A stretch of DNA of 64,000 bases from Candidatus Woesearchaeota archaeon (GTDB taxonomy: Archaea; Nanobdellota; Nanobdellia; SCGC-AAA011-G17; JACPIM01): contig CAZELK010000004.1 in NCBI GenBank assembly GCA_964513145.1, positions 6,961 to 70,960 of the forward strand, in the 5' to 3' direction. Shown here one piece after another: positions 1 through 64,000 of the stretch. The notes beneath the pieces were generated by a model. The model was given only the letters and a program-made list of their open reading frames with translations. It made no database searches and was not told the origin of the DNA. The translations under genes and the position numbers were made by a program. Each line of letters starts with the position of its first letter. The stretch's first letter is position 1.

Positions 1-229
1 TAAAATCTGTAGTTTTATGTGATTGAATTAGTTTCCCAAAAAAATAAATGTTATTTTCAATCTCTTCTTTAATCATAATTTGTAAATGGTGTCTTGAATC
101 CGACTTATCAATATAGAAAGGAGGTTCATCAGACTCAGTTTCTTCTTTTATTTTGTCAAATAGTTTTATAATTTTCTCGTCTTCAACATCTTCTATTTGT
201 AGGTCGTGAAAATAAAAGCGAGTTTCCAT
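1..229 (-). CDS. Hypothetical protein, partial (runs off window start)
   Basis: ATG at 229 (minus); open frame METRFYFHDLQIEDVEDEKIIKLFDKIKEE... to position 1; not in ORF track. Confidence 0.5.
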   Translation of the reverse strand, partial: METRFYFHDLQIEDVEDEKIIKLFDKIKEETESDEPPFYIDKSDSRHHLQIMIKEEIENNIYFFGKLIQSHKTTDF

Positions 230-414
230 AATCTCTTTATGAATTTCTTGCCTTTTAAAAAATATGTTGTTTTTCATAACTTCTTTTAGATTAAGATAGT
301 GCCCGAAAACTATTAATTCTGCACGAAAAGTCTTACTTTTCAAAGACTTTACAGGCAAAGCCTAAATAAAGCAAAATTATATAAAGTAAAAATCAATTAA
401 ATAAATATATCAAA

Positions 415-1701
415 ATGAAAAAAGGTGAAATTTATATTTTATTATTTTTAATAATCTCTTTAATATTAATTTCCTTTATAGTTGTTGCAGCAACAAATAC
501 TCCTACTGAAAATGGAAACCAGCCTTCTTCAGGCAACTGCACTTATGGCACTTACCAATGCAATGGCGATTATGTGCAAAAATGTGACAGTTCACAATGG
601 TTTGATGCAGACTATTGCAAGACTGGATGTACTGATGGTCAATGTAATAAGGGGTCTTATGAAGAACTACCAGAAACACCACCAGAACCAAAACCATATC
701 AAGAAACACCACCAGAACCACAACCATCTGTTGATTTGCTTGAGTGCCAGTATCTATGTGATTTAATTGCAAAAAATTGTGGGAATATGAATATAGAAAT
801 AAATGAATGTAACAAAAAACACAATAAATGTTCTGAAAATTGCTCTATACAATTTCCTTTGGAAGAACCTTTATCAAACAATTTTGCAGACTATGGAGAT
901 GCTCCTGATCCAAATTTTCCAAGCCTAAAGGCAAACAATGGGGCAAGACATTTAAACACACAATATGAATGGCTTGGTCTTGATGTTACTAAAGAAGTTG
1001 ACTCGCGCCAGATTGATCTTGATGAAAAGGATGATGGTATTGCAACATCTAATTTATTATCTGGTTTTTATACATGTTTTCAAAAAGTAATACCAGTAAT
1101 TGTTTCTGTTAAGAACAGAAATTATCCAATCCATGCTTATTCGAATAATAATTTGCTTTATCTTAATATGCTATTTGACTGGAATCAAAATGGAGAATGG
1201 TCTGGTGGAACTTTCTGTGGTCCTACTGAGATTTTTCCTGAACATGCAGTCGTTAACTATCCTATTAATGTAAGTGCTTGGCCGCCAGGAGTAACAACAA
1301 AGATAATTAATATTCCTGTGAGAACTGGTGGATCAGTAATAAATAGCTGGATCAGAGCAACCTTGACATATAACCAGCAAGTTAATTTTCCTTGGGATGG
1401 TACAGGAACATTTGATTTTGGAGAAACTGAAGACTATGGTCCACAAGGTTTGCATAGTGAACCACCCTCAAATGAATCTATTCCACCTAGATATGAAGAG
1501 GAATCGCCAAATGAAAATCCACAATCCACGAAAGAATCTGATAACAGAGAATGTCAGGGCAATAATGAATGTGAAAGTAATGTTTGTGCAAACGGAATTT
1601 GCATAACAGTACCTGAAGAACAAAGAGAGCAACAGTCAGGAATAGTTATTAATACAGTAGTGCAGGCAATAAAAAATTTTTTTATAAATTTATTTCAATG
1701 A
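415..1701 (+). CDS. Secreted/surface protein with Cys-rich N-terminus and GEVED-type domain
   Basis: N-terminal hydrophobic segment; DYGDAPD...GARH...WLG...DDG, FDWNQNGEW and GETEDY motifs; Pro-rich linker. Confidence 0.75.
   Translation: MKKGEIYILLFLIISLILISFIVVAATNTPTENGNQPSSGNCTYGTYQCNGDYVQKCDSSQWFDADYCKTGCTDGQCNKGSYEELPETPPEPKPYQETPPEPQPSVDLLECQYLCDLIAKNCGNMNIEINECNKKHNKCSENCSIQFPLEEPLSNNFADYGDAPDPNFPSLKANNGARHLNTQYEWLGLDVTKEVDSRQIDLDEKDDGIATSNLLSGFYTCFQKVIPVIVSVKNRNYPIHAYSNNNLLYLNMLFDWNQNGEWSGGTFCGPTEIFPEHAVVNYPINVSAWPPGVTTKIINIPVRTGGSVINSWIRATLTYNQQVNFPWDGTGTFDFGETEDYGPQGLHSEPPSNESIPPRYEEESPNENPQSTKESDNRECQGNNECESNVCANGICITVPEEQREQQSGIVINTVVQAIKNFFINLFQ
672..720 (+). repeat. Intragenic 19-bp direct repeat x2, 30-nt period (ETPPEP)
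   Basis: agaaacaccaccagaacca at 672-690 and 702-720. Confidence 0.85.
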
Positions 1702-2010
1702 CCATAATTTGATAATGATTTAATATAATAAATATTTTGAACATATTAATGGAACTTATAAGACTAGTTCTCCAAACATACGCAACTAGCACATGGTAGG
1801 GTCGCGGAGTTATACAATTTTGACAAATTGAAGTATATATATGGAGAGAATCTAGTTATTGGCGATAAAATTATTACTAAAAATAATATTAAATATTTTA
1901 ATTTCATAGTAAATTTGTTCTATTTTTATATCTATGGATTTATTGCTCTACAAACTATATTATATAGTATAAGAAACATTTATATATTGTCTTAAAGCAA
2001 AATTATTTAC

Positions 2011-2745
2011 ATGGAAGAACAATCTAAAAAAGAAGAATTCACAATTAAAAAGTCAAGTTTATGGAAAATTTCTACATTTGTTTTTGGTATATTATTAATA
2101 ATTTCTATTTTTACAGGCGGTTTTGGTTATGGTAAAAGTGAAATAACAGGAAATGTTGTTGTTCCAACAACAAATGAACCGCAGGATCAATTTCCTACAA
2201 TTTCAGTTAATATGAAAGATTTGGTTGATGAGGATAAAATAAAAGGTGATGTTAATGCCCCAATTACTATAGTTGAGTTTTCAGATTATGAATGTCCTTT
2301 TTGCGGAAGATTTTTTGCACAAACATTGCCTTCAGTAGTTCAAGATTATATAAATTCTGGAAAAGCTAGGCTAGTTTACAGGGATTTCCCATTGCCTTTC
2401 CATCCTAATGCCCAAAAAGCAGCTGAGTCAGCTGAATGCGCAGGAAAACAAAATAAATATTATGAAATGCATGATAAAATATTTACAAATCAACAAACTT
2501 TAAGCCTGGAAAATTATAAAAAATGGGCAGGTGAAATTGGATTAAATACTGATGAATTTAATACATGCTTAGATTCTGGAGAAACTGCTTCAGAAATTCA
2601 AAAAGATCTTCAAGATGGAACAGCAGCTGGAATTCAAGGTACACCAGGTTTCATAATAGGAAAAACTAATGGAAACAGTGCAAGAATAATTTCAGGGGCA
2701 TATCCATTCTCAGCATTCCAAGAAGTTATTGAGTCGCAGTTATAA
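2011..2745 (+). CDS. DsbA-family thioredoxin-fold protein, membrane anchored
   Basis: EFSDYECPFC active site, GIQGTPGF cis-Pro loop, N-terminal TM. Confidence 0.92.
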   Translation: MEEQSKKEEFTIKKSSLWKISTFVFGILLIISIFTGGFGYGKSEITGNVVVPTTNEPQDQFPTISVNMKDLVDEDKIKGDVNAPITIVEFSDYECPFCGRFFAQTLPSVVQDYINSGKARLVYRDFPLPFHPNAQKAAESAECAGKQNKYYEMHDKIFTNQQTLSLENYKKWAGEIGLNTDEFNTCLDSGETASEIQKDLQDGTAAGIQGTPGFIIGKTNGNSARIISGAYPFSAFQEVIESQL

Positions 2746-2777
2746 ACATTCTTAAGATATATTAGAGAAGTAGCTTT

Positions 2778-3560
2778 ATGGGAAATGAAGAAATAGAAAT
2801 AAAAAAATCCACTTTAATTATTGGGGTTGTTGTAATTATTGCTTTTATAATTTTAGTTTCCTTTTTAATTGGGTTAATTACAAATCCCAAAGATGATGGT
2901 GATAATAAGCAAACCATTGAATTTAATCCAAAAAACCTGATAGATGATGATACAATTTTAGGTAATAAAAACTCAAAAGTAACAATAATAGAATTTTCAG
3001 ATTATCAATGTCCTTTTTGCAGAAAAGCTTACAAAGAAATAATGCCCTTAGTAAAAGAAAATTATGTTAAAACTAATAAAGCAAAATTGATTTTTAGGGA
3101 TTTTCCATTGACAAGATTACATCCATCAGCATTAATAGCAGCCTTGGCAGCTGAATGTGCAGATGATCAAAATAAATTCTGGGAAATGCATGATAAAATT
3201 TTTGATGAACAAAATAAAAAAGGATCTGGAACAGTATCATTTGGTCCCGAGGATTTAAAAAAATGGTCTAATGAAATTGGAATAAACAATGAAGATTTTA
3301 ATTCATGTCTTGATTCTGAAAAATATATAGACGAAGTTAAAAATGATTTAGTTCAGGGAACAGCTTTTGGCATTTCCGGAACACCAACTTATTTTATTTT
3401 TACAGATAGCATAGAAAAGAAAGATGAAATTAAAAATGCAGTTCCAAGTGAATTTAAAAATTTTGTTACTTTCATTAACAATGAACAACTAACTGGTGTA
3501 AGCTTTGCAGGAGCAATGCCTTTTGAATTATTTAAATCAGTAATAGAAGCAATGCAATAA
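2778..3560 (+). CDS. DsbA-family thioredoxin-fold protein (tandem paralog)
   Basis: EFSDYQCPFC, GISGTPT, N-terminal TM. Confidence 0.92.
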   Translation: MGNEEIEIKKSTLIIGVVVIIAFIILVSFLIGLITNPKDDGDNKQTIEFNPKNLIDDDTILGNKNSKVTIIEFSDYQCPFCRKAYKEIMPLVKENYVKTNKAKLIFRDFPLTRLHPSALIAALAAECADDQNKFWEMHDKIFDEQNKKGSGTVSFGPEDLKKWSNEIGINNEDFNSCLDSEKYIDEVKNDLVQGTAFGISGTPTYFIFTDSIEKKDEIKNAVPSEFKNFVTFINNEQLTGVSFAGAMPFELFKSVIEAMQ

Positions 3561-3562
3561 AA

Positions 3563-3907
3563 ATGGATGAAAATTTAGAAGATAAATTAAGCTTGGATCC
3601 TTTAGAACAAGCTAGAATCAAAAATATTTTAGAAACTGTAGAGAAACAAATTATTGAAATTCAAAGACAACGTAACACTTTTAGGGGAAGAGTTTCTAAA
3701 TATGTTTCTAATATTACAGATTTTATTACAAGAAAAGGAGATTGTATTCTCTATACTTCCTCTCTTTTAACAGTAAGCGGATTTAATATGTATAATGCAA
3801 TTGAAAATAGTAACAAAAATCATGAAGCTGCTTTAGGTTACGGATTGATTTCTATTGTTGCTGCTTGGTCTGCAGGAGTAATTTTTGAAAGTTATAGACA
3901 TAAATAA
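3563..3907 (+). CDS. Hypothetical membrane protein
   Basis: 114 aa ORF co-oriented with dsbA genes, two C-terminal hydrophobic segments. Confidence 0.6.
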   Translation: MDENLEDKLSLDPLEQARIKNILETVEKQIIEIQRQRNTFRGRVSKYVSNITDFITRKGDCILYTSSLLTVSGFNMYNAIENSNKNHEAALGYGLISIVAAWSAGVIFESYRHK

Positions 3908-4096
3908 TTATTTTCTTTGATCTAAGGGTATAATTATCCATGCTAAGATATAAACTAATATCCCAATACCCATTCCAAAAACAAAAAATAGCCAGATTAA
4001 TCTTACAATTATTGGGTCTATATTAAAATATTCCCCAATACCACCGCAAACTCCAGCTAAAATTCTATCATTTTTCGACCTATAGAGCCTTTTCAT
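3908..4096 (-). CDS. PspC domain protein
   Basis: MKRLYRSKNDRILAGVCGGIGEYFNIDP signature; likely start ATG 4096. Confidence 0.9.
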   Translation of the reverse strand: MKRLYRSKNDRILAGVCGGIGEYFNIDPIIVRLIWLFFVFGMGIGILVYILAWIIIPLDQRK

Positions 4097-4401
4097 AAAA
4101 TAAATTTCTCCACAGTCCCTAATTTGCTGCAATAAGGGCACATTCCCTGAAATTCCTTATTTCTAGTAAAACTATATTTACAAGAAGCACATTGGTATTT
4201 GAACTTTTTATTTTGACTTTCAACTTTAAAATTATTAAATTCTTTTTCAGGCTGTCTTAATTTTTGATGCATTGGGTGCTGCAAAGAATAGCAAGAAGTG
4301 CAAACCCATTTTCTCCCTTCCTTATCAGCCTTTAAGTCATTTAATGGTACTCTTGTACTGCATTTAGAGCAAGCAATTAAACTTTCTTTTGAAGCAAGCA
4401 T
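4093..4401 (-). CDS. Small zinc-binding protein with four CxxC pairs
   Basis: CSKC, CTSC, CASC, CPYC in 102 aa. Confidence 0.7.
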   Translation of the reverse strand: MLASKESLIACSKCSTRVPLNDLKADKEGRKWVCTSCYSLQHPMHQKLRQPEKEFNNFKVESQNKKFKYQCASCKYSFTRNKEFQGMCPYCSKLGTVEKFIL

Positions 4402-4508
4402 TTTACTAAAATAATTTACTTTTAAATTTATAAACTTTATTAAGACATTTCATTATAGATAATAAATCAATAATAATATAAAGAACTATGCATATTAGTT
4501 GATTTTAT

Positions 4509-5348
4509 ATGGAGAAAATTGACAAATTAAGATTTAGTACTTCTGGAATACCTTTGTCAACAAAAAAAACAGGTACAATTGAAGGCATAAAAAGAATAAA
4601 AGAATTAAATTTAGATGGTCTTGAACTTGAATTTGTAAGGTCTGTTTATATAAAAAAAGAAAATGCTTCAGAAATAAAAAAAATTGCATCTGAAAATAAC
4701 GTTGTTTTAAGTTCCCATGCTCCTTACTTTATAAATTTAAATTCAGATGACAAGAAAAAGTTTTACGCCAGTATTGGATACATAAAAAACTCAGCTATAA
4801 TAACTTCCTTATGTGGTGGTTATTCAACTTGTTTCCACGCAGGTTATTATCAGAAAATTGATCCAAAAAAAGTATATGAAAAAATAAAAGAAGGATTAAA
4901 AATAATTGTTAAAGAAGTAAATGAAATTGATAAAAAAATATGGATAAGGCCTGAAACAACTGGGAAAATATCTCAGTTCGGGACAATTCATGAAATTATA
5001 GATTTAAGCATGGAATTTGACAATGTTTTGCCATGTATAGACTGGTCACATCTTCATGCCTGGTCTAATGGAAAATATAATACATCAGAAGAATTTAGAG
5101 AAATTTTAATTTTAATGGAAAAAAAATTAGGCAGAAAAGCATTGGATAATGTGCATTTTCATTGTCAGGGTGTAGAATATAATGAGAAAGGCGAAAGATG
5201 GCATTTAAATTTAAAAGAATCAGATCTAAAATATGAAAAACTTTTAAATATATGGAAGGAATTTAAATTAAAAGGAGTAGTTATAGCAGAAAGCCCGAAT
5301 GTTGAAGGCGACGCAATGCTTCTTAAAGAAATATATTATAAAAATTAA
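4509..5348 (+). CDS. nfo: Endonuclease IV-like AP endonuclease (TIM barrel, archaeal type)
   Basis: HAPYFINL, FHAGYY, RPETTGK, PCIDWSH, HFH, ESP metal-ligand motifs. Confidence 0.88.
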   Translation: MEKIDKLRFSTSGIPLSTKKTGTIEGIKRIKELNLDGLELEFVRSVYIKKENASEIKKIASENNVVLSSHAPYFINLNSDDKKKFYASIGYIKNSAIITSLCGGYSTCFHAGYYQKIDPKKVYEKIKEGLKIIVKEVNEIDKKIWIRPETTGKISQFGTIHEIIDLSMEFDNVLPCIDWSHLHAWSNGKYNTSEEFREILILMEKKLGRKALDNVHFHCQGVEYNEKGERWHLNLKESDLKYEKLLNIWKEFKLKGVVIAESPNVEGDAMLLKEIYYKN

Positions 5349-5565
5349 CGTAATTGTTCACGATCTTGAAGTTGATTTTGTCCATAAATATCAAAGACTT
5401 TGAATATAAGTCAATTCAACAAAATTATTGCTATAAGAAAACAAAGACTAATATTCTTTAGTCATTAGCTTTATAGTATCATTATTTTGATAGCTGACTT
5501 CAGATGAGTGAACAATTACAAATTAACGCAAGCTTTAAAAAACAAATAATTTTACTTTAGTTAAA

Positions 5566-5847
5566 ATGGCAGCTAAAAAGGAAATCCAGCATGACAGGCC
5601 TAATTGCATAGGTTGCGCAGCTTGCGCAGCAATAGACCCAAAAACATGGGTTATGCATGAAGATGGAAAGTCTGACATAATTAAAAGTGAAAATTTTGGT
5701 GAAGGCTGGCAGAGAAAAGAAATAAAAGAAGAAGAATTTAAAGATGCTATGGATTGTGCTGACGCTTGTCCTGTAAATGTTATTCATATAATTGAAAAAG
5801 AAGTCGATAAATCTGGAAAAGTTGTTAATGAAAAGAAATTAAAATAA
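5566..5847 (+). CDS. Single-cluster ferredoxin
   Basis: CIGCAAC ... ADACPVNVI. Confidence 0.88.
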   Translation: MAAKKEIQHDRPNCIGCAACAAIDPKTWVMHEDGKSDIIKSENFGEGWQRKEIKEEEFKDAMDCADACPVNVIHIIEKEVDKSGKVVNEKKLK

Positions 5848-5849
5848 AA

Positions 5850-6737
5850 TTAAAATTCTAAAAATTTTCCATCCTCATATTCAATTTTTACATTCTTTCT
5901 TTTTAGTAAATAAAAACTTTCTTTTAATCTATTTAATTCTGTTTCATTTAATGGTTCTTCAGATATTTTACTTTTTAGAGTTATATAATCCTGTACTACA
6001 GTTGGAGGTAATTTTATATTAATTTCCCCATATCTTTCAGGAATTCTATTAATAGCAGCACAATAAAATGGAATAATCTGGTGGTTAGTCCCAAGCTGCC
6101 AAGTTCCTTTTAGATCTATTCTAGTTAAAAATTTTAATAGATTAATTTCCTTTGCATCAACATTTTTATTGCCAATTGTTTCTTCAGCCCTCTTATATAA
6201 CTCTTCAAAACCAGCCCAATCAAATACAGAACATCCCCAATCAGCAAATAATTCAATTAAACTTTTATTTTCAACAGATTTACTTTGCTTTTCATTTTTT
6301 TTAAATTTAATACGATATTTTTTTGCAAATTTTAGATAATCTCTTAATGTCTTTTCATCAAAGAATTTTATGACATATAGCATTTCATCATTTAATGCTC
6401 TTTCATGTGCATTTCCTAAAGAAGCCTCTTTATATTCAAGTTCACGGATTTCGTGAAACATCATAATTTCTTTAAATTCTTTGGGGACTTTTTCATCTTG
6501 GAATATTTCAGTTTCAGGAACTAAACATTGCTCAAAAACTTGTTTCATTTCCAAAGAATAATCAGAACTTCCATTTATTGAGAAGCTTGTCTTAGTACTT
6601 TTAAATACCTCATAAGTTTTATTTTGATATTCAACTTTATATTTATTTTCTGCTTCTTCTAAAATATTTACTCTATCTAAAGTTATATTTTCAGCTATTA
6701 ATTGAGTAAGTGTTTTTTTTGCCATTTTTTTACGCAA
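5850..6737 (-). CDS. Hypothetical protein
   Basis: 295 aa ORF; FHEIRE...AHERA possible metal-binding motif. Confidence 0.6.
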   Translation of the reverse strand: MRKKMAKKTLTQLIAENITLDRVNILEEAENKYKVEYQNKTYEVFKSTKTSFSINGSSDYSLEMKQVFEQCLVPETEIFQDEKVPKEFKEIMMFHEIRELEYKEASLGNAHERALNDEMLYVIKFFDEKTLRDYLKFAKKYRIKFKKNEKQSKSVENKSLIELFADWGCSVFDWAGFEELYKRAEETIGNKNVDAKEINLLKFLTRIDLKGTWQLGTNHQIIPFYCAAINRIPERYGEINIKLPPTVVQDYITLKSKISEEPLNETELNRLKESFYLLKRKNVKIEYEDGKFLEF

Positions 6738-6822
6738 AATATATTAGTATTTAAACTTTTCCATATGTTATTATTTATAAGTAGTCAAAAATAAAGCTTA
6801 TAACTTATAAATTAAGAAATTT

Positions 6823-7029
6823 TCATTTTTTTATGAACCTTAAATTTGAGTGGTTAATTCCTTTTTTCATCTTGGGAGTAATGCTTCTGCCTAAATTATT
6901 ATCCAATGTTCCTTCTGAAAATTTAAATGAAATTAGAGTTATATTAGTTACTTGTGTTTTGGTTGCAATTGTTATAGCTGTTTTAAGATACTTAAAAAAA
7001 CTGGAAAGATAGAAATCACCATAATCCAA
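6823..7029 (-). CDS. Small hypothetical protein
   Basis: 68 aa ORF from track; coding frame uncertain. Confidence 0.25.
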   Translation of the reverse strand: MDYGDFYLSSFFKYLKTAITIATKTQVTNITLISFKFSEGTLDNNLGRSITPKMKKGINHSNLRFIKK

Positions 7030-7088
7030 AAGCCCTTCCTAAAAAATATATTATCAAAATTATTAACAATACTCCAAATAAATCTATT

Positions 7089-7331
7089 TTATTTGTCTTG
7101 GCTCTTTTGTTTAAATTCATCTAATTCCCTCCAAATTTTTTTGATTTCCAATTGAAGATTTATTTGATTATTTAATTCACCAATATCATCTTCATGAGTC
7201 TGTAATTTTAAATAAATTGTAAATATAATCAGTAAAATCCCAGAAACAACTGTAAATAAATCTTGATTATAGCCACCATAAAAACTTATTACAAAACCCA
7301 CCAGCCCGAGAAATATATCCTTTGTGTCCAC
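7089..7331 (-). CDS. Small membrane protein, 2 TM plus coiled tail
   Basis: Hydrophobic N-half, charged C-terminus; likely GTG start. Confidence 0.6.
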   Translation of the reverse strand: MDTKDIFLGLVGFVISFYGGYNQDLFTVVSGILLIIFTIYLKLQTHEDDIGELNNQINLQLEIKKIWRELDEFKQKSQDK

Positions 7332-7422
7332 CCAGTTATCATAATTTCTTATAGTTATATAATTTGTGTAGTAATTTCAACAAAGTAAAACTATTTATAT
7401 TAAGAATTTTTTATATAGTTTA

Positions 7423-8130
7423 ATGAAAAGAGGTAATAAATTAGATTCTCATGGAATTGAAAATGCTGGTTTTTTAAGGGAATTTATTTTTGGCTTAAAT
7501 GATGGTTTAGTTTCTACTTTATCAATTTTAGCTGGATTAAGTGGCGCAGTTGTAAGCAATAATATAATTGTCTTGGCTGGCTTGGCTGAAATTGTAGCTG
7601 GTTCTATTTCAATGGGCTTGGGAGCATATATTTCTACAAAATCAGAAGATGAATATTTTAAAAGCAAAATTGAAAAAGAAAGTAAAAATATAGAAGACCT
7701 GCCTTACATAGAAATAAATGAAATAAAGGATATTTACAGAAAAAAAGGTTTTAATGAAAAAGAAGTTAATCTTATAGTAAGCAAAATAATCAAGCATAAG
7801 GCAACATGGTTGGACACAATAATAAGGGAGAAAATAGGCATTAAACAAGAATTTGATGACCCCAAGAAATTGGGCCTAACAAACGGCTTCTCATTTGTTT
7901 TGGGTGGCTTATTTCCAGTACTGCCTTTTTTGTTTTTTCAAAGCAGTTATCCATTAATAATTGGAACCATTTCCTCATTAATAATATTATTTACAATTGG
8001 GGTCATAAAAAGCAGGATTACAGGTAGAAACTGGTTTGTAAGTGGTTTCGAGTTGACATTTATTTGTTTATTAGCTGCTGCTTTATCTTACTTTGCAGGA
8101 AAATTAATTAATTATTTGGGGGGTATATGA
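7423..8130 (+). CDS. VIT1/CCC1 family iron/manganese transporter
   Basis: LREFIFGLNDGLVS, AGSISMGLGAYIS motifs. Confidence 0.93.
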   Translation: MKRGNKLDSHGIENAGFLREFIFGLNDGLVSTLSILAGLSGAVVSNNIIVLAGLAEIVAGSISMGLGAYISTKSEDEYFKSKIEKESKNIEDLPYIEINEIKDIYRKKGFNEKEVNLIVSKIIKHKATWLDTIIREKIGIKQEFDDPKKLGLTNGFSFVLGGLFPVLPFLFFQSSYPLIIGTISSLIILFTIGVIKSRITGRNWFVSGFELTFICLLAAALSYFAGKLINYLGGI

Positions 8131-9233
8131 TGGTAGATTTTGATGAGATTGGTCCGGAAAAAATATTGGAAATACATAATCCTAAAATTGGTGTGCATGG
8201 TTTTCTTGTAATAGATTCGCTTGCACTTGGTCCAGGAAAAGGAGGTATCAGAATGACGCCAACAGTTAATGTAGAGGAAGTTGCAAAATTAGCAAGAGCC
8301 ATGAGTTACAAAAATGCCATGGCTGAACTTCCTTTTGGTGGGGCAAAAGCTGGAATAGTTGCTGATGACAAGCAGATAACAAAACAGAAGAAAAAAGAAA
8401 TAATATTTGCTTTTGCAGAATCATTAAAAGAATATTGTCCAAAATTATACATAGCTGGTCCAGACATGAATACAGGTGAAGAAGAAATGGGCTGGTTTTC
8501 TAAAGCATTAAAAAATAAAAAAGTCTGCACAGGAAAGCCAAAATCCATGGGTGGTTTGCCTCATGAACTAGGAAGCACTGGCTTTGGTGTTTTTCATTCA
8601 ATGATGACAGCTATAGAAAATTTAAATTTAAACAAAGAAAAAATAACAGTCGCAGTTGAAGGTTTTGGGAATGTAGGCTGGTTTGTTTCTAAATTTCTGG
8701 CTGAAAATAATATAAAATTAGTTGCAGTCTCAGATTCCAAAGGTGTTATTTACAACAAAGAAGGTTTAAATTTTAATAAATTAGATAAAATAAAAAAATC
8801 AACAGGAAGTGTTGTAAATTATAAAAATGGAAATGTGTTTCCAGCTAGTTCTATAATAAATATCGACGCAGATATTTTAGTTACAGCAGCAATTCCTGAC
8901 TTGATTAAAATTAATGATGTTAATGAAGTTAAAGCAAAATTAATTGTAGAGGGAAGCAACATACCTATGAATTATGAAACAGAATCTTTGCTGCATAAAA
9001 AAGGCACTTTGGTAATACCTGATTTTGTTGCAAATGCCGGCGGAGTAATAAGCTCATATGTTGAATATATAAAAGGAAATAGGGAAAAAATGTTCAAAAT
9101 TGTGAAAGAAAAGATTATAAAGAACACTAAACTTATTTTAGAACATCCTGCAAAGAACATTATGCCAAGGGACATCGCCATTAAAATTGCCAGGCAAAGA
9201 ATAGAAAAAAAATGCAAAATATGTAATTTTTAG
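8127..9233 (+). CDS. gdhA: Glu/Leu/Phe/Val dehydrogenase (glutamate dehydrogenase-like)
   Basis: GPGKGGIRM, PFGGAKAG, GPDMNT, TGKP, EGFGNVG, PDFVANAGGV. Confidence 0.92.
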   Translation: MMVDFDEIGPEKILEIHNPKIGVHGFLVIDSLALGPGKGGIRMTPTVNVEEVAKLARAMSYKNAMAELPFGGAKAGIVADDKQITKQKKKEIIFAFAESLKEYCPKLYIAGPDMNTGEEEMGWFSKALKNKKVCTGKPKSMGGLPHELGSTGFGVFHSMMTAIENLNLNKEKITVAVEGFGNVGWFVSKFLAENNIKLVAVSDSKGVIYNKEGLNFNKLDKIKKSTGSVVNYKNGNVFPASSIINIDADILVTAAIPDLIKINDVNEVKAKLIVEGSNIPMNYETESLLHKKGTLVIPDFVANAGGVISSYVEYIKGNREKMFKIVKEKIIKNTKLILEHPAKNIMPRDIAIKIARQRIEKKCKICNF

Positions 9234-9244
9234 GAGGGTTTAGC

Positions 9245-9439
9245 ATGAAAGGAGACGATAATTGTTGTCAAGGTGGGAAAAATAAAGATTTTAAAGGTTC
9301 TAGTTGTGCATGTGAAAGTGAAATTGAAGAACAAAGTTGCGGATGCATGGAAGAAGTAGAAACACCAAAAAAAGTCATGAAAGGAAAAGCAATGAAAGTT
9401 AAAGAAGAACACCAATGTGGTTGCTGCGGAGGCCACTAA
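9245..9439 (+). CDS. Small Cys-rich, metallothionein-like protein
   Basis: 9 Cys in CC/CxC/CxCC clusters plus 2 His in 64 aa; RBS ggaggg upstream. Confidence 0.65.
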   Translation: MKGDDNCCQGGKNKDFKGSSCACESEIEEQSCGCMEEVETPKKVMKGKAMKVKEEHQCGCCGGH

Positions 9440-9463
9440 ATTTTTATTTTTAAAAGAGGCATT

Positions 9464-10072
9464 ATGTTTTTTAATAAAATTTTATTAATTTTGCTTATTT
9501 CTATTCCATTATGTTATTCTATAGAAACTATTGAAGCAACAGTACAGGGAACAACAATTGAAGTTGTAAAAAAACAAGCTTTTAATGTTAATATAGTTGA
9601 AAGCAGCAGCATAAGAATAGGAAATTCAAGGCAGGACAGTATAATTCCATATCAAATTAGCATTACAGAAATAAAACAAACTTTAGTAACATTAAAATTT
9701 AAAAAATTCAATAATCTTTCTATTAATCTTGGTGAAGAAAGAAAAGTTGATTTTGATAGTGATAATGTTTTTGATGTAGCAATAAAATTATCAGCATTAA
9801 GACCAGGCAGGGCAACTTTAATATTTACAAGCTTGGAAAGCAAAGTCGAATCTTTAATTGATAATTCTGCTTTAATAGCAAATGAAATTTTAAATAATAC
9901 TAAAGAAACAACTCCAGATTTAACAAAAAATGTAACAAATGAAGAAGTAGAATTAGATATAAATGTAAATGCTGAAAAATCATACTTTAAAATTAATTAC
10001 ATAATTTCAACTGCTTTAATTATAATATTACTGGCTGTTATATTGATTCATTTTTTAAGAAGAATGAGATAA
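9464..10072 (+). CDS. Secreted/membrane-anchored hypothetical protein
   Basis: Signal peptide, DSDNVFDVAIKL motif, C-terminal TM plus basic tail. Confidence 0.7.
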   Translation: MFFNKILLILLISIPLCYSIETIEATVQGTTIEVVKKQAFNVNIVESSSIRIGNSRQDSIIPYQISITEIKQTLVTLKFKKFNNLSINLGEERKVDFDSDNVFDVAIKLSALRPGRATLIFTSLESKVESLIDNSALIANEILNNTKETTPDLTKNVTNEEVELDINVNAEKSYFKINYIISTALIIILLAVILIHFLRRMR

Positions 10073-10103
10073 TATTTTAAAGTCGTGGAATATTAAGTAT
10101 TTT

Positions 10104-10478
10104 ATGGTAAACTCTGATCTTGAAAAAAGTTTAAAGGAAATTAATTTATACCAGAAAAACGAGTTAAATAAAGTAAGAGAACAATATTACACAGAAAGAA
10201 AACGAGATTTAAATGAAGACAATGAAAATATTTTTGAAGCTAACTCTTACCTATTTGGAAATAATTTGGGGAATGGAATAACATTTGGTGTCACATTTAT
10301 TTATGGCGGCAAGATATTTATTTTAGATACATTAAAAGGAGAAGACAGGGCTAAAGTTGTGGAACATGAAAAACATCATAGAAACAATCCTAGTGACAGT
10401 GAATTCATGACAAGAAAAAGAACTTGTACAGAAGAATTTTACCCAAATCCGGCTGTTAGCCCAGTTAATTACAATTAA
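10104..10478 (+). CDS. Hypothetical protein with HExxH motif
   Basis: VVEHEKHH. Confidence 0.55.
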   Translation: MVNSDLEKSLKEINLYQKNELNKVREQYYTERKRDLNEDNENIFEANSYLFGNNLGNGITFGVTFIYGGKIFILDTLKGEDRAKVVEHEKHHRNNPSDSEFMTRKRTCTEEFYPNPAVSPVNYN

Positions 10479-10479
10479 G

Positions 10480-11262
10480 ATGAGATTAAAAGAATTATAT
10501 CATCCCGAACAAGGAAAAATGAATGTTGCCGGTTTAATTTCTGGAAGCGGGTCTAATTTAGTAAAGATAATTGAACATAGCAAAAGAATTGAAATTGAAG
10601 AAGGAAGAGCTCCTTATAGGGTCGTAGTTATTTTTTCTGATAATCTTAAAAGTAATGCTGTAAAAATAGGAAGTAATTATGGAATTCCTGTTATTGTAAA
10701 TGACTTGAAAGAGTTTTATAAAAAAATTGGAAAACCAAGAAAAGATTTAGATGTTAGAAAAGAATTTGATAGAGAAACTGTGGAGAAATTAAAACAGTTC
10801 AATGTTGATGTAACTGCTTTTGCTGGATATATGGCTATTGCTACAAAACCATTAATTAATGCATTTCTTGGTATAAATGTTCATCCTGCTGATTTATCAA
10901 TAATAGATGGAAATAAAAGAAAATATACTGGAGACAACGCAGTCAGGGACGCTATAATGAATGGAGAAAAACAATTAAGATCAACAACGCATATAATTGA
11001 AGAGGAAGTTGATTATGGAAGAATTTTAATGGTATCCAAGTCACTACAAGTTAATTTACCAAATGATTTTGATTCAAAAAATAAAGAACAAGTCAAGAGA
11101 ATTTCTGATGAACATCAAAGTCATTTGAAAAAAGTAGGAGATTGGGTTATATTTCCAAAAACCTTGGAATATATTGCTGATGGGAGATATTCAGAAGATG
11201 AACAAGGTAATTTATATTTTGATGATAAATTAATACCAAATGGATTAAGATTATGGGTATAA
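10480..11262 (+). CDS. purN: Formyltransferase (phosphoribosylglycinamide formyltransferase-like)
   Basis: ISGSGSNL, AFAGYM, INVHP, TTHIIEEEVDYG. Confidence 0.8.
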   Translation: MRLKELYHPEQGKMNVAGLISGSGSNLVKIIEHSKRIEIEEGRAPYRVVVIFSDNLKSNAVKIGSNYGIPVIVNDLKEFYKKIGKPRKDLDVRKEFDRETVEKLKQFNVDVTAFAGYMAIATKPLINAFLGINVHPADLSIIDGNKRKYTGDNAVRDAIMNGEKQLRSTTHIIEEEVDYGRILMVSKSLQVNLPNDFDSKNKEQVKRISDEHQSHLKKVGDWVIFPKTLEYIADGRYSEDEQGNLYFDDKLIPNGLRLWV

Positions 11263-11579
11263 AAATGAACAAAAAAGCAGAATGGAAAGTGGAGCCAGGT
11301 ATTGTCTGGTTTATATTGTTTATTATTCTAATTATTGCAACTATGTGGATAGGGAGTTGGGAATGTAAAAATGACAATGATTGTGAAAGCGGAGAAATTT
11401 GTACAGTTAAGCACACTTGTTATTCCCCAGAAAATACACAAACAACAATAATCAAAACAGAAAACAAATATATTTTAGCTTCATTTATTATCGGGTTAAG
11501 CATAATAGCAGCTGCAATTATAATAAAAACTAAAGAATTCAAACTTAGTCATCATGCTCATAAATTAAGGAGAAAATAA
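11253..11579 (+). CDS. Membrane protein with short Cys-rich loop
   Basis: Two TM flanking WECKNDNDCESGEICTVKHTC. Confidence 0.65.
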   Translation: MGIKMNKKAEWKVEPGIVWFILFIILIIATMWIGSWECKNDNDCESGEICTVKHTCYSPENTQTTIIKTENKYILASFIIGLSIIAAAIIIKTKEFKLSHHAHKLRRK

Positions 11580-11588
11580 TACTAAAAA

Positions 11589-11975
11589 TTATTTTACATA
11601 TTCAACATTTTCTTTACTTTCAAATTTCTGGTCGCCAGTTAAGAACTTAATTTTTAGTAGTTTGGCTAAAGAATAACCTATGCAATCAACATAACTGAGT
11701 TTTTCCTTTCTATAATCTAGTTTAAACTGCATCCCAGATCTTATACTTTTAAATGAAATTGGAATAATAAATTTAGAATATAATCTTAAATATTTATCAG
11801 CAGTTTGTTTATCATAATCATGGAGAAAATGATAATACAATTCTGTAAGATTAAATTTAGTTGTTACTAAAACATGATCTAGATATTTCCTATAATCTTC
11901 ATTTCCACCTATTAACTCTATGAGTGCATATGTATCTGCTAAAAATACTTTTAATTCAGTCATAAGCTTCATCAA
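11589..11975 (-). CDS. vapC: PIN-domain toxin (VapC)
   Basis: LADTYALIE, LSYVDCIGY, LTGD. Confidence 0.85.
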   Translation of the reverse strand: MMKLMTELKVFLADTYALIELIGGNEDYRKYLDHVLVTTKFNLTELYYHFLHDYDKQTADKYLRLYSKFIIPISFKSIRSGMQFKLDYRKEKLSYVDCIGYSLAKLLKIKFLTGDQKFESKENVEYVK

Positions 11976-12174
11976 TTTCTTCCATTACATTTTGAGTAGG
12001 TTTTTTTAATTTTAAACTTCCAAATGCTTTCTTTAAATTATCATTTTCTATACTTATAATTAGAAATCTTATTTTCTTTTTCGTCGAAATATTTTCTTTT
12101 TCTATTATCTCTTTAGGTATAGTTACGCCTAATGAATTTCCCCAATGCTTTGGTTTTGCTTCAAAAAGTTCCAT
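11956..12174 (-). CDS. AbrB/MazE-type antitoxin
   Basis: KHWGNSLGVTIPKE; overlaps the PIN gene. Confidence 0.85.
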   Translation of the reverse strand: MELFEAKPKHWGNSLGVTIPKEIIEKENISTKKKIRFLIISIENDNLKKAFGSLKLKKPTQNVMEEIDEAYD

Positions 12175-12301
12175 TCTAAATATATAATTTAATTATATTT
12201 AAATCTTTCTATGATTTTTCTAAAAATTCTTCAAAAAAAGAAGATAAAATTTGTGATATTTTCAATAAAAAAGTAAAAAAATTACGCTGATTTAAAAATA
12301 G

Positions 12302-12553
12302 TTACAAAGAACTCCAGTCAGAATGACCCCATTGAATTAATAAATCTACATCTAAAACAGGTATATCGCAGGCACCCCAGCACGATCCCAGCCAGATAAT
12401 TATGGTAGCTTTAGTTTTTTCTTCCAAATATTTTGATATTTCAGTTGCCTTTTCCTTTAATCCATCTGGCAATTGAATGCAAACTAATTTAGCTTTTTCT
12501 TTTATAATATTTTCAGCTGCTTTTTCAAGTTCTAAATCATACTTTAATTCCAT
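12302..12553 (-). CDS. dph2: Stand-alone N-terminal domain of diphthamide synthesis protein Dph2
   Basis: VCIQLPDGLK, GSCWGACD, LLIQWGHS; ends after 83 aa. Confidence 0.75.
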   Translation of the reverse strand: MELKYDLELEKAAENIIKEKAKLVCIQLPDGLKEKATEISKYLEEKTKATIIIWLGSCWGACDIPVLDVDLLIQWGHSDWSSL

Positions 12554-12658
12554 AGAAAAATCTAATTTAAAGACCTTTTAAAATATACTGATTATATGTA
12601 ATTACTTAAGAATAGTTAAATAAGAAAGCTTTAAATACAGTTATTCTAAATAAAAATC

Positions 12659-13855
12659 ATGCAAAAGATTGATTTAAAAAATGGTCTTGCAGTTTATTTA
12701 GACCCTAAAAATTTCGGAATAAGTGCTGCATATTTATACATAAATTCAGGTAGCGGACATGATAAAATTCCTCAAACTGCCCATTTGTTAGAACATTTGC
12801 AAGCTAATAATGCTAAAGTCTATGGCGAAAGCGGCAAGTTAAATTATTCTCATTGTAATGCAAAAACAGAAAGAAAAAGAACCTCTTATTATTTTAGAAA
12901 CATATTGCCAGAAGATTTAGAATTAGCTGTCAAAAATTTATCATTAGCTTTTTCTCAACCTAATAAATTAATTTTAGAAAGAGAAAAAGAAGCAGTGAGA
13001 CATGAATTATCTCCGTATGATTCTGAATTAAATGAATTTGCAGAAAGAGCCTCTGATTTATTATTTCCTGTATTTAGAAAAAAAATACCAAGTACGAAAA
13101 AAAGTTTGAGCTTATTAAACGAAATTAAATATGAAACAGCTAATGAATTTTGGGATGAACATTACGATCCAGCAAATGCTTTTTTCTATATTTGTGGCGA
13201 TATAAATGATGCAGATAAATATTTGAATTTTTTAGGAAATCTTCCTACTAGAAATCATAAGTCAAAGCCTTTGGAAAAGGAAGATGAAGTTGAATTAAAA
13301 CAGAGGATAGAACTTAAGGAAAAAATAAGACCAGATAATATAGCAACAATGCAAATAACTTATCAATCTCCTTGTTTCCCGCATCAATTATCTTTTAAAG
13401 ATGATGTAGCTATCTGGATATTAACAAAATACCTTAGTTCTACTTTCGGCATTTTATATAAGAAATTAAGGGATGAACATAATTTGTGTTATAATTTGAG
13501 TGTAAGTTCTGATAGGGAAATTGGCAAATTAATGGCTCTTGGTTTTTCAACTTCAACACAGCCAGGTTTAATTGAAAAAGTAGAAAATGAATGGTTAAAA
13601 TCTCTTGAGCATATAACTAAAAATAGTATTTCCCAAGAACATTTGGATACATTCAGAAACATTGAAAAAATAAAAACAATTAAACAGAAAGTGGGTTATG
13701 ATAATGTTGATGATTTAGAGCTTAAATTAGATATGGGAATTTCTATTGAAGAAGTATTGCAAACTTTAAATCAGTTGACAACTGATGACATAAGGAAAGC
13801 ATCTAAAATATTTGTAGAAAGACCTTACTTAATAAGCATAGCTCTTCCAAAATAA
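12659..13855 (+). CDS. M16 family (insulinase-like) zinc peptidase
   Basis: AHLLEHL (HxxEH), FWDEHYDPAN, LRDEHNLCY. Confidence 0.85.
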   Translation: MQKIDLKNGLAVYLDPKNFGISAAYLYINSGSGHDKIPQTAHLLEHLQANNAKVYGESGKLNYSHCNAKTERKRTSYYFRNILPEDLELAVKNLSLAFSQPNKLILEREKEAVRHELSPYDSELNEFAERASDLLFPVFRKKIPSTKKSLSLLNEIKYETANEFWDEHYDPANAFFYICGDINDADKYLNFLGNLPTRNHKSKPLEKEDEVELKQRIELKEKIRPDNIATMQITYQSPCFPHQLSFKDDVAIWILTKYLSSTFGILYKKLRDEHNLCYNLSVSSDREIGKLMALGFSTSTQPGLIEKVENEWLKSLEHITKNSISQEHLDTFRNIEKIKTIKQKVGYDNVDDLELKLDMGISIEEVLQTLNQLTTDDIRKASKIFVERPYLISIALPK

Positions 13856-13902
13856 TTGTTTAAAATAAAAGTATTTATTAATAATATTAGTTAAATAAAC
13901 TT

Positions 13903-14196
13903 ATGAACTTCAACGAAAAAGTTTACAAATTATGTAAAGAAATACCAAAATGCAAAGTAAGCACATATAAAGAAATAGCAAGAAAATTAAATTCTAAAGC
14001 TTATAGATCTGTTGGCAATGCTTTAAATAAAAATAAAGATACAAAAAATATCCCTTGCTTTAAAATAGTAAATTCAAATGGTAAGCTCGGTGGTTACTCA
14101 AATGGGATAAAAAATAAAATAAAAAAACTAAAAAAAGAAGGCATTGAAATTAAAAATAATAAAATAGATTTAAAAAAATATCTGCATAAATTTTGA
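13903..14196 (+). CDS. O6-alkylguanine DNA alkyltransferase-like (MGMT C-terminal domain only)
   Basis: KVSTYKEIA, YRSVGNAL, IPCFKIV, GKLGGY. Confidence 0.85.
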   Translation: MNFNEKVYKLCKEIPKCKVSTYKEIARKLNSKAYRSVGNALNKNKDTKNIPCFKIVNSNGKLGGYSNGIKNKIKKLKKEGIEIKNNKIDLKKYLHKF

Positions 14197-14236
14197 ATTA
14201 GTAATATTTATAAACAAGATTTTTAACAATTTTAGT

Positions 14237-14620
14237 ATGTTATACGGCGTGGATGAAAATGGGTCAATCTTTGAAGTTAATGTAAACTATGAAGCTGTAT
14301 GGGACTCATTAAGATTGAAAGATTGGCAAAGAAGATCTGCTAAAAACATTGTAGAATCTTTTGATTCGAATGCAGACCCAACTTCAAGAAATGAATTATA
14401 CAAAACTAGAAAAGAATTAGAAAAAGCAGGCGAAGTTACTATAATAAATGGCGAGCTTAAGGAATATGCTGGCAGATTAAATTTAGCAGAAAAGATTGAT
14501 AATGTTAAAACTAATTTGGTAAACAAGTTAATTGAAGTCGGCATATTACAAAGGCACCCAATATTGCCAAAATACGCATTAAATCCAAAAAGATTAAGCA
14601 GATTGGAAAGAAAATTTTAA
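14237..14620 (+). CDS. Hypothetical protein
   Basis: 127 aa ORF. Confidence 0.55.
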   Translation: MLYGVDENGSIFEVNVNYEAVWDSLRLKDWQRRSAKNIVESFDSNADPTSRNELYKTRKELEKAGEVTIINGELKEYAGRLNLAEKIDNVKTNLVNKLIEVGILQRHPILPKYALNPKRLSRLERKF

Positions 14621-14622
14621 AA

Positions 14623-15564
14623 TTATTTTTTGTTTAGTTTCTCTTTTAATATTTTATATTCTTTAATAAACAAATCAATAGTTGGTTTTAAATTTTTATT
14701 TATTTCATAGTCCTTTAATGAATTATAATACTCTATGCGATTTATAAAATATATATTTATGGGTGGGAGCTTATGTTTTATTAAAATATTATTTAAAAGA
14801 ATTCTTCCAACCCTCCCATTTCCATCTCTAAAAGGATGAATGTTCTCAAATTGATTATGTATCACTGCTCCAAGAACCAATGCTGGGCATGTGTTTTTAT
14901 TTAAATTATACCAAGTTATCATTTCTTTTAATAAATGAATTATTCTCTGTTGTTGTGCCCCTTCATGAACAACATTTCCATGATTATCCATAACAACCAC
15001 TTCTTCTCCCTTTTTCCTGAATTTTCCGGCAAAGGGCTTTGAATTTTTAAAAACAATCTTATGAATTTCTTTAATAAGTTCTATTGAGACATAATCCTTA
15101 GTATTTCTAATAAATGCTATGGCTTCATTAACACCATAAGCTTCGGCAATATCGTCTTTAGACCTATCTGGCCATTGATCTCGTTCTAATAAATTTTTTA
15201 CTTCCTTTTGATTAAGCTTGCTTCCTTCTATTGCATTGGTGTTATAAGTAAATATTTCAGAAAATAATTTCCAGTCATTTTCAGATAAGTGATTTATTTT
15301 TATTGGTATATCAAGTTCTATTCGTTTTATTAAGTCAATTTCTTCTTGTGAAAGCTTAAAATTTAAAGGGTCTTTTATGATGTTGTATTTGTGTATTTCT
15401 TCAAGAATAAGTTTTTCAGCTATTAATTTTCTTTCCTTAAGTTTTTCATTGGTTAAATCCTGCCCGAGATATTTCCTGAATTTATGTATTTTTAGCCCTT
15501 CTCTGTAAGAATGTGCAAGATAATATTTTCTTTTGTTTTTTGATTCTCTTTTCTCTATGTACAT
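14623..15564 (-). CDS. Fic family AMP-transferase
   Basis: Canonical HPFRDGNGRVGR; TNAIEGSKL. Confidence 0.93.
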   Translation of the reverse strand: MYIEKRESKNKRKYYLAHSYREGLKIHKFRKYLGQDLTNEKLKERKLIAEKLILEEIHKYNIIKDPLNFKLSQEEIDLIKRIELDIPIKINHLSENDWKLFSEIFTYNTNAIEGSKLNQKEVKNLLERDQWPDRSKDDIAEAYGVNEAIAFIRNTKDYVSIELIKEIHKIVFKNSKPFAGKFRKKGEEVVVMDNHGNVVHEGAQQQRIIHLLKEMITWYNLNKNTCPALVLGAVIHNQFENIHPFRDGNGRVGRILLNNILIKHKLPPINIYFINRIEYYNSLKDYEINKNLKPTIDLFIKEYKILKEKLNKK

Positions 15565-15574
15565 AAATTAATAT

Positions 15575-15638
15575 AGGTGACTACATATTTAAGCTTTTTC
15601 TTTAAGGTGACTACATTTTACTTAATTTGTGGTCACCT
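15575..15638. promoter_or_regulatory. Three AGGTGACYACA boxes upstream of fic (putative operator)
   Basis: aggtgactacat at 15575-15586 and 15605-15616; inverted near-copy at 15628-15638. Confidence 0.55.
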
Positions 15639-17288
15639 AGCTATTCTGGTTATATCCAGCTCTAAAGCACTGACAGGAACTTCTAATTCAAAATTTGTTA
15701 AAACTAAAGGGCTTATTTCTCCAAAAAAACCAGCTTCCCTGTCATTAATAAATATAGAGGCACATCTCCCTTCAATAAATGAATTATGTTTTAATTCTTT
15801 TAATCTAATATCTAAATTTAAAATTCTGCCTAAATAATCAACAACTTGTTTCACTTCTGTAAAATTTGTTTTTTCATGTGCAATCACGCATGATAATTTA
15901 GTAACATTTCTGGATTTAACTTCTTCCTTCTCATCATAAATAACAGCATCATTAATCTCAAATATTTTTTGTGGATAATCTTTATTTCTGTTATTGACTA
16001 GTAATTTAATCAGTTCAGGCAATAGCCATGATCTAACCATGTTTATTGTCATTTCTTTTACAGAGCCTAAATTTACACATTTCATTTCAGGCAAATTCAT
16101 TTTTTTAAACTGGTCATTTTTGTTTGTTAAAGCAAATGTCAAAGACTCAATAAATCCCAACCCAATAAATAATTCCTTTAATCTGTCCACAAACTTGTTT
16201 TCAGGAAATTCTTCGGCAATTGAGTGAACATAAGTTAATCTTGGTTCCAAATTATTAAATCCATAAGCCCTGGCTATATCATCAATAACATCAACATCAT
16301 GCCATATATCTGTCCTGTATTTTGGAATTAAAACTGTAATTTTTTCTTTTGAAACTGAGACTCCGTAATTCATTTTTTTTAATAATTCAGAAATTTTCTT
16401 GGAATTTAATTCAATGCCGAGAATTTTATTTACATCTTTTAATTTAATTTCTTTTTTTTCTGGTGTTAAATCTGGTTTTATTATTTTCTTATTTCCATAA
16501 TGATGCTCTACAGAGTAAATTTCCCCACCCATGTCAGATAAAGTAGTCGCAATTATGTTCAAGACCTGCTCGCAAGCATTAAAATCATGGCCAGAACATT
16601 CTATAAATACATCTTTAGTTTTCTCTGTAACTTTGCCTAGTTCATGTGCATTTATAATTGGGGGCATTGATAGCACTTTGTTCATAGAATCAACAAAAAC
16701 AGGATACCTATCATAACTTTTTAATAAATCTGCATATTTTATTCCTGCAGGATGTTTCTCTAAGATTTCTCTTGCACTTAATTCATGGGTAAATTCTAAA
16801 GGCCTGAATTTGATTTCTTCTGGCTTTAATGCCAGATATTTTATTGGTGATTTAATATTTTCCAGCGGGTAAATGCCTATGGATGTCTTTTTCCTTTTTC
16901 TTGCAAAAGTATTATGTATCTTTTCCTGAACATTTATTATTTCTTTTATTTTTTCATAATCTAATTTTAAATTCTTTACAACAGCAGCGACAGTAAAAGG
17001 TCTTATGTTGTTTACAGAATTATCTATTATTAATTTAATATCTGATTTCTTGATTTTATATTCACATAAACCAGTTTTTTTTCCGATATATGCTTTTAAT
17101 AACCTGCCTAAACCCTGGGTTGATAATAAATCTGGTCTGTTTGGGGTAATTTCAATTTTTATGTCATTTTTTTCTACAGATTCTAATTCAAAGCCAAGAT
17201 TAAATAAAATTTCATATAATTGTTTTTCAGTCAAATTCTTTCCAATTGATTTATTTAATTCTTTAAAAGTTGTTTCTAAGATTACCAT
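15633..17288 (-). CDS. pheT: Phenylalanyl-tRNA synthetase beta subunit
   Basis: TPNRPDLLS, SMPPIIN, YRTDIWHDVDVIDDIARAYG. Confidence 0.96.
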   Translation of the reverse strand: MVILETTFKELNKSIGKNLTEKQLYEILFNLGFELESVEKNDIKIEITPNRPDLLSTQGLGRLLKAYIGKKTGLCEYKIKKSDIKLIIDNSVNNIRPFTVAAVVKNLKLDYEKIKEIINVQEKIHNTFARKRKKTSIGIYPLENIKSPIKYLALKPEEIKFRPLEFTHELSAREILEKHPAGIKYADLLKSYDRYPVFVDSMNKVLSMPPIINAHELGKVTEKTKDVFIECSGHDFNACEQVLNIIATTLSDMGGEIYSVEHHYGNKKIIKPDLTPEKKEIKLKDVNKILGIELNSKKISELLKKMNYGVSVSKEKITVLIPKYRTDIWHDVDVIDDIARAYGFNNLEPRLTYVHSIAEEFPENKFVDRLKELFIGLGFIESLTFALTNKNDQFKKMNLPEMKCVNLGSVKEMTINMVRSWLLPELIKLLVNNRNKDYPQKIFEINDAVIYDEKEEVKSRNVTKLSCVIAHEKTNFTEVKQVVDYLGRILNLDIRLKELKHNSFIEGRCASIFINDREAGFFGEISPLVLTNFELEVPVSALELDITRIAR

Positions 17289-18790
17289 TTTATGTTAAAA
17301 CTCCTCAGCCAGTTTAAATCCGAATTATGACCAAATAAATTTCTAATATCTTTTTTCTTGTAAATCATCATTGCCAGTCTCTCTAAACCAAAACCCCACG
17401 CAATAACAGGCACTTTAATTCCATAAGGTTCTAAAGATTCTGGCCTAAAAATTCCAGAATTAATTAATTCAACCCACTTTCCTAATTCTTCATTATATCC
17501 AGATGCTTCAACAGATGGCTGCGTATACGGATTATAAGTAGGTTTAAATTTTATTTTGTGAATTCCTAATTTTGAATAAAATTCTTTTATATATCCCATT
17601 AAATCCCTTAAATTTAATCCTTCATCCATTACAAAACCTTCTACTTGGTAAAATTCCGGTAAATGCGTCTGGTCTATTGCTTCATTTCTAAATACCCTTC
17701 CAATAGAAAAATATTTTGCAGGATATTTTATATTTTTGGAATGAAAATATCTGTATGTTGTAGCTGTAGTATGCGTCCTTAAAATTAATTGCTTTGCAAT
17801 CTCGGGGTTCCATTTGTATTTATATCCTTTAGACCCGGTATTTCCCCCATGCTCATGAACTTCTGCAACTTTTTTAGATAATTTTTCTGGAATAGATCCT
17901 TTATATGGCAAATAAAAAGTATCCTGCACTTCTCTTGAAGGATGGTCTTGTGGTATCCACATAGAATCCATGCACCAGAAGGCAGTGTCTACCCACTGGG
18001 ACTTCATTTCTTTAAACCCCAAATTCATAAAAATTTTTCTAACATCATTAATAACTAGTGTTAAAGGATGTAATCTCCCGCCATAAATCTTTGGTGTTGT
18101 TGAATAAATATTATAGTGCCTAAATTCTTTATTTATCCAAGAACCAGCTTTTAACATATCAGTTGTCAAAGTTTCAATATAATTATCATTAAGATCATGC
18201 TTTAAGATTTCCTCGCCGAAACTGGTAATTATAATTGTTTTTAATTTTGTTTGCTCAACTTTTATAATATTTCTTCGTTTTTTTATTTCAGACAAAACAA
18301 ATGCCTCTTCTTTTGTTAATTTGTTTAATTCTAAAGGCAATCTCTTAAGAAATCTTTCTTCTGCAAATTCTGTTTTTAACAAAATCTTTCCTTTTTCTTT
18401 TAAATAAACTTTATCTTTAATTTCTATTGCATCCCTTCTTTTTAATAATCCTAAAGAAATCCTAATTTCATCATCATTTAAACAGGCTTTTTCTTTGATT
18501 TCATTTAAAGACAAAGGCTCAATTTGAACAGAATTAAGAAATCTTCTCTCAGGCAATCCTTCTCTTAAATATTCTTTTCCATTAATGTCTAAACCAGCTA
18601 TTTCTTTTAAGTCTTCTAAAATTCTTAATATTTTTTTATCCTGCAGCCATAATAAAGCCCTGTTAACTTGCGTCTCATTTAATCCTGATAATTTTACAAT
18701 AGAATTAATGTCTTTATTTGATTTTAATAATGGAATAATCTTTCTTTCAGATGGAGTTAATAGTTTAATTACACTTTCCACAGATTCCAT
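17282..18790 (-). CDS. pheS: Phenylalanyl-tRNA synthetase alpha subunit (archaeal long form)
   Basis: GRLHPL, QDHPSRE, LRTHTT, VFRNEAID, GFGLERL. Confidence 0.96.
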   Translation of the reverse strand: MESVESVIKLLTPSERKIIPLLKSNKDINSIVKLSGLNETQVNRALLWLQDKKILRILEDLKEIAGLDINGKEYLREGLPERRFLNSVQIEPLSLNEIKEKACLNDDEIRISLGLLKRRDAIEIKDKVYLKEKGKILLKTEFAEERFLKRLPLELNKLTKEEAFVLSEIKKRRNIIKVEQTKLKTIIITSFGEEILKHDLNDNYIETLTTDMLKAGSWINKEFRHYNIYSTTPKIYGGRLHPLTLVINDVRKIFMNLGFKEMKSQWVDTAFWCMDSMWIPQDHPSREVQDTFYLPYKGSIPEKLSKKVAEVHEHGGNTGSKGYKYKWNPEIAKQLILRTHTTATTYRYFHSKNIKYPAKYFSIGRVFRNEAIDQTHLPEFYQVEGFVMDEGLNLRDLMGYIKEFYSKLGIHKIKFKPTYNPYTQPSVEASGYNEELGKWVELINSGIFRPESLEPYGIKVPVIAWGFGLERLAMMIYKKKDIRNLFGHNSDLNWLRSFNIKW

Positions 18791-18831
18791 TACTAAATTT
18801 AATTGTTAGGAAGTTTAAAAAAGTTACTGAA

Positions 18832-19218
18832 TTATGAAAAGAACACGCGCTTTCTCAATTGTTTAGCTTCCTTAATTTCATAGCCTATTTTGTGTTTTGT
18901 TGCATACTCTTCCAATGTCTTTTCTAATTTCTCAGCAGCCCTACAATCAAAATAAAAACCTTTAATTACCATTGGAAAAGTGATTGGACAAGAAACAGCA
19001 GCTACATAAGAAAGTTCTACAGTTGGAAAAAGCCACAAAAAATTAGGTCCCTTGCTAATTTCTACTATATATAATAAAGGAAGAGCCTGAAAATTAATTT
19101 CTCCATGCCTTTTAACTTGAAGCTTGCCTGAGAACTCAGGAGATAATTCAAAGGTTAGATCATTAAGAGCTCTCTTTATTGAAGATTCTATAGATTCTTC
19201 TAAATTAAATTTATTCAT
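18832..19218 (-). CDS. Hypothetical protein
   Basis: 128 aa ORF in putative operon with pheST. Confidence 0.55.
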   Translation of the reverse strand: MNKFNLEESIESSIKRALNDLTFELSPEFSGKLQVKRHGEINFQALPLLYIVEISKGPNFLWLFPTVELSYVAAVSCPITFPMVIKGFYFDCRAAEKLEKTLEEYATKHKIGYEIKEAKQLRKRVFFS

Positions 19219-19349
19219 TAAGCAACAATTTCTTTCTTTTCAGTCATGTCAAATTCTTCGCTACCACAAAAACAATTCATGTCTTCTGGAACAAATTCAT
19301 CTATAACGAAGATTGCGCCACAACCCTTACATTTAGCTTCTACTTTCAT
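19218..19349 (-). CDS. Small zinc-ribbon protein
   Basis: MKVEAKCKGCG...NCFCGS; likely start ATG 19349 after ggggg RBS-like run. Confidence 0.55.
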   Translation of the reverse strand: MKVEAKCKGCGAIFVIDEFVPEDMNCFCGSEEFDMTEKKEIVA

Positions 19350-19521
19350 ATTTCCCCCATAATCATAACTACTCAAGCGTAGTTTAAATATATAAATATT
19401 TGTATTTGAAATATCTATTCTAGAATATAGTTCTTTATAAAATTTACGCAAAAATATGTCCACAATACTAATTTGAGACTAATAACACAATTTAAATAAT
19501 AAAAAGAAAAATTAACTTATA

Positions 19522-20196
19522 ATGAAAAAAAGAGATCATAGTCTGTTTATAATGGCTGGTGTTTTTATCTTGGTTATATCTGCAATTATCTCGGTTTATA
19601 AGAATGAATCAAAAGAAGAATTTCAAATAAATGCAGAAACATTTTGCTTAAATAATGTAAATTTTAAGATTAAAAGTGCTTGTATTGCCAATAGTAACTT
19701 GAAAGTAAAAATAGAAAATAATAATTTAAAAATAGAGGGTCTTAATATTATTATTCTAAATAAGACCATAAATTCTGATTCAGAAATAGACAAAGAAACA
19801 AAAGAAATAATAATTCCAATAGAAAATCTTAATTTTAAAGATATTTTAGTTTCAGCCAAAATTAATTTTAATAATAGAATAATTCAATGTAATAACTTTC
19901 AAGCATACAAAGATATAGATTCTTGTGATAAATCATGTTATGATAACACACCTTATAATAAATGTTCTGAAAATAAGCCTTTATTTTGTAATAATGGAAA
20001 ATTAATTGAGAAGTGTAAAATATGTGGCTGTAATAATAGTGAATTTTGCAATAACCAAAGTTGCTCTAATTGCAAAGAGAGCTGGTTCTGCGGCGAATTG
20101 TCAGAATGTATAAACAAAAAACAAACCAGAAACTGTTTTGATGCAAATAACTGTGGTACTACATTTAACAAGCCCTTAATTGAACAAAGTTGTTAA
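19522..20196 (+). CDS. Membrane-anchored Cys-rich surface protein
   Basis: N-terminal TM; C-terminal CxExWxC...QTRxCxDxNxCGT repeat-like module. Confidence 0.75.
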   Translation: MKKRDHSLFIMAGVFILVISAIISVYKNESKEEFQINAETFCLNNVNFKIKSACIANSNLKVKIENNNLKIEGLNIIILNKTINSDSEIDKETKEIIIPIENLNFKDILVSAKINFNNRIIQCNNFQAYKDIDSCDKSCYDNTPYNKCSENKPLFCNNGKLIEKCKICGCNNSEFCNNQSCSNCKESWFCGELSECINKKQTRNCFDANNCGTTFNKPLIEQSC

Positions 20197-20223
20197 TCAT
20201 TGAAAATTCCAGTTGTTTAAAAA

Positions 20224-20390
20224 TGACGTCCTCCACGCCATGAATGGCGTGGTTTCCAACAGAAGCATTAATCACTTCTGTATATAGTTCCTGAATCAAC
20301 GACAATAGCCAAAACTGCTGGTCTTACATTATCTCAAACAGGCGTTACTTTTCGCTTGTCCAGCGATAGACTGCTGATGCAGTGAATGAT
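20224..20390 (-). ncRNA. Putative TnpB omega/reRNA-like scaffold
   Basis: Several stem-loops, GCCTGTTTGAGATAATGTAAGACC segment, ends at right-end hairpin; TATA-like atttaaatat about 20405-20414 upstream on minus; 5' end approximate. Confidence 0.5.
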
Positions 20391-20584
20391 ATTAAAGAAC
20401 CAAGATATTTAAATGTTATTGTGATTCGGTGCTATTCAAGAAGTATTTTCGGAAGGTTTTCGGTTTCTTCGGAAAACTTGCGGGATTTATGAAAAGTTTC
20501 CGACATGAGATTAACTGCAGAAATTTTTAAGAATAAAAAATATACTCCAATTCATCCATGTTCTAAAGAACATGGTTTTCTTGG
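20224..20584 (-). mobile_element. Non-autonomous IS200/IS605-derived mini-element (no tnpA/tnpB)
   Basis: Subterminal hairpins ccacgcca-tgaa-tggcgtgg (20233-20252) and ccatgttc-taaa-gaacatgg (20556-20575) in IS605-like end contexts (…GGAGGACGTCA; CAAGAAAACC…GGATGAATTG). Confidence 0.7.
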
Positions 20585-21011
20585 ATACGACTGTCATAAA
20601 ATCAAAAACAATTCTTTCCGGGTTATTATTTTTGAGATCTCTTCAATGATTTTTATTTAAAATAATTCTTTAAAAATATAATATGAAAAGTCGCAGTAAA
20701 CTATTTGTAAACCAGATTGTTACTCCGAAAACGCGAGTTCGAATCTACAGGCAGAGCAGAAGAAAGGTGTTCGGTTCTCTTTATTTCTTGTTTCCAAATC
20801 TATAAAATTCCTCCCCTAATTAATCCCAGACTATATGTTGACCAATCTCTTTTATTTTTATACTTCTTACCAAGTTTTTATTTTTCATGAAAGGTTATCC
20901 TCCCCCAAAAATAGCAAGAAAAACTAAGATTTAAGAGTTACACAACACAGCAATTAAACAATAAAGCTTAAATAGTATATTTCTTCAAATTATATTAAAG
21001 GTTGATTTTAG

Positions 21012-23006
21012 ATGAAAATTTTTATTGGCTATCCACCGACTGTAACAAGATTTAAAGGTACTCCTTTATTGAGTCAAAACAGGCAATATCAAGTTTTTCA
21101 TGTTCATACTACTTTATTTCCTGTTGTTTTAGCTACTGGGGCAACAATGTTGCGTGATAAAGGCCATGAAGTTACATGGATCGACTGTATTGCTGAAAAA
21201 TTAAGTACTGAAGAATTTGATAAGTTAGTCGAAGAGAAAAAACCAGGAATTTTGTTTTTTGAAACAAAAGCACCAGTTGTAAAGATTCACTGGGATACTA
21301 TAAACAGACTAAAAGAAAAATTTCCAAACCTGAAAATTTGTGTAATGGGGGATCATGTTTCTGCAGTAGATTTATCATTGGGTTTACAAAAAGAATTTAT
21401 GGAAAACTGCAAAGTAGACTATATAATAAACGGAGGTTATTTTGATTTTGCAATTTGTGAATTAGTAGAAGCCCTATCTAAAAATAAAAAGATACCGCAA
21501 GGAATTTGGTATAAAGAAAAGGGGAAAGTTGTTGAAAATGGAAGATATAATTTTACTGGGAACTTAGATGATGCTCCAATTATTGACAGAGTTTTTACTA
21601 AAAATCATTTGTATCAGCATGAATTTAATTTAATTGGTCGTCCATTAGCCTATATAATGGCTGGAAGAGATTGCTGGTACGGAAAATGTACATTCTGTTT
21701 CCATCCAGATACAAAAATAACAACTAAAGAAGGAATTAAAAAAATTAAAGATATAAGATTAGGTGAAGAAATTCTAACCCATAATGGTAATTATTTCAAG
21801 AATAATTTTATTTTCCAAAGATATTACTCTGGAAAATTAATAAAAATAAAATCCCATAATTTACCAGACGAAGTAAAATGTACTCCAAATCATAAATTAT
21901 TTGCTATTAAAAGGGGAAAAAAAGAACCTAAGTTTATTGAAGCCGAAAATTTAGAAGTTGGAGATTTATTAACATCACCAATAAAAGAAGAACAAATAAG
22001 TAATTTACAAATTAATTCTAATAATTTAATGTTTGAAACTCAATTAAATAAAAAAAATGAATATTCAACATTTCCAATAAAAGAAATTAAAAAAGAAGAA
22101 TATTATGGTGATGTTTACAATATTTCAGTAGAAAATGAACATTCTTACACAGCTAATTTAATTGGAGTATCTAATTGCGTTTGGGACACTAATCTATATC
22201 CTAAAGGATCATTCAGAGGAAGATCACCAGAGAATGTAATGAAAGAAGTAAAGTATTTAGTTGATGAATGTGGTGTAAAAGAAATTTTTGATGATGCTGG
22301 AACAATTATTGTAGGTCCATGGTTAAAAAAGTTTTGTAATTTAATGATAGAATCAGGCTATAATAAAAAAGTAATTTATTCAGGAAATATGAGGTTTGGT
22401 GCGGTAACTGCTGATGACTATAAACTAATGAAACAAGCTGGTTTCAGATTATTAAAATATGGTTTAGAATCTGGTTGTCAAACTACAATTGATAAATTAG
22501 ATAAGGGTACAAAAATAACTGAAGTTGAAAAAAGTTTAAAAGAAGCTAAAGAAGCTCAATTAACAAATCACTTAACTATGATGTGTGGGTACAGTTTTGA
22601 AACTCGAGAAGATGCTTTAAAAACGTATAAATTAGCAAAAAGATTAATGTTAAAAGGTTATGCTGATGTTTTACAAAGTACTGTAATTATTCCTTATCCG
22701 GGAACTCCTTTATATAAAGAAGGAATGGAAAAAAATTGGTTCAGATTTGATCCTAGAGATTATGAAAGATTTGATATGCGTGAACCAGTATTTAAAACTC
22801 CAGATATGACTTCAGAACAAGTTACAAAATTAAATAATAAAATTTATTATATATTTATGGACCCGCGATATGTTCTTCGACATTTAAGAAAAATAAAATC
22901 TTTTGAAGATATTATGTATACATTAAGAGGAATAAAGGCAGTAGTAGGACATATACTAGATTTTAGCACAACCGCTCCAAAAGCAGAAGACAGCCCTATA
23001 AGATGA
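21012..23006 (+). CDS. B12-binding radical SAM protein containing a mini-intein
   Basis: N-terminal cobalamin-binding-like domain; CWYGKCTF|C motif completed after intein removal; YGLESG; PYPGTPLY. Confidence 0.9.
   Translation: MKIFIGYPPTVTRFKGTPLLSQNRQYQVFHVHTTLFPVVLATGATMLRDKGHEVTWIDCIAEKLSTEEFDKLVEEKKPGILFFETKAPVVKIHWDTINRLKEKFPNLKICVMGDHVSAVDLSLGLQKEFMENCKVDYIINGGYFDFAICELVEALSKNKKIPQGIWYKEKGKVVENGRYNFTGNLDDAPIIDRVFTKNHLYQHEFNLIGRPLAYIMAGRDCWYGKCTFCFHPDTKITTKEGIKKIKDIRLGEEILTHNGNYFKNNFIFQRYYSGKLIKIKSHNLPDEVKCTPNHKLFAIKRGKKEPKFIEAENLEVGDLLTSPIKEEQISNLQINSNNLMFETQLNKKNEYSTFPIKEIKKEEYYGDVYNISVENEHSYTANLIGVSNCVWDTNLYPKGSFRGRSPENVMKEVKYLVDECGVKEIFDDAGTIIVGPWLKKFCNLMIESGYNKKVIYSGNMRFGAVTADDYKLMKQAGFRLLKYGLESGCQTTIDKLDKGTKITEVEKSLKEAKEAQLTNHLTMMCGYSFETREDALKTYKLAKRLMLKGYADVLQSTVIIPYPGTPLYKEGMEKNWFRFDPRDYERFDMREPVFKTPDMTSEQVTKLNNKIYYIFMDPRYVLRHLRKIKSFEDIMYTLRGIKAVVGHILDFSTTAPKAEDSPIR
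21696..22175 (+). mobile_element. Mini-intein (160 aa, Hint only)
   Basis: Starts CFHPDTKI, block B CTPNHKL, ends VYNISVENEHSYTANLIGVSN followed by Cys+1. Confidence 0.9.
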
Positions 23007-23024
23007 TAAAAAGTTTTAAAATAC

Positions 23025-23216
23025 TTAATGATTTTCCAAATTTGACTTAGTATTGGAGTAAGCATATCTCTTTCTAAAACTATTAAAAAATAATATTAAA
23101 CCAAGAAAGATAAGTGGTAAAGAATAGTATGTTGCTAAAGGTTCTTTAGAATTTATAATTACAATTGTCCCCATAATTATCCCAAATAAACCGCCTGAAA
23201 AATGTTTAGCATTCAT
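23025..23216 (-). CDS. Small membrane protein
   Basis: 63 aa, two hydrophobic segments. Confidence 0.5.
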   Translation of the reverse strand: MNAKHFSGGLFGIIMGTIVIINSKEPLATYYSLPLIFLGLILFFNSFRKRYAYSNTKSNLENH

Positions 23217-23354
23217 AATACCTAACCAGAATATGAGCTTTATAAATTTAATTATAAGAATTTTGAAATAATTTCAATATTTCATGTTTAAAATCGAAAA
23301 CTCTCCGAATATTTTTACAAAAAAGTTATAAAAGAAATTATCCTTAATTAATTT

Positions 23355-23456
23355 ATGAAAGAAGCTGAAAAACAAGACCTTGTAGAAAATATTGTCAGGT
23401 TAGTTGTCTATATAATTATTTGTTATTTTATATTGAAGATATTCAGGGTGATTTAA
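23355..23456 (+). CDS. Possible 33 aa single-TM protein
   Basis: MKEAEKQDLVENIVRLVVYIIICYFILKIFRVI, read directly from sequence. Confidence 0.35.
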   Translation: MKEAEKQDLVENIVRLVVYIIICYFILKIFRVI

Positions 23457-23676
23457 ATTCGTTATTTAAAAGTAATCTTTCAGGGTTTTTATTTTCTTTT
23501 AATATTTATTACTATATTTGATTTATCTACTAGCTTTATGTATAAAATTAATTTGATTAACGAAATTCTAAATTTTAAAGATATCTTAATATTTGGTTTT
23601 AGTTCGTTGTATATTGCTTTATTAAATATAACCTCTGCTAAATTATTTGGTTTTGAGATATTGAAACAAGAATGAT

Positions 23677-23985
23677 TTATTTTTGTCCTAATTCTCTTTC
23701 TAATTTATTTGCGGCTGCTTGTTTTCTTAAAGACCCATATACTATTTTTGCTCCAGCCGCTAATCCTAAAAGAATAAAATCAGCACTAATCCCATAATGT
23801 GAACGAACATGATCTTTAATATCCTCCAAAAAAAGACCTAAATTTGGTTTTTCTCTTAATATTATTCTAAGATCTTTAATATCATTAATATCCAAATAAA
23901 AATCCGAGTCTAAATTGCTCATCGCTTTTATAGTTTCTTCACTAACTACAGGCAATCCGTCTTTAGTATAATTGAATTCTGGCAT
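23677..23985 (-). CDS. Hypothetical protein
   Basis: 102 aa ORF. Confidence 0.55.
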   Translation of the reverse strand: MPEFNYTKDGLPVVSEETIKAMSNLDSDFYLDINDIKDLRIILREKPNLGLFLEDIKDHVRSHYGISADFILLGLAAGAKIVYGSLRKQAAANKLERELGQK

Positions 23986-24014
23986 TTGTTTTCGTCAATA
24001 ATAAATCTTTATAA

Positions 24015-25316
24015 ATGTTACTAATTAGACTTAAATTTATGAACAAATATACTCAATTAGGATTAAAAGTTGACAAAGAAATAGACAATCAATTAAAAAT
24101 AGTTTCTGAAGAAATATGTAAAAATATTAATGATGTAAAAAGCATCATAATTTATGGCGGTTTTGGTCGTGGTGAAGGATCAGTAAAAAAAGTAAATGGT
24201 AAATATTACCCAGCAAATGATTTTGATATTTATGTTATTACTGAGAAAAAAGCTGATGGCGAACTATTAGACAACATAGCTAAAACTGTTGCTGCAAGAT
24301 TAGGAAGCAAGGGAATAGAATTTAATAAATTTGACAAAAACTGGAGTTTTGAGGACAATTTCTATTTGGATTTAAAGTGCTTAACTTTAAATGAATTAAA
24401 AAAATTAGTGCCTATGATAAGGTACTATGAATTAAGAAATTCAACCAACATAATTTATGGAGAAGATGTCAGGAATTTAATACCTGACTACAAAATAGAA
24501 GATATTCCTTTAGGTGAAGGATTTAGAGTTTTATTAAATAGAATGACACATTTAGTGGAGTATTTCTCAACTGAAGGAAAACATAATGATTTAGTTTTGA
24601 GTTTTTTCTGCACAAAAGCATATATAGACAGCTGTACTGCATTGTCTCTGCTTTCAAAAAGATATTCTCCTTCTTATAAAAAAAGAATGGAAGAATTTTA
24701 TAATAATTATAAAGAAGACTTTCCAGAATTATATGATAAACTACCTGATTTACATGAAAAAATCAAGAAATATACTTTATGGAAATTAAATTTTAATGGA
24801 TTGCCTGAGAAAAATGCTGTTAAATTTTGGCTGCAAACAAGAAAAGATCTTTTGGAAGTTGTTAAATATTTTATTTCAAAATTAACTAATAAAAAAATAG
24901 AGACTATCGAAGAATTAAGTTTAGCAATTATTAATTTAGGGAATGAATATTATGAACCTTATAGCAAATATTTTTTACAAAATAAATTTAATGTCAGATC
25001 AAAAATGTTAATTAAGATTATATCTAAGTGTATACCTTGGGGTTTTAAGTATTTATATTTTAAGAAAATATTAAAAGAAAAAAAGTTTTATCCAGAAATT
25101 TTATTGAATAAGAGAAGCCCTGACGTAATAATATTTGGGTCTGTACCTTTTATATTATTTGCAATTGATGAAGATTTAAATATTGTACAAGAAAATTTTA
25201 ATAAGGGTTTTAAGACTTTAAGCAATGTATTTCCTACTAAAGCTAAAAATTGGGAAGAACTAAGCCAGGATTATGCTGATGCTTATATTTTATTTTATTT
25301 AATGAAGATTGTTTAA
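24015..25316 (+). CDS. Pol-beta-superfamily nucleotidyltransferase with helical C-terminal domain
   Basis: YGGFGRGEG...NDFDIYV. Confidence 0.8.
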   Translation: MLLIRLKFMNKYTQLGLKVDKEIDNQLKIVSEEICKNINDVKSIIIYGGFGRGEGSVKKVNGKYYPANDFDIYVITEKKADGELLDNIAKTVAARLGSKGIEFNKFDKNWSFEDNFYLDLKCLTLNELKKLVPMIRYYELRNSTNIIYGEDVRNLIPDYKIEDIPLGEGFRVLLNRMTHLVEYFSTEGKHNDLVLSFFCTKAYIDSCTALSLLSKRYSPSYKKRMEEFYNNYKEDFPELYDKLPDLHEKIKKYTLWKLNFNGLPEKNAVKFWLQTRKDLLEVVKYFISKLTNKKIETIEELSLAIINLGNEYYEPYSKYFLQNKFNVRSKMLIKIISKCIPWGFKYLYFKKILKEKKFYPEILLNKRSPDVIIFGSVPFILFAIDEDLNIVQENFNKGFKTLSNVFPTKAKNWEELSQDYADAYILFYLMKIV

Positions 25317-25829
25317 ATTTTTGACTATATCTTTAAAATCTTCAAATCTTCTACGGCAATTTTCAGTAGCTGAATTTTTATTTACGTAATTACTGGATAT
25401 TTCAATTAATATTTCTAAAGGATTTTTATTTTCTTTAATTCCTTCTTTAAATAAATCAAAGTTTTCTTTATGACCAAATATTGTAGGGTCAAATTTTAAT
25501 GGATCTGGAAAGAATACTGCAACATATGCTGAATTAATATCATCTAGACCATGATGTTTTAGTAAATCATATAAAAACAACTCGCCAGTTACCCAAAATC
25601 CTAAACTTTCTGACTCTATTATTTCTTTTGCTTTTTGGCTCATTTGAGAAACTACATGTAAAAAATAATCTGATAAATTAGTATGGCTGCCTCTTGGAAC
25701 ATATTTACTATTAAATCCTTTATAATCATTTATTGTTTTCTCAATTTTCATTTTTCTTTTTTTAACTGTTTTTAAGATGCTTCTCAAAAAAATTATATGC
25801 TCTTTCACGTGCTTCTCTCGGCAATTCAT
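25299..25829 (-). CDS. Hypothetical protein
   Basis: ORF; true start may be ATG 25751. Confidence 0.5.
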   Translation of the reverse strand: MNCREKHVKEHIIFLRSILKTVKKRKMKIEKTINDYKGFNSKYVPRGSHTNLSDYFLHVVSQMSQKAKEIIESESLGFWVTGELFLYDLLKHHGLDDINSAYVAVFFPDPLKFDPTIFGHKENFDLFKEGIKENKNPLEILIEISSNYVNKNSATENCRRRFEDFKDIVKNLNNLH

Positions 25830-26901
25830 GACCTACTTTGGGCAAATAAATTGATGAAAAATATGTCTCTTTTCCCAACTTTTTGTATAATTCAGCAGTT
25901 TTATTAATTTTATTTTCTGCCTCTATTTTTGGAAATATTGGGTCTTCTTCTGAATATATTATCATTAATGATCTTGGTGCTATTAAAGTTAATAAGCCCT
26001 CAGTGTCAACATATTTTGCAACGCCAGGCAATACAGTAAGCCATGTTTTGAGGATAGCACTTTCTGCATGTTGCCTGATATTTGCTACTGAACTTGATAA
26101 AACTGTTGATTTAATTCTATTATCTAAAGCAGCCAAATACATGCATCTTGTTCCACCCATTGAATGCCCGATACAGCCTATTCTATTATTATCTACATAG
26201 CTTAAGGAACTTAAAATATTTAAAGCCATTATTTCTTCTTGTATCATTATTCCGATTGGTGGATGACCAATTTCTATTAGCTGTTGCGCCTGAATTTCTT
26301 CCATAATCTCGGGAGAAGTATTTGTTTCCTTAACTGATAAATAACTATCACCAAATAAAGGAGCATCTATTGCTAAAACAACATATCCTCTTTCAGCAAG
26401 TTCTTTTCCATAAAATAAATCCTTGTTTCCAGCATTGCCGACAACTTCATCTTTGCCATATTCATAAAAACCACCATGTTGGTGCATAGCCATTACAGCA
26501 GGCATTTTTCTATTAATTATTTTAGGCACTAAAAGATAAGCATAGCGTCCAGTCATATTTGATGTATATAAAAAAATCTTTTTCTCAGTATAATCTCCCT
26601 TATCAATTGAGGTAATTTCATCTATTTTTGGTTTCTTAAATTGTATTAATGGCATATTCATTAATTCAAATAATTTATATCTTAATTTTTTATCAAAAGT
26701 AATTTTATCTCGATCATCCTTTATATCAGAGATATCAAATTTTGGTTCTTGATTTCTCTCAATATATTTCACTCCAAAAAATGCAAACCATATATCCTTT
26801 GATATTTCAGAATTATTATCTAATCCTTGATTTTCTTTGCAACTATTAATAGAACTAATTACTAAAAGAATAATAAAGACTTTTATAAATTTGAATTTCA
26901 T
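25762..26901 (-). CDS. Secreted alpha/beta hydrolase (dienelactone hydrolase/esterase-like)
   Basis: GHSMGG nucleophile elbow, HQHGG, EDPIF, VGHE; lipoprotein-like N-terminus. Confidence 0.85.
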   Translation of the reverse strand: MKFKFIKVFIILLVISSINSCKENQGLDNNSEISKDIWFAFFGVKYIERNQEPKFDISDIKDDRDKITFDKKLRYKLFELMNMPLIQFKKPKIDEITSIDKGDYTEKKIFLYTSNMTGRYAYLLVPKIINRKMPAVMAMHQHGGFYEYGKDEVVGNAGNKDLFYGKELAERGYVVLAIDAPLFGDSYLSVKETNTSPEIMEEIQAQQLIEIGHPPIGIMIQEEIMALNILSSLSYVDNNRIGCIGHSMGGTRCMYLAALDNRIKSTVLSSSVANIRQHAESAILKTWLTVLPGVAKYVDTEGLLTLIAPRSLMIIYSEEDPIFPKIEAENKINKTAELYKKLGKETYFSSIYLPKVGHELPREARERAYNFFEKHLKNS

Positions 26902-27019
26902 ATGTAATCTATCTTTTCTTTCTATTCATCAATTTTTAAATTTTTAGGCACTCTGTACTTGTCATAAAATTTCTAATTTATAAACTTTTAGACCAATATT
27001 TATAAAACCTTGATTTTAT

Positions 27020-28132
27020 ATGTTTTTGATGAAAACTCTAATTTTGTATATAGATGCTTTGGGATTTAATTTTATTAATAAAGAGAACACACCATTTTTA
27101 TATAATTATGGCGCTGAAAATTCATTAGTTAAATTAAAGACTTTATTAGGATATACTGCCATAGAGAATACATTCATAACTGGAAAAAAACCAAATGAAA
27201 CTGGCATATGGACAGAATTTATACATAAAAGAAATTATTTAGGCAGTTTTTTAAAAATTATATTATTGCCAAACTTTGCTTTGTCTTATATTTATGCTTT
27301 GTTGAATTATTTTAATGGCGCCACTTTTCTTTCAAAACTCCATAATATACCAAGAAGATATTTTGGAAAATTCAACAGCAGTGTTAGGGATGGATTATGG
27401 AAAAGAGAATATTTTCAGAACAAATCTTTTGTTTATTATGGGTGGCCTTTTTTTGTTGTAAATAACAAAATAAAACTGGATTTCATTAAAAGAAATGATG
27501 AATATAAAGTAAAGAAATTCATAAAAAGCTTTAATGAAAAAATTGACTTATATTTTATTCACTTGGTTGATTTGGATAAAAAAATGCATGAATTTGGAAC
27601 TAGACATGAGAATTCAATTGACGAGATAAAAAAACAAGATTATTATGCGAGCTTAATTGTAAATGAATTTAAGAGCAAATTCAGAAATTCCAAAATAATT
27701 ATATGGAGTGATCATGGTTTTATTGACATAAAAGGTTATATAGATATAAATGAGATTTTAAGAAACTTAAAAGGAATAGAATATTTTTTAGATTCAACAA
27801 TAGCAAGATTTTGGTTTAAGAATAATGAGTCAAGAGATATTTTATTAAAAATATTAAAAGACAGAAAAGATGGTGTTGTTGTCGGTTTAAATGAAAGAAA
27901 TAAATATAATATTCCTTTTGGCATTGAATATGGCGAAGTAATATTTGCTGTAAACCCTGGTTATTTAATTTTGCCTAATTTTTATCAAGGTTCAAAGGCT
28001 GTAAAGGGAATGCACGGCTATATGCCTGACAAAGCTGATTTGGATGCCTTTTTTATAATAAATAAGAAAATAAATAAAAAGACTTTAAATATGGACGAGG
28101 TTTTGTTTTTTTTAGAAGATGGAAACTTATAA
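27020..28132 (+). CDS. Alkaline phosphatase superfamily / nucleotide pyrophosphatase-phosphodiesterase
   Basis: YIDALG, DLDKKMHEFG, WSDHG, KGMHGY. Confidence 0.85.
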   Translation: MFLMKTLILYIDALGFNFINKENTPFLYNYGAENSLVKLKTLLGYTAIENTFITGKKPNETGIWTEFIHKRNYLGSFLKIILLPNFALSYIYALLNYFNGATFLSKLHNIPRRYFGKFNSSVRDGLWKREYFQNKSFVYYGWPFFVVNNKIKLDFIKRNDEYKVKKFIKSFNEKIDLYFIHLVDLDKKMHEFGTRHENSIDEIKKQDYYASLIVNEFKSKFRNSKIIIWSDHGFIDIKGYIDINEILRNLKGIEYFLDSTIARFWFKNNESRDILLKILKDRKDGVVVGLNERNKYNIPFGIEYGEVIFAVNPGYLILPNFYQGSKAVKGMHGYMPDKADLDAFFIINKKINKKTLNMDEVLFFLEDGNL

Positions 28133-29309
28133 CTTTACAGATAAAGTTTATTTAGAAAACTGCAAAAATGCTAAAGAAGTTTTTAATTTTATAGACAAAA
28201 CTCTGGATAATTATAAATTGCCTAAAGACAAGAATGCTAGAATAGTTTTAAAACCTAATTTTAACAATGACATGAATGCATTAATCGGGAATTCTACTGA
28301 TTTAAGGGTTATTGTTGGTATAATAAAGGCACTTCAAAAGAGAAAGTACAAAAATATAACTATAGCTGAGGGCCCTAATTGTGGTATTGACCACATGAAT
28401 ATTGATGTTTTTAAAAGATTAAGAATAGACAAAATTGCTGAATTATTTAATGTTAGTTTAGTAAATTTAAACAAATCAGATTATGAGGTCGTTGACCTTG
28501 TTACTGGAAAAGCTAAAATTGGAAAAATAATTTTAGACAATGATTTTTTGATTAATTTGCCAAAAGTTAAGACTCATATTGAAGTTGGAATGACTATTTG
28601 CCTGAAGAATTTTGTTGGATGCTATCAGGCTTTAGACAAAAGAAATATTCATGACAGCTTGGTTGAGAACATAGTAAAAATGAATTTAATTAAGAAACCA
28701 GACTTAAACATAGTTGACGGTTTAATTGCTATGGAAGGAAACGGTCCTGCTGCAGGAATACCTAAAAAATTAAATTTAATTTTAATTGGAAAGAATTCAT
28801 TTACAACTGATTTATTATGTACAAAATTATTTGATTTTGATATTGGTGATGTTCCTTATTTAAAATTAGCTATAGAAAAAGGACATATAAATAAAGACGA
28901 TTTGGAATATTCTAAAACTATTAAACAAGTTGCTTCTTTGAAAAAAGCTAAGGAAAATTTGTTTGCAAGAGTATTCTTAAATAATTTCTTTGTTAGATTA
29001 AGGTATAACAGATTTATTGATCCTTTATTCAGGAACGGACCCATACCAAGTTTTTTTAATATAATTGGAGTAAGACAGGATGTTTATGATTTTAGTGATG
29101 ATAATATAACTAAATTACATTTAAATGGTTATTCTGAAAAATGTGAGGAAGTTTGTCCAATAAGCTTGAGAACTCCAAAAGACAAAAAATGTTTTCAATG
29201 TCTATATTGTTTAATGGTTGATAAAGAAATTAAACATGAAGGGAAATTAGGATTTTTAAAAAATCAATTAAATAGATATGATAAGCATTTAAAAAATTTA
29301 TATCCCTAA
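28119..29309 (+). CDS. DUF362 family Fe-S protein
   Basis: VLKPN, INLPKVKTH, LKNFVG, IVDGLIAMEGNGP; C-terminal Cys cluster. Confidence 0.85.
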   Translation: METYNFTDKVYLENCKNAKEVFNFIDKTLDNYKLPKDKNARIVLKPNFNNDMNALIGNSTDLRVIVGIIKALQKRKYKNITIAEGPNCGIDHMNIDVFKRLRIDKIAELFNVSLVNLNKSDYEVVDLVTGKAKIGKIILDNDFLINLPKVKTHIEVGMTICLKNFVGCYQALDKRNIHDSLVENIVKMNLIKKPDLNIVDGLIAMEGNGPAAGIPKKLNLILIGKNSFTTDLLCTKLFDFDIGDVPYLKLAIEKGHINKDDLEYSKTIKQVASLKKAKENLFARVFLNNFFVRLRYNRFIDPLFRNGPIPSFFNIIGVRQDVYDFSDDNITKLHLNGYSEKCEEVCPISLRTPKDKKCFQCLYCLMVDKEIKHEGKLGFLKNQLNRYDKHLKNLYP

Positions 29310-29624
29310 TTTTATAAAGCTGACAAAACCAACTAAATCCAGATATAAACTGACTTTATTTTTTTGAGCATAATCTTCAAAGATTTTATAAATAAAGTTC
29401 AGGTCAAAACCTGGAAAGTCACACTTGAAAATTACATTTAATTCTTCAGGCTTAATATTTTTATTTTCTATCAAAGAAACTGCCAAAGAAGCCAAGTCTT
29501 TTAATCCTTTATTTGATTTACTTGATTTAATGCCTAGAATTGGTGGATTATAAATTATTTTATAGCTTAAGTTATCTTCTATTTTAGAATTATAGTCTCC
29601 GGATTTCTCAAATATTATTTCCAT
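29298..29624 (-). CDS. Hypothetical protein
   Basis: 108 aa ORF. Confidence 0.5.
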   Translation of the reverse strand: MEIIFEKSGDYNSKIEDNLSYKIIYNPPILGIKSSKSNKGLKDLASLAVSLIENKNIKPEELNVIFKCDFPGFDLNFIYKIFEDYAQKNKVSLYLDLVGFVSFIKLGI

Positions 29625-29651
29625 TATTAGTTTGTTAAAAAAAAAGTATTT

Positions 29652-31151
29652 TTAAAAGTTTTGTTTTTCTATGAATTCATATATGATTAATGATGGATTT
29701 TGCTGCTGCTGGTCTTGGAAATAAACTCTTGATACCTTCAAGCTGTCTTTATTCTCATCTGGATATTTGTAAAATGCGTCAGCAGAACGCTCATACATTG
29801 AAACAACATAAAACTTTGGTTTTAAATTTAATACTTCTTCTTTTGTTTCAACATAATACGTAGACCTGTCTGAATAATATTGCATTTGTGGTATTGAATT
29901 TGAAATTATTACTTCTCCGGGCTTTGAGTTTTCCTTCATCCATATTGCTGCTTCTTTAACCTGTATATAAGAACCTTTTTTTGAGTTTATCAATTCATTA
30001 GAACTTTTAATTTGTGAGAAAGAACCAACCAGCAGCAGGATTACAATTACTATTAAAGCAGTATATTTATTGTAATTTTTTGCATATTCATAAATTCTAA
30101 ACAAACCATATGCAGCTATAATTGCAATTATCGGCAATATGCCGATTAAGTATCTTTCTTCAATATATAAGCTCTTCATGCCATGATAAATAAACGGCGG
30201 CAGCATAAACATAAACAAAAACAAGTTTTTTTGAAGGCTTGTTTCTTTAAACAGCAAATCAGGAGCAATAACAAAATCCAGTAAAAAAAATAATCCAATA
30301 ATGAATGTTATGAACAAAAACCAGCCAATATTTCCTGGTACTGCAATTAAATATTGATACAAACCAGATATGCCTAGATATGGCTGCTTGTCTTTTGCAG
30401 GAACACCAACTTCACCATAATGCCTTAAGAAATCTTGAACACCGCCAGGATAATTTTTTTGATATAAAATAAAAAACGGAGACAATATTAATAATATCAA
30501 TAAAAAGGCACCAATCATGTGCTTATTTTTCCAGAATTTTCCTTTCTCTTTAATTAAATAAACAAAAACAAATGATATAATTGCCAGGAATATAGCAAAC
30601 CTGACTGACATTGCCAAACCAGCAAATAAGCCGAATAAGTAAATATATTTAGTATTATTTTCTTTTATATAACCTTTGTAAAAATAATAAACAGCAAATA
30701 ACATTAATGCTGCGGCCGGAACTGAATTTAACAGTCTGGTTGTTTCAAACAAAATAATTTTTGAAAATGCCATTGCAAAGGCAGCTACAAGTGCTATTTT
30801 TTTATTAAATAATTCTTTTGCTGCCAAATAAGTTGCAAATACCAATAAAACCGAAAATAAAACTTCTGTAAATCTTAATGCTGCTTCATCTAAACCTATG
30901 CTAAATAACAATGACCAAAAAACAGGCAAGAAAATAGTTCTCCTGTAATACCATATATCATTTGTTTCCAAATCAAGGCCTAATCTTCTGGCTTCTTCAG
31001 CATATTGTGCTTCATCCCACCATACTGGCTGATCAATAGTCGAAAATAGGAAATATAAGCGGATTATAAATGATAATAAAAGAATAAATATTAGTATGAT
31101 GTTATAATAATCCTTAAAAAATTCAATTGTCTTTTTTTTTATTTCAATCAT
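29652..31151 (-). CDS. GT-C fold membrane glycosyltransferase (family 39/PMT-like)
   Basis: WWDEAQY, multiple TM, EERYLIGILP. Confidence 0.85.
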   Translation of the reverse strand: MIEIKKKTIEFFKDYYNIILIFILLLSFIIRLYFLFSTIDQPVWWDEAQYAEEARRLGLDLETNDIWYYRRTIFLPVFWSLLFSIGLDEAALRFTEVLFSVLLVFATYLAAKELFNKKIALVAAFAMAFSKIILFETTRLLNSVPAAALMLFAVYYFYKGYIKENNTKYIYLFGLFAGLAMSVRFAIFLAIISFVFVYLIKEKGKFWKNKHMIGAFLLILLILSPFFILYQKNYPGGVQDFLRHYGEVGVPAKDKQPYLGISGLYQYLIAVPGNIGWFLFITFIIGLFFLLDFVIAPDLLFKETSLQKNLFLFMFMLPPFIYHGMKSLYIEERYLIGILPIIAIIAAYGLFRIYEYAKNYNKYTALIVIVILLLVGSFSQIKSSNELINSKKGSYIQVKEAAIWMKENSKPGEVIISNSIPQMQYYSDRSTYYVETKEEVLNLKPKFYVVSMYERSADAFYKYPDENKDSLKVSRVYFQDQQQQNPSLIIYEFIEKQNF

Positions 31152-31594
31152 TTTATATTTCTAACTTCTCTTATTCTTTTTCTAATATCATACCTTATTT
31201 TATTGTAAATTAAATTTGATATCTTAAGAATATTATCTGATTTAAATTCTTCAAATTGGCTTATACCACCTTCAAGATTGTATTTTCTTTTGCCATTTTT
31301 ATCTTTGATAATTACTTCTTCCAATTTGTCATTAATTTCTGGGCTAATATTATCTTTCCAATCAATACTTTTTTCATCTTTTTTATCAATGAACGTATAA
31401 ATTGTATTCCCCTTGTAAAGAATTAATTGATTTTCTGTGAATCCATTAAATGGATTATAATTAAGAACAGATTCCCTATAGACATACTTGGCTTCATTTT
31501 TAAAAGTGCCTGAGAATATTGTCTCATTATGCAAACGCAAACCCATGTATATAGCAGATAAAACCCCAAATAATGCATATTTTATTTTTTTCAT
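31148..31594 (-). CDS. Hypothetical protein
   Basis: 148 aa ORF overlapping neighbours by 4 nt. Confidence 0.55.
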   Translation of the reverse strand: MKKIKYALFGVLSAIYMGLRLHNETIFSGTFKNEAKYVYRESVLNYNPFNGFTENQLILYKGNTIYTFIDKKDEKSIDWKDNISPEINDKLEEVIIKDKNGKRKYNLEGGISQFEEFKSDNILKISNLIYNKIRYDIRKRIREVRNIK

Positions 31595-32487
31595 TTTGTA
31601 CTACCAATAATCTTCCATGCATCCTTATGCTGTTGTTTTTTTATTTTTGATTCATAATAAGTATAAAGCCACATATATAAACGGGCTGGAAACAACAGAA
31701 ATGTGTAATAAAATTCTTTTAAATTTCTAGGATATGTTAAAGCTATAAATGTTCCTTCTATTATTTCATTTAAAAATGATTTCATTTTAGGTATTTTTTT
31801 CCCTTTATACTCTATTTTATCCATGTTTAAATAAGCTTTTGAAACCCTTTTTTTCTGGGCTATCCAATCTTTAAAATTATCAGGGTATTTTACAAAAACT
31901 CTTGCTTTAGGCAGATATTTTAATTTATAGCCTTCAGTCATAAAAATAAATGGTATTATGGCATCTTCAGGTATATCTCTATTGAATTCTTTTATTACCT
32001 TGTTTCTGAAAGCAAACAAATAGCCGCTTGATGTAAAATATTTCCCTAAATTATCTCTTCTTAATCTAGCTATATGGGCTCCATATAATAATAAATGCGA
32101 CCAATACCCAAGCAAATTATTTTTTTCATTCAATGAAACTGGATTGCCAGTTACACAGCCAACTTTCGGATCTTCAAATGCTTTTGATATTTCACTTAAT
32201 GAATTTTCAGAAACAAAAACATCACCATCAGTCAATATTAATATATCTGATTTTTTTATTTCTTGAAACAACAAATTTAGGGCGTGCATCTTGCCTTTAC
32301 CTGGATCCTGAAAATGCATAACTTGTTTATATTCTTTAACATAAGTCATTGCAACATCTGTAGTCTCTTTATCTGGAGAACTAACTATAATTTCGTATTT
32401 TTCTTTTACATCTTGTTTTAGAAAAGACTCTATTGCTCTTCCTATAGTTAACGGCTCTTTAAATGATGTTATAATTATGCTTATCAT
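31591..32487 (-). CDS. Glycosyltransferase family 2
   Basis: ISIIITSFKE, GKGKMHALN, LTDGD, PED, QKKR. Confidence 0.9.
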   Translation of the reverse strand: MISIIITSFKEPLTIGRAIESFLKQDVKEKYEIIVSSPDKETTDVAMTYVKEYKQVMHFQDPGKGKMHALNLLFQEIKKSDILILTDGDVFVSENSLSEISKAFEDPKVGCVTGNPVSLNEKNNLLGYWSHLLLYGAHIARLRRDNLGKYFTSSGYLFAFRNKVIKEFNRDIPEDAIIPFIFMTEGYKLKYLPKARVFVKYPDNFKDWIAQKKRVSKAYLNMDKIEYKGKKIPKMKSFLNEIIEGTFIALTYPRNLKEFYYTFLLFPARLYMWLYTYYESKIKKQQHKDAWKIIGSTK

Positions 32488-32523
32488 AAATTAAGAACTT
32501 CAATACCCCATTAATAATATTTT

Positions 32524-33279
32524 CTATTGATCTCTTGTATCAAAATTAAATTGACAAGTCTCAGAACCGCAAAAATCAGATTTTAAAACTTTACCATCTT
32601 TTATTAATTTTAAACTTTTAACTTCCCAACTCCCAGTGGTATCACTTCTAATCGCATACTTTGTGAACTCATCAAGACTTAAAGTTAGGCTGCATTTCAT
32701 ATTATTAAGACCATTATTTGGACATCTTTTTATATCTTTTACCCAACCATTTGCTGAAATAGCATAAACATACAGTGGGGACAAAGTATTTACTACTGTG
32801 GGAACTTTTTCTGATTCAGCTTCTATAGTGTAGGTTTTTTCACCGAAAAAATCTTCTGCTAAAACTTTTGACACTTGTGTCTCTATCATGTATTCCTGAC
32901 TCCCTCTTAATGTACTTAATTTAAATTCACATTTATTTTTCGATTTACAAAAAACTTCTTTAAAAACAGGGCCTTCGAAATAAGAAATTTTTAACCAGTT
33001 AACTAACCAATTATCTGGCGAGATGCTTCTTATATAATATGCTTTTCTTTCATCTAAATGTAAGCTAAATCTGCATATGCCAGAATTGTCATCTTTACTT
33101 AAAACACATACATTGTTTCCTATAATTTTTATATCTGGATTTACTTCATATACATCTAAGTAAACCTTGTTTGTTTGATCAAGTACATTTTTTCCAGTAA
33201 TTGAATTAACATTAAAAGAAACAAGAGAGATTAATAAAATCAAAACAGCCCCTATTAATATCTGATTATCTCTTTCCAT
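32524..33279 (-). CDS. Membrane-anchored protein with internally duplicated Cys-containing domain
   Basis: Signal-like N-terminus; SPDNWLVNWLKI...FCKSKNKCEF vs TTGSWEVKSLKL...FCGSETCQF. Confidence 0.65.
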   Translation of the reverse strand: MERDNQILIGAVLILLISLVSFNVNSITGKNVLDQTNKVYLDVYEVNPDIKIIGNNVCVLSKDDNSGICRFSLHLDERKAYYIRSISPDNWLVNWLKISYFEGPVFKEVFCKSKNKCEFKLSTLRGSQEYMIETQVSKVLAEDFFGEKTYTIEAESEKVPTVVNTLSPLYVYAISANGWVKDIKRCPNNGLNNMKCSLTLSLDEFTKYAIRSDTTGSWEVKSLKLIKDGKVLKSDFCGSETCQFNFDTRDQ

Positions 33280-33402
33280 TTACAACCTCTTTTAATAAGA
33301 TTAGGTTATTACTTATTTATATATCTTTTTATGGAATTTGGGCTCAGGCATCTATTATTTTTTATATAAACATTTTTAAAATATCAAGTTTAGTTTCAAT
33401 AA

Positions 33403-34962
33403 ATGCTTGAAGACAATGTTTTAAATGATAAAGATGCTAAACTTTATGATGTTTGCATAGTGATTGATAATGAAAAAGGCAGTCTTAAACAAATAGCTGA
33501 AAGATTAAATGTAGATGTTAGAACTGTTGAAAGAAAAGTAAAAATATTAAATAGATTAGGCATTAAAGTTAGAATAAATAGAAAAGATAAAGATAATAAT
33601 ACAGATTATAATTATTCTTTAGAGGATTATATAGAAGATGCATTAGTAAAATTAGACAAATATTTTGGGGTTCGCCCTTTTTCAAAACCAAGTTCTCTTC
33701 CAAAAGAAGAACAAAAAAAAGTTATAGATACTTATAAAAAATTGTTAGATAGCGAAATAGTTCATTGGCCTTATTATTTCTTTGATGATGTAGAAACAAG
33801 AGATGAAAAAATAAAAGTAATAATCCCATTTTCTATAGAAAATGTAATCAAAAGAGAATTGAAAGACGTTTGTCAAAAACATTTGGCTAAAGCAAAATTA
33901 AATGCTGTTTGTAGTAAATATTATGGAGCCTCACCCTTTCTTTTTTTAAAAACTTCCTATACTTGGTTAAAAGAATGGGAGCTTGGTAGAGTAAAAGGAA
34001 TTTGGAGTGGAAAGAAAGGTAAACAACTTATGAAAGAAGCTATCAAATGGTTAATTGAAGATGTTTTACATTACTCTTTGGATGAAGTTCCACAAAGAAT
34101 TAGAGTTAAAGATTTTAGAGACAATAATTTAGGTGGTTTAATTCAACAACCACTTTTTCATTTATCTCCATATAAGGCACTTGATTTTGCTTATCCAGAT
34201 AGATTTAGAAAAGAACAATTTGCATATGCGAAAAAATGGGAGGGTAAAAGAGGATTAAATCGTGCTGCTAAAGTTACAAGATATATAATTGAAAGAAAAC
34301 TTGGTATAAATCCCGAAGAAATTCCTAAAGAATTAACTCGTAATAAATTTCACCAAGCTTTAAGAGAAGATGGGATTAGTGGATTACAACATGCTTTCAA
34401 TATGAAGTTATATGATATTGTTAATAATGCTTATCCAGGTAAATTTCAAAGAAGAAATTTTACAAGAGCCTTTTCTTGGAAAAATGATACAAATAAAGAA
34501 ACTGCTGCAAGAGAATTAAGATATTTTGTTGAAGAAAAAAAGGGATGGAAAGTTAAAGACTTACCTAAAAAAATTAATCAAGAAGTTTTAGTTGAAAATG
34601 GATTTTGGGGGATGTTAACTTCTAAACCTCTAGGTTTCAAAGGTTCAATATTTGCTGCAATAGATAATGCCTATCCTGGAAAATTTAAAGAATGGCAATT
34701 TAAAGGAACAAGAAAGTGGAAAGGAGAAAAAGGAAAGAAATTAGCAAGAGACGCTGTAAGATGGTTGGTAGAAGAAAGATACGGCTGGTCAGAAGAAGAG
34801 CTGCCTAAAAAAATAAGAGTCTATCATTTTAGACAAAATGGTTTATCAGGTTTATTAGCGAGTGATGATTTGGGATTAAGAAACTCGCCTTATTTAGCTG
34901 TTAATTTTGCTTATCCTGCAAAATATTTTAAAACTGATTTTCCAACTTGTAAAGGAATTTGA
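33403..34962 (+). CDS. HTH protein with about 4 tandem DUF4046-like repeats
   Basis: SLKQIAERLNVDVRTVERKV HTH; ~80 aa units with AYPGKF...W...A.R.....W...ELPK.I. Confidence 0.75.
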   Translation: MLEDNVLNDKDAKLYDVCIVIDNEKGSLKQIAERLNVDVRTVERKVKILNRLGIKVRINRKDKDNNTDYNYSLEDYIEDALVKLDKYFGVRPFSKPSSLPKEEQKKVIDTYKKLLDSEIVHWPYYFFDDVETRDEKIKVIIPFSIENVIKRELKDVCQKHLAKAKLNAVCSKYYGASPFLFLKTSYTWLKEWELGRVKGIWSGKKGKQLMKEAIKWLIEDVLHYSLDEVPQRIRVKDFRDNNLGGLIQQPLFHLSPYKALDFAYPDRFRKEQFAYAKKWEGKRGLNRAAKVTRYIIERKLGINPEEIPKELTRNKFHQALREDGISGLQHAFNMKLYDIVNNAYPGKFQRRNFTRAFSWKNDTNKETAARELRYFVEEKKGWKVKDLPKKINQEVLVENGFWGMLTSKPLGFKGSIFAAIDNAYPGKFKEWQFKGTRKWKGEKGKKLARDAVRWLVEERYGWSEEELPKKIRVYHFRQNGLSGLLASDDLGLRNSPYLAVNFAYPAKYFKTDFPTCKGI

Positions 34963-34965
34963 TTT

Positions 34966-35664
34966 TTAAGCACAAAAATTAATTTCTTTTTTTATAATTT
35001 TGCCATCTATATCTATAATCCTCTCAATCTTTCCTTTTCTTTTAGCATTTATTCTTGCTAAAGCCGAATCATTTTTATCTTTTTCATCAACAACCAACTC
35101 ATTAATAAAAAAAATGTGCTTAATTAAGGCTTTTTTAAAATTAGAATCAAAATCAAAAGCAAATTCTTTCACAAAGTTAACATCATCTGCAGCAAATGTA
35201 CAAAAATCTGCTTTAATTTCATTATTTCTTCCTGGTTTTGCTGTTTTTGGGGTTTTAACTTTGATTTTTAAAGTTCCATAATCAGTACTAAAACTTAACA
35301 AGAAAATAGCATCTGGGAATTTATTGAACAAATTAAACAAACTATCTTTTGTAATTTCGTGATCAATTAAAAATGTTTTAATACCAGCAAATTGCTTCAC
35401 ATTTACATCGAAATCCAATTCTTTCCTTATGTCTTTTGCAGTTATAATTCCACCAGTTATTTTTGTTTTATCTTTAATTGTATTTCCTAAAAATCTTGCA
35501 AAATCTTCAGCAAATTCAAAACTTGTTTTAATTTTTACAGATTTTTTCCCATTATTTATTTCAACTACAGCCCTATTTTCATAAATTCCTTTACTAAATC
35601 TTTTAAAATTTTTATGAACTGATTCATCAATTTTATTTTCGAAGATTTTTTTTATAAAGTTCAT
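34966..35664 (-). CDS. Conserved hypothetical protein
   Basis: 232 aa ORF, operon with two small upstream genes. Confidence 0.7.
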   Translation of the reverse strand: MNFIKKIFENKIDESVHKNFKRFSKGIYENRAVVEINNGKKSVKIKTSFEFAEDFARFLGNTIKDKTKITGGIITAKDIRKELDFDVNVKQFAGIKTFLIDHEITKDSLFNLFNKFPDAIFLLSFSTDYGTLKIKVKTPKTAKPGRNNEIKADFCTFAADDVNFVKEFAFDFDSNFKKALIKHIFFINELVVDEKDKNDSALARINAKRKGKIERIIDIDGKIIKKEINFCA

Positions 35665-35999
35665 TTGATTTCTTTTCCTAAATCTTTTAGATCTGCCTTG
35701 CCTTTGTCTCTTTTTATAAATTCAGGATCATGAAACATGCTATAAACAAGCCTTTCTATTCTCTTTAATCTTTCATTTATTAGATCTACCAGCTTTTTAG
35801 TTTCTATTTCTTCTTTAATTTTTTTCTTTTCTGCTTCATTAAACATATACACGACTTCTTTTTTCATATTTATAAATAAATCTAAAAATAAAGTTCTTAA
35901 TATTGCTTTTATTAAGGCAAACAAGAATTTAATTGGTACTATTATTGCTTGAATTATTTTTTGGTAACCAGTTTTTCTTTGCGACATATCCTGAAACAT
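35661..35999 (-). CDS. Hypothetical protein
   Basis: 112 aa ORF; start uncertain. Confidence 0.5.
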   Translation of the reverse strand: MFQDMSQRKTGYQKIIQAIIVPIKFLFALIKAILRTLFLDLFINMKKEVVYMFNEAEKKKIKEEIETKKLVDLINERLKRIERLVYSMFHDPEFIKRDKGKADLKDLGKEIK

Positions 36000-36156
36000 C
36001 CTTTATATTATAACCTAAATTGTAAACCCAACCAAAATATATTTTTGCAAAAGATTGCAAATCATCTGGTTTTTTCAGATCCAAGTCATTGTACGATTTT
36101 ATAAAATATGCTCCAATGACTAATAAGATTATAATTATAACAATTAATTTTTTCAT
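35929..36156 (-). CDS. Small membrane protein
   Basis: N-terminal TM, 75 aa. Confidence 0.6.
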   Translation of the reverse strand: MKKLIVIIIILLVIGAYFIKSYNDLDLKKPDDLQSFAKIYFGWVYNLGYNIKDVSGYVAKKNWLPKNNSSNNSTN

Positions 36157-36205
36157 TCAAGGAAAAGATTTATTAAAGAATATAAAGGTTTTTATTAATA
36201 TATAC

Positions 36206-36311
36206 GCTCCCATAGTCTAGCCCGGTCAAAACTTTTGAAAAAGTGCCAAAAGATGACTAAGGACGTGAGCCTCTCGCGCTCGAGACCCGAGTTCAAATCT
36301 CGGTGGGAGCA
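36206..36311 (+). tRNA. tRNA-Glu(CTC) with ~31 nt D-loop intron
   Basis: Acceptor gctccca/tgggagc, T-arm ccgag-ttcaaat-ctcgg, anticodon arm tgagc-ctCTCgc-gctcg; intron about 36230-36260; CCA not encoded. Confidence 0.93.
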
Positions 36312-36407
36312 ATAATATATTTGTGATTTTACAGAGATTATTTTAAAATTAGAAAACTCCGGAATTAAGCCAAAAAGCATATAAATATCAAAAAAAGTAT
36401 AAGAAAG

Positions 36408-36632
36408 ATGGAAAGAAAATTTCATGTATTAATTGAACAAGACGAAGACGGTGGTTATGTTGGTAAAGTTCCTGAATTAAATGGCTGTCTTAGTCAAGGC
36501 GATACTCTAGATGAACTTATGAAGAATATAAAAGAAGCTATTGAACTTTGTTTAGAGGTAGAATCTGAAGAAAATGTAAAAGTTACAGAAGAACAGATAA
36601 AGTTTGTTGGTGTTCAAGAGATTACATTATAA
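36408..36632 (+). CDS. hicB: HicB family antitoxin
   Basis: IEQDEDGGYVGKVPELNGCLSQGDTLDE. Confidence 0.92.
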   Translation: MERKFHVLIEQDEDGGYVGKVPELNGCLSQGDTLDELMKNIKEAIELCLEVESEENVKVTEEQIKFVGVQEITL

Positions 36633-36856
36633 TGAAACTTCCCTTGCTATCTTCTAAGGAATTATGCCACTTTTTGGAAAAAGAAGGTTTTAAATCAATA
36701 AGACAAAAAGGAAGCCATATATTTTACAGACATTCTGATGGAAGAACAACAGTTGTTCCAATGCACAATAAGAAAGACATTAAGAGAAGCTTACTTAGAG
36801 AAATTTTGAACGAAATAAGAATGACAAGAGAAGATTTCTTCAAAAAATATAAATAA
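36632..36856 (+). CDS. hicA: HicA family mRNA interferase toxin
   Basis: GFKSIRQKGSHIFYRHSDGRTTVVPMH. Confidence 0.93.
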   Translation: MKLPLLSSKELCHFLEKEGFKSIRQKGSHIFYRHSDGRTTVVPMHNKKDIKRSLLREILNEIRMTREDFFKKYK

Positions 36857-36885
36857 AAGTGGGCAGTTAACAAATTGTTATATGG

Positions 36886-36929
36886 TCGGTGGGAGCAGAT
36901 TATCATTTGTTACAGCTTCGGCGGGAGCA
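36886..36929 (+). repeat. Two copies of the tRNA-Glu 3' end (att-like)
   Basis: tcggtgggagca 36886-36897 equals 36300-36311; tcggcgggagca 36918-36929 has 1 mismatch. Confidence 0.75.
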
Positions 36930-37104
36930 TACGTACTTTTTTATTTTGGTTGTTTTCATTTGTACTACTCTTCTTTATATTTTAAATTGGTTTTATAACT
37001 TTAGATTTTAGGAGGGAAAAATGAAATAAAAATACCTGATCTTAGGAAGACCTGATGAAGATGAAGAAGAATATGATTTTGATGATGATAAATAAATCTT
37101 CTGA

Positions 37105-38295
37105 TTAATTATAATTTAATTTTTTTAATTTTTTTAAATCTTCACAAAAATCCAGTATTTTACGATAATTGAAACCTTTTATACATTCAACCGAGCCCAT
37201 TGTCGGACCGTAAACAGGCTTGTCAATTCCCCAGAGATCCAAATATGTTGTGCCTTGCCAATTAGTTTCATAATCACCGAGATCACTCATGCCAATTTTT
37301 TTTAATAATTTATTTCTCATGCTTTTTTTCGTATAAACTTCGTTTTTCAAAAAATCTTCAATTTGAATTTGATATAATAACAATTCTTTATGTATTTCTT
37401 TTTCATTATCACTAAAATCTGCTTTTCCTTTTTTTTCCAATTCTCTTGATCTTGCTTTTACCAGATTAAGAACATCATTTAAACTTTTTTGAACGAAATT
37501 ATTAATGTTGCTAAAATCACAGCAATAACTAAGTTCTGCTGACTTAAAACCAAGGTTTTTAGTGTAATTCGGGTCTTTGCTTAAAAAATCCAAAACTCCG
37601 CTGACTAAATCAGGATTATTTTTGAACTTTTCCATAAAAACCATAAATGACATTCCCAAAACAGGACTTTCATTTTCATCTTCTGCAGCAACTAAAGGAA
37701 CGTAACCTATTGAATCATTTAATGTTTTTGAGAAGACATTTATTGATCTTACTGAACAGTCCAGTAAATAATCCAAATGAACATCAGGGTGGCTTCTTCC
37801 ATCAGTATTTGATTTCCTAATTACTGTGCAAAAATCTTTAGTTGTATGTGGGTTTCCAAGCAATAAATGTTCACGAGCATCCATAGCATCATGAATTGGA
37901 CCTATTATTATTTCATGTGCTACACCAGAATTGTCTTTAACATGAATTCTTTTATGTAATTTTGAATTTACCCAGGCCTCAACATTTATTCCAAGTTCAT
38001 CCATCCTTTCAAAAATTCTTCTATTATAGTCTGAAAACTTGTCACAAGTATCTTTTTTTAAATTATAAGATTTCATTATTTTTGTTATTAGATTTTTTTC
38101 GAAAATTCCTTTTAGAATGTAAACTATTTTTTCTTCATCTAACATAGGTAAAGCTTCACAAAATTCTTCTAAATACTTATGAGGCCATTTTGGAACTTCT
38201 GAATCCATATCAACTTTAGAAATATCTACATTAGCAAACTCTACAAGCTGAATTAAATTTTTACGTACTTGTTTTGAGTGATCATTCATGTCCAT
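37105..38295 (-). CDS. Hypothetical protein
   Basis: 396 aa ORF, no motif recognised. Confidence 0.65.
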   Translation of the reverse strand: MDMNDHSKQVRKNLIQLVEFANVDISKVDMDSEVPKWPHKYLEEFCEALPMLDEEKIVYILKGIFEKNLITKIMKSYNLKKDTCDKFSDYNRRIFERMDELGINVEAWVNSKLHKRIHVKDNSGVAHEIIIGPIHDAMDAREHLLLGNPHTTKDFCTVIRKSNTDGRSHPDVHLDYLLDCSVRSINVFSKTLNDSIGYVPLVAAEDENESPVLGMSFMVFMEKFKNNPDLVSGVLDFLSKDPNYTKNLGFKSAELSYCCDFSNINNFVQKSLNDVLNLVKARSRELEKKGKADFSDNEKEIHKELLLYQIQIEDFLKNEVYTKKSMRNKLLKKIGMSDLGDYETNWQGTTYLDLWGIDKPVYGPTMGSVECIKGFNYRKILDFCEDLKKLKKLNYN

Positions 38296-38391
38296 TAAAT
38301 TTAATAAGTTCTATTTAAATTTTACTATTTATTAATTACTATATAATAATAACATAACTCTTATAAATAAAACTCTTGCTTTTTAGAATAA

Positions 38392-38493
38392 ATGAAGAGA
38401 AGCTCTAGAAGATGGAAGAAAAAAGGTCAGATGAGATGGAAATGGCAGAGAAAACGCATGAGACGAGAAAAGGCCAAGAGAAAAGCCAAATGA
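38392..38493 (+). CDS. rpl41e: 50S ribosomal protein eL41 (archaeal type)
   Basis: MKRSSRRWKKKGQMRWKWQRKRMRREKAKRKAK (33 aa), below ORF-track cutoff. Confidence 0.85.
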   Translation: MKRSSRRWKKKGQMRWKWQRKRMRREKAKRKAK

Positions 38494-38617
38494 GCTTTTA
38501 AAAAAAGCTTAAGCAAAAACTAAAGAAGAGCTTAAGCAAAAAATTAATATAAAATTCTAAATAAAACAAAATTATATAAATCTCTTTTTAGATATTTAAT
38601 TTAAAAGAGCGTGAATA

Positions 38618-39772
38618 ATGAAACATATTTCTGAAAGAGAAAGAGAATTACCTGATGCAGTTATAGGTGATTTATTAAAAATAGCAAGTGAAAACAAAAA
38701 TATAATTTCCATGGGTGCTGGACAGCCGGATTTTAAAGCACCAAAACCAATTTTAGATTATGCTAAAAAAGTCATTTACAAATCAAGTCCATATTCCAAT
38801 CCTGCCGGTGTTTTAGAATTAAGAAAATTAATTGCAAATAAATTAAGAAAAGAAAATAAAATTAAAAATGCAAATGAAGACAATATTATTGTAACTGCTG
38901 GAAGCCAGGAAGCTTTATTTGTTTCCCTATTATGCAGCATTGATCCTGGAGAACAGGTTATTATTCCAAACCCAGGATATTTGGCTTATGTTCCTGCTGT
39001 TGAGTTATTGAATGGAAGCATTTCTTATACAAGATTATTAGAAGAAGATGGATTTGAAATTGATCCAGAAAAGATAAGGGAAGTTATTGACAAAAAAAAA
39101 TCCAAGGTTTTAATTTTAAATTCGCCATCCAACCCGACTGGAAATGTTTTAAGCAGAAAAACTTTGGAAAAAATTGCTGACATAGTCAGGGAATATGATC
39201 TGTATGTTTTTAGTGATGAAACTTATGAAAAGTTAGTTTATGATAAAAAACATGTTTCTATAGCAAGCTTAAATGGAATGGAAGACTATGCTTTGACTAT
39301 ACAGACTTTTTCAAAAAGTTATGCTATGTGCGGCTTTAGACTGGGGTATGCACAAGGACCAAAAGAATTAATTGATGCCATGATTAAAAGCAGCCATTAT
39401 ATTACTTTATGTGCTCCACATATTTCCCAGTTATTAGGTGTTAAGGCTTTACAAATCTCAAACAAGTATATAGAAAAAATGAGGCTGGAGTATGACAAAA
39501 GAAGAAAATATATTGTAAATAGATTAAATGAGTTAGGTTTGAAAACCAGTACACCTTATGGTGCTTTTTATGCATTTTCAAATATCAAGCATTTAAGCAA
39601 CAATAGTTATAATTTTTCAAAAGAATTGTTAAATAAAGCCAAGGTTGCTGTAGTTCCTGGAACTGAATTTGGAATTTATGGAGAGGGATATATAAGATTC
39701 AGCTATGCTACAGACTTAAAACTTATTAAAGAAGGATTGGACAGAATAGAGAATTTCTTGAATAAAATATGA
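38618..39772 (+). CDS. PLP-dependent aminotransferase class I/II
   Basis: GAGQPDF, NSPSNPTG, SDETY, TFSKSYAMCGFRLG. Confidence 0.93.
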   Translation: MKHISERERELPDAVIGDLLKIASENKNIISMGAGQPDFKAPKPILDYAKKVIYKSSPYSNPAGVLELRKLIANKLRKENKIKNANEDNIIVTAGSQEALFVSLLCSIDPGEQVIIPNPGYLAYVPAVELLNGSISYTRLLEEDGFEIDPEKIREVIDKKKSKVLILNSPSNPTGNVLSRKTLEKIADIVREYDLYVFSDETYEKLVYDKKHVSIASLNGMEDYALTIQTFSKSYAMCGFRLGYAQGPKELIDAMIKSSHYITLCAPHISQLLGVKALQISNKYIEKMRLEYDKRRKYIVNRLNELGLKTSTPYGAFYAFSNIKHLSNNSYNFSKELLNKAKVAVVPGTEFGIYGEGYIRFSYATDLKLIKEGLDRIENFLNKI

Positions 39773-40701
39773 AAATTGTAATTGCTTTGGGTGGAAATGC
39801 CATTATAAAAAAAGGTGAAAAGGAAACTTATGAAAATTTATTGAAAAATATTAAAGATAGCTGTAAAAGTGTTGTAAAAATAATTAAAAAAAATCAGATT
39901 GTAATAACGCATGGAAACGGTCCTGAGGTAGGGAACTTATTATTGCAAAATGAAATTGCTTCAAAACATGTTCCCCAAATGCCTTTAGATATTTTAAATG
40001 CTGAAACAGAGGGTTTTATTGGGTATTTAATACAAGAACAATTAAGAAATGAATTAATTAAAAATAAAATTAAAAGAAATATTGCTACTTTAGTTACGCA
40101 GACTTTAGTTTCTAAAAAAGATCCTGCTTTTAAAAACCCTACAAAATTTGTCGGTCAATTTTATAATTTAAAACAAGCTAATTTGTTGAAAAATAAATTC
40201 ATTATTAAAAAAGATTCTAACAGGGGATTTAGAAGGGTTGTACCAAGCCCAAAGCCAATAAAAATAATTGAATCTAATATTATAAATAAACTTGTTGAAA
40301 AACATTATATTGTTGTTGCTAGTGGTGGGGGCGGCATCCCTGTTGTTTTGGAGAAAAATAAATTAACTGGTGTTGAAGCAGTTGTTGATAAAGATTTAAG
40401 CTCTGCTTGTTTAGGCAAAAAAATTAAGGCTGATTTATTGCTGATATTAACTGATGTTGACAAAGTTTACTTGAATTATGGAACCAAAAAACAAAAAGGT
40501 TTAACAAAATTAAATATTAAAGAAGCTAAAAAATATTTAGATAATGGTCAATTTCCCCCAGGATCTATGGGACCAAAAATTGAAGCATCTATAAAATTTT
40601 TAGAGAATAGTTTAATTAAAAAACGACGAGTAATAATTTGTAATATTGAAAATGCAGAAAAAGCTTTAATTGGAAAAGTGGGAACAACAATCATAAATTA
40701 A
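39769..40701 (+). CDS. arcC: Carbamate kinase
   Basis: IALGGNA, THGNGPEVG, PTKFVG, RRVVPSP, GVEAVVDKD, GSMGPK. Confidence 0.95.
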   Translation: MKIVIALGGNAIIKKGEKETYENLLKNIKDSCKSVVKIIKKNQIVITHGNGPEVGNLLLQNEIASKHVPQMPLDILNAETEGFIGYLIQEQLRNELIKNKIKRNIATLVTQTLVSKKDPAFKNPTKFVGQFYNLKQANLLKNKFIIKKDSNRGFRRVVPSPKPIKIIESNIINKLVEKHYIVVASGGGGIPVVLEKNKLTGVEAVVDKDLSSACLGKKIKADLLLILTDVDKVYLNYGTKKQKGLTKLNIKEAKKYLDNGQFPPGSMGPKIEASIKFLENSLIKKRRVIICNIENAEKALIGKVGTTIIN

Positions 40702-41400
40702 TCATTTTCCAAATCTTCGATCTATTCTCTCAAATTCTTTAAGTACATATTCTAAGTCGGATTTTTCAAATTCTGGCCAATATTTACCCAAGAAAAATAT
40801 TTCTGCATAACTAGCTTGCCATAACAAGAAATTAGATACTCTTCTTTCTTTACCTGTTCTAATTACTATATCAACATCGCTATTTAAATATAAATTATTT
40901 TTAATTTCTTCTTCTGTTATTTTATCCAATGACAATTTTCCAGTAAGAACTTTTTGCGCCATTGCTTTGAATGCGTCTGTTATTTCTTCTATCCCACCAT
41001 AAGCTAGGGCGATGTTTATTGTTAATTTAGAATGAGACTTTGTTAATGACATTAATTCATGCATTCTGTCTTGCAAAGATACAGGCAGCTTGTTTAAACG
41101 CCCAATGTAGTTTATTTTTGTATTTTTTTCTCTTAGCTCTTCGTAATTATTTATCAATTTAATGGCTTCAGTTTCAATTAAAGCAAATAAATAAGATTTT
41201 TCTTCTTCTGATCTTTTTGAAAAATTTTGTTCTGAGAAGCCATATAAAGTCAATTCGGGGATTTCAAAATCTCTAAACCAGGTTATTAATTGAGATACTT
41301 TTTCAGCACCTTTTGCATGCCCTTCTTCTTTTTTAAAACCGTTTTCTTTAGCAAATCTTCTATTGCCGTCAGGTATTATTGCAATATGCCTTGGTTTCAT
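40702..41400 (-). CDS. uppS: cis-prenyltransferase (undecaprenyl diphosphate synthase family)
   Basis: HIAIIPDGNRR, FSEQN, RTGKERRVSNFLLWQ. Confidence 0.95.
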   Translation of the reverse strand: MKPRHIAIIPDGNRRFAKENGFKKEEGHAKGAEKVSQLITWFRDFEIPELTLYGFSEQNFSKRSEEEKSYLFALIETEAIKLINNYEELREKNTKINYIGRLNKLPVSLQDRMHELMSLTKSHSKLTINIALAYGGIEEITDAFKAMAQKVLTGKLSLDKITEEEIKNNLYLNSDVDIVIRTGKERRVSNFLLWQASYAEIFFLGKYWPEFEKSDLEYVLKEFERIDRRFGK

Positions 41401-41488
41401 GCAATTTTTTGCTATAAACCTGTATTTAAGACTAACTATTGCAAAATTTTAAATACAACTTAAGCAACTTTATTTTAAGAGGTGCAAT

Positions 41489-42796
41489 TTGTTGAAAAAA
41501 AGAGTTATTATAATTGGTGCAATGGGTAGGGATCTGCATAACTATATTATGTATTTCAAAGATAATCCAATCTATGAAGTTGTTGCTTTTACTAATACTC
41601 AAATCCCAACTCTAAAACATAATAAAATTCCAAAAATAATTACAGAAGATAAAGAAATACCCATACATCCTGAAGAAGAATTATCTTGGTTAATTAAACA
41701 TTATAATATAAATGAATGTGTTCTTTCGTATTCTGATTTAAGTGCTAAAGAATTATCTGATAAAGCTTCAATAGTATTAGCTGCTGGAGCTGATTTTAAA
41801 CTTCTTGGACCTAATAGTACAATGATAAAATCTCAGAAACCCTTAATATGCATTAATGCTACTAGAACTGGGGCTGGTAAAGGAACCATCGCTCGTTATT
41901 TTTTAAATATATTAAAAAAACTAAATAAAAACCCAACTGTAATTCGTCATCCTATGACCTACAATAGGAAATTAGAAAAACAGATTGTTCAGAGATTTAG
42001 CAATTATAATGATTTAGATAAGTTTGAGACAACTTTGGAAGAAAGAGAAGAATATCAACCATATATAGATAATGGGTATATTGTTTATGCTGGAGTTAAT
42101 TATAAATTTATTTTAAAAAAAGCGGAAAAAGAATCTGATTTTATAGTCTATGAGGGGGGAAATAATGACATATCTTTTTTTAAACCTGACTTATATGTAA
42201 CTGTAGTTGACCCTTTAAGAATTGATGGTTTATTTTCTTATCCTGGAGAAACAAATGTGAGATTAGCAGATATTTTAATTATTAACAAAGTTAATTTAGT
42301 AAAAAATAAGGATATCTATTTATTAATTAGTGAAATTAAAAAAATAAATAATAAAGCCCAAATTATAAAGGGAAATTCTATAATTTCTGTGGATAAACCT
42401 AATTTAATCAGGAATAAAAATGTCTTAGTTATTGAAGATTCACCAACAGTTACACATGGCTATTTAGGATATGCAGCAGGCTATATTGCAGCTAAAAAAT
42501 TTAAAGCCAGGAAAATAATCGATCCAAGACCCTATGCTGTTGGTTCATTTAAGGAAATTTTTAAGAAATATAAACATATAAAAAATGTATTACCGAGTAC
42601 TGGATATGATAAAAATGAATTAGATGATTTAGAAAAAACAATTAATAATTCTAAATGTGATTCTGTTATTTTTGGGACTCCTTGTGATTTAACTAAAGTC
42701 ATTAAAATAAATAAACCAATTGTAAAAGTTAATTATTTTTTTGAAGAAATTGGAAAACCTAAATTATTAAAAATTATAAAAAATAAATTTAAATAA
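41489..42796 (+). CDS. arcE: Arginine synthetase ArcE-like P-loop protein (usually annotated GTPase/cDPG synthetase-like)
   Basis: GAMGRDLHN...NPxYEVVAFTxTQIP, RTGAGKG, RHPM, TLEEREEY, GGNND, PGETN, THG; TTG start after gaggtg. Confidence 0.8.
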   Translation: MLKKRVIIIGAMGRDLHNYIMYFKDNPIYEVVAFTNTQIPTLKHNKIPKIITEDKEIPIHPEEELSWLIKHYNINECVLSYSDLSAKELSDKASIVLAAGADFKLLGPNSTMIKSQKPLICINATRTGAGKGTIARYFLNILKKLNKNPTVIRHPMTYNRKLEKQIVQRFSNYNDLDKFETTLEEREEYQPYIDNGYIVYAGVNYKFILKKAEKESDFIVYEGGNNDISFFKPDLYVTVVDPLRIDGLFSYPGETNVRLADILIINKVNLVKNKDIYLLISEIKKINNKAQIIKGNSIISVDKPNLIRNKNVLVIEDSPTVTHGYLGYAAGYIAAKKFKARKIIDPRPYAVGSFKEIFKKYKHIKNVLPSTGYDKNELDDLEKTINNSKCDSVIFGTPCDLTKVIKINKPIVKVNYFFEEIGKPKLLKIIKNKFK

Positions 42797-42798
42797 TT

Positions 42799-43989
42799 CT
42801 ATTTCTTAGGGAGTTTGTACAAAGAATAAGGAGCGATACCTATACCGAGTTTATCAAACATATAATCACTTATTTCTCCACCAGTCATACCTTTTCTTCT
42901 AAGAATAATAAGTTTATTTCTAATTTTAGGATTTAAATCTCTAATTAAAACTCTTTTTTTGATCATTTTAGCTAATCTTTTTAGTTTTCTTTTTCTACCT
43001 TCTGCTTTTAAGAAAATATTTATTTTTAAGGCGTTTAAAATACTTTCCTCATTTGAGACTGAAACCGCATCACCATCAGGATAAGAATGAATTTTTAGTT
43101 TTTTAAGAATTTTTATAAAAAGTTCTTTATTTGGATCACAAGCAATTTCTACTCTCCAAAAATTATGGGCTGAACCATCACCATCACATACTCCTTGCAG
43201 GAATGATATTAAAAATTTAGTTGGACAATCTAATAACCAATTCATTCTAACATTATTGTATGTTGTCCCTTCATTTTCTTTTAATCCTAGACAAGTTTTT
43301 ATTAAGAATTTTATGAATGGGGATTTTTCTGATATCCACCTATATAAGCCAAATGGTCTCCTCTTTTCTATTTTATTATAATCTTTTATTCTCTTAGCTT
43401 TTATACCTAAATAATTAAAATTTTTGGATGTAAAATTTCCTATTTTTAAACTCCAATCATATTTTTTAGTAAGTGCTAGAAGAAATTGATTAGAAAATCT
43501 ATATCCTTTGGGTTTACTACTATCGCTAACCATCATTCCCAATATGTATGCAAGGGCTTTTTCTTTTAATTTATGATTCGAATTATTTTTGCCAAGTTGG
43601 TTAATTACATAAGTGATCTCTTTATAAGAATTAATTTTTAGTGAAACTTCAATATAAGAATTATAAGTATGCCCACCTTGTTTGGAATGCAATGGTAATA
43701 ATTTATTTCTTTTTTTAATTTTAATATTGGGAACAGATTCGGCTAATAAGATCAAATATGGTTTACATATTAAATTATTCCTAACTTTATTGTAATCTAA
43801 TCTTAATTTTTTAGCTATTTGAGCACAAGATAAACCTTTATTTTTTAAATTTGTAACTTTGAAGTAATTTTTGCATCTTGTTCTATGGGTTGTGTAAAAT
43901 TCTCCGCTTATTAAATCTTCATAAAAATATAGTTTCTTTAATCTATTTAATAATTCTTTAATACTATTTATTTCGTTTGCACTAACCAC
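42799..43989 (-). CDS. Free-standing LAGLIDADG homing endonuclease-like protein
   Basis: LAYILGMMVSDS and FLQGVCDGDG motifs; HTH-like termini. Confidence 0.8.
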   Translation of the reverse strand: MVSANEINSIKELLNRLKKLYFYEDLISGEFYTTHRTRCKNYFKVTNLKNKGLSCAQIAKKLRLDYNKVRNNLICKPYLILLAESVPNIKIKKRNKLLPLHSKQGGHTYNSYIEVSLKINSYKEITYVINQLGKNNSNHKLKEKALAYILGMMVSDSSKPKGYRFSNQFLLALTKKYDWSLKIGNFTSKNFNYLGIKAKRIKDYNKIEKRRPFGLYRWISEKSPFIKFLIKTCLGLKENEGTTYNNVRMNWLLDCPTKFLISFLQGVCDGDGSAHNFWRVEIACDPNKELFIKILKKLKIHSYPDGDAVSVSNEESILNALKINIFLKAEGRKRKLKRLAKMIKKRVLIRDLNPKIRNKLIILRRKGMTGGEISDYMFDKLGIGIAPYSLYKLPKK

Positions 43990-43992
43990 CCT

Positions 43993-44484
43993 TTATATTT
44001 TTAATTTCTTCTTGTTTTTTGGATAATTTCTCTTTTCATATTCCAGTAATTTCTTTTTTAAAAAAACCACTTCAACAGAATTATAATTTGGAGTAAAGTC
44101 GCCTTTTCTATTAAATTGTTCTAGGCAGTGTTTTATTTCTTCAATATCAGCTAAATCTAGTTCTTCATCATTCCATAAACAAACTAATCTGTCTTCTGGA
44201 TAAAAATATTTGAAATAATCATCATTAAAATGACCGCATTCAGCACAATACAAATTCAAACCAACTTCTCTTATCCAGAATTGCGGTTCTCTTTCTTTCC
44301 CCATAACTTTGAATTCTCTTTTTTCTTCTTCAATTATTCCCCAGACAATTTCAAGATAAAATAATGGCGATTTACAATAAGAACATAGTACTGGATTATC
44401 TTGTTGTGCTAAACTCCATCTTCTAGTAGATTTTATACTATCTGCAATTAGTACTGATTTGTTTATTCTTTCAACTTCGTTCAT
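43993..44484 (-). CDS. Hypothetical zinc-binding protein
   Basis: CSYC and CAEC; ATG at 44484 preferred over the track start at 44514. Confidence 0.6.
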   Translation of the reverse strand: MNEVERINKSVLIADSIKSTRRWSLAQQDNPVLCSYCKSPLFYLEIVWGIIEEEKREFKVMGKEREPQFWIREVGLNLYCAECGHFNDDYFKYFYPEDRLVCLWNDEELDLADIEEIKHCLEQFNRKGDFTPNYNSVEVVFLKKKLLEYEKRNYPKNKKKLKI

Positions 44485-44492
44485 TTTATTGT

Positions 44493-44699
44493 AATTGCCG
44501 ATAGTGAAACGCACTTGTAATTTGAGCTTTGAATTTTGAGCCTTGACTATGGTTATGATAAGCTTTGAACTTTGGTCTTTTAGCCCACCAGCCCTGTCAT
44601 GGGAACAAAATGATTTACTTTATTCGGATGTAGACTCAAAACAAAATAAATCAAAGCACTATCTCGAACTATCGGCAACTTATCTATTTGATAGATAAG
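44493..44699 (-). ncRNA. Putative structured non-coding RNA downstream of DIP1984-family gene
   Basis: Perfect 9-bp hairpin 44679-44699; ttgccgatagt/actatcggcaa closing stem (44495-44505/44668-44678); 10-bp inner stem (44534-44543/44632-44641); 7-nt periodic repeats. Confidence 0.6.
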
Positions 44700-44713
44700 C
44701 AAAAATTTGGCAG

Positions 44714-45172
44714 CTAAATTAATAATTCCGCAGTCCAATTAGTTATTTGTATTTTATTATCTAAATTTGTTTTTTCTACTTGTAATTTCTCGATTTCTTC
44801 TTCTATTTTTTTCTCTTCAATTAATGGGTGTTTGTCTACATCATTTTTTTCTCTAAATAAGTAATCTCTTTTTCTCTCAAATAAATTGCCCATATCTGAA
44901 ATCCTTGCTCTTAGATCGCTTATTTTTAATATTGCTTCTGCTACTGTAATATCACCATCAATAAGTCTTATGCCTAAATTAGTTTTTTGAATCTTTAATT
45001 TTAATTGCTTAATTTCTTCTGTTTTTTCATTAATTTGTTTAGTTAAATCCCTTATATCGAATGGTGGTTTTTTCTTAGTTTCAATGTAGAAGTTTTCTTT
45101 TCTTAAATTTACTAACCTAGATAATCTTGCTTTTTCTTTTTTCAACAATGACAATGCTTCACCTAATTTCAT
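44714..45172 (-). CDS. DIP1984-family coiled-coil protein
   Basis: MKLGEAL... N-terminus, TVAEAI, LDNKIQITNWTAEL C-terminus. Confidence 0.8.
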   Translation of the reverse strand: MKLGEALSLLKKEKARLSRLVNLRKENFYIETKKKPPFDIRDLTKQINEKTEEIKQLKLKIQKTNLGIRLIDGDITVAEAILKISDLRARISDMGNLFERKRDYLFREKNDVDKHPLIEEKKIEEEIEKLQVEKTNLDNKIQITNWTAELLI

Positions 45173-45231
45173 TTTAATTTTTAAAAACTAACTTATTTAA
45201 ATATTTATGACGTATGTTTTTGTGGGTGCAA

Positions 45232-45441
45232 CTACACTGATTTTTCTTTACCGTCCAAATAAGTTATAAAACATGTTCTATTATTCTCATCTTTAGCTAA
45301 ATAACTGAATAATAGCTTACCTTTTTGCAGACATGACCCTATTGCGACTAATTTGTTTATAGAAATACTAAATGTTGCTCTTTTTTGTGAAACTTTACAT
45401 TTCCAGCCGATATTATCAAAAATTATTTCCATCAAATACAT
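45232..45441 (-). CDS. Small hypothetical protein (AbrB-like swapped-hairpin possible)
   Basis: KVSQKRATFSISINK...LQKGKLLFSYL. Confidence 0.55.
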   Translation of the reverse strand: MYLMEIIFDNIGWKCKVSQKRATFSISINKLVAIGSCLQKGKLLFSYLAKDENNRTCFITYLDGKEKSV

Positions 45442-45548
45442 AAATATAATTTAATATATAAGTGTTAGGCAGATATCTGAAATGTCCAGTAGTTTTTTGT
45501 CTAGTGAAATTAAATGAATTATATTGTTGATATAAGTCGTAATAAAAT

Positions 45549-45657
45549 CCGGAAGATTTTCGGTGTCCAGTTGGTATTTCCTGAAAAGTTTTCGGTTTAA
45601 TATTTAAATAAGCCAAAAGATTTACGAAACTAAGTGTAAAAACCGGAAGATTTTCGG
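45549..45657. promoter_or_regulatory. Four phased imperfect palindromic boxes (CCGGAAGATTTTCGG type)
   Basis: Exact copies 45549-45563 and 45643-45657; degenerate copies at 45580 and 45612; 31-32 bp spacing. Confidence 0.55.
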
Positions 45658-45697
45658 AAGTAAAGATTATAAACTATTAAGAAATTGAAAAAGTGAC

Positions 45698-46126
45698 ATG
45701 ACATGTCCTTTTTGTGATAAAAAAGTCATAGAAAATCAAAAAATATTTGAGACTCTAACAGAATTTGTTATTTACAATATTAGGCCGGCAAATAAGGGAC
45801 AATGTTTAGTAATACCAAAAAGACATGTAACAAATATAAGAGAGCTTTCTGAAAATGAATTATCCAGTTTATTTAATACTGTTAAATTTGTTTCTGAAAA
45901 ATTAAATTCTGCATTAAAGGCTAAAGGATTTAATTATGGATTTAACGAGGAAAAAATTGCTGGACAAAGTATTGAACATTTTCATTTTCACATATTGCCA
46001 AGATATACAAATGATAAAATTCCCGAATTTCATTTGTTTCATCGTGATCCAAAAACAAAGAAAAATCTTGAAGAAAAAGAACTGAAAAAATTTGTTGAAG
46101 AATTTAAAAGTTTTTTTGCTGAATAA
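45698..46126 (+). CDS. HIT family hydrolase
   Basis: QSIEHFHFHILPR; CPFC N-terminus. Confidence 0.92.
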   Translation: MTCPFCDKKVIENQKIFETLTEFVIYNIRPANKGQCLVIPKRHVTNIRELSENELSSLFNTVKFVSEKLNSALKAKGFNYGFNEEKIAGQSIEHFHFHILPRYTNDKIPEFHLFHRDPKTKKNLEEKELKKFVEEFKSFFAE

Positions 46127-46138
46127 ATTTTATGGAGA

Positions 46139-46438
46139 TTATAGTTCTATAAAAATTTCTTCGTTTTTTACTTCGACTTTATAAGAATTTAATTTACCCA
46201 TTCCAGGCATTATGTTTTGGCCTGTTTTTACATCATATTGCCAGCCATGCAATGGACAAGTAATATTATTTCCTTCCAAATCCCCTTCTGCCAATGGACC
46301 ACCAACATGCAAACAATCATTATCTATTGCAAAAAATTGATCATTGATTTTAAACAAAACTATTTCTTTGTCATTAACCTTAACTAATTTACGATTGTTT
46401 GTTAATTCTGAAACTTTTGCGACTTTGGTTTTTACCAT
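46139..46438 (-). CDS. Rieske [2Fe-2S] ferredoxin
   Basis: CLH...CPLHGW; likely start ATG 46438. Confidence 0.92.
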   Translation of the reverse strand: MVKTKVAKVSELTNNRKLVKVNDKEIVLFKINDQFFAIDNDCLHVGGPLAEGDLEGNNITCPLHGWQYDVKTGQNIMPGMGKLNSYKVEVKNEEIFIEL

Positions 46439-46478
46439 AGGAAAAGTATTAAATAATTGGTTAAAATACTTTTTGTTT

Positions 46479-47051
46479 ATGTATAAAGCCATAATTTTAT
46501 TTGGGGCTCCTGGAACTGGCAAGGGGACGCAAGCAGAACTTCTTATGAAAAAGGGGGGGTATTTTCATTTTTCTACAGGAAATATGTTTAGGAATTTAGA
46601 TAAAAAAACTAAAACTGGAAAAGTTATTATTGATTTAATTGATCATGGAAATTTTGTGCCTGATGATTTAGCATTGAAATTATTTGAAGAAACATTAGAT
46701 AAGTATGTCAATGATAAAAGATTTAACCCTGAAAAGGAAATATTAATTTTAGATGGGATTCCAAGAACAAAAGAACAGGTACATCATTTAAGAAAGGTTG
46801 TTGACATTAAAAAAATTATTTATTTTGTCATTAAAGATGAAGTTGCTATAGAAAGAACAACAAAAAAAAGATCTGGAGAAGAAAACAGGGAAGATGATAA
46901 AAATGCTGATATTGTTAAAAAAAGATTAGAGACTTTTAAAAGAATTACTCTTCCTATTTTAAAAGAATATAAAAAAGATCTCATTGTGGAAATAAATGGA
47001 GAAAGAAGTGTAGATGAGATACATAGAGATATTTTAAGAATTTTAAAATAA
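46479..47051 (+). CDS. adk: Adenylate kinase family nucleoside monophosphate kinase
   Basis: GAPGTGKGTQA, HFSTG, VPDD, DGIPRT, REDD; likely start ATG 46479. Confidence 0.9.
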   Translation: MYKAIILFGAPGTGKGTQAELLMKKGGYFHFSTGNMFRNLDKKTKTGKVIIDLIDHGNFVPDDLALKLFEETLDKYVNDKRFNPEKEILILDGIPRTKEQVHHLRKVVDIKKIIYFVIKDEVAIERTTKKRSGEENREDDKNADIVKKRLETFKRITLPILKEYKKDLIVEINGERSVDEIHRDILRILK

Positions 47052-47097
47052 TTAAATTTATATTTGATATCGTTATAGTATTCCCAGGGGTGAAATT

Positions 47098-48039
47098 ATA
47101 AAACATTTATTAAGTATTAAGGATTTAAGCAAAAAAGAAATATTAGAATTTATTAAATTAGGCATAAAAATCAAAGATAACCCTAAAAAATATTCTAAAA
47201 GTTTATTTGAAAAAACATTGTTATTATTTTTTGAACAGCCTTCTTTAAGGACAGAGATTTCCTTTGAGACAGCCATATTTCAAATGGGTGGTGAAGCAAT
47301 AGACTATCATACTGAAAACTCACCATGGAAAATCGGGAAAGAAAGCCTGGAAGATGTTGCCAAGGTTATAAGCCAATATTGTGATGTTGCAGCCTTAAGA
47401 ATAAATGACCATGATGATTTAGTAAAATTTTCTAAAAATTCCAGCATACCAATTATTAATGCAATGACGTCATTTGAACATCCCTGCCAAATTTTGGGAG
47501 ATTTAATGACTATTTTTGAAATTAAAAAGAGTTTTAAAAATCTAAAATTAACTTATTTGGGAGACAGCAACAATAATGTTACACATTCGCTAATTTATGG
47601 ATGCACAAAATTAGGCATTGATATTTCTATTGGGTGCCCTTCTGAAAAAGAGTTTATGCCTCTACAATCTGTAATAAAAGACGGAAAAAGATTAAGCAAA
47701 ATAAACAAATGCGAATTCAAGATTTTTCATGATGCAAATGAATGTGTGAAAGATTCTAAAATAATTTACACTGATTCATGGATGTCATATAAAATTCCTA
47801 AAGAAGAAAAACCAAGAAGAGTAAAATTTCTGAAAGATTTTCAGGTAAATAAAAATATTATGAAACATGCTGATAAAAATGCAGTATTTATGCATTGCTT
47901 GCCTGCATTGAGAGGAGATGAAGTAACTAAAGACGTAATTGATGGAAAACAAAGCATTGTGTTTAAGCAGGCAAAAAACAGATTATTTTCAGAAAAGGCG
48001 ATATTGCTTAAATTATTAAAAGGTAGCGTAACCAATTAA
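47098..48039 (+). CDS. arcB: Ornithine carbamoyltransferase
   Basis: PSLRT, HPCQ, DSWMSY, HCLPALRG; frame extends upstream to KHLLSIKDLS with an ATA after GGTGA RBS. Confidence 0.9.
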   Translation: MKHLLSIKDLSKKEILEFIKLGIKIKDNPKKYSKSLFEKTLLLFFEQPSLRTEISFETAIFQMGGEAIDYHTENSPWKIGKESLEDVAKVISQYCDVAALRINDHDDLVKFSKNSSIPIINAMTSFEHPCQILGDLMTIFEIKKSFKNLKLTYLGDSNNNVTHSLIYGCTKLGIDISIGCPSEKEFMPLQSVIKDGKRLSKINKCEFKIFHDANECVKDSKIIYTDSWMSYKIPKEEKPRRVKFLKDFQVNKNIMKHADKNAVFMHCLPALRGDEVTKDVIDGKQSIVFKQAKNRLFSEKAILLKLLKGSVTN

Positions 48040-48446
48040 CATTTTACAACCTTCCTTAATTTAAAGAATAAATTTATTTTATTTTGCAATATTTCTTCTT
48101 TTACTGGCGGACCATAAGCAATATCGTCTCTTTTATTTACAATTTCTTTAACTAAACTTATTATCTCTTCAATATTTCCTATAGAATCAAGCGGAGATAC
48201 AATTTGTCTTTGAATATAATCTTTTAATTTGTCATCTTTTTTCTTAAACCATCTATGATTAATTTTTGATCATTCCTTGATTATATTTAAATTATGAAAA
48301 TGTTGTTCTAAAATATTTACAGCACCCAAAGATAAATAAAATGCTAGTCTTCTCTGATGGGGCAATAAACCTCTTTTATCATTTAAAGCCGAATTGATTT
48401 CTTCTAAAACTTCATTTATTATCTCCTGATGTTTTTCGATTTTCAT
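48036..48446 (-). pseudogene. HEPN-like protein interrupted by in-frame TGA
   Basis: 137-codon frame MKIEKHQEIINEV...IIKE*SKINHRWF...RDDIAYG...; TGA at 48270-48272. Confidence 0.6.
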
Positions 48447-48813
48447 TTTAAGTCATTTGTCTTAACACAATTAAGACAGGTGTCTACATAATAAAAATTA
48501 TTAAACTCTAATTTTAGAAATGTGAATGAGAATAAAATCTGGAAATCAAATTTAATTTAGAGATTTGTTAATAGGTTGCATAGCTCAAGAAAATTGTTAT
48601 AGTTTAAAAACAAATAATAAAAAACATTTTGAAAGAATTCCAGGGTTAATTTTATTATAAACTGATTATATCTTTTTAATAAATTCAATCATTCAAAATT
48701 TTATTTGAATATCTTGAAAATGTTTCAATAATGCAATTAAAAGTTCGTAATTCTTCTGAAAATTAAATCACAAACTATTTAAAATAAAAATTACTTAATT
48801 ACTTTAATAAGAG

Positions 48814-50298
48814 GTGATTAATTTTTTGGAAGTTTATAAAAACTTTATAGGCGGCAAGTTCATTAATTCAGAATCAGGAAAAACATTTGCAAGCATAAAT
48901 CCGAGCAATGGAAAAATTTTGGGTTATTTTCAAGAAAGCAATAAAAAAGATTTGGACAATGCTATTAAATCTGCTTTAAATGGTTTTAAATTTTGGAGGA
49001 ATTTTCCAGCACCAAAAAGGGGGGAAATTCTATTTAATGTTGCCAAATTGCTAAAAGAAAATAAAAAAAGACTAAGCAGATTAGTTACAATGGAAATGGG
49101 AAAAGTAATTTCAGAAGCTGAAGGTGATGTGCAAGAGGCAATTGATATTTTTGAATATATGGGTGGAGAGGGAAGAAGATTATTTGGGGTAACGACGCCG
49201 TCAGAATTAAGAGATAAATTTTGCATGACATTAAGAAGACCTTTAGGAATTACTGCCTTGATAACGCCATGGAATTTTCCAATTGCGATTCCTGCATGGA
49301 AAATTTCTGCAAGTTTAATTTGCGGAAACAGCGTTATATTCAAACCAAGTTCTGACACGCCATTATGCGCTTTTGAATTAGTAAAAATATTAGATGATGC
49401 TGGCTTGCCTGAGGGAGTTTTAAACTTAATTACTGGAAAAGGCGAGGAAATTGGAAATGAAATTATAAAGAATAAGAATATTAACTGTATTTCATTTACT
49501 GGATCCAGAGAAGTCGGCGAGTTTATTTTAAAAAATTCTGGTGTTAATAGAATTGGTTTAGAGATGGGTGGCAAAAATCCGATTATAATTATGGATGATG
49601 CTAATTTAGATCTTGCTTTAGAAGGCGTGATATGGGGTGGGTTTGGAACTACAGGGCAAAGATGTACAGCTGCGTCAAGAATAATTCTTCATAATGATAT
49701 TAAAAAAGAATTTGAAGAGAAATTATTAAAGAAAACTAAAAAACTGAAAATAGGCGATGGATTAAAAGAAAATACTGATGTCGGTCCTTTAATTGCTGAA
49801 AGAGCAATCCACAAAGTAGATTTTTATGTTAGCTCTGGGAAAAAAGAGGGAGCTCAACTTATTTGTGGTGGGAAAAGAATATCAAGTAGTGGGTTCTTTT
49901 ATGAGCCCACTATATTCACAAATGTGAAAAAAGAAATGCGGATAGCAAAAGAAGAAATCTTCGGTCCTGTTATATGCTTGATAAGTGTGAAAGATATTGA
50001 TGAAGCAATAGAAATATGCAACAGTGTTGACTATGGTTTAAGCTCCAGTATTTATACTGAGAATATACAAAATGCATTTAAGGCAATTGAGAAAATAGAT
50101 GCTGGCTTAACTTATGTAAATAGTTCAACTATAGGGAGCGAAGTTCATTTGCCTTTTGGCGGTGTAAAAAGTACAGGCAATGGAACAAGAGAAGGCGGGT
50201 ATACTGCTATTGAAGAATTCTCAGAAATTAAAACAGCTTATATTGATTATTCAAATAAATTACAAAAAGCACAAATAGATAGCGTGAGAGTGAAATGA
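48814..50298 (+). CDS. NAD-dependent aldehyde dehydrogenase
   Basis: ITPWNFP, FTGS, LEMGGKNP, GQRCTA, EEIFGPV, PFGG; start may be TTG 48826. Confidence 0.95.
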   Translation: MINFLEVYKNFIGGKFINSESGKTFASINPSNGKILGYFQESNKKDLDNAIKSALNGFKFWRNFPAPKRGEILFNVAKLLKENKKRLSRLVTMEMGKVISEAEGDVQEAIDIFEYMGGEGRRLFGVTTPSELRDKFCMTLRRPLGITALITPWNFPIAIPAWKISASLICGNSVIFKPSSDTPLCAFELVKILDDAGLPEGVLNLITGKGEEIGNEIIKNKNINCISFTGSREVGEFILKNSGVNRIGLEMGGKNPIIIMDDANLDLALEGVIWGGFGTTGQRCTAASRIILHNDIKKEFEEKLLKKTKKLKIGDGLKENTDVGPLIAERAIHKVDFYVSSGKKEGAQLICGGKRISSSGFFYEPTIFTNVKKEMRIAKEEIFGPVICLISVKDIDEAIEICNSVDYGLSSSIYTENIQNAFKAIEKIDAGLTYVNSSTIGSEVHLPFGGVKSTGNGTREGGYTAIEEFSEIKTAYIDYSNKLQKAQIDSVRVK

Positions 50299-50603
50299 GT
50301 TTACAAAAAATATTTGGATATGCTGAGTTAATTATTGGTGTAATTTTAATATTTGGGGTTATAATTGGTTCTTATTTTGTATTTTCTGTAACTTCAAATA
50401 TTATATCAAAAGGGGATAATATTATTAGTTCAGCTGCAAGCAATGCTGGTTTTGAAAAAGAGGAAGTTAGTCAGTATAAACAATCTTTACAAGAAATAAT
50501 TCCTTTATTAATTTATAGTGTTGGTGGTGTTTATTTACTGATATTTTTGTTAATTGGAATTTTATTTAGTTTACAAGGAATCTTGAATATTAGGGAGGAA
50601 TAA
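50295..50603 (+). CDS. Small membrane protein
   Basis: Two TM segments. Confidence 0.6.
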   Translation: MSLQKIFGYAELIIGVILIFGVIIGSYFVFSVTSNIISKGDNIISSAASNAGFEKEEVSQYKQSLQEIIPLLIYSVGGVYLLIFLLIGILFSLQGILNIREE

Positions 50604-50605
50604 AA

Positions 50606-50728
50606 ATGTCAGATTATGGAGATTTTAGCCAGAGAAAAAGCAAGAATGATAAAAAAGCAAAAAGAAGGGTAAGGGTTTATAAGAAAGGCGGAAAATACAG
50701 GGGAATTGACCTTACGAAAAAAGAATAA
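50606..50728 (+). CDS. Small basic 40 aa protein
   Basis: MSDYGDFSQRKSKNDKKAKRRVRVYKKGGKYRGIDLTKKE; gggagg RBS upstream. Confidence 0.5.
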   Translation: MSDYGDFSQRKSKNDKKAKRRVRVYKKGGKYRGIDLTKKE

Positions 50729-50752
50729 TCTAGCAAAATTATATAAATACCA

Positions 50753-50773
50753 GGTGTATACTAATTGTATACC
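50753..50773. promoter_or_regulatory. Putative RHH operator (two GTATAC palindromes)
   Basis: gtatac-taatt-gtatac immediately upstream of antitoxin ATG. Confidence 0.4.
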
Positions 50774-50995
50774 ATGACAGATGCAATAGGGGTAAAATTA
50801 CCATCAAGATTGAAAGAAGAAATAGATGAATTAATCAGATTAGGGGTATTTGTTTCCAGATCAGATGCTTTAAAATTTGGAGCCAGATTAGTTGTTATGC
50901 TTGAAAAAATGGAACTTCCTTTATCTAAAAGAGCAGAAGAATATGCTTTTGAAGAAATAACACAAAAATTTAAGAGGATTAAGAATGTACATTGA
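50765..50995 (+). CDS. Ribbon-helix-helix (CopG-type) antitoxin
   Basis: IGVKLPSRLKEEIDELIRLGVFVSRSDALK. Confidence 0.8.
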   Translation: MYTMTDAIGVKLPSRLKEEIDELIRLGVFVSRSDALKFGARLVVMLEKMELPLSKRAEEYAFEEITQKFKRIKNVH

Positions 50996-51377
50996 TGCAG
51001 ATGTTATTTATGCCCATATAAAACCAACTGACTGGCTTAAACTTTATGCTGACAAGATTATTTCTTTAAAAAATTTACAAACTTCTATAATAAGCATAAC
51101 TGAATTAGAAATTGCAGCTAAAAGAGATTTTCAGGATGATTTTTATAATAGAGTTTTAGATAAAGTAAAAGAAATAAAAAATCTCAAAATAATAAACTTA
51201 GACATTAAAATATTGAAAAAAGCAATAGAATTAAGAAAACAATACAGTCTTGGTATTTTTGATTCAATTCATATTGCAACAGCAATAATCTTCAAGGAAA
51301 ATGTTATAATCAGTTCAGATTCTGCTTTTGATAATATTGTTGAAATAAAAAGAAAAGACCCAAGAGCGTACAAATAA
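50985..51377 (+). CDS. vapC: PIN-domain toxin (VapC)
   Basis: YIDADVIY, TELE, FDSIHIATA, ISSD. Confidence 0.88.
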   Translation: MYIDADVIYAHIKPTDWLKLYADKIISLKNLQTSIISITELEIAAKRDFQDDFYNRVLDKVKEIKNLKIINLDIKILKKAIELRKQYSLGIFDSIHIATAIIFKENVIISSDSAFDNIVEIKRKDPRAYK

Positions 51378-51386
51378 AATACAAAA

Positions 51387-53720
51387 TTGATTATTATGAT
51401 TAAAAAAATAGGCGTTAAAACAAAAAAATTAATTGAAAGGGACACTAAAGTAATAAGCCCATCTTTGACAAGAGAATATGAATTTGCTTTTCAAAAAGGA
51501 AAGGGTGTTTTTGTTTATGATGTTGACAATAAAAAATATCTTGATTTTGCTGCAGGGGTTGCTGTAAACAGCCTGGGTTATGGAAATAAAGAAGTAATTA
51601 ATGCAATTAAAAAACAATTAAATTATGGAGTTCATATTGGGTTTAGTGATTTTTATTGCGAGAAACCAGTTGAATTTGTCGAGCTTCTTTTAAAATTTTT
51701 ACCAAATAATTTACAAAAAGCTTTTTTATCAAATTCAGGAACTGAAAGCATTGAATGCGCAATGAAGCTAGCTAAATGGCATACAAGAAGAAAGTGGTGC
51801 ATTAGTTTTAATAATTCTTTTCATGGAAGATGTTACGATGAACAGACAGAAGTTTTAACAGAAAGTGGCTGGAAATTTTTTAAAAATTTAATTAAAGAAG
51901 ATAAAGTGCTAACTTTAAATTTAAACAACAATAGTATTGAATATCAAAATCTTGTTGGCATATATTCTTATGACTATGATGATGAATTGATTCATTTCAA
52001 AAGCTCATCTATTGATTTATTGGTTACTCCAAATCATAATATGTTAGTGGAATTCAAAGGAAATATTTCTCTAATTGAAGCAAATAAAGTTCGCACTCAT
52101 ATGAAGATACCAAGATCAGGAAATTGGATGGGAATTGAAAAACAAAAATTTATACTTCCAGCTATTCAAATAGAGAGATCTTCTCGAAATGGAAATGTTA
52201 CTTTTCAGGAAATTAGGGAAAGAGAAATACTGTTAAATTTATGGGTGAAATTTTTTGGGATTTGGCTTGCTGAGGGGTGGACTTCTTCTATAACAAAAGA
52301 ATGCTATAATACTGGGATAGCTCAAAAAGATTCAATAATTTGCAATAAAATTGAAAATTTATTAAACGAAATGGATTTTAAATATAGTAAAAGAGAGAAA
52401 AAAAGAAATTGTTATGAATATATAATACAAGAAGGCAAACAATTATGGTCTTATTTAAATCAATTTGGCGGTTCTCATACAAAGTTTATTCCTGAAGAAA
52501 TAAAAAATCTACCCCCCGATTACTTAAAATTATTATTAGAATGGATGTGTTATGGAGATGGTACAATAGATAAATCAAATAGAAACATATATTTTACTTG
52601 TTCAAAAAAATTGGCTGACGATGTGCAAGAAATATTTTTAAAAATTGGTTCAAATGCTAGAATTTATAGTAGAAAAAGAAAAACTACTTTTTCAAAATCG
52701 GAATGTATATTTTATGAAGTAAGAGAAAGAAAAAGAAGTCATCATCTATTGTGGACTAAAAAAGGAGCAATAAAAAAAGAAAATTATTGTGGAAAAGTTT
52801 ATTGCTGCGAAGTTCCGAACCATGTTATTTACGTAAGAAGAAATGGCTACCCAGCTTGGTGTGGTAATTCTTACGGGAGTTTATCTTTAACAGATTCTAA
52901 AAAAGTTCATAAAGAAAGATTTGAACCTTTTTTGCCTGTAAAACATGTTCCTTATGCAGACACTTATAGATTTAATGGAAATAAAGATGAATGTGCAAAT
53001 CATTGCCTGAATGAACTTGAAAAAACAATTAATGGATTACAAAATGATGTTGCAGCTATTTTTCTGGAACCTATCCAGGGGGAGGGCGGATATATTGTGC
53101 CGCCAGTTGAATTTGTAAAAGGTGTAAGAGAAATTTGTGATAAATATAACATTTTATTGGTTGCTGATGAAGTTCAATCAGGCTGCTACAGAACTGGAAA
53201 ATTTCTAGCTATTGAGAACTTTAAAATTAAACCAGACATAGTTTGTTTAAGCAAGGCTGTTGGTGGTGGACTGCCTTTGGGTGTTACTTTAGCTTCCAAT
53301 GAAATTATGGATTGGGTTCAAGGGAGTCACGCAAACACACTTGGCGGAAATTTATTAAGCTGCAGTGCAGGAATTGCAACTTTAAATTATTATAAAAGAC
53401 ATAAGATATGGAATAATGTCTTGAATGTTGGGGAATTTATTTTAAAAAAATTAGAGAAATTAAAAAAAGAACATGAAGTTATTGGTGATGTTCGTGGCAT
53501 TGGTTTAATGATAGGGGCTGAATTTGTTGACAATAAAAAAAATAAATGGTATAATGTCGACTTCAGGGATAAACTATTGTACAAATGCAAAGACAATGGA
53601 CTAATATTAATTGGTTCTGGAAAAAGTGTAATTAGACTTTGTCCGCCTTTAATTTTGAATAAGAAAGAAGCTAACTTGGGTTTAAATATATTTGAAAATT
53701 CTATTAAAAAAATTAATTAA
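51387..53720 (+). CDS. Class III PLP aminotransferase (ornithine/acetylornithine type) with intein
   Basis: YLDFAAG, NSGTE, FHGR|SYG, EPIQGEGG, DEVQSG, SKAVGGG, GLMIG. Confidence 0.92.
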   Translation: MIIMIKKIGVKTKKLIERDTKVISPSLTREYEFAFQKGKGVFVYDVDNKKYLDFAAGVAVNSLGYGNKEVINAIKKQLNYGVHIGFSDFYCEKPVEFVELLLKFLPNNLQKAFLSNSGTESIECAMKLAKWHTRRKWCISFNNSFHGRCYDEQTEVLTESGWKFFKNLIKEDKVLTLNLNNNSIEYQNLVGIYSYDYDDELIHFKSSSIDLLVTPNHNMLVEFKGNISLIEANKVRTHMKIPRSGNWMGIEKQKFILPAIQIERSSRNGNVTFQEIREREILLNLWVKFFGIWLAEGWTSSITKECYNTGIAQKDSIICNKIENLLNEMDFKYSKREKKRNCYEYIIQEGKQLWSYLNQFGGSHTKFIPEEIKNLPPDYLKLLLEWMCYGDGTIDKSNRNIYFTCSKKLADDVQEIFLKIGSNARIYSRKRKTTFSKSECIFYEVRERKRSHHLLWTKKGAIKKENYCGKVYCCEVPNHVIYVRRNGYPAWCGNSYGSLSLTDSKKVHKERFEPFLPVKHVPYADTYRFNGNKDECANHCLNELEKTINGLQNDVAAIFLEPIQGEGGYIVPPVEFVKGVREICDKYNILLVADEVQSGCYRTGKFLAIENFKIKPDIVCLSKAVGGGLPLGVTLASNEIMDWVQGSHANTLGGNLLSCSAGIATLNYYKRHKIWNNVLNVGEFILKKLEKLKKEHEVIGDVRGIGLMIGAEFVDNKKNKWYNVDFRDKLLYKCKDNGLILIGSGKSVIRLCPPLILNKKEANLGLNIFENSIKKIN
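51831..52868 (+). mobile_element. Intein with LAGLIDADG-type endonuclease domain (346 aa)
   Basis: Starts CYDEQTEVLT, VTPNHNM, FFGIWLAEGW and WMCYGDG, ends VRRNGYPAWCGN then Ser+1. Confidence 0.92.
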
Positions 53721-54546
53721 TATTTTGATAACTAAAACCTTTTTTGAAATCTTTTAACCAAGATCCTTCCAGAAATCTGAATTGTTTTTTGTTCTTTTCA
53801 ACAGTTAAAATTCCCATGCATTTGTCATTTAATTTGTGGCTTTTTCTAAATCCTACCTGGTCTAATGAATAAGATTCAGTATCATTTACTAGGTCTAGTT
53901 TACTGCCAACATGCATATGACCACAAAAATGATATTCTGGCTTTAATATTTTTAGAACTTCTCTTATTTCTTCTGAGTCTGGTTCATGTGTTAAAAAAAT
54001 ATCTATATTTCCCAAATTATTTATTCTTCTTAAGTCTGAATGTGAAAAATTATAATCTTTTACACCCCCGGATATCCTGCCAAGACCTGAAACTCTTAAT
54101 TTTAAATCTCCTTTTTTTATTTCATAAACTTCTCCGGGCGGAAGATATAATATTTTTCCAAAAAAATCTACTGGTATTGGCACTTTTCTTGCAGAACTTT
54201 CTAATATTCTTAAACTTTCCTGATCTTCGTGATTTCCTGCAATAAAAACAAGATCAGCATCAATTTTTGTTTCTTTATTATCAAAATGTCTTTTACTTAT
54301 ATCAGTTTCATTTAAAAAATCCTGAAATCCCAATTCAACAGGGTCTTTTTTAGCAAATTTAGCTGTTGCTTCATCTAATTTTGAAAGATCAGGGAAATAA
54401 CCCAAGTCTCCAACCTGAAGTATTGAATCTAGTTTTGCATTAGTTACTTTTTCGTATTTTTTTAATACAGACAAGGCTAAGTCTAAATGACCATGTAAAT
54501 CGCCCAAAACTGCTATATTTAATTTGTCTTCAATCATACAAAACAT
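53713..54546 (-). CDS. Calcineurin-like metallophosphoesterase
   Basis: GDLHG, GDLG, GNHE, THEP, GHMH. Confidence 0.88.
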   Translation of the reverse strand: MFCMIEDKLNIAVLGDLHGHLDLALSVLKKYEKVTNAKLDSILQVGDLGYFPDLSKLDEATAKFAKKDPVELGFQDFLNETDISKRHFDNKETKIDADLVFIAGNHEDQESLRILESSARKVPIPVDFFGKILYLPPGEVYEIKKGDLKLRVSGLGRISGGVKDYNFSHSDLRRINNLGNIDIFLTHEPDSEEIREVLKILKPEYHFCGHMHVGSKLDLVNDTESYSLDQVGFRKSHKLNDKCMGILTVEKNKKQFRFLEGSWLKDFKKGFSYQNIN

Positions 54547-54592
54547 ACAAGAAAATTCATTTATAAATATTATGGTTTAGTAGTAACAAATT

Positions 54593-55330
54593 TTAAAATG
54601 TGGTTATATCGATTATTTTAACCAGGTGCTCTTTATGAATTTCTATTAAATCCAAAAGACTATGTTCAAAAAATGTGAAATTTACTTTTCTTTGGAGACT
54701 GGCAATCATCAACTTGCCAAGATCTTCTATTAATGGCTTAAAAGGACCAGAGTATATTATTGCTGTTTTTTCTTCTTCACCAATTGGCAAGGTTCTTCTA
54801 AATCCCAGATGTTTTTCTACTAATCTTTTATCAATGAATATTGAATTAAATAAATTAGAACTTATGAATATATCCAAATCAACATCACTGACTCTGTTAT
54901 AATCACTAGGCTGACCAAAATATGGGCTGTTTTTATTTTGAGAAAAACCAGAAACTAAGCTTCCGCCCAAATAAAAAGAAATTTTTTCTCCTTGAGGGAA
55001 TTCTTTAGCAAACGGAGATTTAAAAAAAGAACTTATTTTTCTTTGAATATTATACATATCTTTTTCTGTTGCTCTTGGACCTGGTTCTTTAAATTCCTGT
55101 TCTTTTTCACTTTTATTTTTTATTTCTTTTAATAAGTCTTTGTAAATTCTCTTGCTAATTCGCCCTTTTTGCTGTTCAACTTTGCCTAATATAATGACTG
55201 CTTCTTCTTTAGAAAACTTTTTTGCTGAATTGACTGTTACAATTAAGTCATTAATATCTTCCCTAGAAAGTATATCACTTTCTATTTCCCTATATAACTC
55301 TTCAATGCCACCTTTTTTTGATTTTGACAT
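54593..55330 (-). CDS. Putative pol-beta-type nucleotidyltransferase
   Basis: YLGGSLVSG...SDVDLDIFI. Confidence 0.55.
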   Translation of the reverse strand: MSKSKKGGIEELYREIESDILSREDINDLIVTVNSAKKFSKEEAVIILGKVEQQKGRISKRIYKDLLKEIKNKSEKEQEFKEPGPRATEKDMYNIQRKISSFFKSPFAKEFPQGEKISFYLGGSLVSGFSQNKNSPYFGQPSDYNRVSDVDLDIFISSNLFNSIFIDKRLVEKHLGFRRTLPIGEEEKTAIIYSGPFKPLIEDLGKLMIASLQRKVNFTFFEHSLLDLIEIHKEHLVKIIDITTF

Positions 55331-55351
55331 ATTAAACTTAATATTTTCTTA

Positions 55352-55558
55352 TTAATTAACTTTTTCTTCGATAATTTCTGAAATCGATTTTCCTGTTTTT
55401 TCTTTTAATTCTTTTAATTTATTTATAGTTCTAACTGACAAAGTTATATCTATCCTTTTTCTTTGAAATGGCAGTTCTCTTGTTTTATCATAATTTTCAA
55501 GGGCTTCAAATACATCCTTATACTTTTTTAATATTTTTTTTATTTCACTGGATTGCAT
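55352..55558 (-). CDS. Small RHH-like DNA-binding protein
   Basis: KRIDITLSVRTINKLKELKEKTGKSISEIIE. Confidence 0.7.
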   Translation of the reverse strand: MQSSEIKKILKKYKDVFEALENYDKTRELPFQRKRIDITLSVRTINKLKELKEKTGKSISEIIEEKVN

Positions 55559-55639
55559 TTTTCATTCTCCTTTCTATATTACGAATATTGGTTATATTTT
55601 GTTTTGAAATTGATGTTATATGATGCGTTAGAAGATCAT

Positions 55640-55720
55640 TATTTACTTGTTTTTTGTTTTGTTCATATGACATTTTTTCTAATTCTATTATATAACCATA
55701 ACCTTTGGTGTCATCAAATA
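55640..55720 (-). pseudogene. Possible CYTH-family gene remnant
   Basis: Short frame FDDTKGYGYIIELEKMS resembles C-terminal part of CYTH proteins; no start or upstream body. Confidence 0.3.
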
Positions 55721-55775
55721 CTATTTTATATGTAATTATAAAAGGTTTTATATTGATAAATATAATCCTTTAATC

Positions 55776-56090
55776 ATGAAAGTCTTGTTTATCTGCAATC
55801 AAAATCAAAATAGAAGCAAAACTGCTGAGATTTTATTTAAAGACAAGTTTGAAACTAAATCTGCTGGATTATATAACAATATTGTCACTGAAAAAGAAAT
55901 TGAATGGGCCGATATTGTTTTTGTTATGGATGATGAACAAAGAAAAGAAATATCCAAGAGATTTCCAAAACAATATTTAAGAAAGAGAGTTTTATCTTTG
56001 GATATATCTGATATTTATTATTTTAATCAACCTGAACTAATTGAACTATTAAACAAGAAAATTAATGGACTTATTTTAGCCATTTCCTAA
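55776..56090 (+). CDS. Low-molecular-weight phosphotyrosine phosphatase-like protein
   Basis: CNQNQNRS (CX5R), SAG, WADIVFVM. Confidence 0.88.
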   Translation: MKVLFICNQNQNRSKTAEILFKDKFETKSAGLYNNIVTEKEIEWADIVFVMDDEQRKEISKRFPKQYLRKRVLSLDISDIYYFNQPELIELLNKKINGLILAIS

Positions 56091-56250
56091 ATTGCTTTTT
56101 AGCTTTTTTCTTGTTAAAGAATATTTTTGTTTCTGCTATTCCCAATTCAGGCAGCCTTCTTGTAACTTTATATTTTGTTTTTGAATTTTTAATTTCTATA
56201 GATGATATTATCCATTGTTTTGCCGGATGTCTTTTAATAATTTTAATCAT
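56071..56250 (-). CDS. Small basic hypothetical protein (59 aa)
   Basis: MIKIIKRHPAKQWIISSIEIK...KKQFRKWLK, read directly. Confidence 0.5.
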   Translation of the reverse strand: MIKIIKRHPAKQWIISSIEIKNSKTKYKVTRRLPELGIAETKIFFNKKKAKKQFRKWLK

Positions 56251-56387
56251 GAAGAAAATAATTTAAAATTCTTAATAATAACCAGGTTAAATTTTCTGAA
56301 GATATTTCAATTAAGCATGTAAAAATTACGATAAATACATTTTTATATCAAAAGGCTTTTGTATTTTATTGAAAAAAATGGTGAAAA

Positions 56388-57410
56388 ATGAGCAAAGAAT
56401 TACTCTATGAGCTTATTGGCACATTGGGGCCCAGTGGCAATGAGGGCAATGTAAGAAAAATTATTTCTAGAGAAATCAAAGATTATGTTGATGAAATGAA
56501 GGTTGACAAGATGGGCAACTTGGTTGCTAGAAAAAAAGGTTCTGGCAAAAAAGTAATGCTGACTGCACACATGGATGAAATTGGCTTGATGGTAAGCAAG
56601 ATTGAAAATAACGGGCATTTAAAAATTTCAGTTCTGGGCGGAATTGAGACTATTACATTGGTAGGGCATACTGTGAGCATCTTAAGAAAAGACAACAAAG
56701 TTGCTTGCAATGGAGTCATAACTTTTTTTGAATTGCATGAATCTTTAGAAATAGACAAAATACCAAAATTAGAAGATGTTTATATTGATACTGGGCTGAA
56801 CAAAAAAGAATTAGTTAAAAAAGGCGTTGAAGTTGGAAGTTATATTGTTACAAAACATAGGGCTTCTTTTTTAGGCAATGATGACATAATTTCCGGAAAA
56901 GCATTAGACAACAGGGTTGGATGCTATGTTTTAATACAGTTAATAAAGAGAATAAAAAAAATAAATGTTGATTGTTACTTTGTTTTTACTGTACAGGAGG
57001 AAGTTGGATTATACGGGGCAAAGACTTCAGTCTATAATATAAACCCTGATTTTGGAATTGCAATTGATGCAACAAATTCAGAGGATGCTGAAGCTACATC
57101 TGAACTTATAATGGGCAATGGGCCAACTATCACTGTAAAAGATTCTGAAATAATTGCAAGCAGGGAATTAAATGAACATTTAAGAAAACTGGCAAAAAAA
57201 TATAAAATCCCCTTACAATTAGAAGTTGTAGATGTGGGAACTACTGATGCAACAAGCATTATGTTTTCAAAAGGCGGTGTGCCAAGCACTGTTCTCAGCA
57301 TACCTGTAAGAAATTTACATTCCACAATTGGCATAACTAATTTCAATGATCTTATGAATGCAATTGCGCTTTTAGAGAAATTATTAAAGGAACCGCCAAA
57401 ATTAGTTTGA
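56388..57410 (+). CDS. M42 family (TET-like) aminopeptidase
   Basis: AHMDEIG, KALDNR, QEEVGLYGA, GTTDA, HS. Confidence 0.95.
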   Translation: MSKELLYELIGTLGPSGNEGNVRKIISREIKDYVDEMKVDKMGNLVARKKGSGKKVMLTAHMDEIGLMVSKIENNGHLKISVLGGIETITLVGHTVSILRKDNKVACNGVITFFELHESLEIDKIPKLEDVYIDTGLNKKELVKKGVEVGSYIVTKHRASFLGNDDIISGKALDNRVGCYVLIQLIKRIKKINVDCYFVFTVQEEVGLYGAKTSVYNINPDFGIAIDATNSEDAEATSELIMGNGPTITVKDSEIIASRELNEHLRKLAKKYKIPLQLEVVDVGTTDATSIMFSKGGVPSTVLSIPVRNLHSTIGITNFNDLMNAIALLEKLLKEPPKLV

Positions 57411-57680
57411 AAATCTTTTAATATGCTTTTTTGCTATTTTATTTGTCCATTTTCCTGATGTAAATCTTTTTCTTTCAAAGTTTATTTCGTCTTTTGTTTC
57501 CCCCAAGTAAACTAAATCACCCTGATAATGAACAAAATTATAGAAGTTATCATTTTTTCTTACCTGACTTATTACTATGGAATTGCTTAAATAATAGTTA
57601 TTTGGTTTTCCAGAAACATATTCTTTAGAATGTCTTGCAGAAATAACTTCATGAATTACTTTATCTAAGGTTAAACTCAT
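57402..57680 (-). CDS. Hypothetical protein
   Basis: 92 aa ORF. Confidence 0.5.
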   Translation of the reverse strand: MSLTLDKVIHEVISARHSKEYVSGKPNNYYLSNSIVISQVRKNDNFYNFVHYQGDLVYLGETKDEINFERKRFTSGKWTNKIAKKHIKRFSN

Positions 57681-57730
57681 TATATTTTTTAAGGGAAACT
57701 TATTTAAATATCTTTTCTATTTTTTTAAAA

Positions 57731-58264
57731 ATGAGAGTCAATGTAGGATCTAAAAATGATGTTAAAGTAAATGCTGTAAAAGAAATCTTATTAAATTATA
57801 ATTTATTTTTAAATTCTGAAGTTATTGGTGTTGAGGTTTCTTCAAATATATCTGAACAACCAAAATCACTAAAAGAAACTATACAAGGGGCAATGAACAG
57901 GGCAAAAAATTCTTTTCAAAATTGCGAGTATAGTTTTGGAATTGAGGTTGGGTTAATGGAAGTGCCGAATACAAAAACAGGATATATGGGTGTCTGCTGC
58001 TGCGTTATATTTGACGGGAAAAATTATCATACTGGCTTGTCTTCTGCTTTTGAATATCCGAAAGAGGTTGTAAAACTTATTTTTAATAATGGGTTAGATG
58101 CAGCACAGGCTTTTCACAAAACCGGGTTGACAAAAAATACCAGGCTCGGGGCTTATGAAGGTGCAATAGGATTATTGACAAATGGAAGATTAATAAGAAA
58201 AGAATTTACAAAACAAGCTATTACAAATGCTTTAATACATTTAGAAAATCCAGAATTATTTTAG
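57731..58264 (+). CDS. yjjX: Non-canonical purine NTP phosphatase (YjjX/DUF84)
   Basis: VGSKNDVKV, SEQP, GAMNRAKN, GIEVG, GAIGLLT. Confidence 0.9.
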   Translation: MRVNVGSKNDVKVNAVKEILLNYNLFLNSEVIGVEVSSNISEQPKSLKETIQGAMNRAKNSFQNCEYSFGIEVGLMEVPNTKTGYMGVCCCVIFDGKNYHTGLSSAFEYPKEVVKLIFNNGLDAAQAFHKTGLTKNTRLGAYEGAIGLLTNGRLIRKEFTKQAITNALIHLENPELF

Positions 58265-58295
58265 GAAAGTGAAAAATAGAACACTTTTTATTTTT

Positions 58296-58779
58296 TTATT
58301 CTCCCAATAATCTGATAGTCTCTCTTTGAACATTTAATATTAATTCTTTTATTTTCTTTAACTGCTGTAAGTCTATACTTGTTTCAACACCATAAGTAGA
58401 AATTTCTCTGCATTCTCTTATAGTTGGATTTGTAATATCTTTTTCAACATCAAGTGTATCAAACTGGATAACCAAGTCTTTATCCAAGTCCAATTTCTTT
58501 TCATTTATCAGAATTAGAAGAACAGTTATAGTAAAGGCCTGATTTCGTGATTCATAACCATATTTGACAAATAACTGCCAGAAAGCAATGATAAATAGCA
58601 TAAAAGCCCACATTAAACGCCCAGCCATAAATTTTTAATTTTTCAAGAGCCTGCACTACCACATAATTATATTCAGATTTCTTAATGTGCTTTTGTGCCA
58701 AATCCAAATCAGGCTTTGTTTTTATCAGTCTTTTTGGATCTTTCAGACACCATTTCAAATGCTCATCTATTTGCGACAT
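58296..58779 (-). pseudogene. HEPN-domain toxin split by a frameshift
   Basis: ORF1 ...FYAIYHCFLAV; ORF2 in another frame KYGYESRNQ...; junction near 58570. Confidence 0.65.
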
Positions 58780-59396
58780 TTTTTAACAACCCCAACATAT
58801 TTTTCAGGATTATGGAATACAAGGCTTTCAGACAGCATATTATAAAAAATTTTGTCTCCTTTATTTAACAAAATATCCTTTTCAGCTAAATCCACATATC
58901 TTATAGGTTTTTCAACTAACTCGGATTTTCTTATTTCATCCTTTATTTTTTTTATATTTTTGACTTTTTCAAAATTATACATAAGCAAAACATCTATGTC
59001 ATTGAAGTCCTTTGATTTTATAGATGAGCCAAAAACCAACCCCATTTCAATGCAGTCTTTAAATTTTTTCATAACGTGAAACAAAACACTTAACCATTTA
59101 GGAAACTCTTTATATTCTAAACTCAGCAAGTATTCAATGAACTTGATGGCTAATTTGTTGTTGTATTTATAGGAAAAAATAACAGAATTGCCAATTTCCT
59201 CTTTAGTCAATAGTTGTTTGTCTACCAAAACCTTGCATAACTTATTAGCATGAGCATGATTAATATTTAATATTCTGGCCAATTGCCTGGCGTTATACCT
59301 ATCATTGTAATGCTTAAACAGATATTTAGCTATTTGAATTTCAATCTTTGTAAATTGTATGTTATTAATAACCATATGTATTCTATAAACATACAT
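58767..59396 (-). CDS. HTH plus minimal nucleotidyltransferase (MNT antitoxin)
   Basis: YNARQLARIL HTH; VFGS...DIDVL; start may be ATG 59375. Confidence 0.8.
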   Translation of the reverse strand: MYVYRIHMVINNIQFTKIEIQIAKYLFKHYNDRYNARQLARILNINHAHANKLCKVLVDKQLLTKEEIGNSVIFSYKYNNKLAIKFIEYLLSLEYKEFPKWLSVLFHVMKKFKDCIEMGLVFGSSIKSKDFNDIDVLLMYNFEKVKNIKKIKDEIRKSELVEKPIRYVDLAEKDILLNKGDKIFYNMLSESLVFHNPEKYVGVVKKCRK

Positions 59397-59526
59397 AATA
59401 TTTAAACCTTACGGTTTTAAGGACGCTATGCAATACTCATAGGTATGTTACATTTTTTACAAATACACTAAGCAATGTAAACTTGCGCAAAGAAATACTT
59501 AAATAATCTAAAAACAATATGAAATT

Positions 59527-59943
59527 ATGATTCCTGCAACTGATGTAAACTATTTAGCTGTTTTAATAGCTACAATAGCTTCTATGGTTGTTGGAATGTT
59601 ATGGTATTCTCCTTTGTTATTTGGCAATATATGGATGAATTTAATGAAAATTAACCCAAAAGACATGGGAAAAGATAAAGGAATAGGCAAGAATTATTTT
59701 GCTGCTTTTATAAGTACTTTAATTATGAGTTTTATACTTGCTAATTTTATTGATTATGCCGGAGCTATAACAGTTTTGGATGCCTTAGTCATTGGATTTA
59801 TGATATGGATAGGGTTTATTGCAACTGTATTATTGGGCGGAATTTTATGGGAAGGAAAGCCTGTAAAATTATTTTTAATTAATATGGCGCATTATTTAGC
59901 AGCTATATTGGTTATGAGCATTATACTAACTCTCTGGATTTAA
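59527..59943 (+). CDS. DUF1761 family membrane protein
   Basis: GMLWYSPLLFGNIWM; four TM. Confidence 0.85.
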   Translation: MIPATDVNYLAVLIATIASMVVGMLWYSPLLFGNIWMNLMKINPKDMGKDKGIGKNYFAAFISTLIMSFILANFIDYAGAITVLDALVIGFMIWIGFIATVLLGGILWEGKPVKLFLINMAHYLAAILVMSIILTLWI

Positions 59944-59979
59944 TTTTAGAAACTTTTAAAAATTAATTTTTATATTAAA

Positions 59980-61158
59980 ATGGAATTCATAGAACCAATA
60001 TCTGGACAGTTGATAAGATTAAACATGCATAGCGAACCAATTAAAAATTTATTTGAAAATGGAACCATTTCTTTAGCTTTGCTTCCTGAAAAAAACGATT
60101 TTTTATTTACACGTGAAGGGAAGTCAGCCAGAGATGCACTTGTTAAAAAAAATAATCCTGCAGAAATAAAAGAATATCATGAAAGAAGCAAAGAAAACCT
60201 TAAATTTTTAGATTTGAATAAATTAAATTTAGTTGAAAGGGTTGTGTTAACTCCTATTGATCATGATTACCCTGGCAAAACGCCTTTGATGCACAATAGT
60301 GTATTTGAACATTACAAAGTAAAAGATTCTGTTAGCTTATTTGTAGTTGCAAACCCAATAGATATAAAAACAGTATATGAATCATTTAAATCTGACCCAA
60401 AATATATTGGCGGTGGGGCTGGAAGCGGATTTAAAGAAATAGTTGTTTCTTATTTGGATGAACTAACAGAAACTGCGAGACATTTAGAATCTGTAAATCT
60501 GGTTGTGAAAAAAAACGGGAAATTAATCGGACATAACACAGACGGGGCAGGATTTAGAATCGGACTTGAGAAAGACCTAATAAAAATGAATGACAGCATT
60601 AAAGGAAAAAAAGTTGTAATTCTGGGATCCGGGGCTGTATTAGTACCAATTGCTTATGAATTAAAACATTTAGAACCAAAAGAAATTGTTATTTTAAACA
60701 GGACTGTTGAAAGGGCAGAAGAAGCATCATCAAAATTAAATAAAATTGTTGGATTAAATTATGCAAGATATGGTGGAGAAGAAAAAATTGGAGAGGAATT
60801 AAAAACAGCTTATCTTGTAATTAATGTTTCCCAAAAAGGAACTGGCTTGTTAAGAGATTATTCTGCATTTGGACCAGTTTCAACAGACAAAGACAAAAAG
60901 CCAATCAAAGAAAAATATTTAGAAGAGATGAAAATTGCCTTAGAAAATTTATCAAATTTACCAAAAGATGCTATTGTTGCAGATGTTTTATTAGAAGAAC
61001 TTCCGAAAACATTGGAAATGGCAATTGCATCTGGACATAAAATACATCCTGGGAAAAACATGGTTCTTTATCAAGGCATTCCGTGGTATGAAAAATTGGG
61101 ATTTAAATTTCCTGAAAAAGAACTGGAAGAAATATTAAAAGGGGTTTTATTTAAATGA
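59980..61158 (+). CDS. Shikimate dehydrogenase-like oxidoreductase, divergent
   Basis: GHNTDGAGF, ILGSGAV, NRTVERA, GKNMVLYQG; N-terminal extension. Confidence 0.7.
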   Translation: MEFIEPISGQLIRLNMHSEPIKNLFENGTISLALLPEKNDFLFTREGKSARDALVKKNNPAEIKEYHERSKENLKFLDLNKLNLVERVVLTPIDHDYPGKTPLMHNSVFEHYKVKDSVSLFVVANPIDIKTVYESFKSDPKYIGGGAGSGFKEIVVSYLDELTETARHLESVNLVVKKNGKLIGHNTDGAGFRIGLEKDLIKMNDSIKGKKVVILGSGAVLVPIAYELKHLEPKEIVILNRTVERAEEASSKLNKIVGLNYARYGGEEKIGEELKTAYLVINVSQKGTGLLRDYSAFGPVSTDKDKKPIKEKYLEEMKIALENLSNLPKDAIVADVLLEELPKTLEMAIASGHKIHPGKNMVLYQGIPWYEKLGFKFPEKELEEILKGVLFK

Positions 61159-61583
61159 ATCTTGCTGAAATTTGCAAAAATTTTAATTACCAAAGAGACA
61201 AGCCATATGAATTATGGTTTAGAGAGCAATATTTAGAGCAGATTAAAGAAAAAAAATTAAAAACTGCTGTCAGACCTGGAAACAGAACATATCCAAATCC
61301 AAAATGGGTCAATAAAGAAGAAATAGTCAAAATCAGAATTCTGAAAAAAAACGGGAATGATTTACTCAATATTGCCCCGGAATTTAATGGCTATGAAACA
61401 AGAGCAGTTATTACAAATTTAGAAGTAAAAACAATCCAAGAAGTTAACAATACTGACTTAGTCAATTGTTCCAGTGATTGCCTTACACTGAAAGACATGA
61501 AAGAACATCTGAAAAATATTTATGGCAGAGAATTTAATGATAATGAACAAGTTACTATTCTAAAATTTGATTATCTTGATTAA
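61155..61583 (+). CDS. ASCH/PUA-like domain protein
   Basis: KLKTAVRPG...LKNIYG...VTILKF pattern. Confidence 0.55.
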   Translation: MNLAEICKNFNYQRDKPYELWFREQYLEQIKEKKLKTAVRPGNRTYPNPKWVNKEEIVKIRILKKNGNDLLNIAPEFNGYETRAVITNLEVKTIQEVNNTDLVNCSSDCLTLKDMKEHLKNIYGREFNDNEQVTILKFDYLD

Positions 61584-61914
61584 AATTTTATTAAATAAAG
61601 TATCTGACTTAATGTATTTATTTAATCATTCATTTTATTATATTGTTTATTTCATGTCTATGTTCTTAAATTCTTATTATAAAATCAGATACACGAAATA
61701 TACTTTTTACCTAAAAAATCTTTAAATAATAGACTATGTAATTGTCTGATACTAAAAAATGAGAACAACACGAGGTGGTAAATATAAGAAATAATCTGAA
61801 TGACTTATATTACTGTTATGAGTTCTGTTTGTCTAACTTAGTTAATTCAAGAAATTCACGCTCTAAACTTCAGTCTAAAGCTGATAAGAGAAAAACAAAT
61901 TTTGGAGGTAAAAT

Positions 61915-63033
61915 ATGAGAGGAAAAATTATTGCAACTTTGATGACATTATTACTAGTAATCGGCATTACTCCAGTAATGGCAGTTGATGTAGGGACTGG
62001 GATAGGTATTGACTTTACTACAGAGGCATTTACACCTAGAATCTACATGGCAACAGAGTCAAGAATAGTAACTGATGACGATGTACCAACAGGAAGAAAT
62101 GCCCCAGGAACAAATTTGGGAAATAGTAGTGGAAATGGTAGTATTACTCCTTCCGTCCCATTTAATACGACAAGAACAAACAACTATGCTTTTGAAGGTG
62201 AAAAAGTTAGCTGGAATGTCTTGGTATTTGACAGAAATGGAATTGAAACTGTTATGGATCCTGTTGTAACTTTGGGAACAACTCAAGGAACTGGAAATAC
62301 AGTTGAAGCTTTGTGTCTAAGGGATTTTATACAAAAGGTAGTTGGAGCAGACATCACTAATTATAATGTGAGAGACGTAAATACAAACTTAACTTTTGAT
62401 ACTGCAACTATGAGAACATATACTTGTACTCTAAGTGTTGAAAGCCCTGGATCAATGTCTGGAGAATTCTGGGTAGCTGCAGAAATATCAGATACAAGCG
62501 GATTAAGCAGCTCATTTGAAGAAAATGAATTCTGGTTCTTTAACCCAGTTATTGCATTAGACATAAACGGAGCATTAGACTTTGGTGAAATAAGACCTGG
62601 CACAGACTCTTATTCAAGTACACTTGCAATTGGAAATGATGCAACTGCAGGTTCTGGTGTATTACTAGAAATGTTTATTTCTGGTACAGATTTCCATGAC
62701 CCTGTAAGCAGTGCAGCTAAATGTCCAGTAACAAATGAATTAGACTTAGAGAATTTCAGATATGTAGCAACAAGCGGTGGTAGAAGCTCAAGATTTGTAA
62801 ACACTGGATTAGATTTAGAAGGTTATGATGCAATACCACAAGGAGCAAGAATAACTGAATCTCAAGAACTAATTGGCGGAGACGCTTACTTGGGAGATGC
62901 TGACTTAAGAGAAGCAGGCAATGTATTAGCACCTGGTGCTGAAGTATCTGTTACATTAAAGTTGAGTTTACCAAACCCATGTGTTGGCGACTTTACAGAC
63001 GGTAACATATTCTTCTGGGGACTAGCAGTATAA
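61915..63033 (+). CDS. Secreted beta-rich surface (S-layer-like) protein
   Basis: Signal peptide, strong ggaggt RBS, several N-x-S/T sequons, poly-T terminator. Confidence 0.7.
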   Translation: MRGKIIATLMTLLLVIGITPVMAVDVGTGIGIDFTTEAFTPRIYMATESRIVTDDDVPTGRNAPGTNLGNSSGNGSITPSVPFNTTRTNNYAFEGEKVSWNVLVFDRNGIETVMDPVVTLGTTQGTGNTVEALCLRDFIQKVVGADITNYNVRDVNTNLTFDTATMRTYTCTLSVESPGSMSGEFWVAAEISDTSGLSSSFEENEFWFFNPVIALDINGALDFGEIRPGTDSYSSTLAIGNDATAGSGVLLEMFISGTDFHDPVSSAAKCPVTNELDLENFRYVATSGGRSSRFVNTGLDLEGYDAIPQGARITESQELIGGDAYLGDADLREAGNVLAPGAEVSVTLKLSLPNPCVGDFTDGNIFFWGLAV

Positions 63034-63036
63034 AAC

Positions 63037-63058
63037 TTTTTTTATTTTTTTTATTTTT
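63037..63058 (+). terminator. Archaeal oligo-T terminator
   Basis: Three T-runs immediately after TAA at 63033. Confidence 0.6.
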
Positions 63059-63104
63059 GAACCCTTTTGAAAAAAGCGTTCACGGAAAAAACGCGGAGAA
63101 TAAA

Positions 63105-64000
63105 ATGAGAAAAAAAATCATATTCATTATATCATTAATATTTTTATTGTCACTAGTATATACTTCTACAACTAATGCTTATTATAGAAATCAATATTGG
63201 GAATGCACCAGGTCTGGTGAAACTAGTCTTGGGGATTTTTTTGGAAGATTTTCTCCTAGCCAGGGTACAAATGGTGTTTGTACAAAAACATGCTGTATTT
63301 TATGTGTAGCTAGGAATCCGATAAGCAGTTGCTTTGGAGGAAATGCACAGCCTATGTGCAGCTGCAGCCAGGGAGCTTCAGCTGATGCAACACCACCAGT
63401 ATTAACAGCAAATTCTCCGGCAAACAATAATATTTACAGCAAAAGAACAGTTTATTTTAATGCCAGTGTCAGCGAAAGATCTAAAATTGAATACAAAGAC
63501 AATAAACAACCACAAAGAGGATACAAATTTTTATGCAATGGTTGCACTGGATTTTACAGGCAATTAAATTTTAATGAGGGGCAGAATGATATTACAATAA
63601 AAGCAACTGATGCTGGCGGAAATACTGATGAAGAAAGGGTTTTATTTATGGTTGATTCAAAAGCACCACAAATATCAAAAACAGAACCAAGGAACGGAAA
63701 ATACGGAAATGGAAATTTTGTAATTTATTATAATGAAGAAAATCTCAAGACAATTACATTAAAATACAGGGAAGGAACAAATTCACAAGTTACAAGCATA
63801 GCTAAGAATGACTGTGAAAGCGGCTTAAGGAAAAGCTGCACTTTCAATGTAAATAATTTACAAAATGGTGACTTGTATTATAACTTTGAAGTTGAAGATA
63901 TTGCAGGGAAAAAAGTAAAATCAAGAGAATTTAAAATTATAATTGATACTACAAGCCCAGTTTTAACTTTAGATTCAAGCTTGACTGAAAATATGCCAAA
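63105..64000 (+). CDS. Secreted Cys-rich protein with Ig-like repeats, partial
   Basis: MRKKIIFIISLIFLL signal; DATPPVL, ATDAGGN, VDSKAPQI, IDTTSPVL repeat boundaries; open to window end. Confidence 0.75.
   Translation, partial: MRKKIIFIISLIFLLSLVYTSTTNAYYRNQYWECTRSGETSLGDFFGRFSPSQGTNGVCTKTCCILCVARNPISSCFGGNAQPMCSCSQGASADATPPVLTANSPANNNIYSKRTVYFNASVSERSKIEYKDNKQPQRGYKFLCNGCTGFYRQLNFNEGQNDITIKATDAGGNTDEERVLFMVDSKAPQISKTEPRNGKYGNGNFVIYYNEENLKTITLKYREGTNSQVTSIAKNDCESGLRKSCTFNVNNLQNGDLYYNFEVEDIAGKKVKSREFKIIIDTTSPVLTLDSSLTENMP

What the first reader, a model, noticed from the sequence alone, without database searches (positions are those of the whole stretch)
44514..44577. Strict 7-nt periodic repeats inside the putative RNA
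Seen: five in-register heptamers on the + strand, cttgtaa-tttgagc-tttgaat-tttgagc-cttgact (44514-44548), then two more shifted by one base, tttgaac-tttggtc (44564-44577). On the transcribed strand this is a CAA every 7 nt. Inference: a ruler-like array of binding sites for repeated subunits of the adjacent coiled-coil protein (filament or ring assembly on RNA), or slippage-derived expansion.
Basis: partly seen in the sequence, partly recalled or inferred. Interest (0 to 1): 0.65.

Follow-up and report, generated by a model that had tools for sequence, protein, structure and literature searches.

The report
Phased heptad array in DIP1984 RNA
The 7-base repeats are real and form the most conserved part of an undescribed folded RNA that follows a small gene of unknown function in tiny DPANN archaea; eight evenly spaced copies look like a docking rail for a repeated partner, probably a protein.

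Summary
The heptamers are the window's slightly atypical copy of an eight-unit array with 7-nt phasing and consensus N-U-Y-A-A-R-G.

The array lies in a ~215-nt structured RNA on the minus strand (44490-44707), immediately 3' of a DIP1984/DUF6847 gene. All 33 DPANN homologous loci I fetched, plus two held-out ones, carry the same RNA.
- U at position 2 is kept in 98% of units and A at position 4 in 100%.
- The spacing is exactly 7 nt in 218 of 231 intervals.
- There are always eight units.

Two flanking stems (P1, P2) covary strongly, and P3 varies in a compensating way. The array shows no covarying helix. All length variation lies in units 2-4, and insertions occur only in unit 4.

Ongoing slippage is rejected. 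The unit count is fixed, and same-index units are more alike across loci than different units are within a locus.

Neither Rfam 15 nor the searched literature describes this RNA.

My best reading is inferred, not shown: a bipartite, phased, single-stranded landing pad for an oligomeric partner, most plausibly the DIP1984 protein encoded in cis. HutP and TRAP are the nearest analogues.

Ten bacterial DIP1984 loci also carry a trailing RNA, but show only weak or short period-7 signals.

The parts
44714..45172 (-). DIP1984/DUF6847 family gene, 152 aa
   Evidence: Pfam PF20935 E=1e-13. NCBIfam NF038048 scores 65.5 bits, just under its cutoff of 70. The AF2 model (pLDDT 87) matches PDB 3KDQ with TM 0.85 and nothing else. 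120 DPANN relatives were listed, at 49-80% identity.
44490..44707 (-). Structured RNA trailing the DIP1984 gene (window copy of a new family, about 215 model positions)
   Evidence: Covariance model R1 scores 88.9 bits, E=1.5e-11, and this is its only hit in the 64-kb window. Single-sequence fold: -66.5 kcal/mol, z=-5.8. No Rfam 15 match.
44678..44700 (-). P1 hairpin (GCUUAUCUAU / AUAGAUAAG), starting 14 nt after the stop codon
   Evidence: Fold. In the family alignment 93.9% of cells pair and 6 of 9 pairs show compensatory changes.
44668..44678 (-). P2 closing stem, 5' strand (UUGCCGAUAGU)
   Evidence: all 13 pairs show compensatory changes and 93.4% of cells pair. G-U pairs fix the transcribed strand as the DIP1984 sense strand.
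44495..44505 (-). P2 closing stem, 3' strand (ACUAUCGGCAA)
44654..44659 (-). P3, 5' strand (GUGCUU)
   Evidence: A per-sequence search finds a differing but complementary P3 in most family members, for example AGUAUAGG/CCUAUAUU, AGUGCAGG/CCUGCGCU and AAGCAUGGG/CCUGUGCUU.
44511..44516 (-).
44520..44583 (-). Eight-unit heptad array N-U-Y-A-A-R-G (U1-U8); a ninth heptad-like unit extends it to 44513
   Evidence: Pooled over the family: U2 98%, A4 100%, G7 74%. Lag-7 autocorrelation is 0.55 against 0.28 in the rest of the RNA. RNAalifold leaves the array unpaired.
44551..44558 (-). 8-nt insertion (UCAUAACC) in the central unit U4, specific to the window's sublineage
   Evidence: Alignment columns 219-226 of A2 are filled by the window (two of them also by L029). 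L037 shares the insertion and L038 shares part of it. It accounts for the single 15-nt A4-to-A4 interval.
43993..44484 (-). Downstream 163-aa Cys-rich (CxxC...CxxC) ORF, whose ATG lies 10 nt after P2
   Evidence: Relatives occupy this position in only 6 loci. Other loci have different genes here, so it is not part of the constant module.
45232..45441 (-). 69-aa ORF upstream on the same strand; a frequent syntenic neighbour
   Evidence: tblastn finds relatives upstream of DIP1984 in 29 loci. No Pfam family matches.

Best explanation
SHOWN. The heptamers are the window's copy of an eight-unit array with 7-nt phasing and consensus N-U-Y-A-A-R-G. It is the most conserved part of a ~215-nt structured RNA encoded directly 3' of DIP1984/DUF6847 genes in DPANN archaea. 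The array sits between stems P3 and P2, which hold its two ends close together. It forms no helix supported by covariation. It is organised as two blocks, U1-U3 and U5-U8, around a centre (U4) that tolerates insertions.

INFERRED. The array is a single-stranded, bipartite landing pad that presents one U-N-A...G determinant every 7 nt to a repeated or oligomeric partner. The most plausible partner is the DIP1984 protein encoded in cis, with one binding unit per heptad (8 = 2 x 4). The outcome would be either a stable ribonucleoprotein or feedback on the DIP1984 mRNA, of which this RNA is the 3' trailer. This is the same principle as HutP (XAG + 4-nt spacer, 3 + 3 sites) and TRAP.
For: - Array reality and rarity.
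- Family-wide conservation in 33 loci: U2 98%, A4 100%, G7 74%; lag-7 and lag-14 autocorrelation 0.55/0.54 against 0.28.
- A4-to-A4 spacing is 7 nt in 218 of 231 intervals. It is 33/33 for U1-U2, U5-U6, U6-U7 and U7-U8. Length changes occur only in U2-U4, and insertions only in U4.
- Always eight units. Identity at the variable positions is 0.557 for same-index units across loci and 0.427 for different units within a locus.
- P1 and P2: 93.6% paired, 19 of 22 pairs compensatory, 0 of 500 shuffles reach the observed value. P3 varies in a compensating way.
- RNAalifold leaves the array unpaired on two alignments.
- The best candidate helix closing the array pairs in 82.1% of cells against 81.9% in shuffles, with no covariation.
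- Single-sequence folds pair the array with different partners in different loci.
- Model R1 finds exactly one copy per locus, always just after DIP1984, including held-out L037 and L038. It finds none elsewhere in 322 kb.
- The stop codon abuts P1 in most loci, so co-transcription is likely.
- The HutP precedent for 7-nt phased triplets in two sites: PMC2425495.
Against: - No binding, expression or stoichiometry data exist. No RNA-seq run holds the locus.
- DIP1984 has no recognised RNA-binding fold (only 3KDQ matches).
- Its pI ranges from 5.4 to 9.6 in DPANN and from 5.5 to 7.8 in bacteria.
- Freeing the array costs a predicted 5-19 kcal/mol (window 15.7). In the window's lineage the 3' half can pair with a U-rich 5' segment.
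- U2 and A4 are invariant, so covariation cannot exclude a non-canonical self-structure.
- Strict phasing is clear only in DPANN. Of ten bacterial DIP1984 trailers, two reach a marginal lag-7 signal.
Confidence: 0.45

Rival explanations
1. RNA-only architecture. The heptads build a repetitive non-canonical fold. One option is that each invariant U-N-A forms a U-turn. Another is that U1-U4 zip antiparallel onto U5-U8, with U2:A4' and A4:U2' pairs separated by purine-purine mismatches. The array would then be a scaffold or rigid rod of the RNA rather than a protein rail.
For: - In the register i+j=449, all invariant U2 and A4 columns face each other (195:254, 197:252, 202:247 and 204:245 pair in 94-100% of sequences).
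- Insertions occur only in U4, the would-be apex.
- Single-sequence folds often pair the array internally.
Against: - Any array of U-N-A spaced by 7 nt satisfies that register automatically.
- No covariation supports any helix.
- U2 is 6 nt long in 10 loci, with no compensating change in U7.
- Two A-U pairs per seven nucleotides would be very unstable by nearest-neighbour rules.
Confidence: 0.2
2. The array is a docking or sponge site for a partner other than DIP1984. Candidates are another RNA-binding protein of the cell, or a nucleic acid bound in trans. DIP1984 would act on or with that complex, or simply share the transcript.
For: - The phasing and conservation arguments apply as above.
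- DIP1984 shows no known RNA-binding features and a variable pI.
- One of the bacterial DIP1984-plus-RNA loci lies next to the RNA-repair gene rtcB, which hints at RNA-metabolism partners.
Against: - The only constant neighbour of the RNA is DIP1984.
- Downstream genes differ between loci.
- The 69-aa upstream gene is frequent (found in 29 loci) but is separated from DIP1984 by other genes in many loci.
Confidence: 0.2
3. The element is a cis-regulatory leader for the gene downstream of the RNA, for example through protein-dependent termination or read-through. On this reading it is not a partner of DIP1984.
For: - A same-strand ORF starts within about 10-40 nt of P2 in many loci.
- A T-run of four or more follows the RNA in 17 of 34 loci and is absent in the window, where the next ATG is 10 nt away.
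Against: - The downstream genes belong to at least four unrelated families, and some loci have none nearby.
- The RNA begins at the DIP1984 stop codon, and it is missing from L033, where the 3' part of DIP1984 is deleted.
Confidence: 0.08
4. The array is a heptanucleotide microsatellite produced by replication slippage, with no function of its own.
For: Pure (GATTAAA)n and (GATTAAC)n microsatellites do exist in unrelated metagenome contigs.
Against: - All 33 loci have eight units although the proteins are only 50-58% identical.
- Units are individually recognisable across loci: U1 is CUUAAAG and U8 is CUCAUAU.
- Same-index identity across loci is 0.557, against 0.427 between different units within a locus.
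- Tandem Repeats Finder reports nothing in the window copy.
Confidence: 0.02

Closest known systems
HutP binding sites in the Bacillus subtilis hut terminator RNA (PMC2425495)
   Same: Short motifs are repeated with a fixed 4-nt spacer, giving a 7-nt period. They are arranged as two blocks separated by a linker. Each block is read by one face of an oligomeric protein, and recognition is by primary sequence of single-stranded RNA.
   Different: - The motif is XAG rather than U-N-A...G, and the layout is 3+3 units rather than about 4+4.
- HutP sites lie in a 5' leader that overlaps a terminator; this array lies in a 3' trailer clamped by covarying stems.
- HutP is an alpha/beta hexamer, whereas DIP1984 is a four-helix bundle with no fold match to it.
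- No ligand or antitermination logic is evident here.
TRAP and the 11 (G/U)AG repeats of the trp leader (my own knowledge; also mentioned in PMC2425495)
   Same: A phased array of triplets wraps around a ring-shaped oligomer, with one triplet per subunit.
   Different: Spacers are 2-3 nt, giving a period of about 5, with 11 units. The site is a 5' leader, and the protein fold and biology are unrelated.
Structured RNAs trailing bacterial and phage DIP1984-family genes
   Same: - They occupy the same position, immediately 3' of a DUF6847 gene.
- A long-range closing stem covaries (GCGA-NNNN ... NNNN-UGR).
- A gene-free trailer of 269-735 nt was present in all ten bacterial loci I examined.
- In three loci, four or five heptads of the form xxxAAxG lie just 5' of the closing strand.
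   Different: - The DPANN covariance model does not detect them, and the DPANN heptad matrix is not enriched in them.
- A lag-7 signal is marginal in two of ten loci and absent in the rest.
- The bacterial RNAs carry a tRNA-T-arm-like hairpin and a GGUGAGGGUGGG box that the DPANN RNA lacks.
Multi-site sponge RNAs (CsrB/RsmZ type) and type III antitoxin repeat RNAs (ToxI) (my own knowledge)
   Same: Several copies of a short protein-binding determinant lie on one RNA.
   Different: CsrB-type sites are GGA motifs in hairpin loops at irregular spacing. ToxI repeats are about 36 nt long, near-identical, upstream of the toxin gene and cleaved by it. No defence-system model matched the proteins here beyond a weak PDC-S66 hit at E=0.0067.

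Membership tests
Any Rfam 15 RNA family | Score at or above a family's gathering threshold | tested here: not met
   There were no matches in the whole window. Only chance-level hits with E above 5 appeared in 44300-45300. No family matched the RNA in L001, L002, L013 or L015.
DPANN DIP1984-trailing RNA (family defined here, model R1) | P1 hairpin, covarying P2 closing stem, eight-unit heptad array, position directly 3' of a DUF6847 gene | tested here: met
   The window scores 88.9 bits over the full model length. All four features are present. Held-out L037 and L038 score 81-84 bits.
HutP/TRAP-type phased triplet arrays | Short motif repeated at a fixed spacing in single-stranded RNA | tested here: met
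   Spacing is 7 nt in 218 of 231 intervals, and no helix is supported by covariation.
HutP/TRAP-type phased triplet arrays | Cognate protein of the HutP or TRAP fold | tested here: not met
   Foldseek matches the DIP1984 model only to 3KDQ. Pfam gives only DUF6847.
HutP/TRAP-type phased triplet arrays | Location in a 5' leader overlapping a terminator/antiterminator | tested here: not met
   The array lies 3' of the gene, inside stems P2 and P3.
HutP/TRAP-type phased triplet arrays | Demonstrated protein binding with one subunit per repeat | not testable with these tools
   This needs EMSA, footprinting or a structure.
Slippage microsatellite | Near-identical units and copy-number variation among relatives | tested here: not met
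   All 33 loci have eight units. Same-index identity across loci exceeds identity between units within a locus. TRF finds nothing.
Type III toxin-antitoxin repeat RNA | Tandem, near-identical repeats of about 34-36 nt upstream of an endoribonuclease toxin gene | tested here: not met
   The unit is 7 nt and lies downstream of the gene. PADLOC gives no ToxN/AbiE-type hit.
DIP1984 / DUF6847 protein family (the adjacent gene) | Match to PF20935 / NF038048 and the 3KDQ fold | tested here: met
   PF20935 E=1e-13, above its cutoff. NF038048 scores 65.5 bits against a cutoff of 70. TM-score to 3KDQ is 0.85.

The most novel reading that the evidence does not exclude
DIP1984/DUF6847 proteins and the RNA encoded just 3' of them form a previously unrecognised ribonucleoprotein found in DPANN archaea and, in a diverged form, in many bacterial phyla. 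In the DPANN version the RNA carries a molecular ruler: two blocks of four heptads, each with a U-N-A...G determinant. The ruler would set the number and register of bound protomers (eight, or two tetramers). That would make it a sequence-programmed protein-on-RNA assembly with no described counterpart in archaea.
Probability: 0.3. Interest if true: 0.85.

Novelty: new variant of a known kind. Interest (0 to 1): 0.7.

Why it matters
DUF6847 is a large family with a solved structure (3KDQ) and no known function. One search here returned more than 4,500 bacterial relatives, and it is near-ubiquitous in the Woese-/Pacearchaeota-like loci sampled. On Acinetobacter plasmids it is still sometimes annotated as 'septicolysin'.

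A strictly conserved, phased RNA array beside the gene gives the first concrete, testable handle on what the family does: it predicts an RNA-binding or RNA-guided assembly.

The array's regularity makes clean experiments possible, because unit number, spacing and the U/A invariants can each be changed independently. It also adds a structured RNA family to DPANN archaea, whose non-coding RNA repertoire is almost unexplored.

Tried and rejected
1. Rfam at gathering and permissive thresholds found nothing.

2. Tandem Repeats Finder gave no rows on the window copy, because the units are too divergent.

3. I tested a helix closing the array (GUGA box plus U1 against U7/U8). It pairs in 82% of cells, the same as shuffled columns, with no covariation. 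A scan of all registers gave only the periodic matches expected from the repeats themselves.

4. A pattern scan of metagenome contigs for TTAAAGATTAN{1,3}GATTAARGAT was meant to test whether arrays occur away from DIP1984. None of the 80 loci has a DIP1984 gene or a strong model hit. The exclusivity test is therefore inconclusive beyond the 322 kb.

5. A scan of viral contigs for DPANN-type DIP1984 found none.

6. The DPANN model and heptad matrix found no significant signal in bacterial and T5 trailers. Profile comparison of T5.085 with the DPANN family was not significant: probability 1%, although the alignment fell on the family's best motif.

7. I considered and set aside an anticodon-loop mimicry reading of the heptads. 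Only the U at position 2 and the purine at position 6 fit, position 7 is G, and no stems flank the units.

8. I considered coding potential of the array. UAA or UCA words give stops in most homologues, and there is no conserved frame.

9. No RNA sequencing runs hold the locus; only groundwater DNA metagenomes do.

The window's own genome and its relatives could not be searched as whole genomes.

Full report
**1. The observation**

The + strand at 44514-44548 reads CTTGTAA TTTGAGC TTTGAAT TTTGAGC CTTGACT. At 44564-44577 it reads TTTGAAC TTTGGTC, exactly as described. The window is 28% G+C. Even so, a run of five in-register YTTG words is the only run of four or more, for any period from 3 to 15, on either strand of the 64 kb. 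Base composition gives an expectation of about 7e-6.

**2. Where it lies**

The heptamers lie on the minus strand in the 229-nt gap between two ORFs. One is a 152-aa ORF (44714-45172) and the other is a Cys-rich ORF whose ATG is at 44484.

The 152-aa protein is a DIP1984/DUF6847 family member:
- Pfam PF20935 E=1e-13.
- NCBIfam NF038048 65.5 bits.
- AlphaFold2 model with pLDDT 87, matching only PDB 3KDQ, TM 0.85.

The model is a compact bundle of four helices with a small beta bridge, not a long coiled coil. The gap folds far better than shuffles (-66.5 kcal/mol, z=-5.8). It matches no Rfam 15 family.

**3. Related loci**

A protein search found more than 120 relatives at 49-80% identity, named Woesearchaeota, Pacearchaeota or Nanoarchaeota where named at all. 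A scan of one genome per species returned 33 DPANN loci and three bacterial ones.

In every DPANN locus with an intact gene, the ~200-250 nt after the stop codon hold the same element:
- a hairpin GCUUAUCU...AGAUAAG (P1) that usually abuts the stop codon;
- a long-range closing stem (P2);
- a second stem (P3);
- a variable middle of one or two hairpins;
- a GAUGUGAUG box;
- the heptamers;
- CUCAUAU-ACCUAUA.

The MAFFT alignment A2 (33 sequences) shows the heptamer region to be the best conserved part.

P1 and P2 pair in 93.6% of cells. Nineteen of 22 pairs show changes on both sides, and none of 500 column shuffles reaches the observed values. Slid controls pair in 30-49%. All 13 P2 pairs are compensatory. 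P3 differs in sequence but stays complementary, for example AGUAUAGG/CCUAUAUU, AGUGCAGG/CCUGCGCU and AAGCAUGGG/CCUGUGCUU. Frequent G-U pairs place the RNA on the DIP1984 sense strand.

A covariance model built from A2 (R1) finds exactly one copy per locus, always just after DIP1984. It recovers two loci not used to build it (L037 and L038, 81-84 bits). It finds nothing else in the window or in 322 kb of flanks. The one locus without the RNA, L033, has DIP1984 truncated after 58 codons.

**4. Anatomy of the array**

There are eight units with consensus N-U-Y-A-A-R-G. Pooled over 8 x 33 units:
- position 2 is U in 98%;
- position 4 is A in 100%;
- position 3 is a pyrimidine in 90%;
- position 7 is G in 74%.

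Autocorrelation is 0.55 at lag 7 and 0.54 at lag 14, against 0.28 elsewhere in the RNA.

The distance between successive invariant A's is 7 nt in 218 of 231 intervals. By interval:

| Interval | Spacing across 33 loci |
|---|---|
| U1-U2, U5-U6, U6-U7, U7-U8 | 7 nt in all 33 |
| U2-U3 | 6 nt in ten loci, 7 nt in 23 |
| U3-U4 | 6 nt in one locus |
| U4-U5 | 9 nt in one locus, 15 nt in the window |

All 33 loci have eight units. U4 is also the least conserved unit. The array therefore reads as two blocks (U1-U3 and U5-U8) around a tolerant centre.

The window's copy is the outlier. It has an 8-nt insertion in U4 (44551-44558), shared by its closest relative L037 and partly by L038. The window uses C at position 3 (UCAAAG instead of UUAAAG), which gives "CAA every 7 nt". 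It has a rare C at position 2 of U2, and a ninth heptad-like unit that runs into P3.

**5. Paired or not?**

RNAalifold leaves the array unpaired on both the MAFFT alignment and the model-based alignment. The best candidate helix pairs the GUGA box and U1 with U7/U8. It pairs in 82.1% of cells against 81.9% in shuffles, and where it varies it breaks rather than compensates. A scan of all registers shows only the periodic U/A coincidences that any such repeat produces.

Single-sequence folds do pair about half of the array, but with different partners in different loci. Forcing it open costs 5-19 kcal/mol (mean 11.7, window 15.7). In the window lineage the 3' half can pair with a U-rich 5' segment. 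That segment can alternatively form its own hairpin, as in the rest of the family. The array is therefore conserved as primary sequence with strict spacing. That is the signature of a recognition site rather than a Watson-Crick helix. A non-canonical self-structure cannot be excluded, because the invariant positions cannot covary.

**6. Slippage**

At the five variable positions, same-index units from different loci are 55.7% identical. Different units within one locus are 42.7% identical, the same as different units between loci (42.3%). The count is fixed at eight although the proteins have diverged to 50-58% identity. The array is old and is maintained unit by unit. Ongoing slippage is rejected. 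True (GATTAAA)n microsatellites exist in unrelated metagenome contigs and look quite different: identical units and no DIP1984 gene.

**7. Mechanism (inferred)**

The nearest precedent is HutP. It reads XAG motifs separated by 4-nt spacers (period 7), three on each face of a hexamer, with the two sites joined by a 12-17-nt linker (PMC2425495). TRAP works on the same principle.

By analogy, I propose that stems P2 and P3 present the array as a bipartite rail. Each heptad would offer U2, A4 and G7 to one binding unit of an oligomer. The only constant neighbour of the RNA is DIP1984, so it is the most plausible partner. The 3KDQ entry holds four chains, which makes 2 x 4 an attractive but unproven count.

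Because P1 abuts the stop codon, the RNA is probably the 3' trailer of the DIP1984 mRNA. Binding could therefore feed back on the message, or it could build a stable RNP.

Points against:
- there is no RNA-binding fold or motif in the protein;
- the pI is variable;
- there are no expression data.

I put 0.45 on this whole statement. I put about 0.9 on the shown part: a conserved, selected, phased array in a new RNA family.

**8. Beyond DPANN**

All ten bacterial DIP1984 loci I examined have 269-735 nt of gene-free DNA after the gene. They come from Oscillospiraceae, Erysipelotrichaceae, an Acinetobacter plasmid, a Picosynechococcus plasmid, an Enterococcus plasmid, Kamptonema, Blastocatellia, Brevibacillus, Ktedonobacterales and Chloroflexota.

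These trailers share several features:
- conserved sequence boxes;
- a covarying closing stem (GCGA-NNNN ... NNNN-UGR);
- in the loci, a tRNA-T-arm-like hairpin (GGGUUCRAAUCC core);
- a GGUGAGGGUGGG box.

RtcB is the next gene in one locus.

The DPANN model does not detect them, and the DPANN heptad matrix is not enriched in them. A lag-7 signal is marginal in two of ten (2/300 and 10/300 shuffles) and absent in the rest. Three loci do show four or five heptads of the form xxxAAxG directly 5' of the closing strand, for example AGCAAAG UGACAAG CGUAAAG GGUAAUG UCAAAGU in L164. Strict 8 x 7 phasing is therefore a DPANN property. A shorter, looser version may exist in bacteria.

Earlier notes of this scan describe the bacterial and phage RNAs. 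I used them only as leads.

In phage T5, the 360 nt after T5.085 hold UYAAAG-like words at mixed 7/8-nt spacing. This is not significant by my test. The homology of T5.085 to the DPANN family was also not significant by hhalign.

**9. Novelty and limits**

Nothing on DIP1984/DUF6847 RNA partners was found in 8.4 million papers and preprints. 'Septicolysin' is a legacy name for the family on Acinetobacter plasmids.

The principle, a phased recognition array, is known. This RNA, its protein partner candidate and its 3'-trailer architecture are not. I therefore class it as a new variant of a known kind.

Noticed in passing
An earlier first-reader note describes a tRNA-Glu next to a hicBA islet.
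   Followed up: no
window 45232-45441 (-): A 69-aa ORF with no Pfam match has relatives upstream of DIP1984, on the same strand, in 29 DPANN loci. In some it is directly adjacent; in others about 1 kb of other genes intervene.
   Followed up: partly
L034-L036, L039-L041, L163-L167 (downstream of the DIP1984 genes): Bacterial DIP1984 genes from at least six phyla are followed by 269-735 nt of gene-free, partly conserved sequence. It has a covarying closing stem and, in several loci, a tRNA-T-arm-like hairpin and a GGUGAGGGUGGG box. Rfam has no match in the three loci I scanned. RtcB follows in L164.
   Followed up: partly
L164 about 1370-1410, L163, L165: Four or five heptads of the form xxxAAxG (AGCAAAG UGACAAG CGUAAAG GGUAAUG UCAAAGU) lie just 5' of the ACUACC closing strand of the bacterial RNA. 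This may be a shorter counterpart of the DPANN array.
   Followed up: partly
L055 4780-4936, L069 1170-1320, L083 780-930, L086, L095, L116: Pure (GATTAAA)n / (GATTAAC)n heptanucleotide microsatellites occur in unrelated metagenome contigs with no DIP1984 gene. Some lie just upstream of ORF starts.
   Followed up: no
L033 3001-3177: DIP1984 is truncated after 58 codons and followed by an unrelated 225-aa ORF. The trailing RNA is absent. This looks like a deletion that removed the 3' part of the gene and the RNA together.
   Followed up: partly
L019 and L024: Two contigs of the same Nanoarchaeota MAG each carry a complete DIP1984-plus-RNA module. This means either two paralogous modules or two strains in one bin.
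   Followed up: no
L042 13143-13505 (-) (phage T5, downstream of T5.085): A 360-nt gene-free stretch holds a run of UYAAAG-like words (UUCAAAG AUCAACA UUUAAGU AUGAAAG CUGAAAAG UUUAAAG ...) at mixed 7/8-nt spacing. T5.085 aligns with the DPANN DIP1984 profile only on the K.N...VAEAI motif, and not significantly.
   Followed up: partly
window 43993-44484 (-) and equivalent positions in other loci: The ORF that follows the RNA differs between loci but is often a small Cys-rich (CxxC) protein. Examples begin MKNKCLKCYGFGWW, NVKCRNCLNKFW and TIRYKIVNGKKRxLCDY.
   Followed up: no
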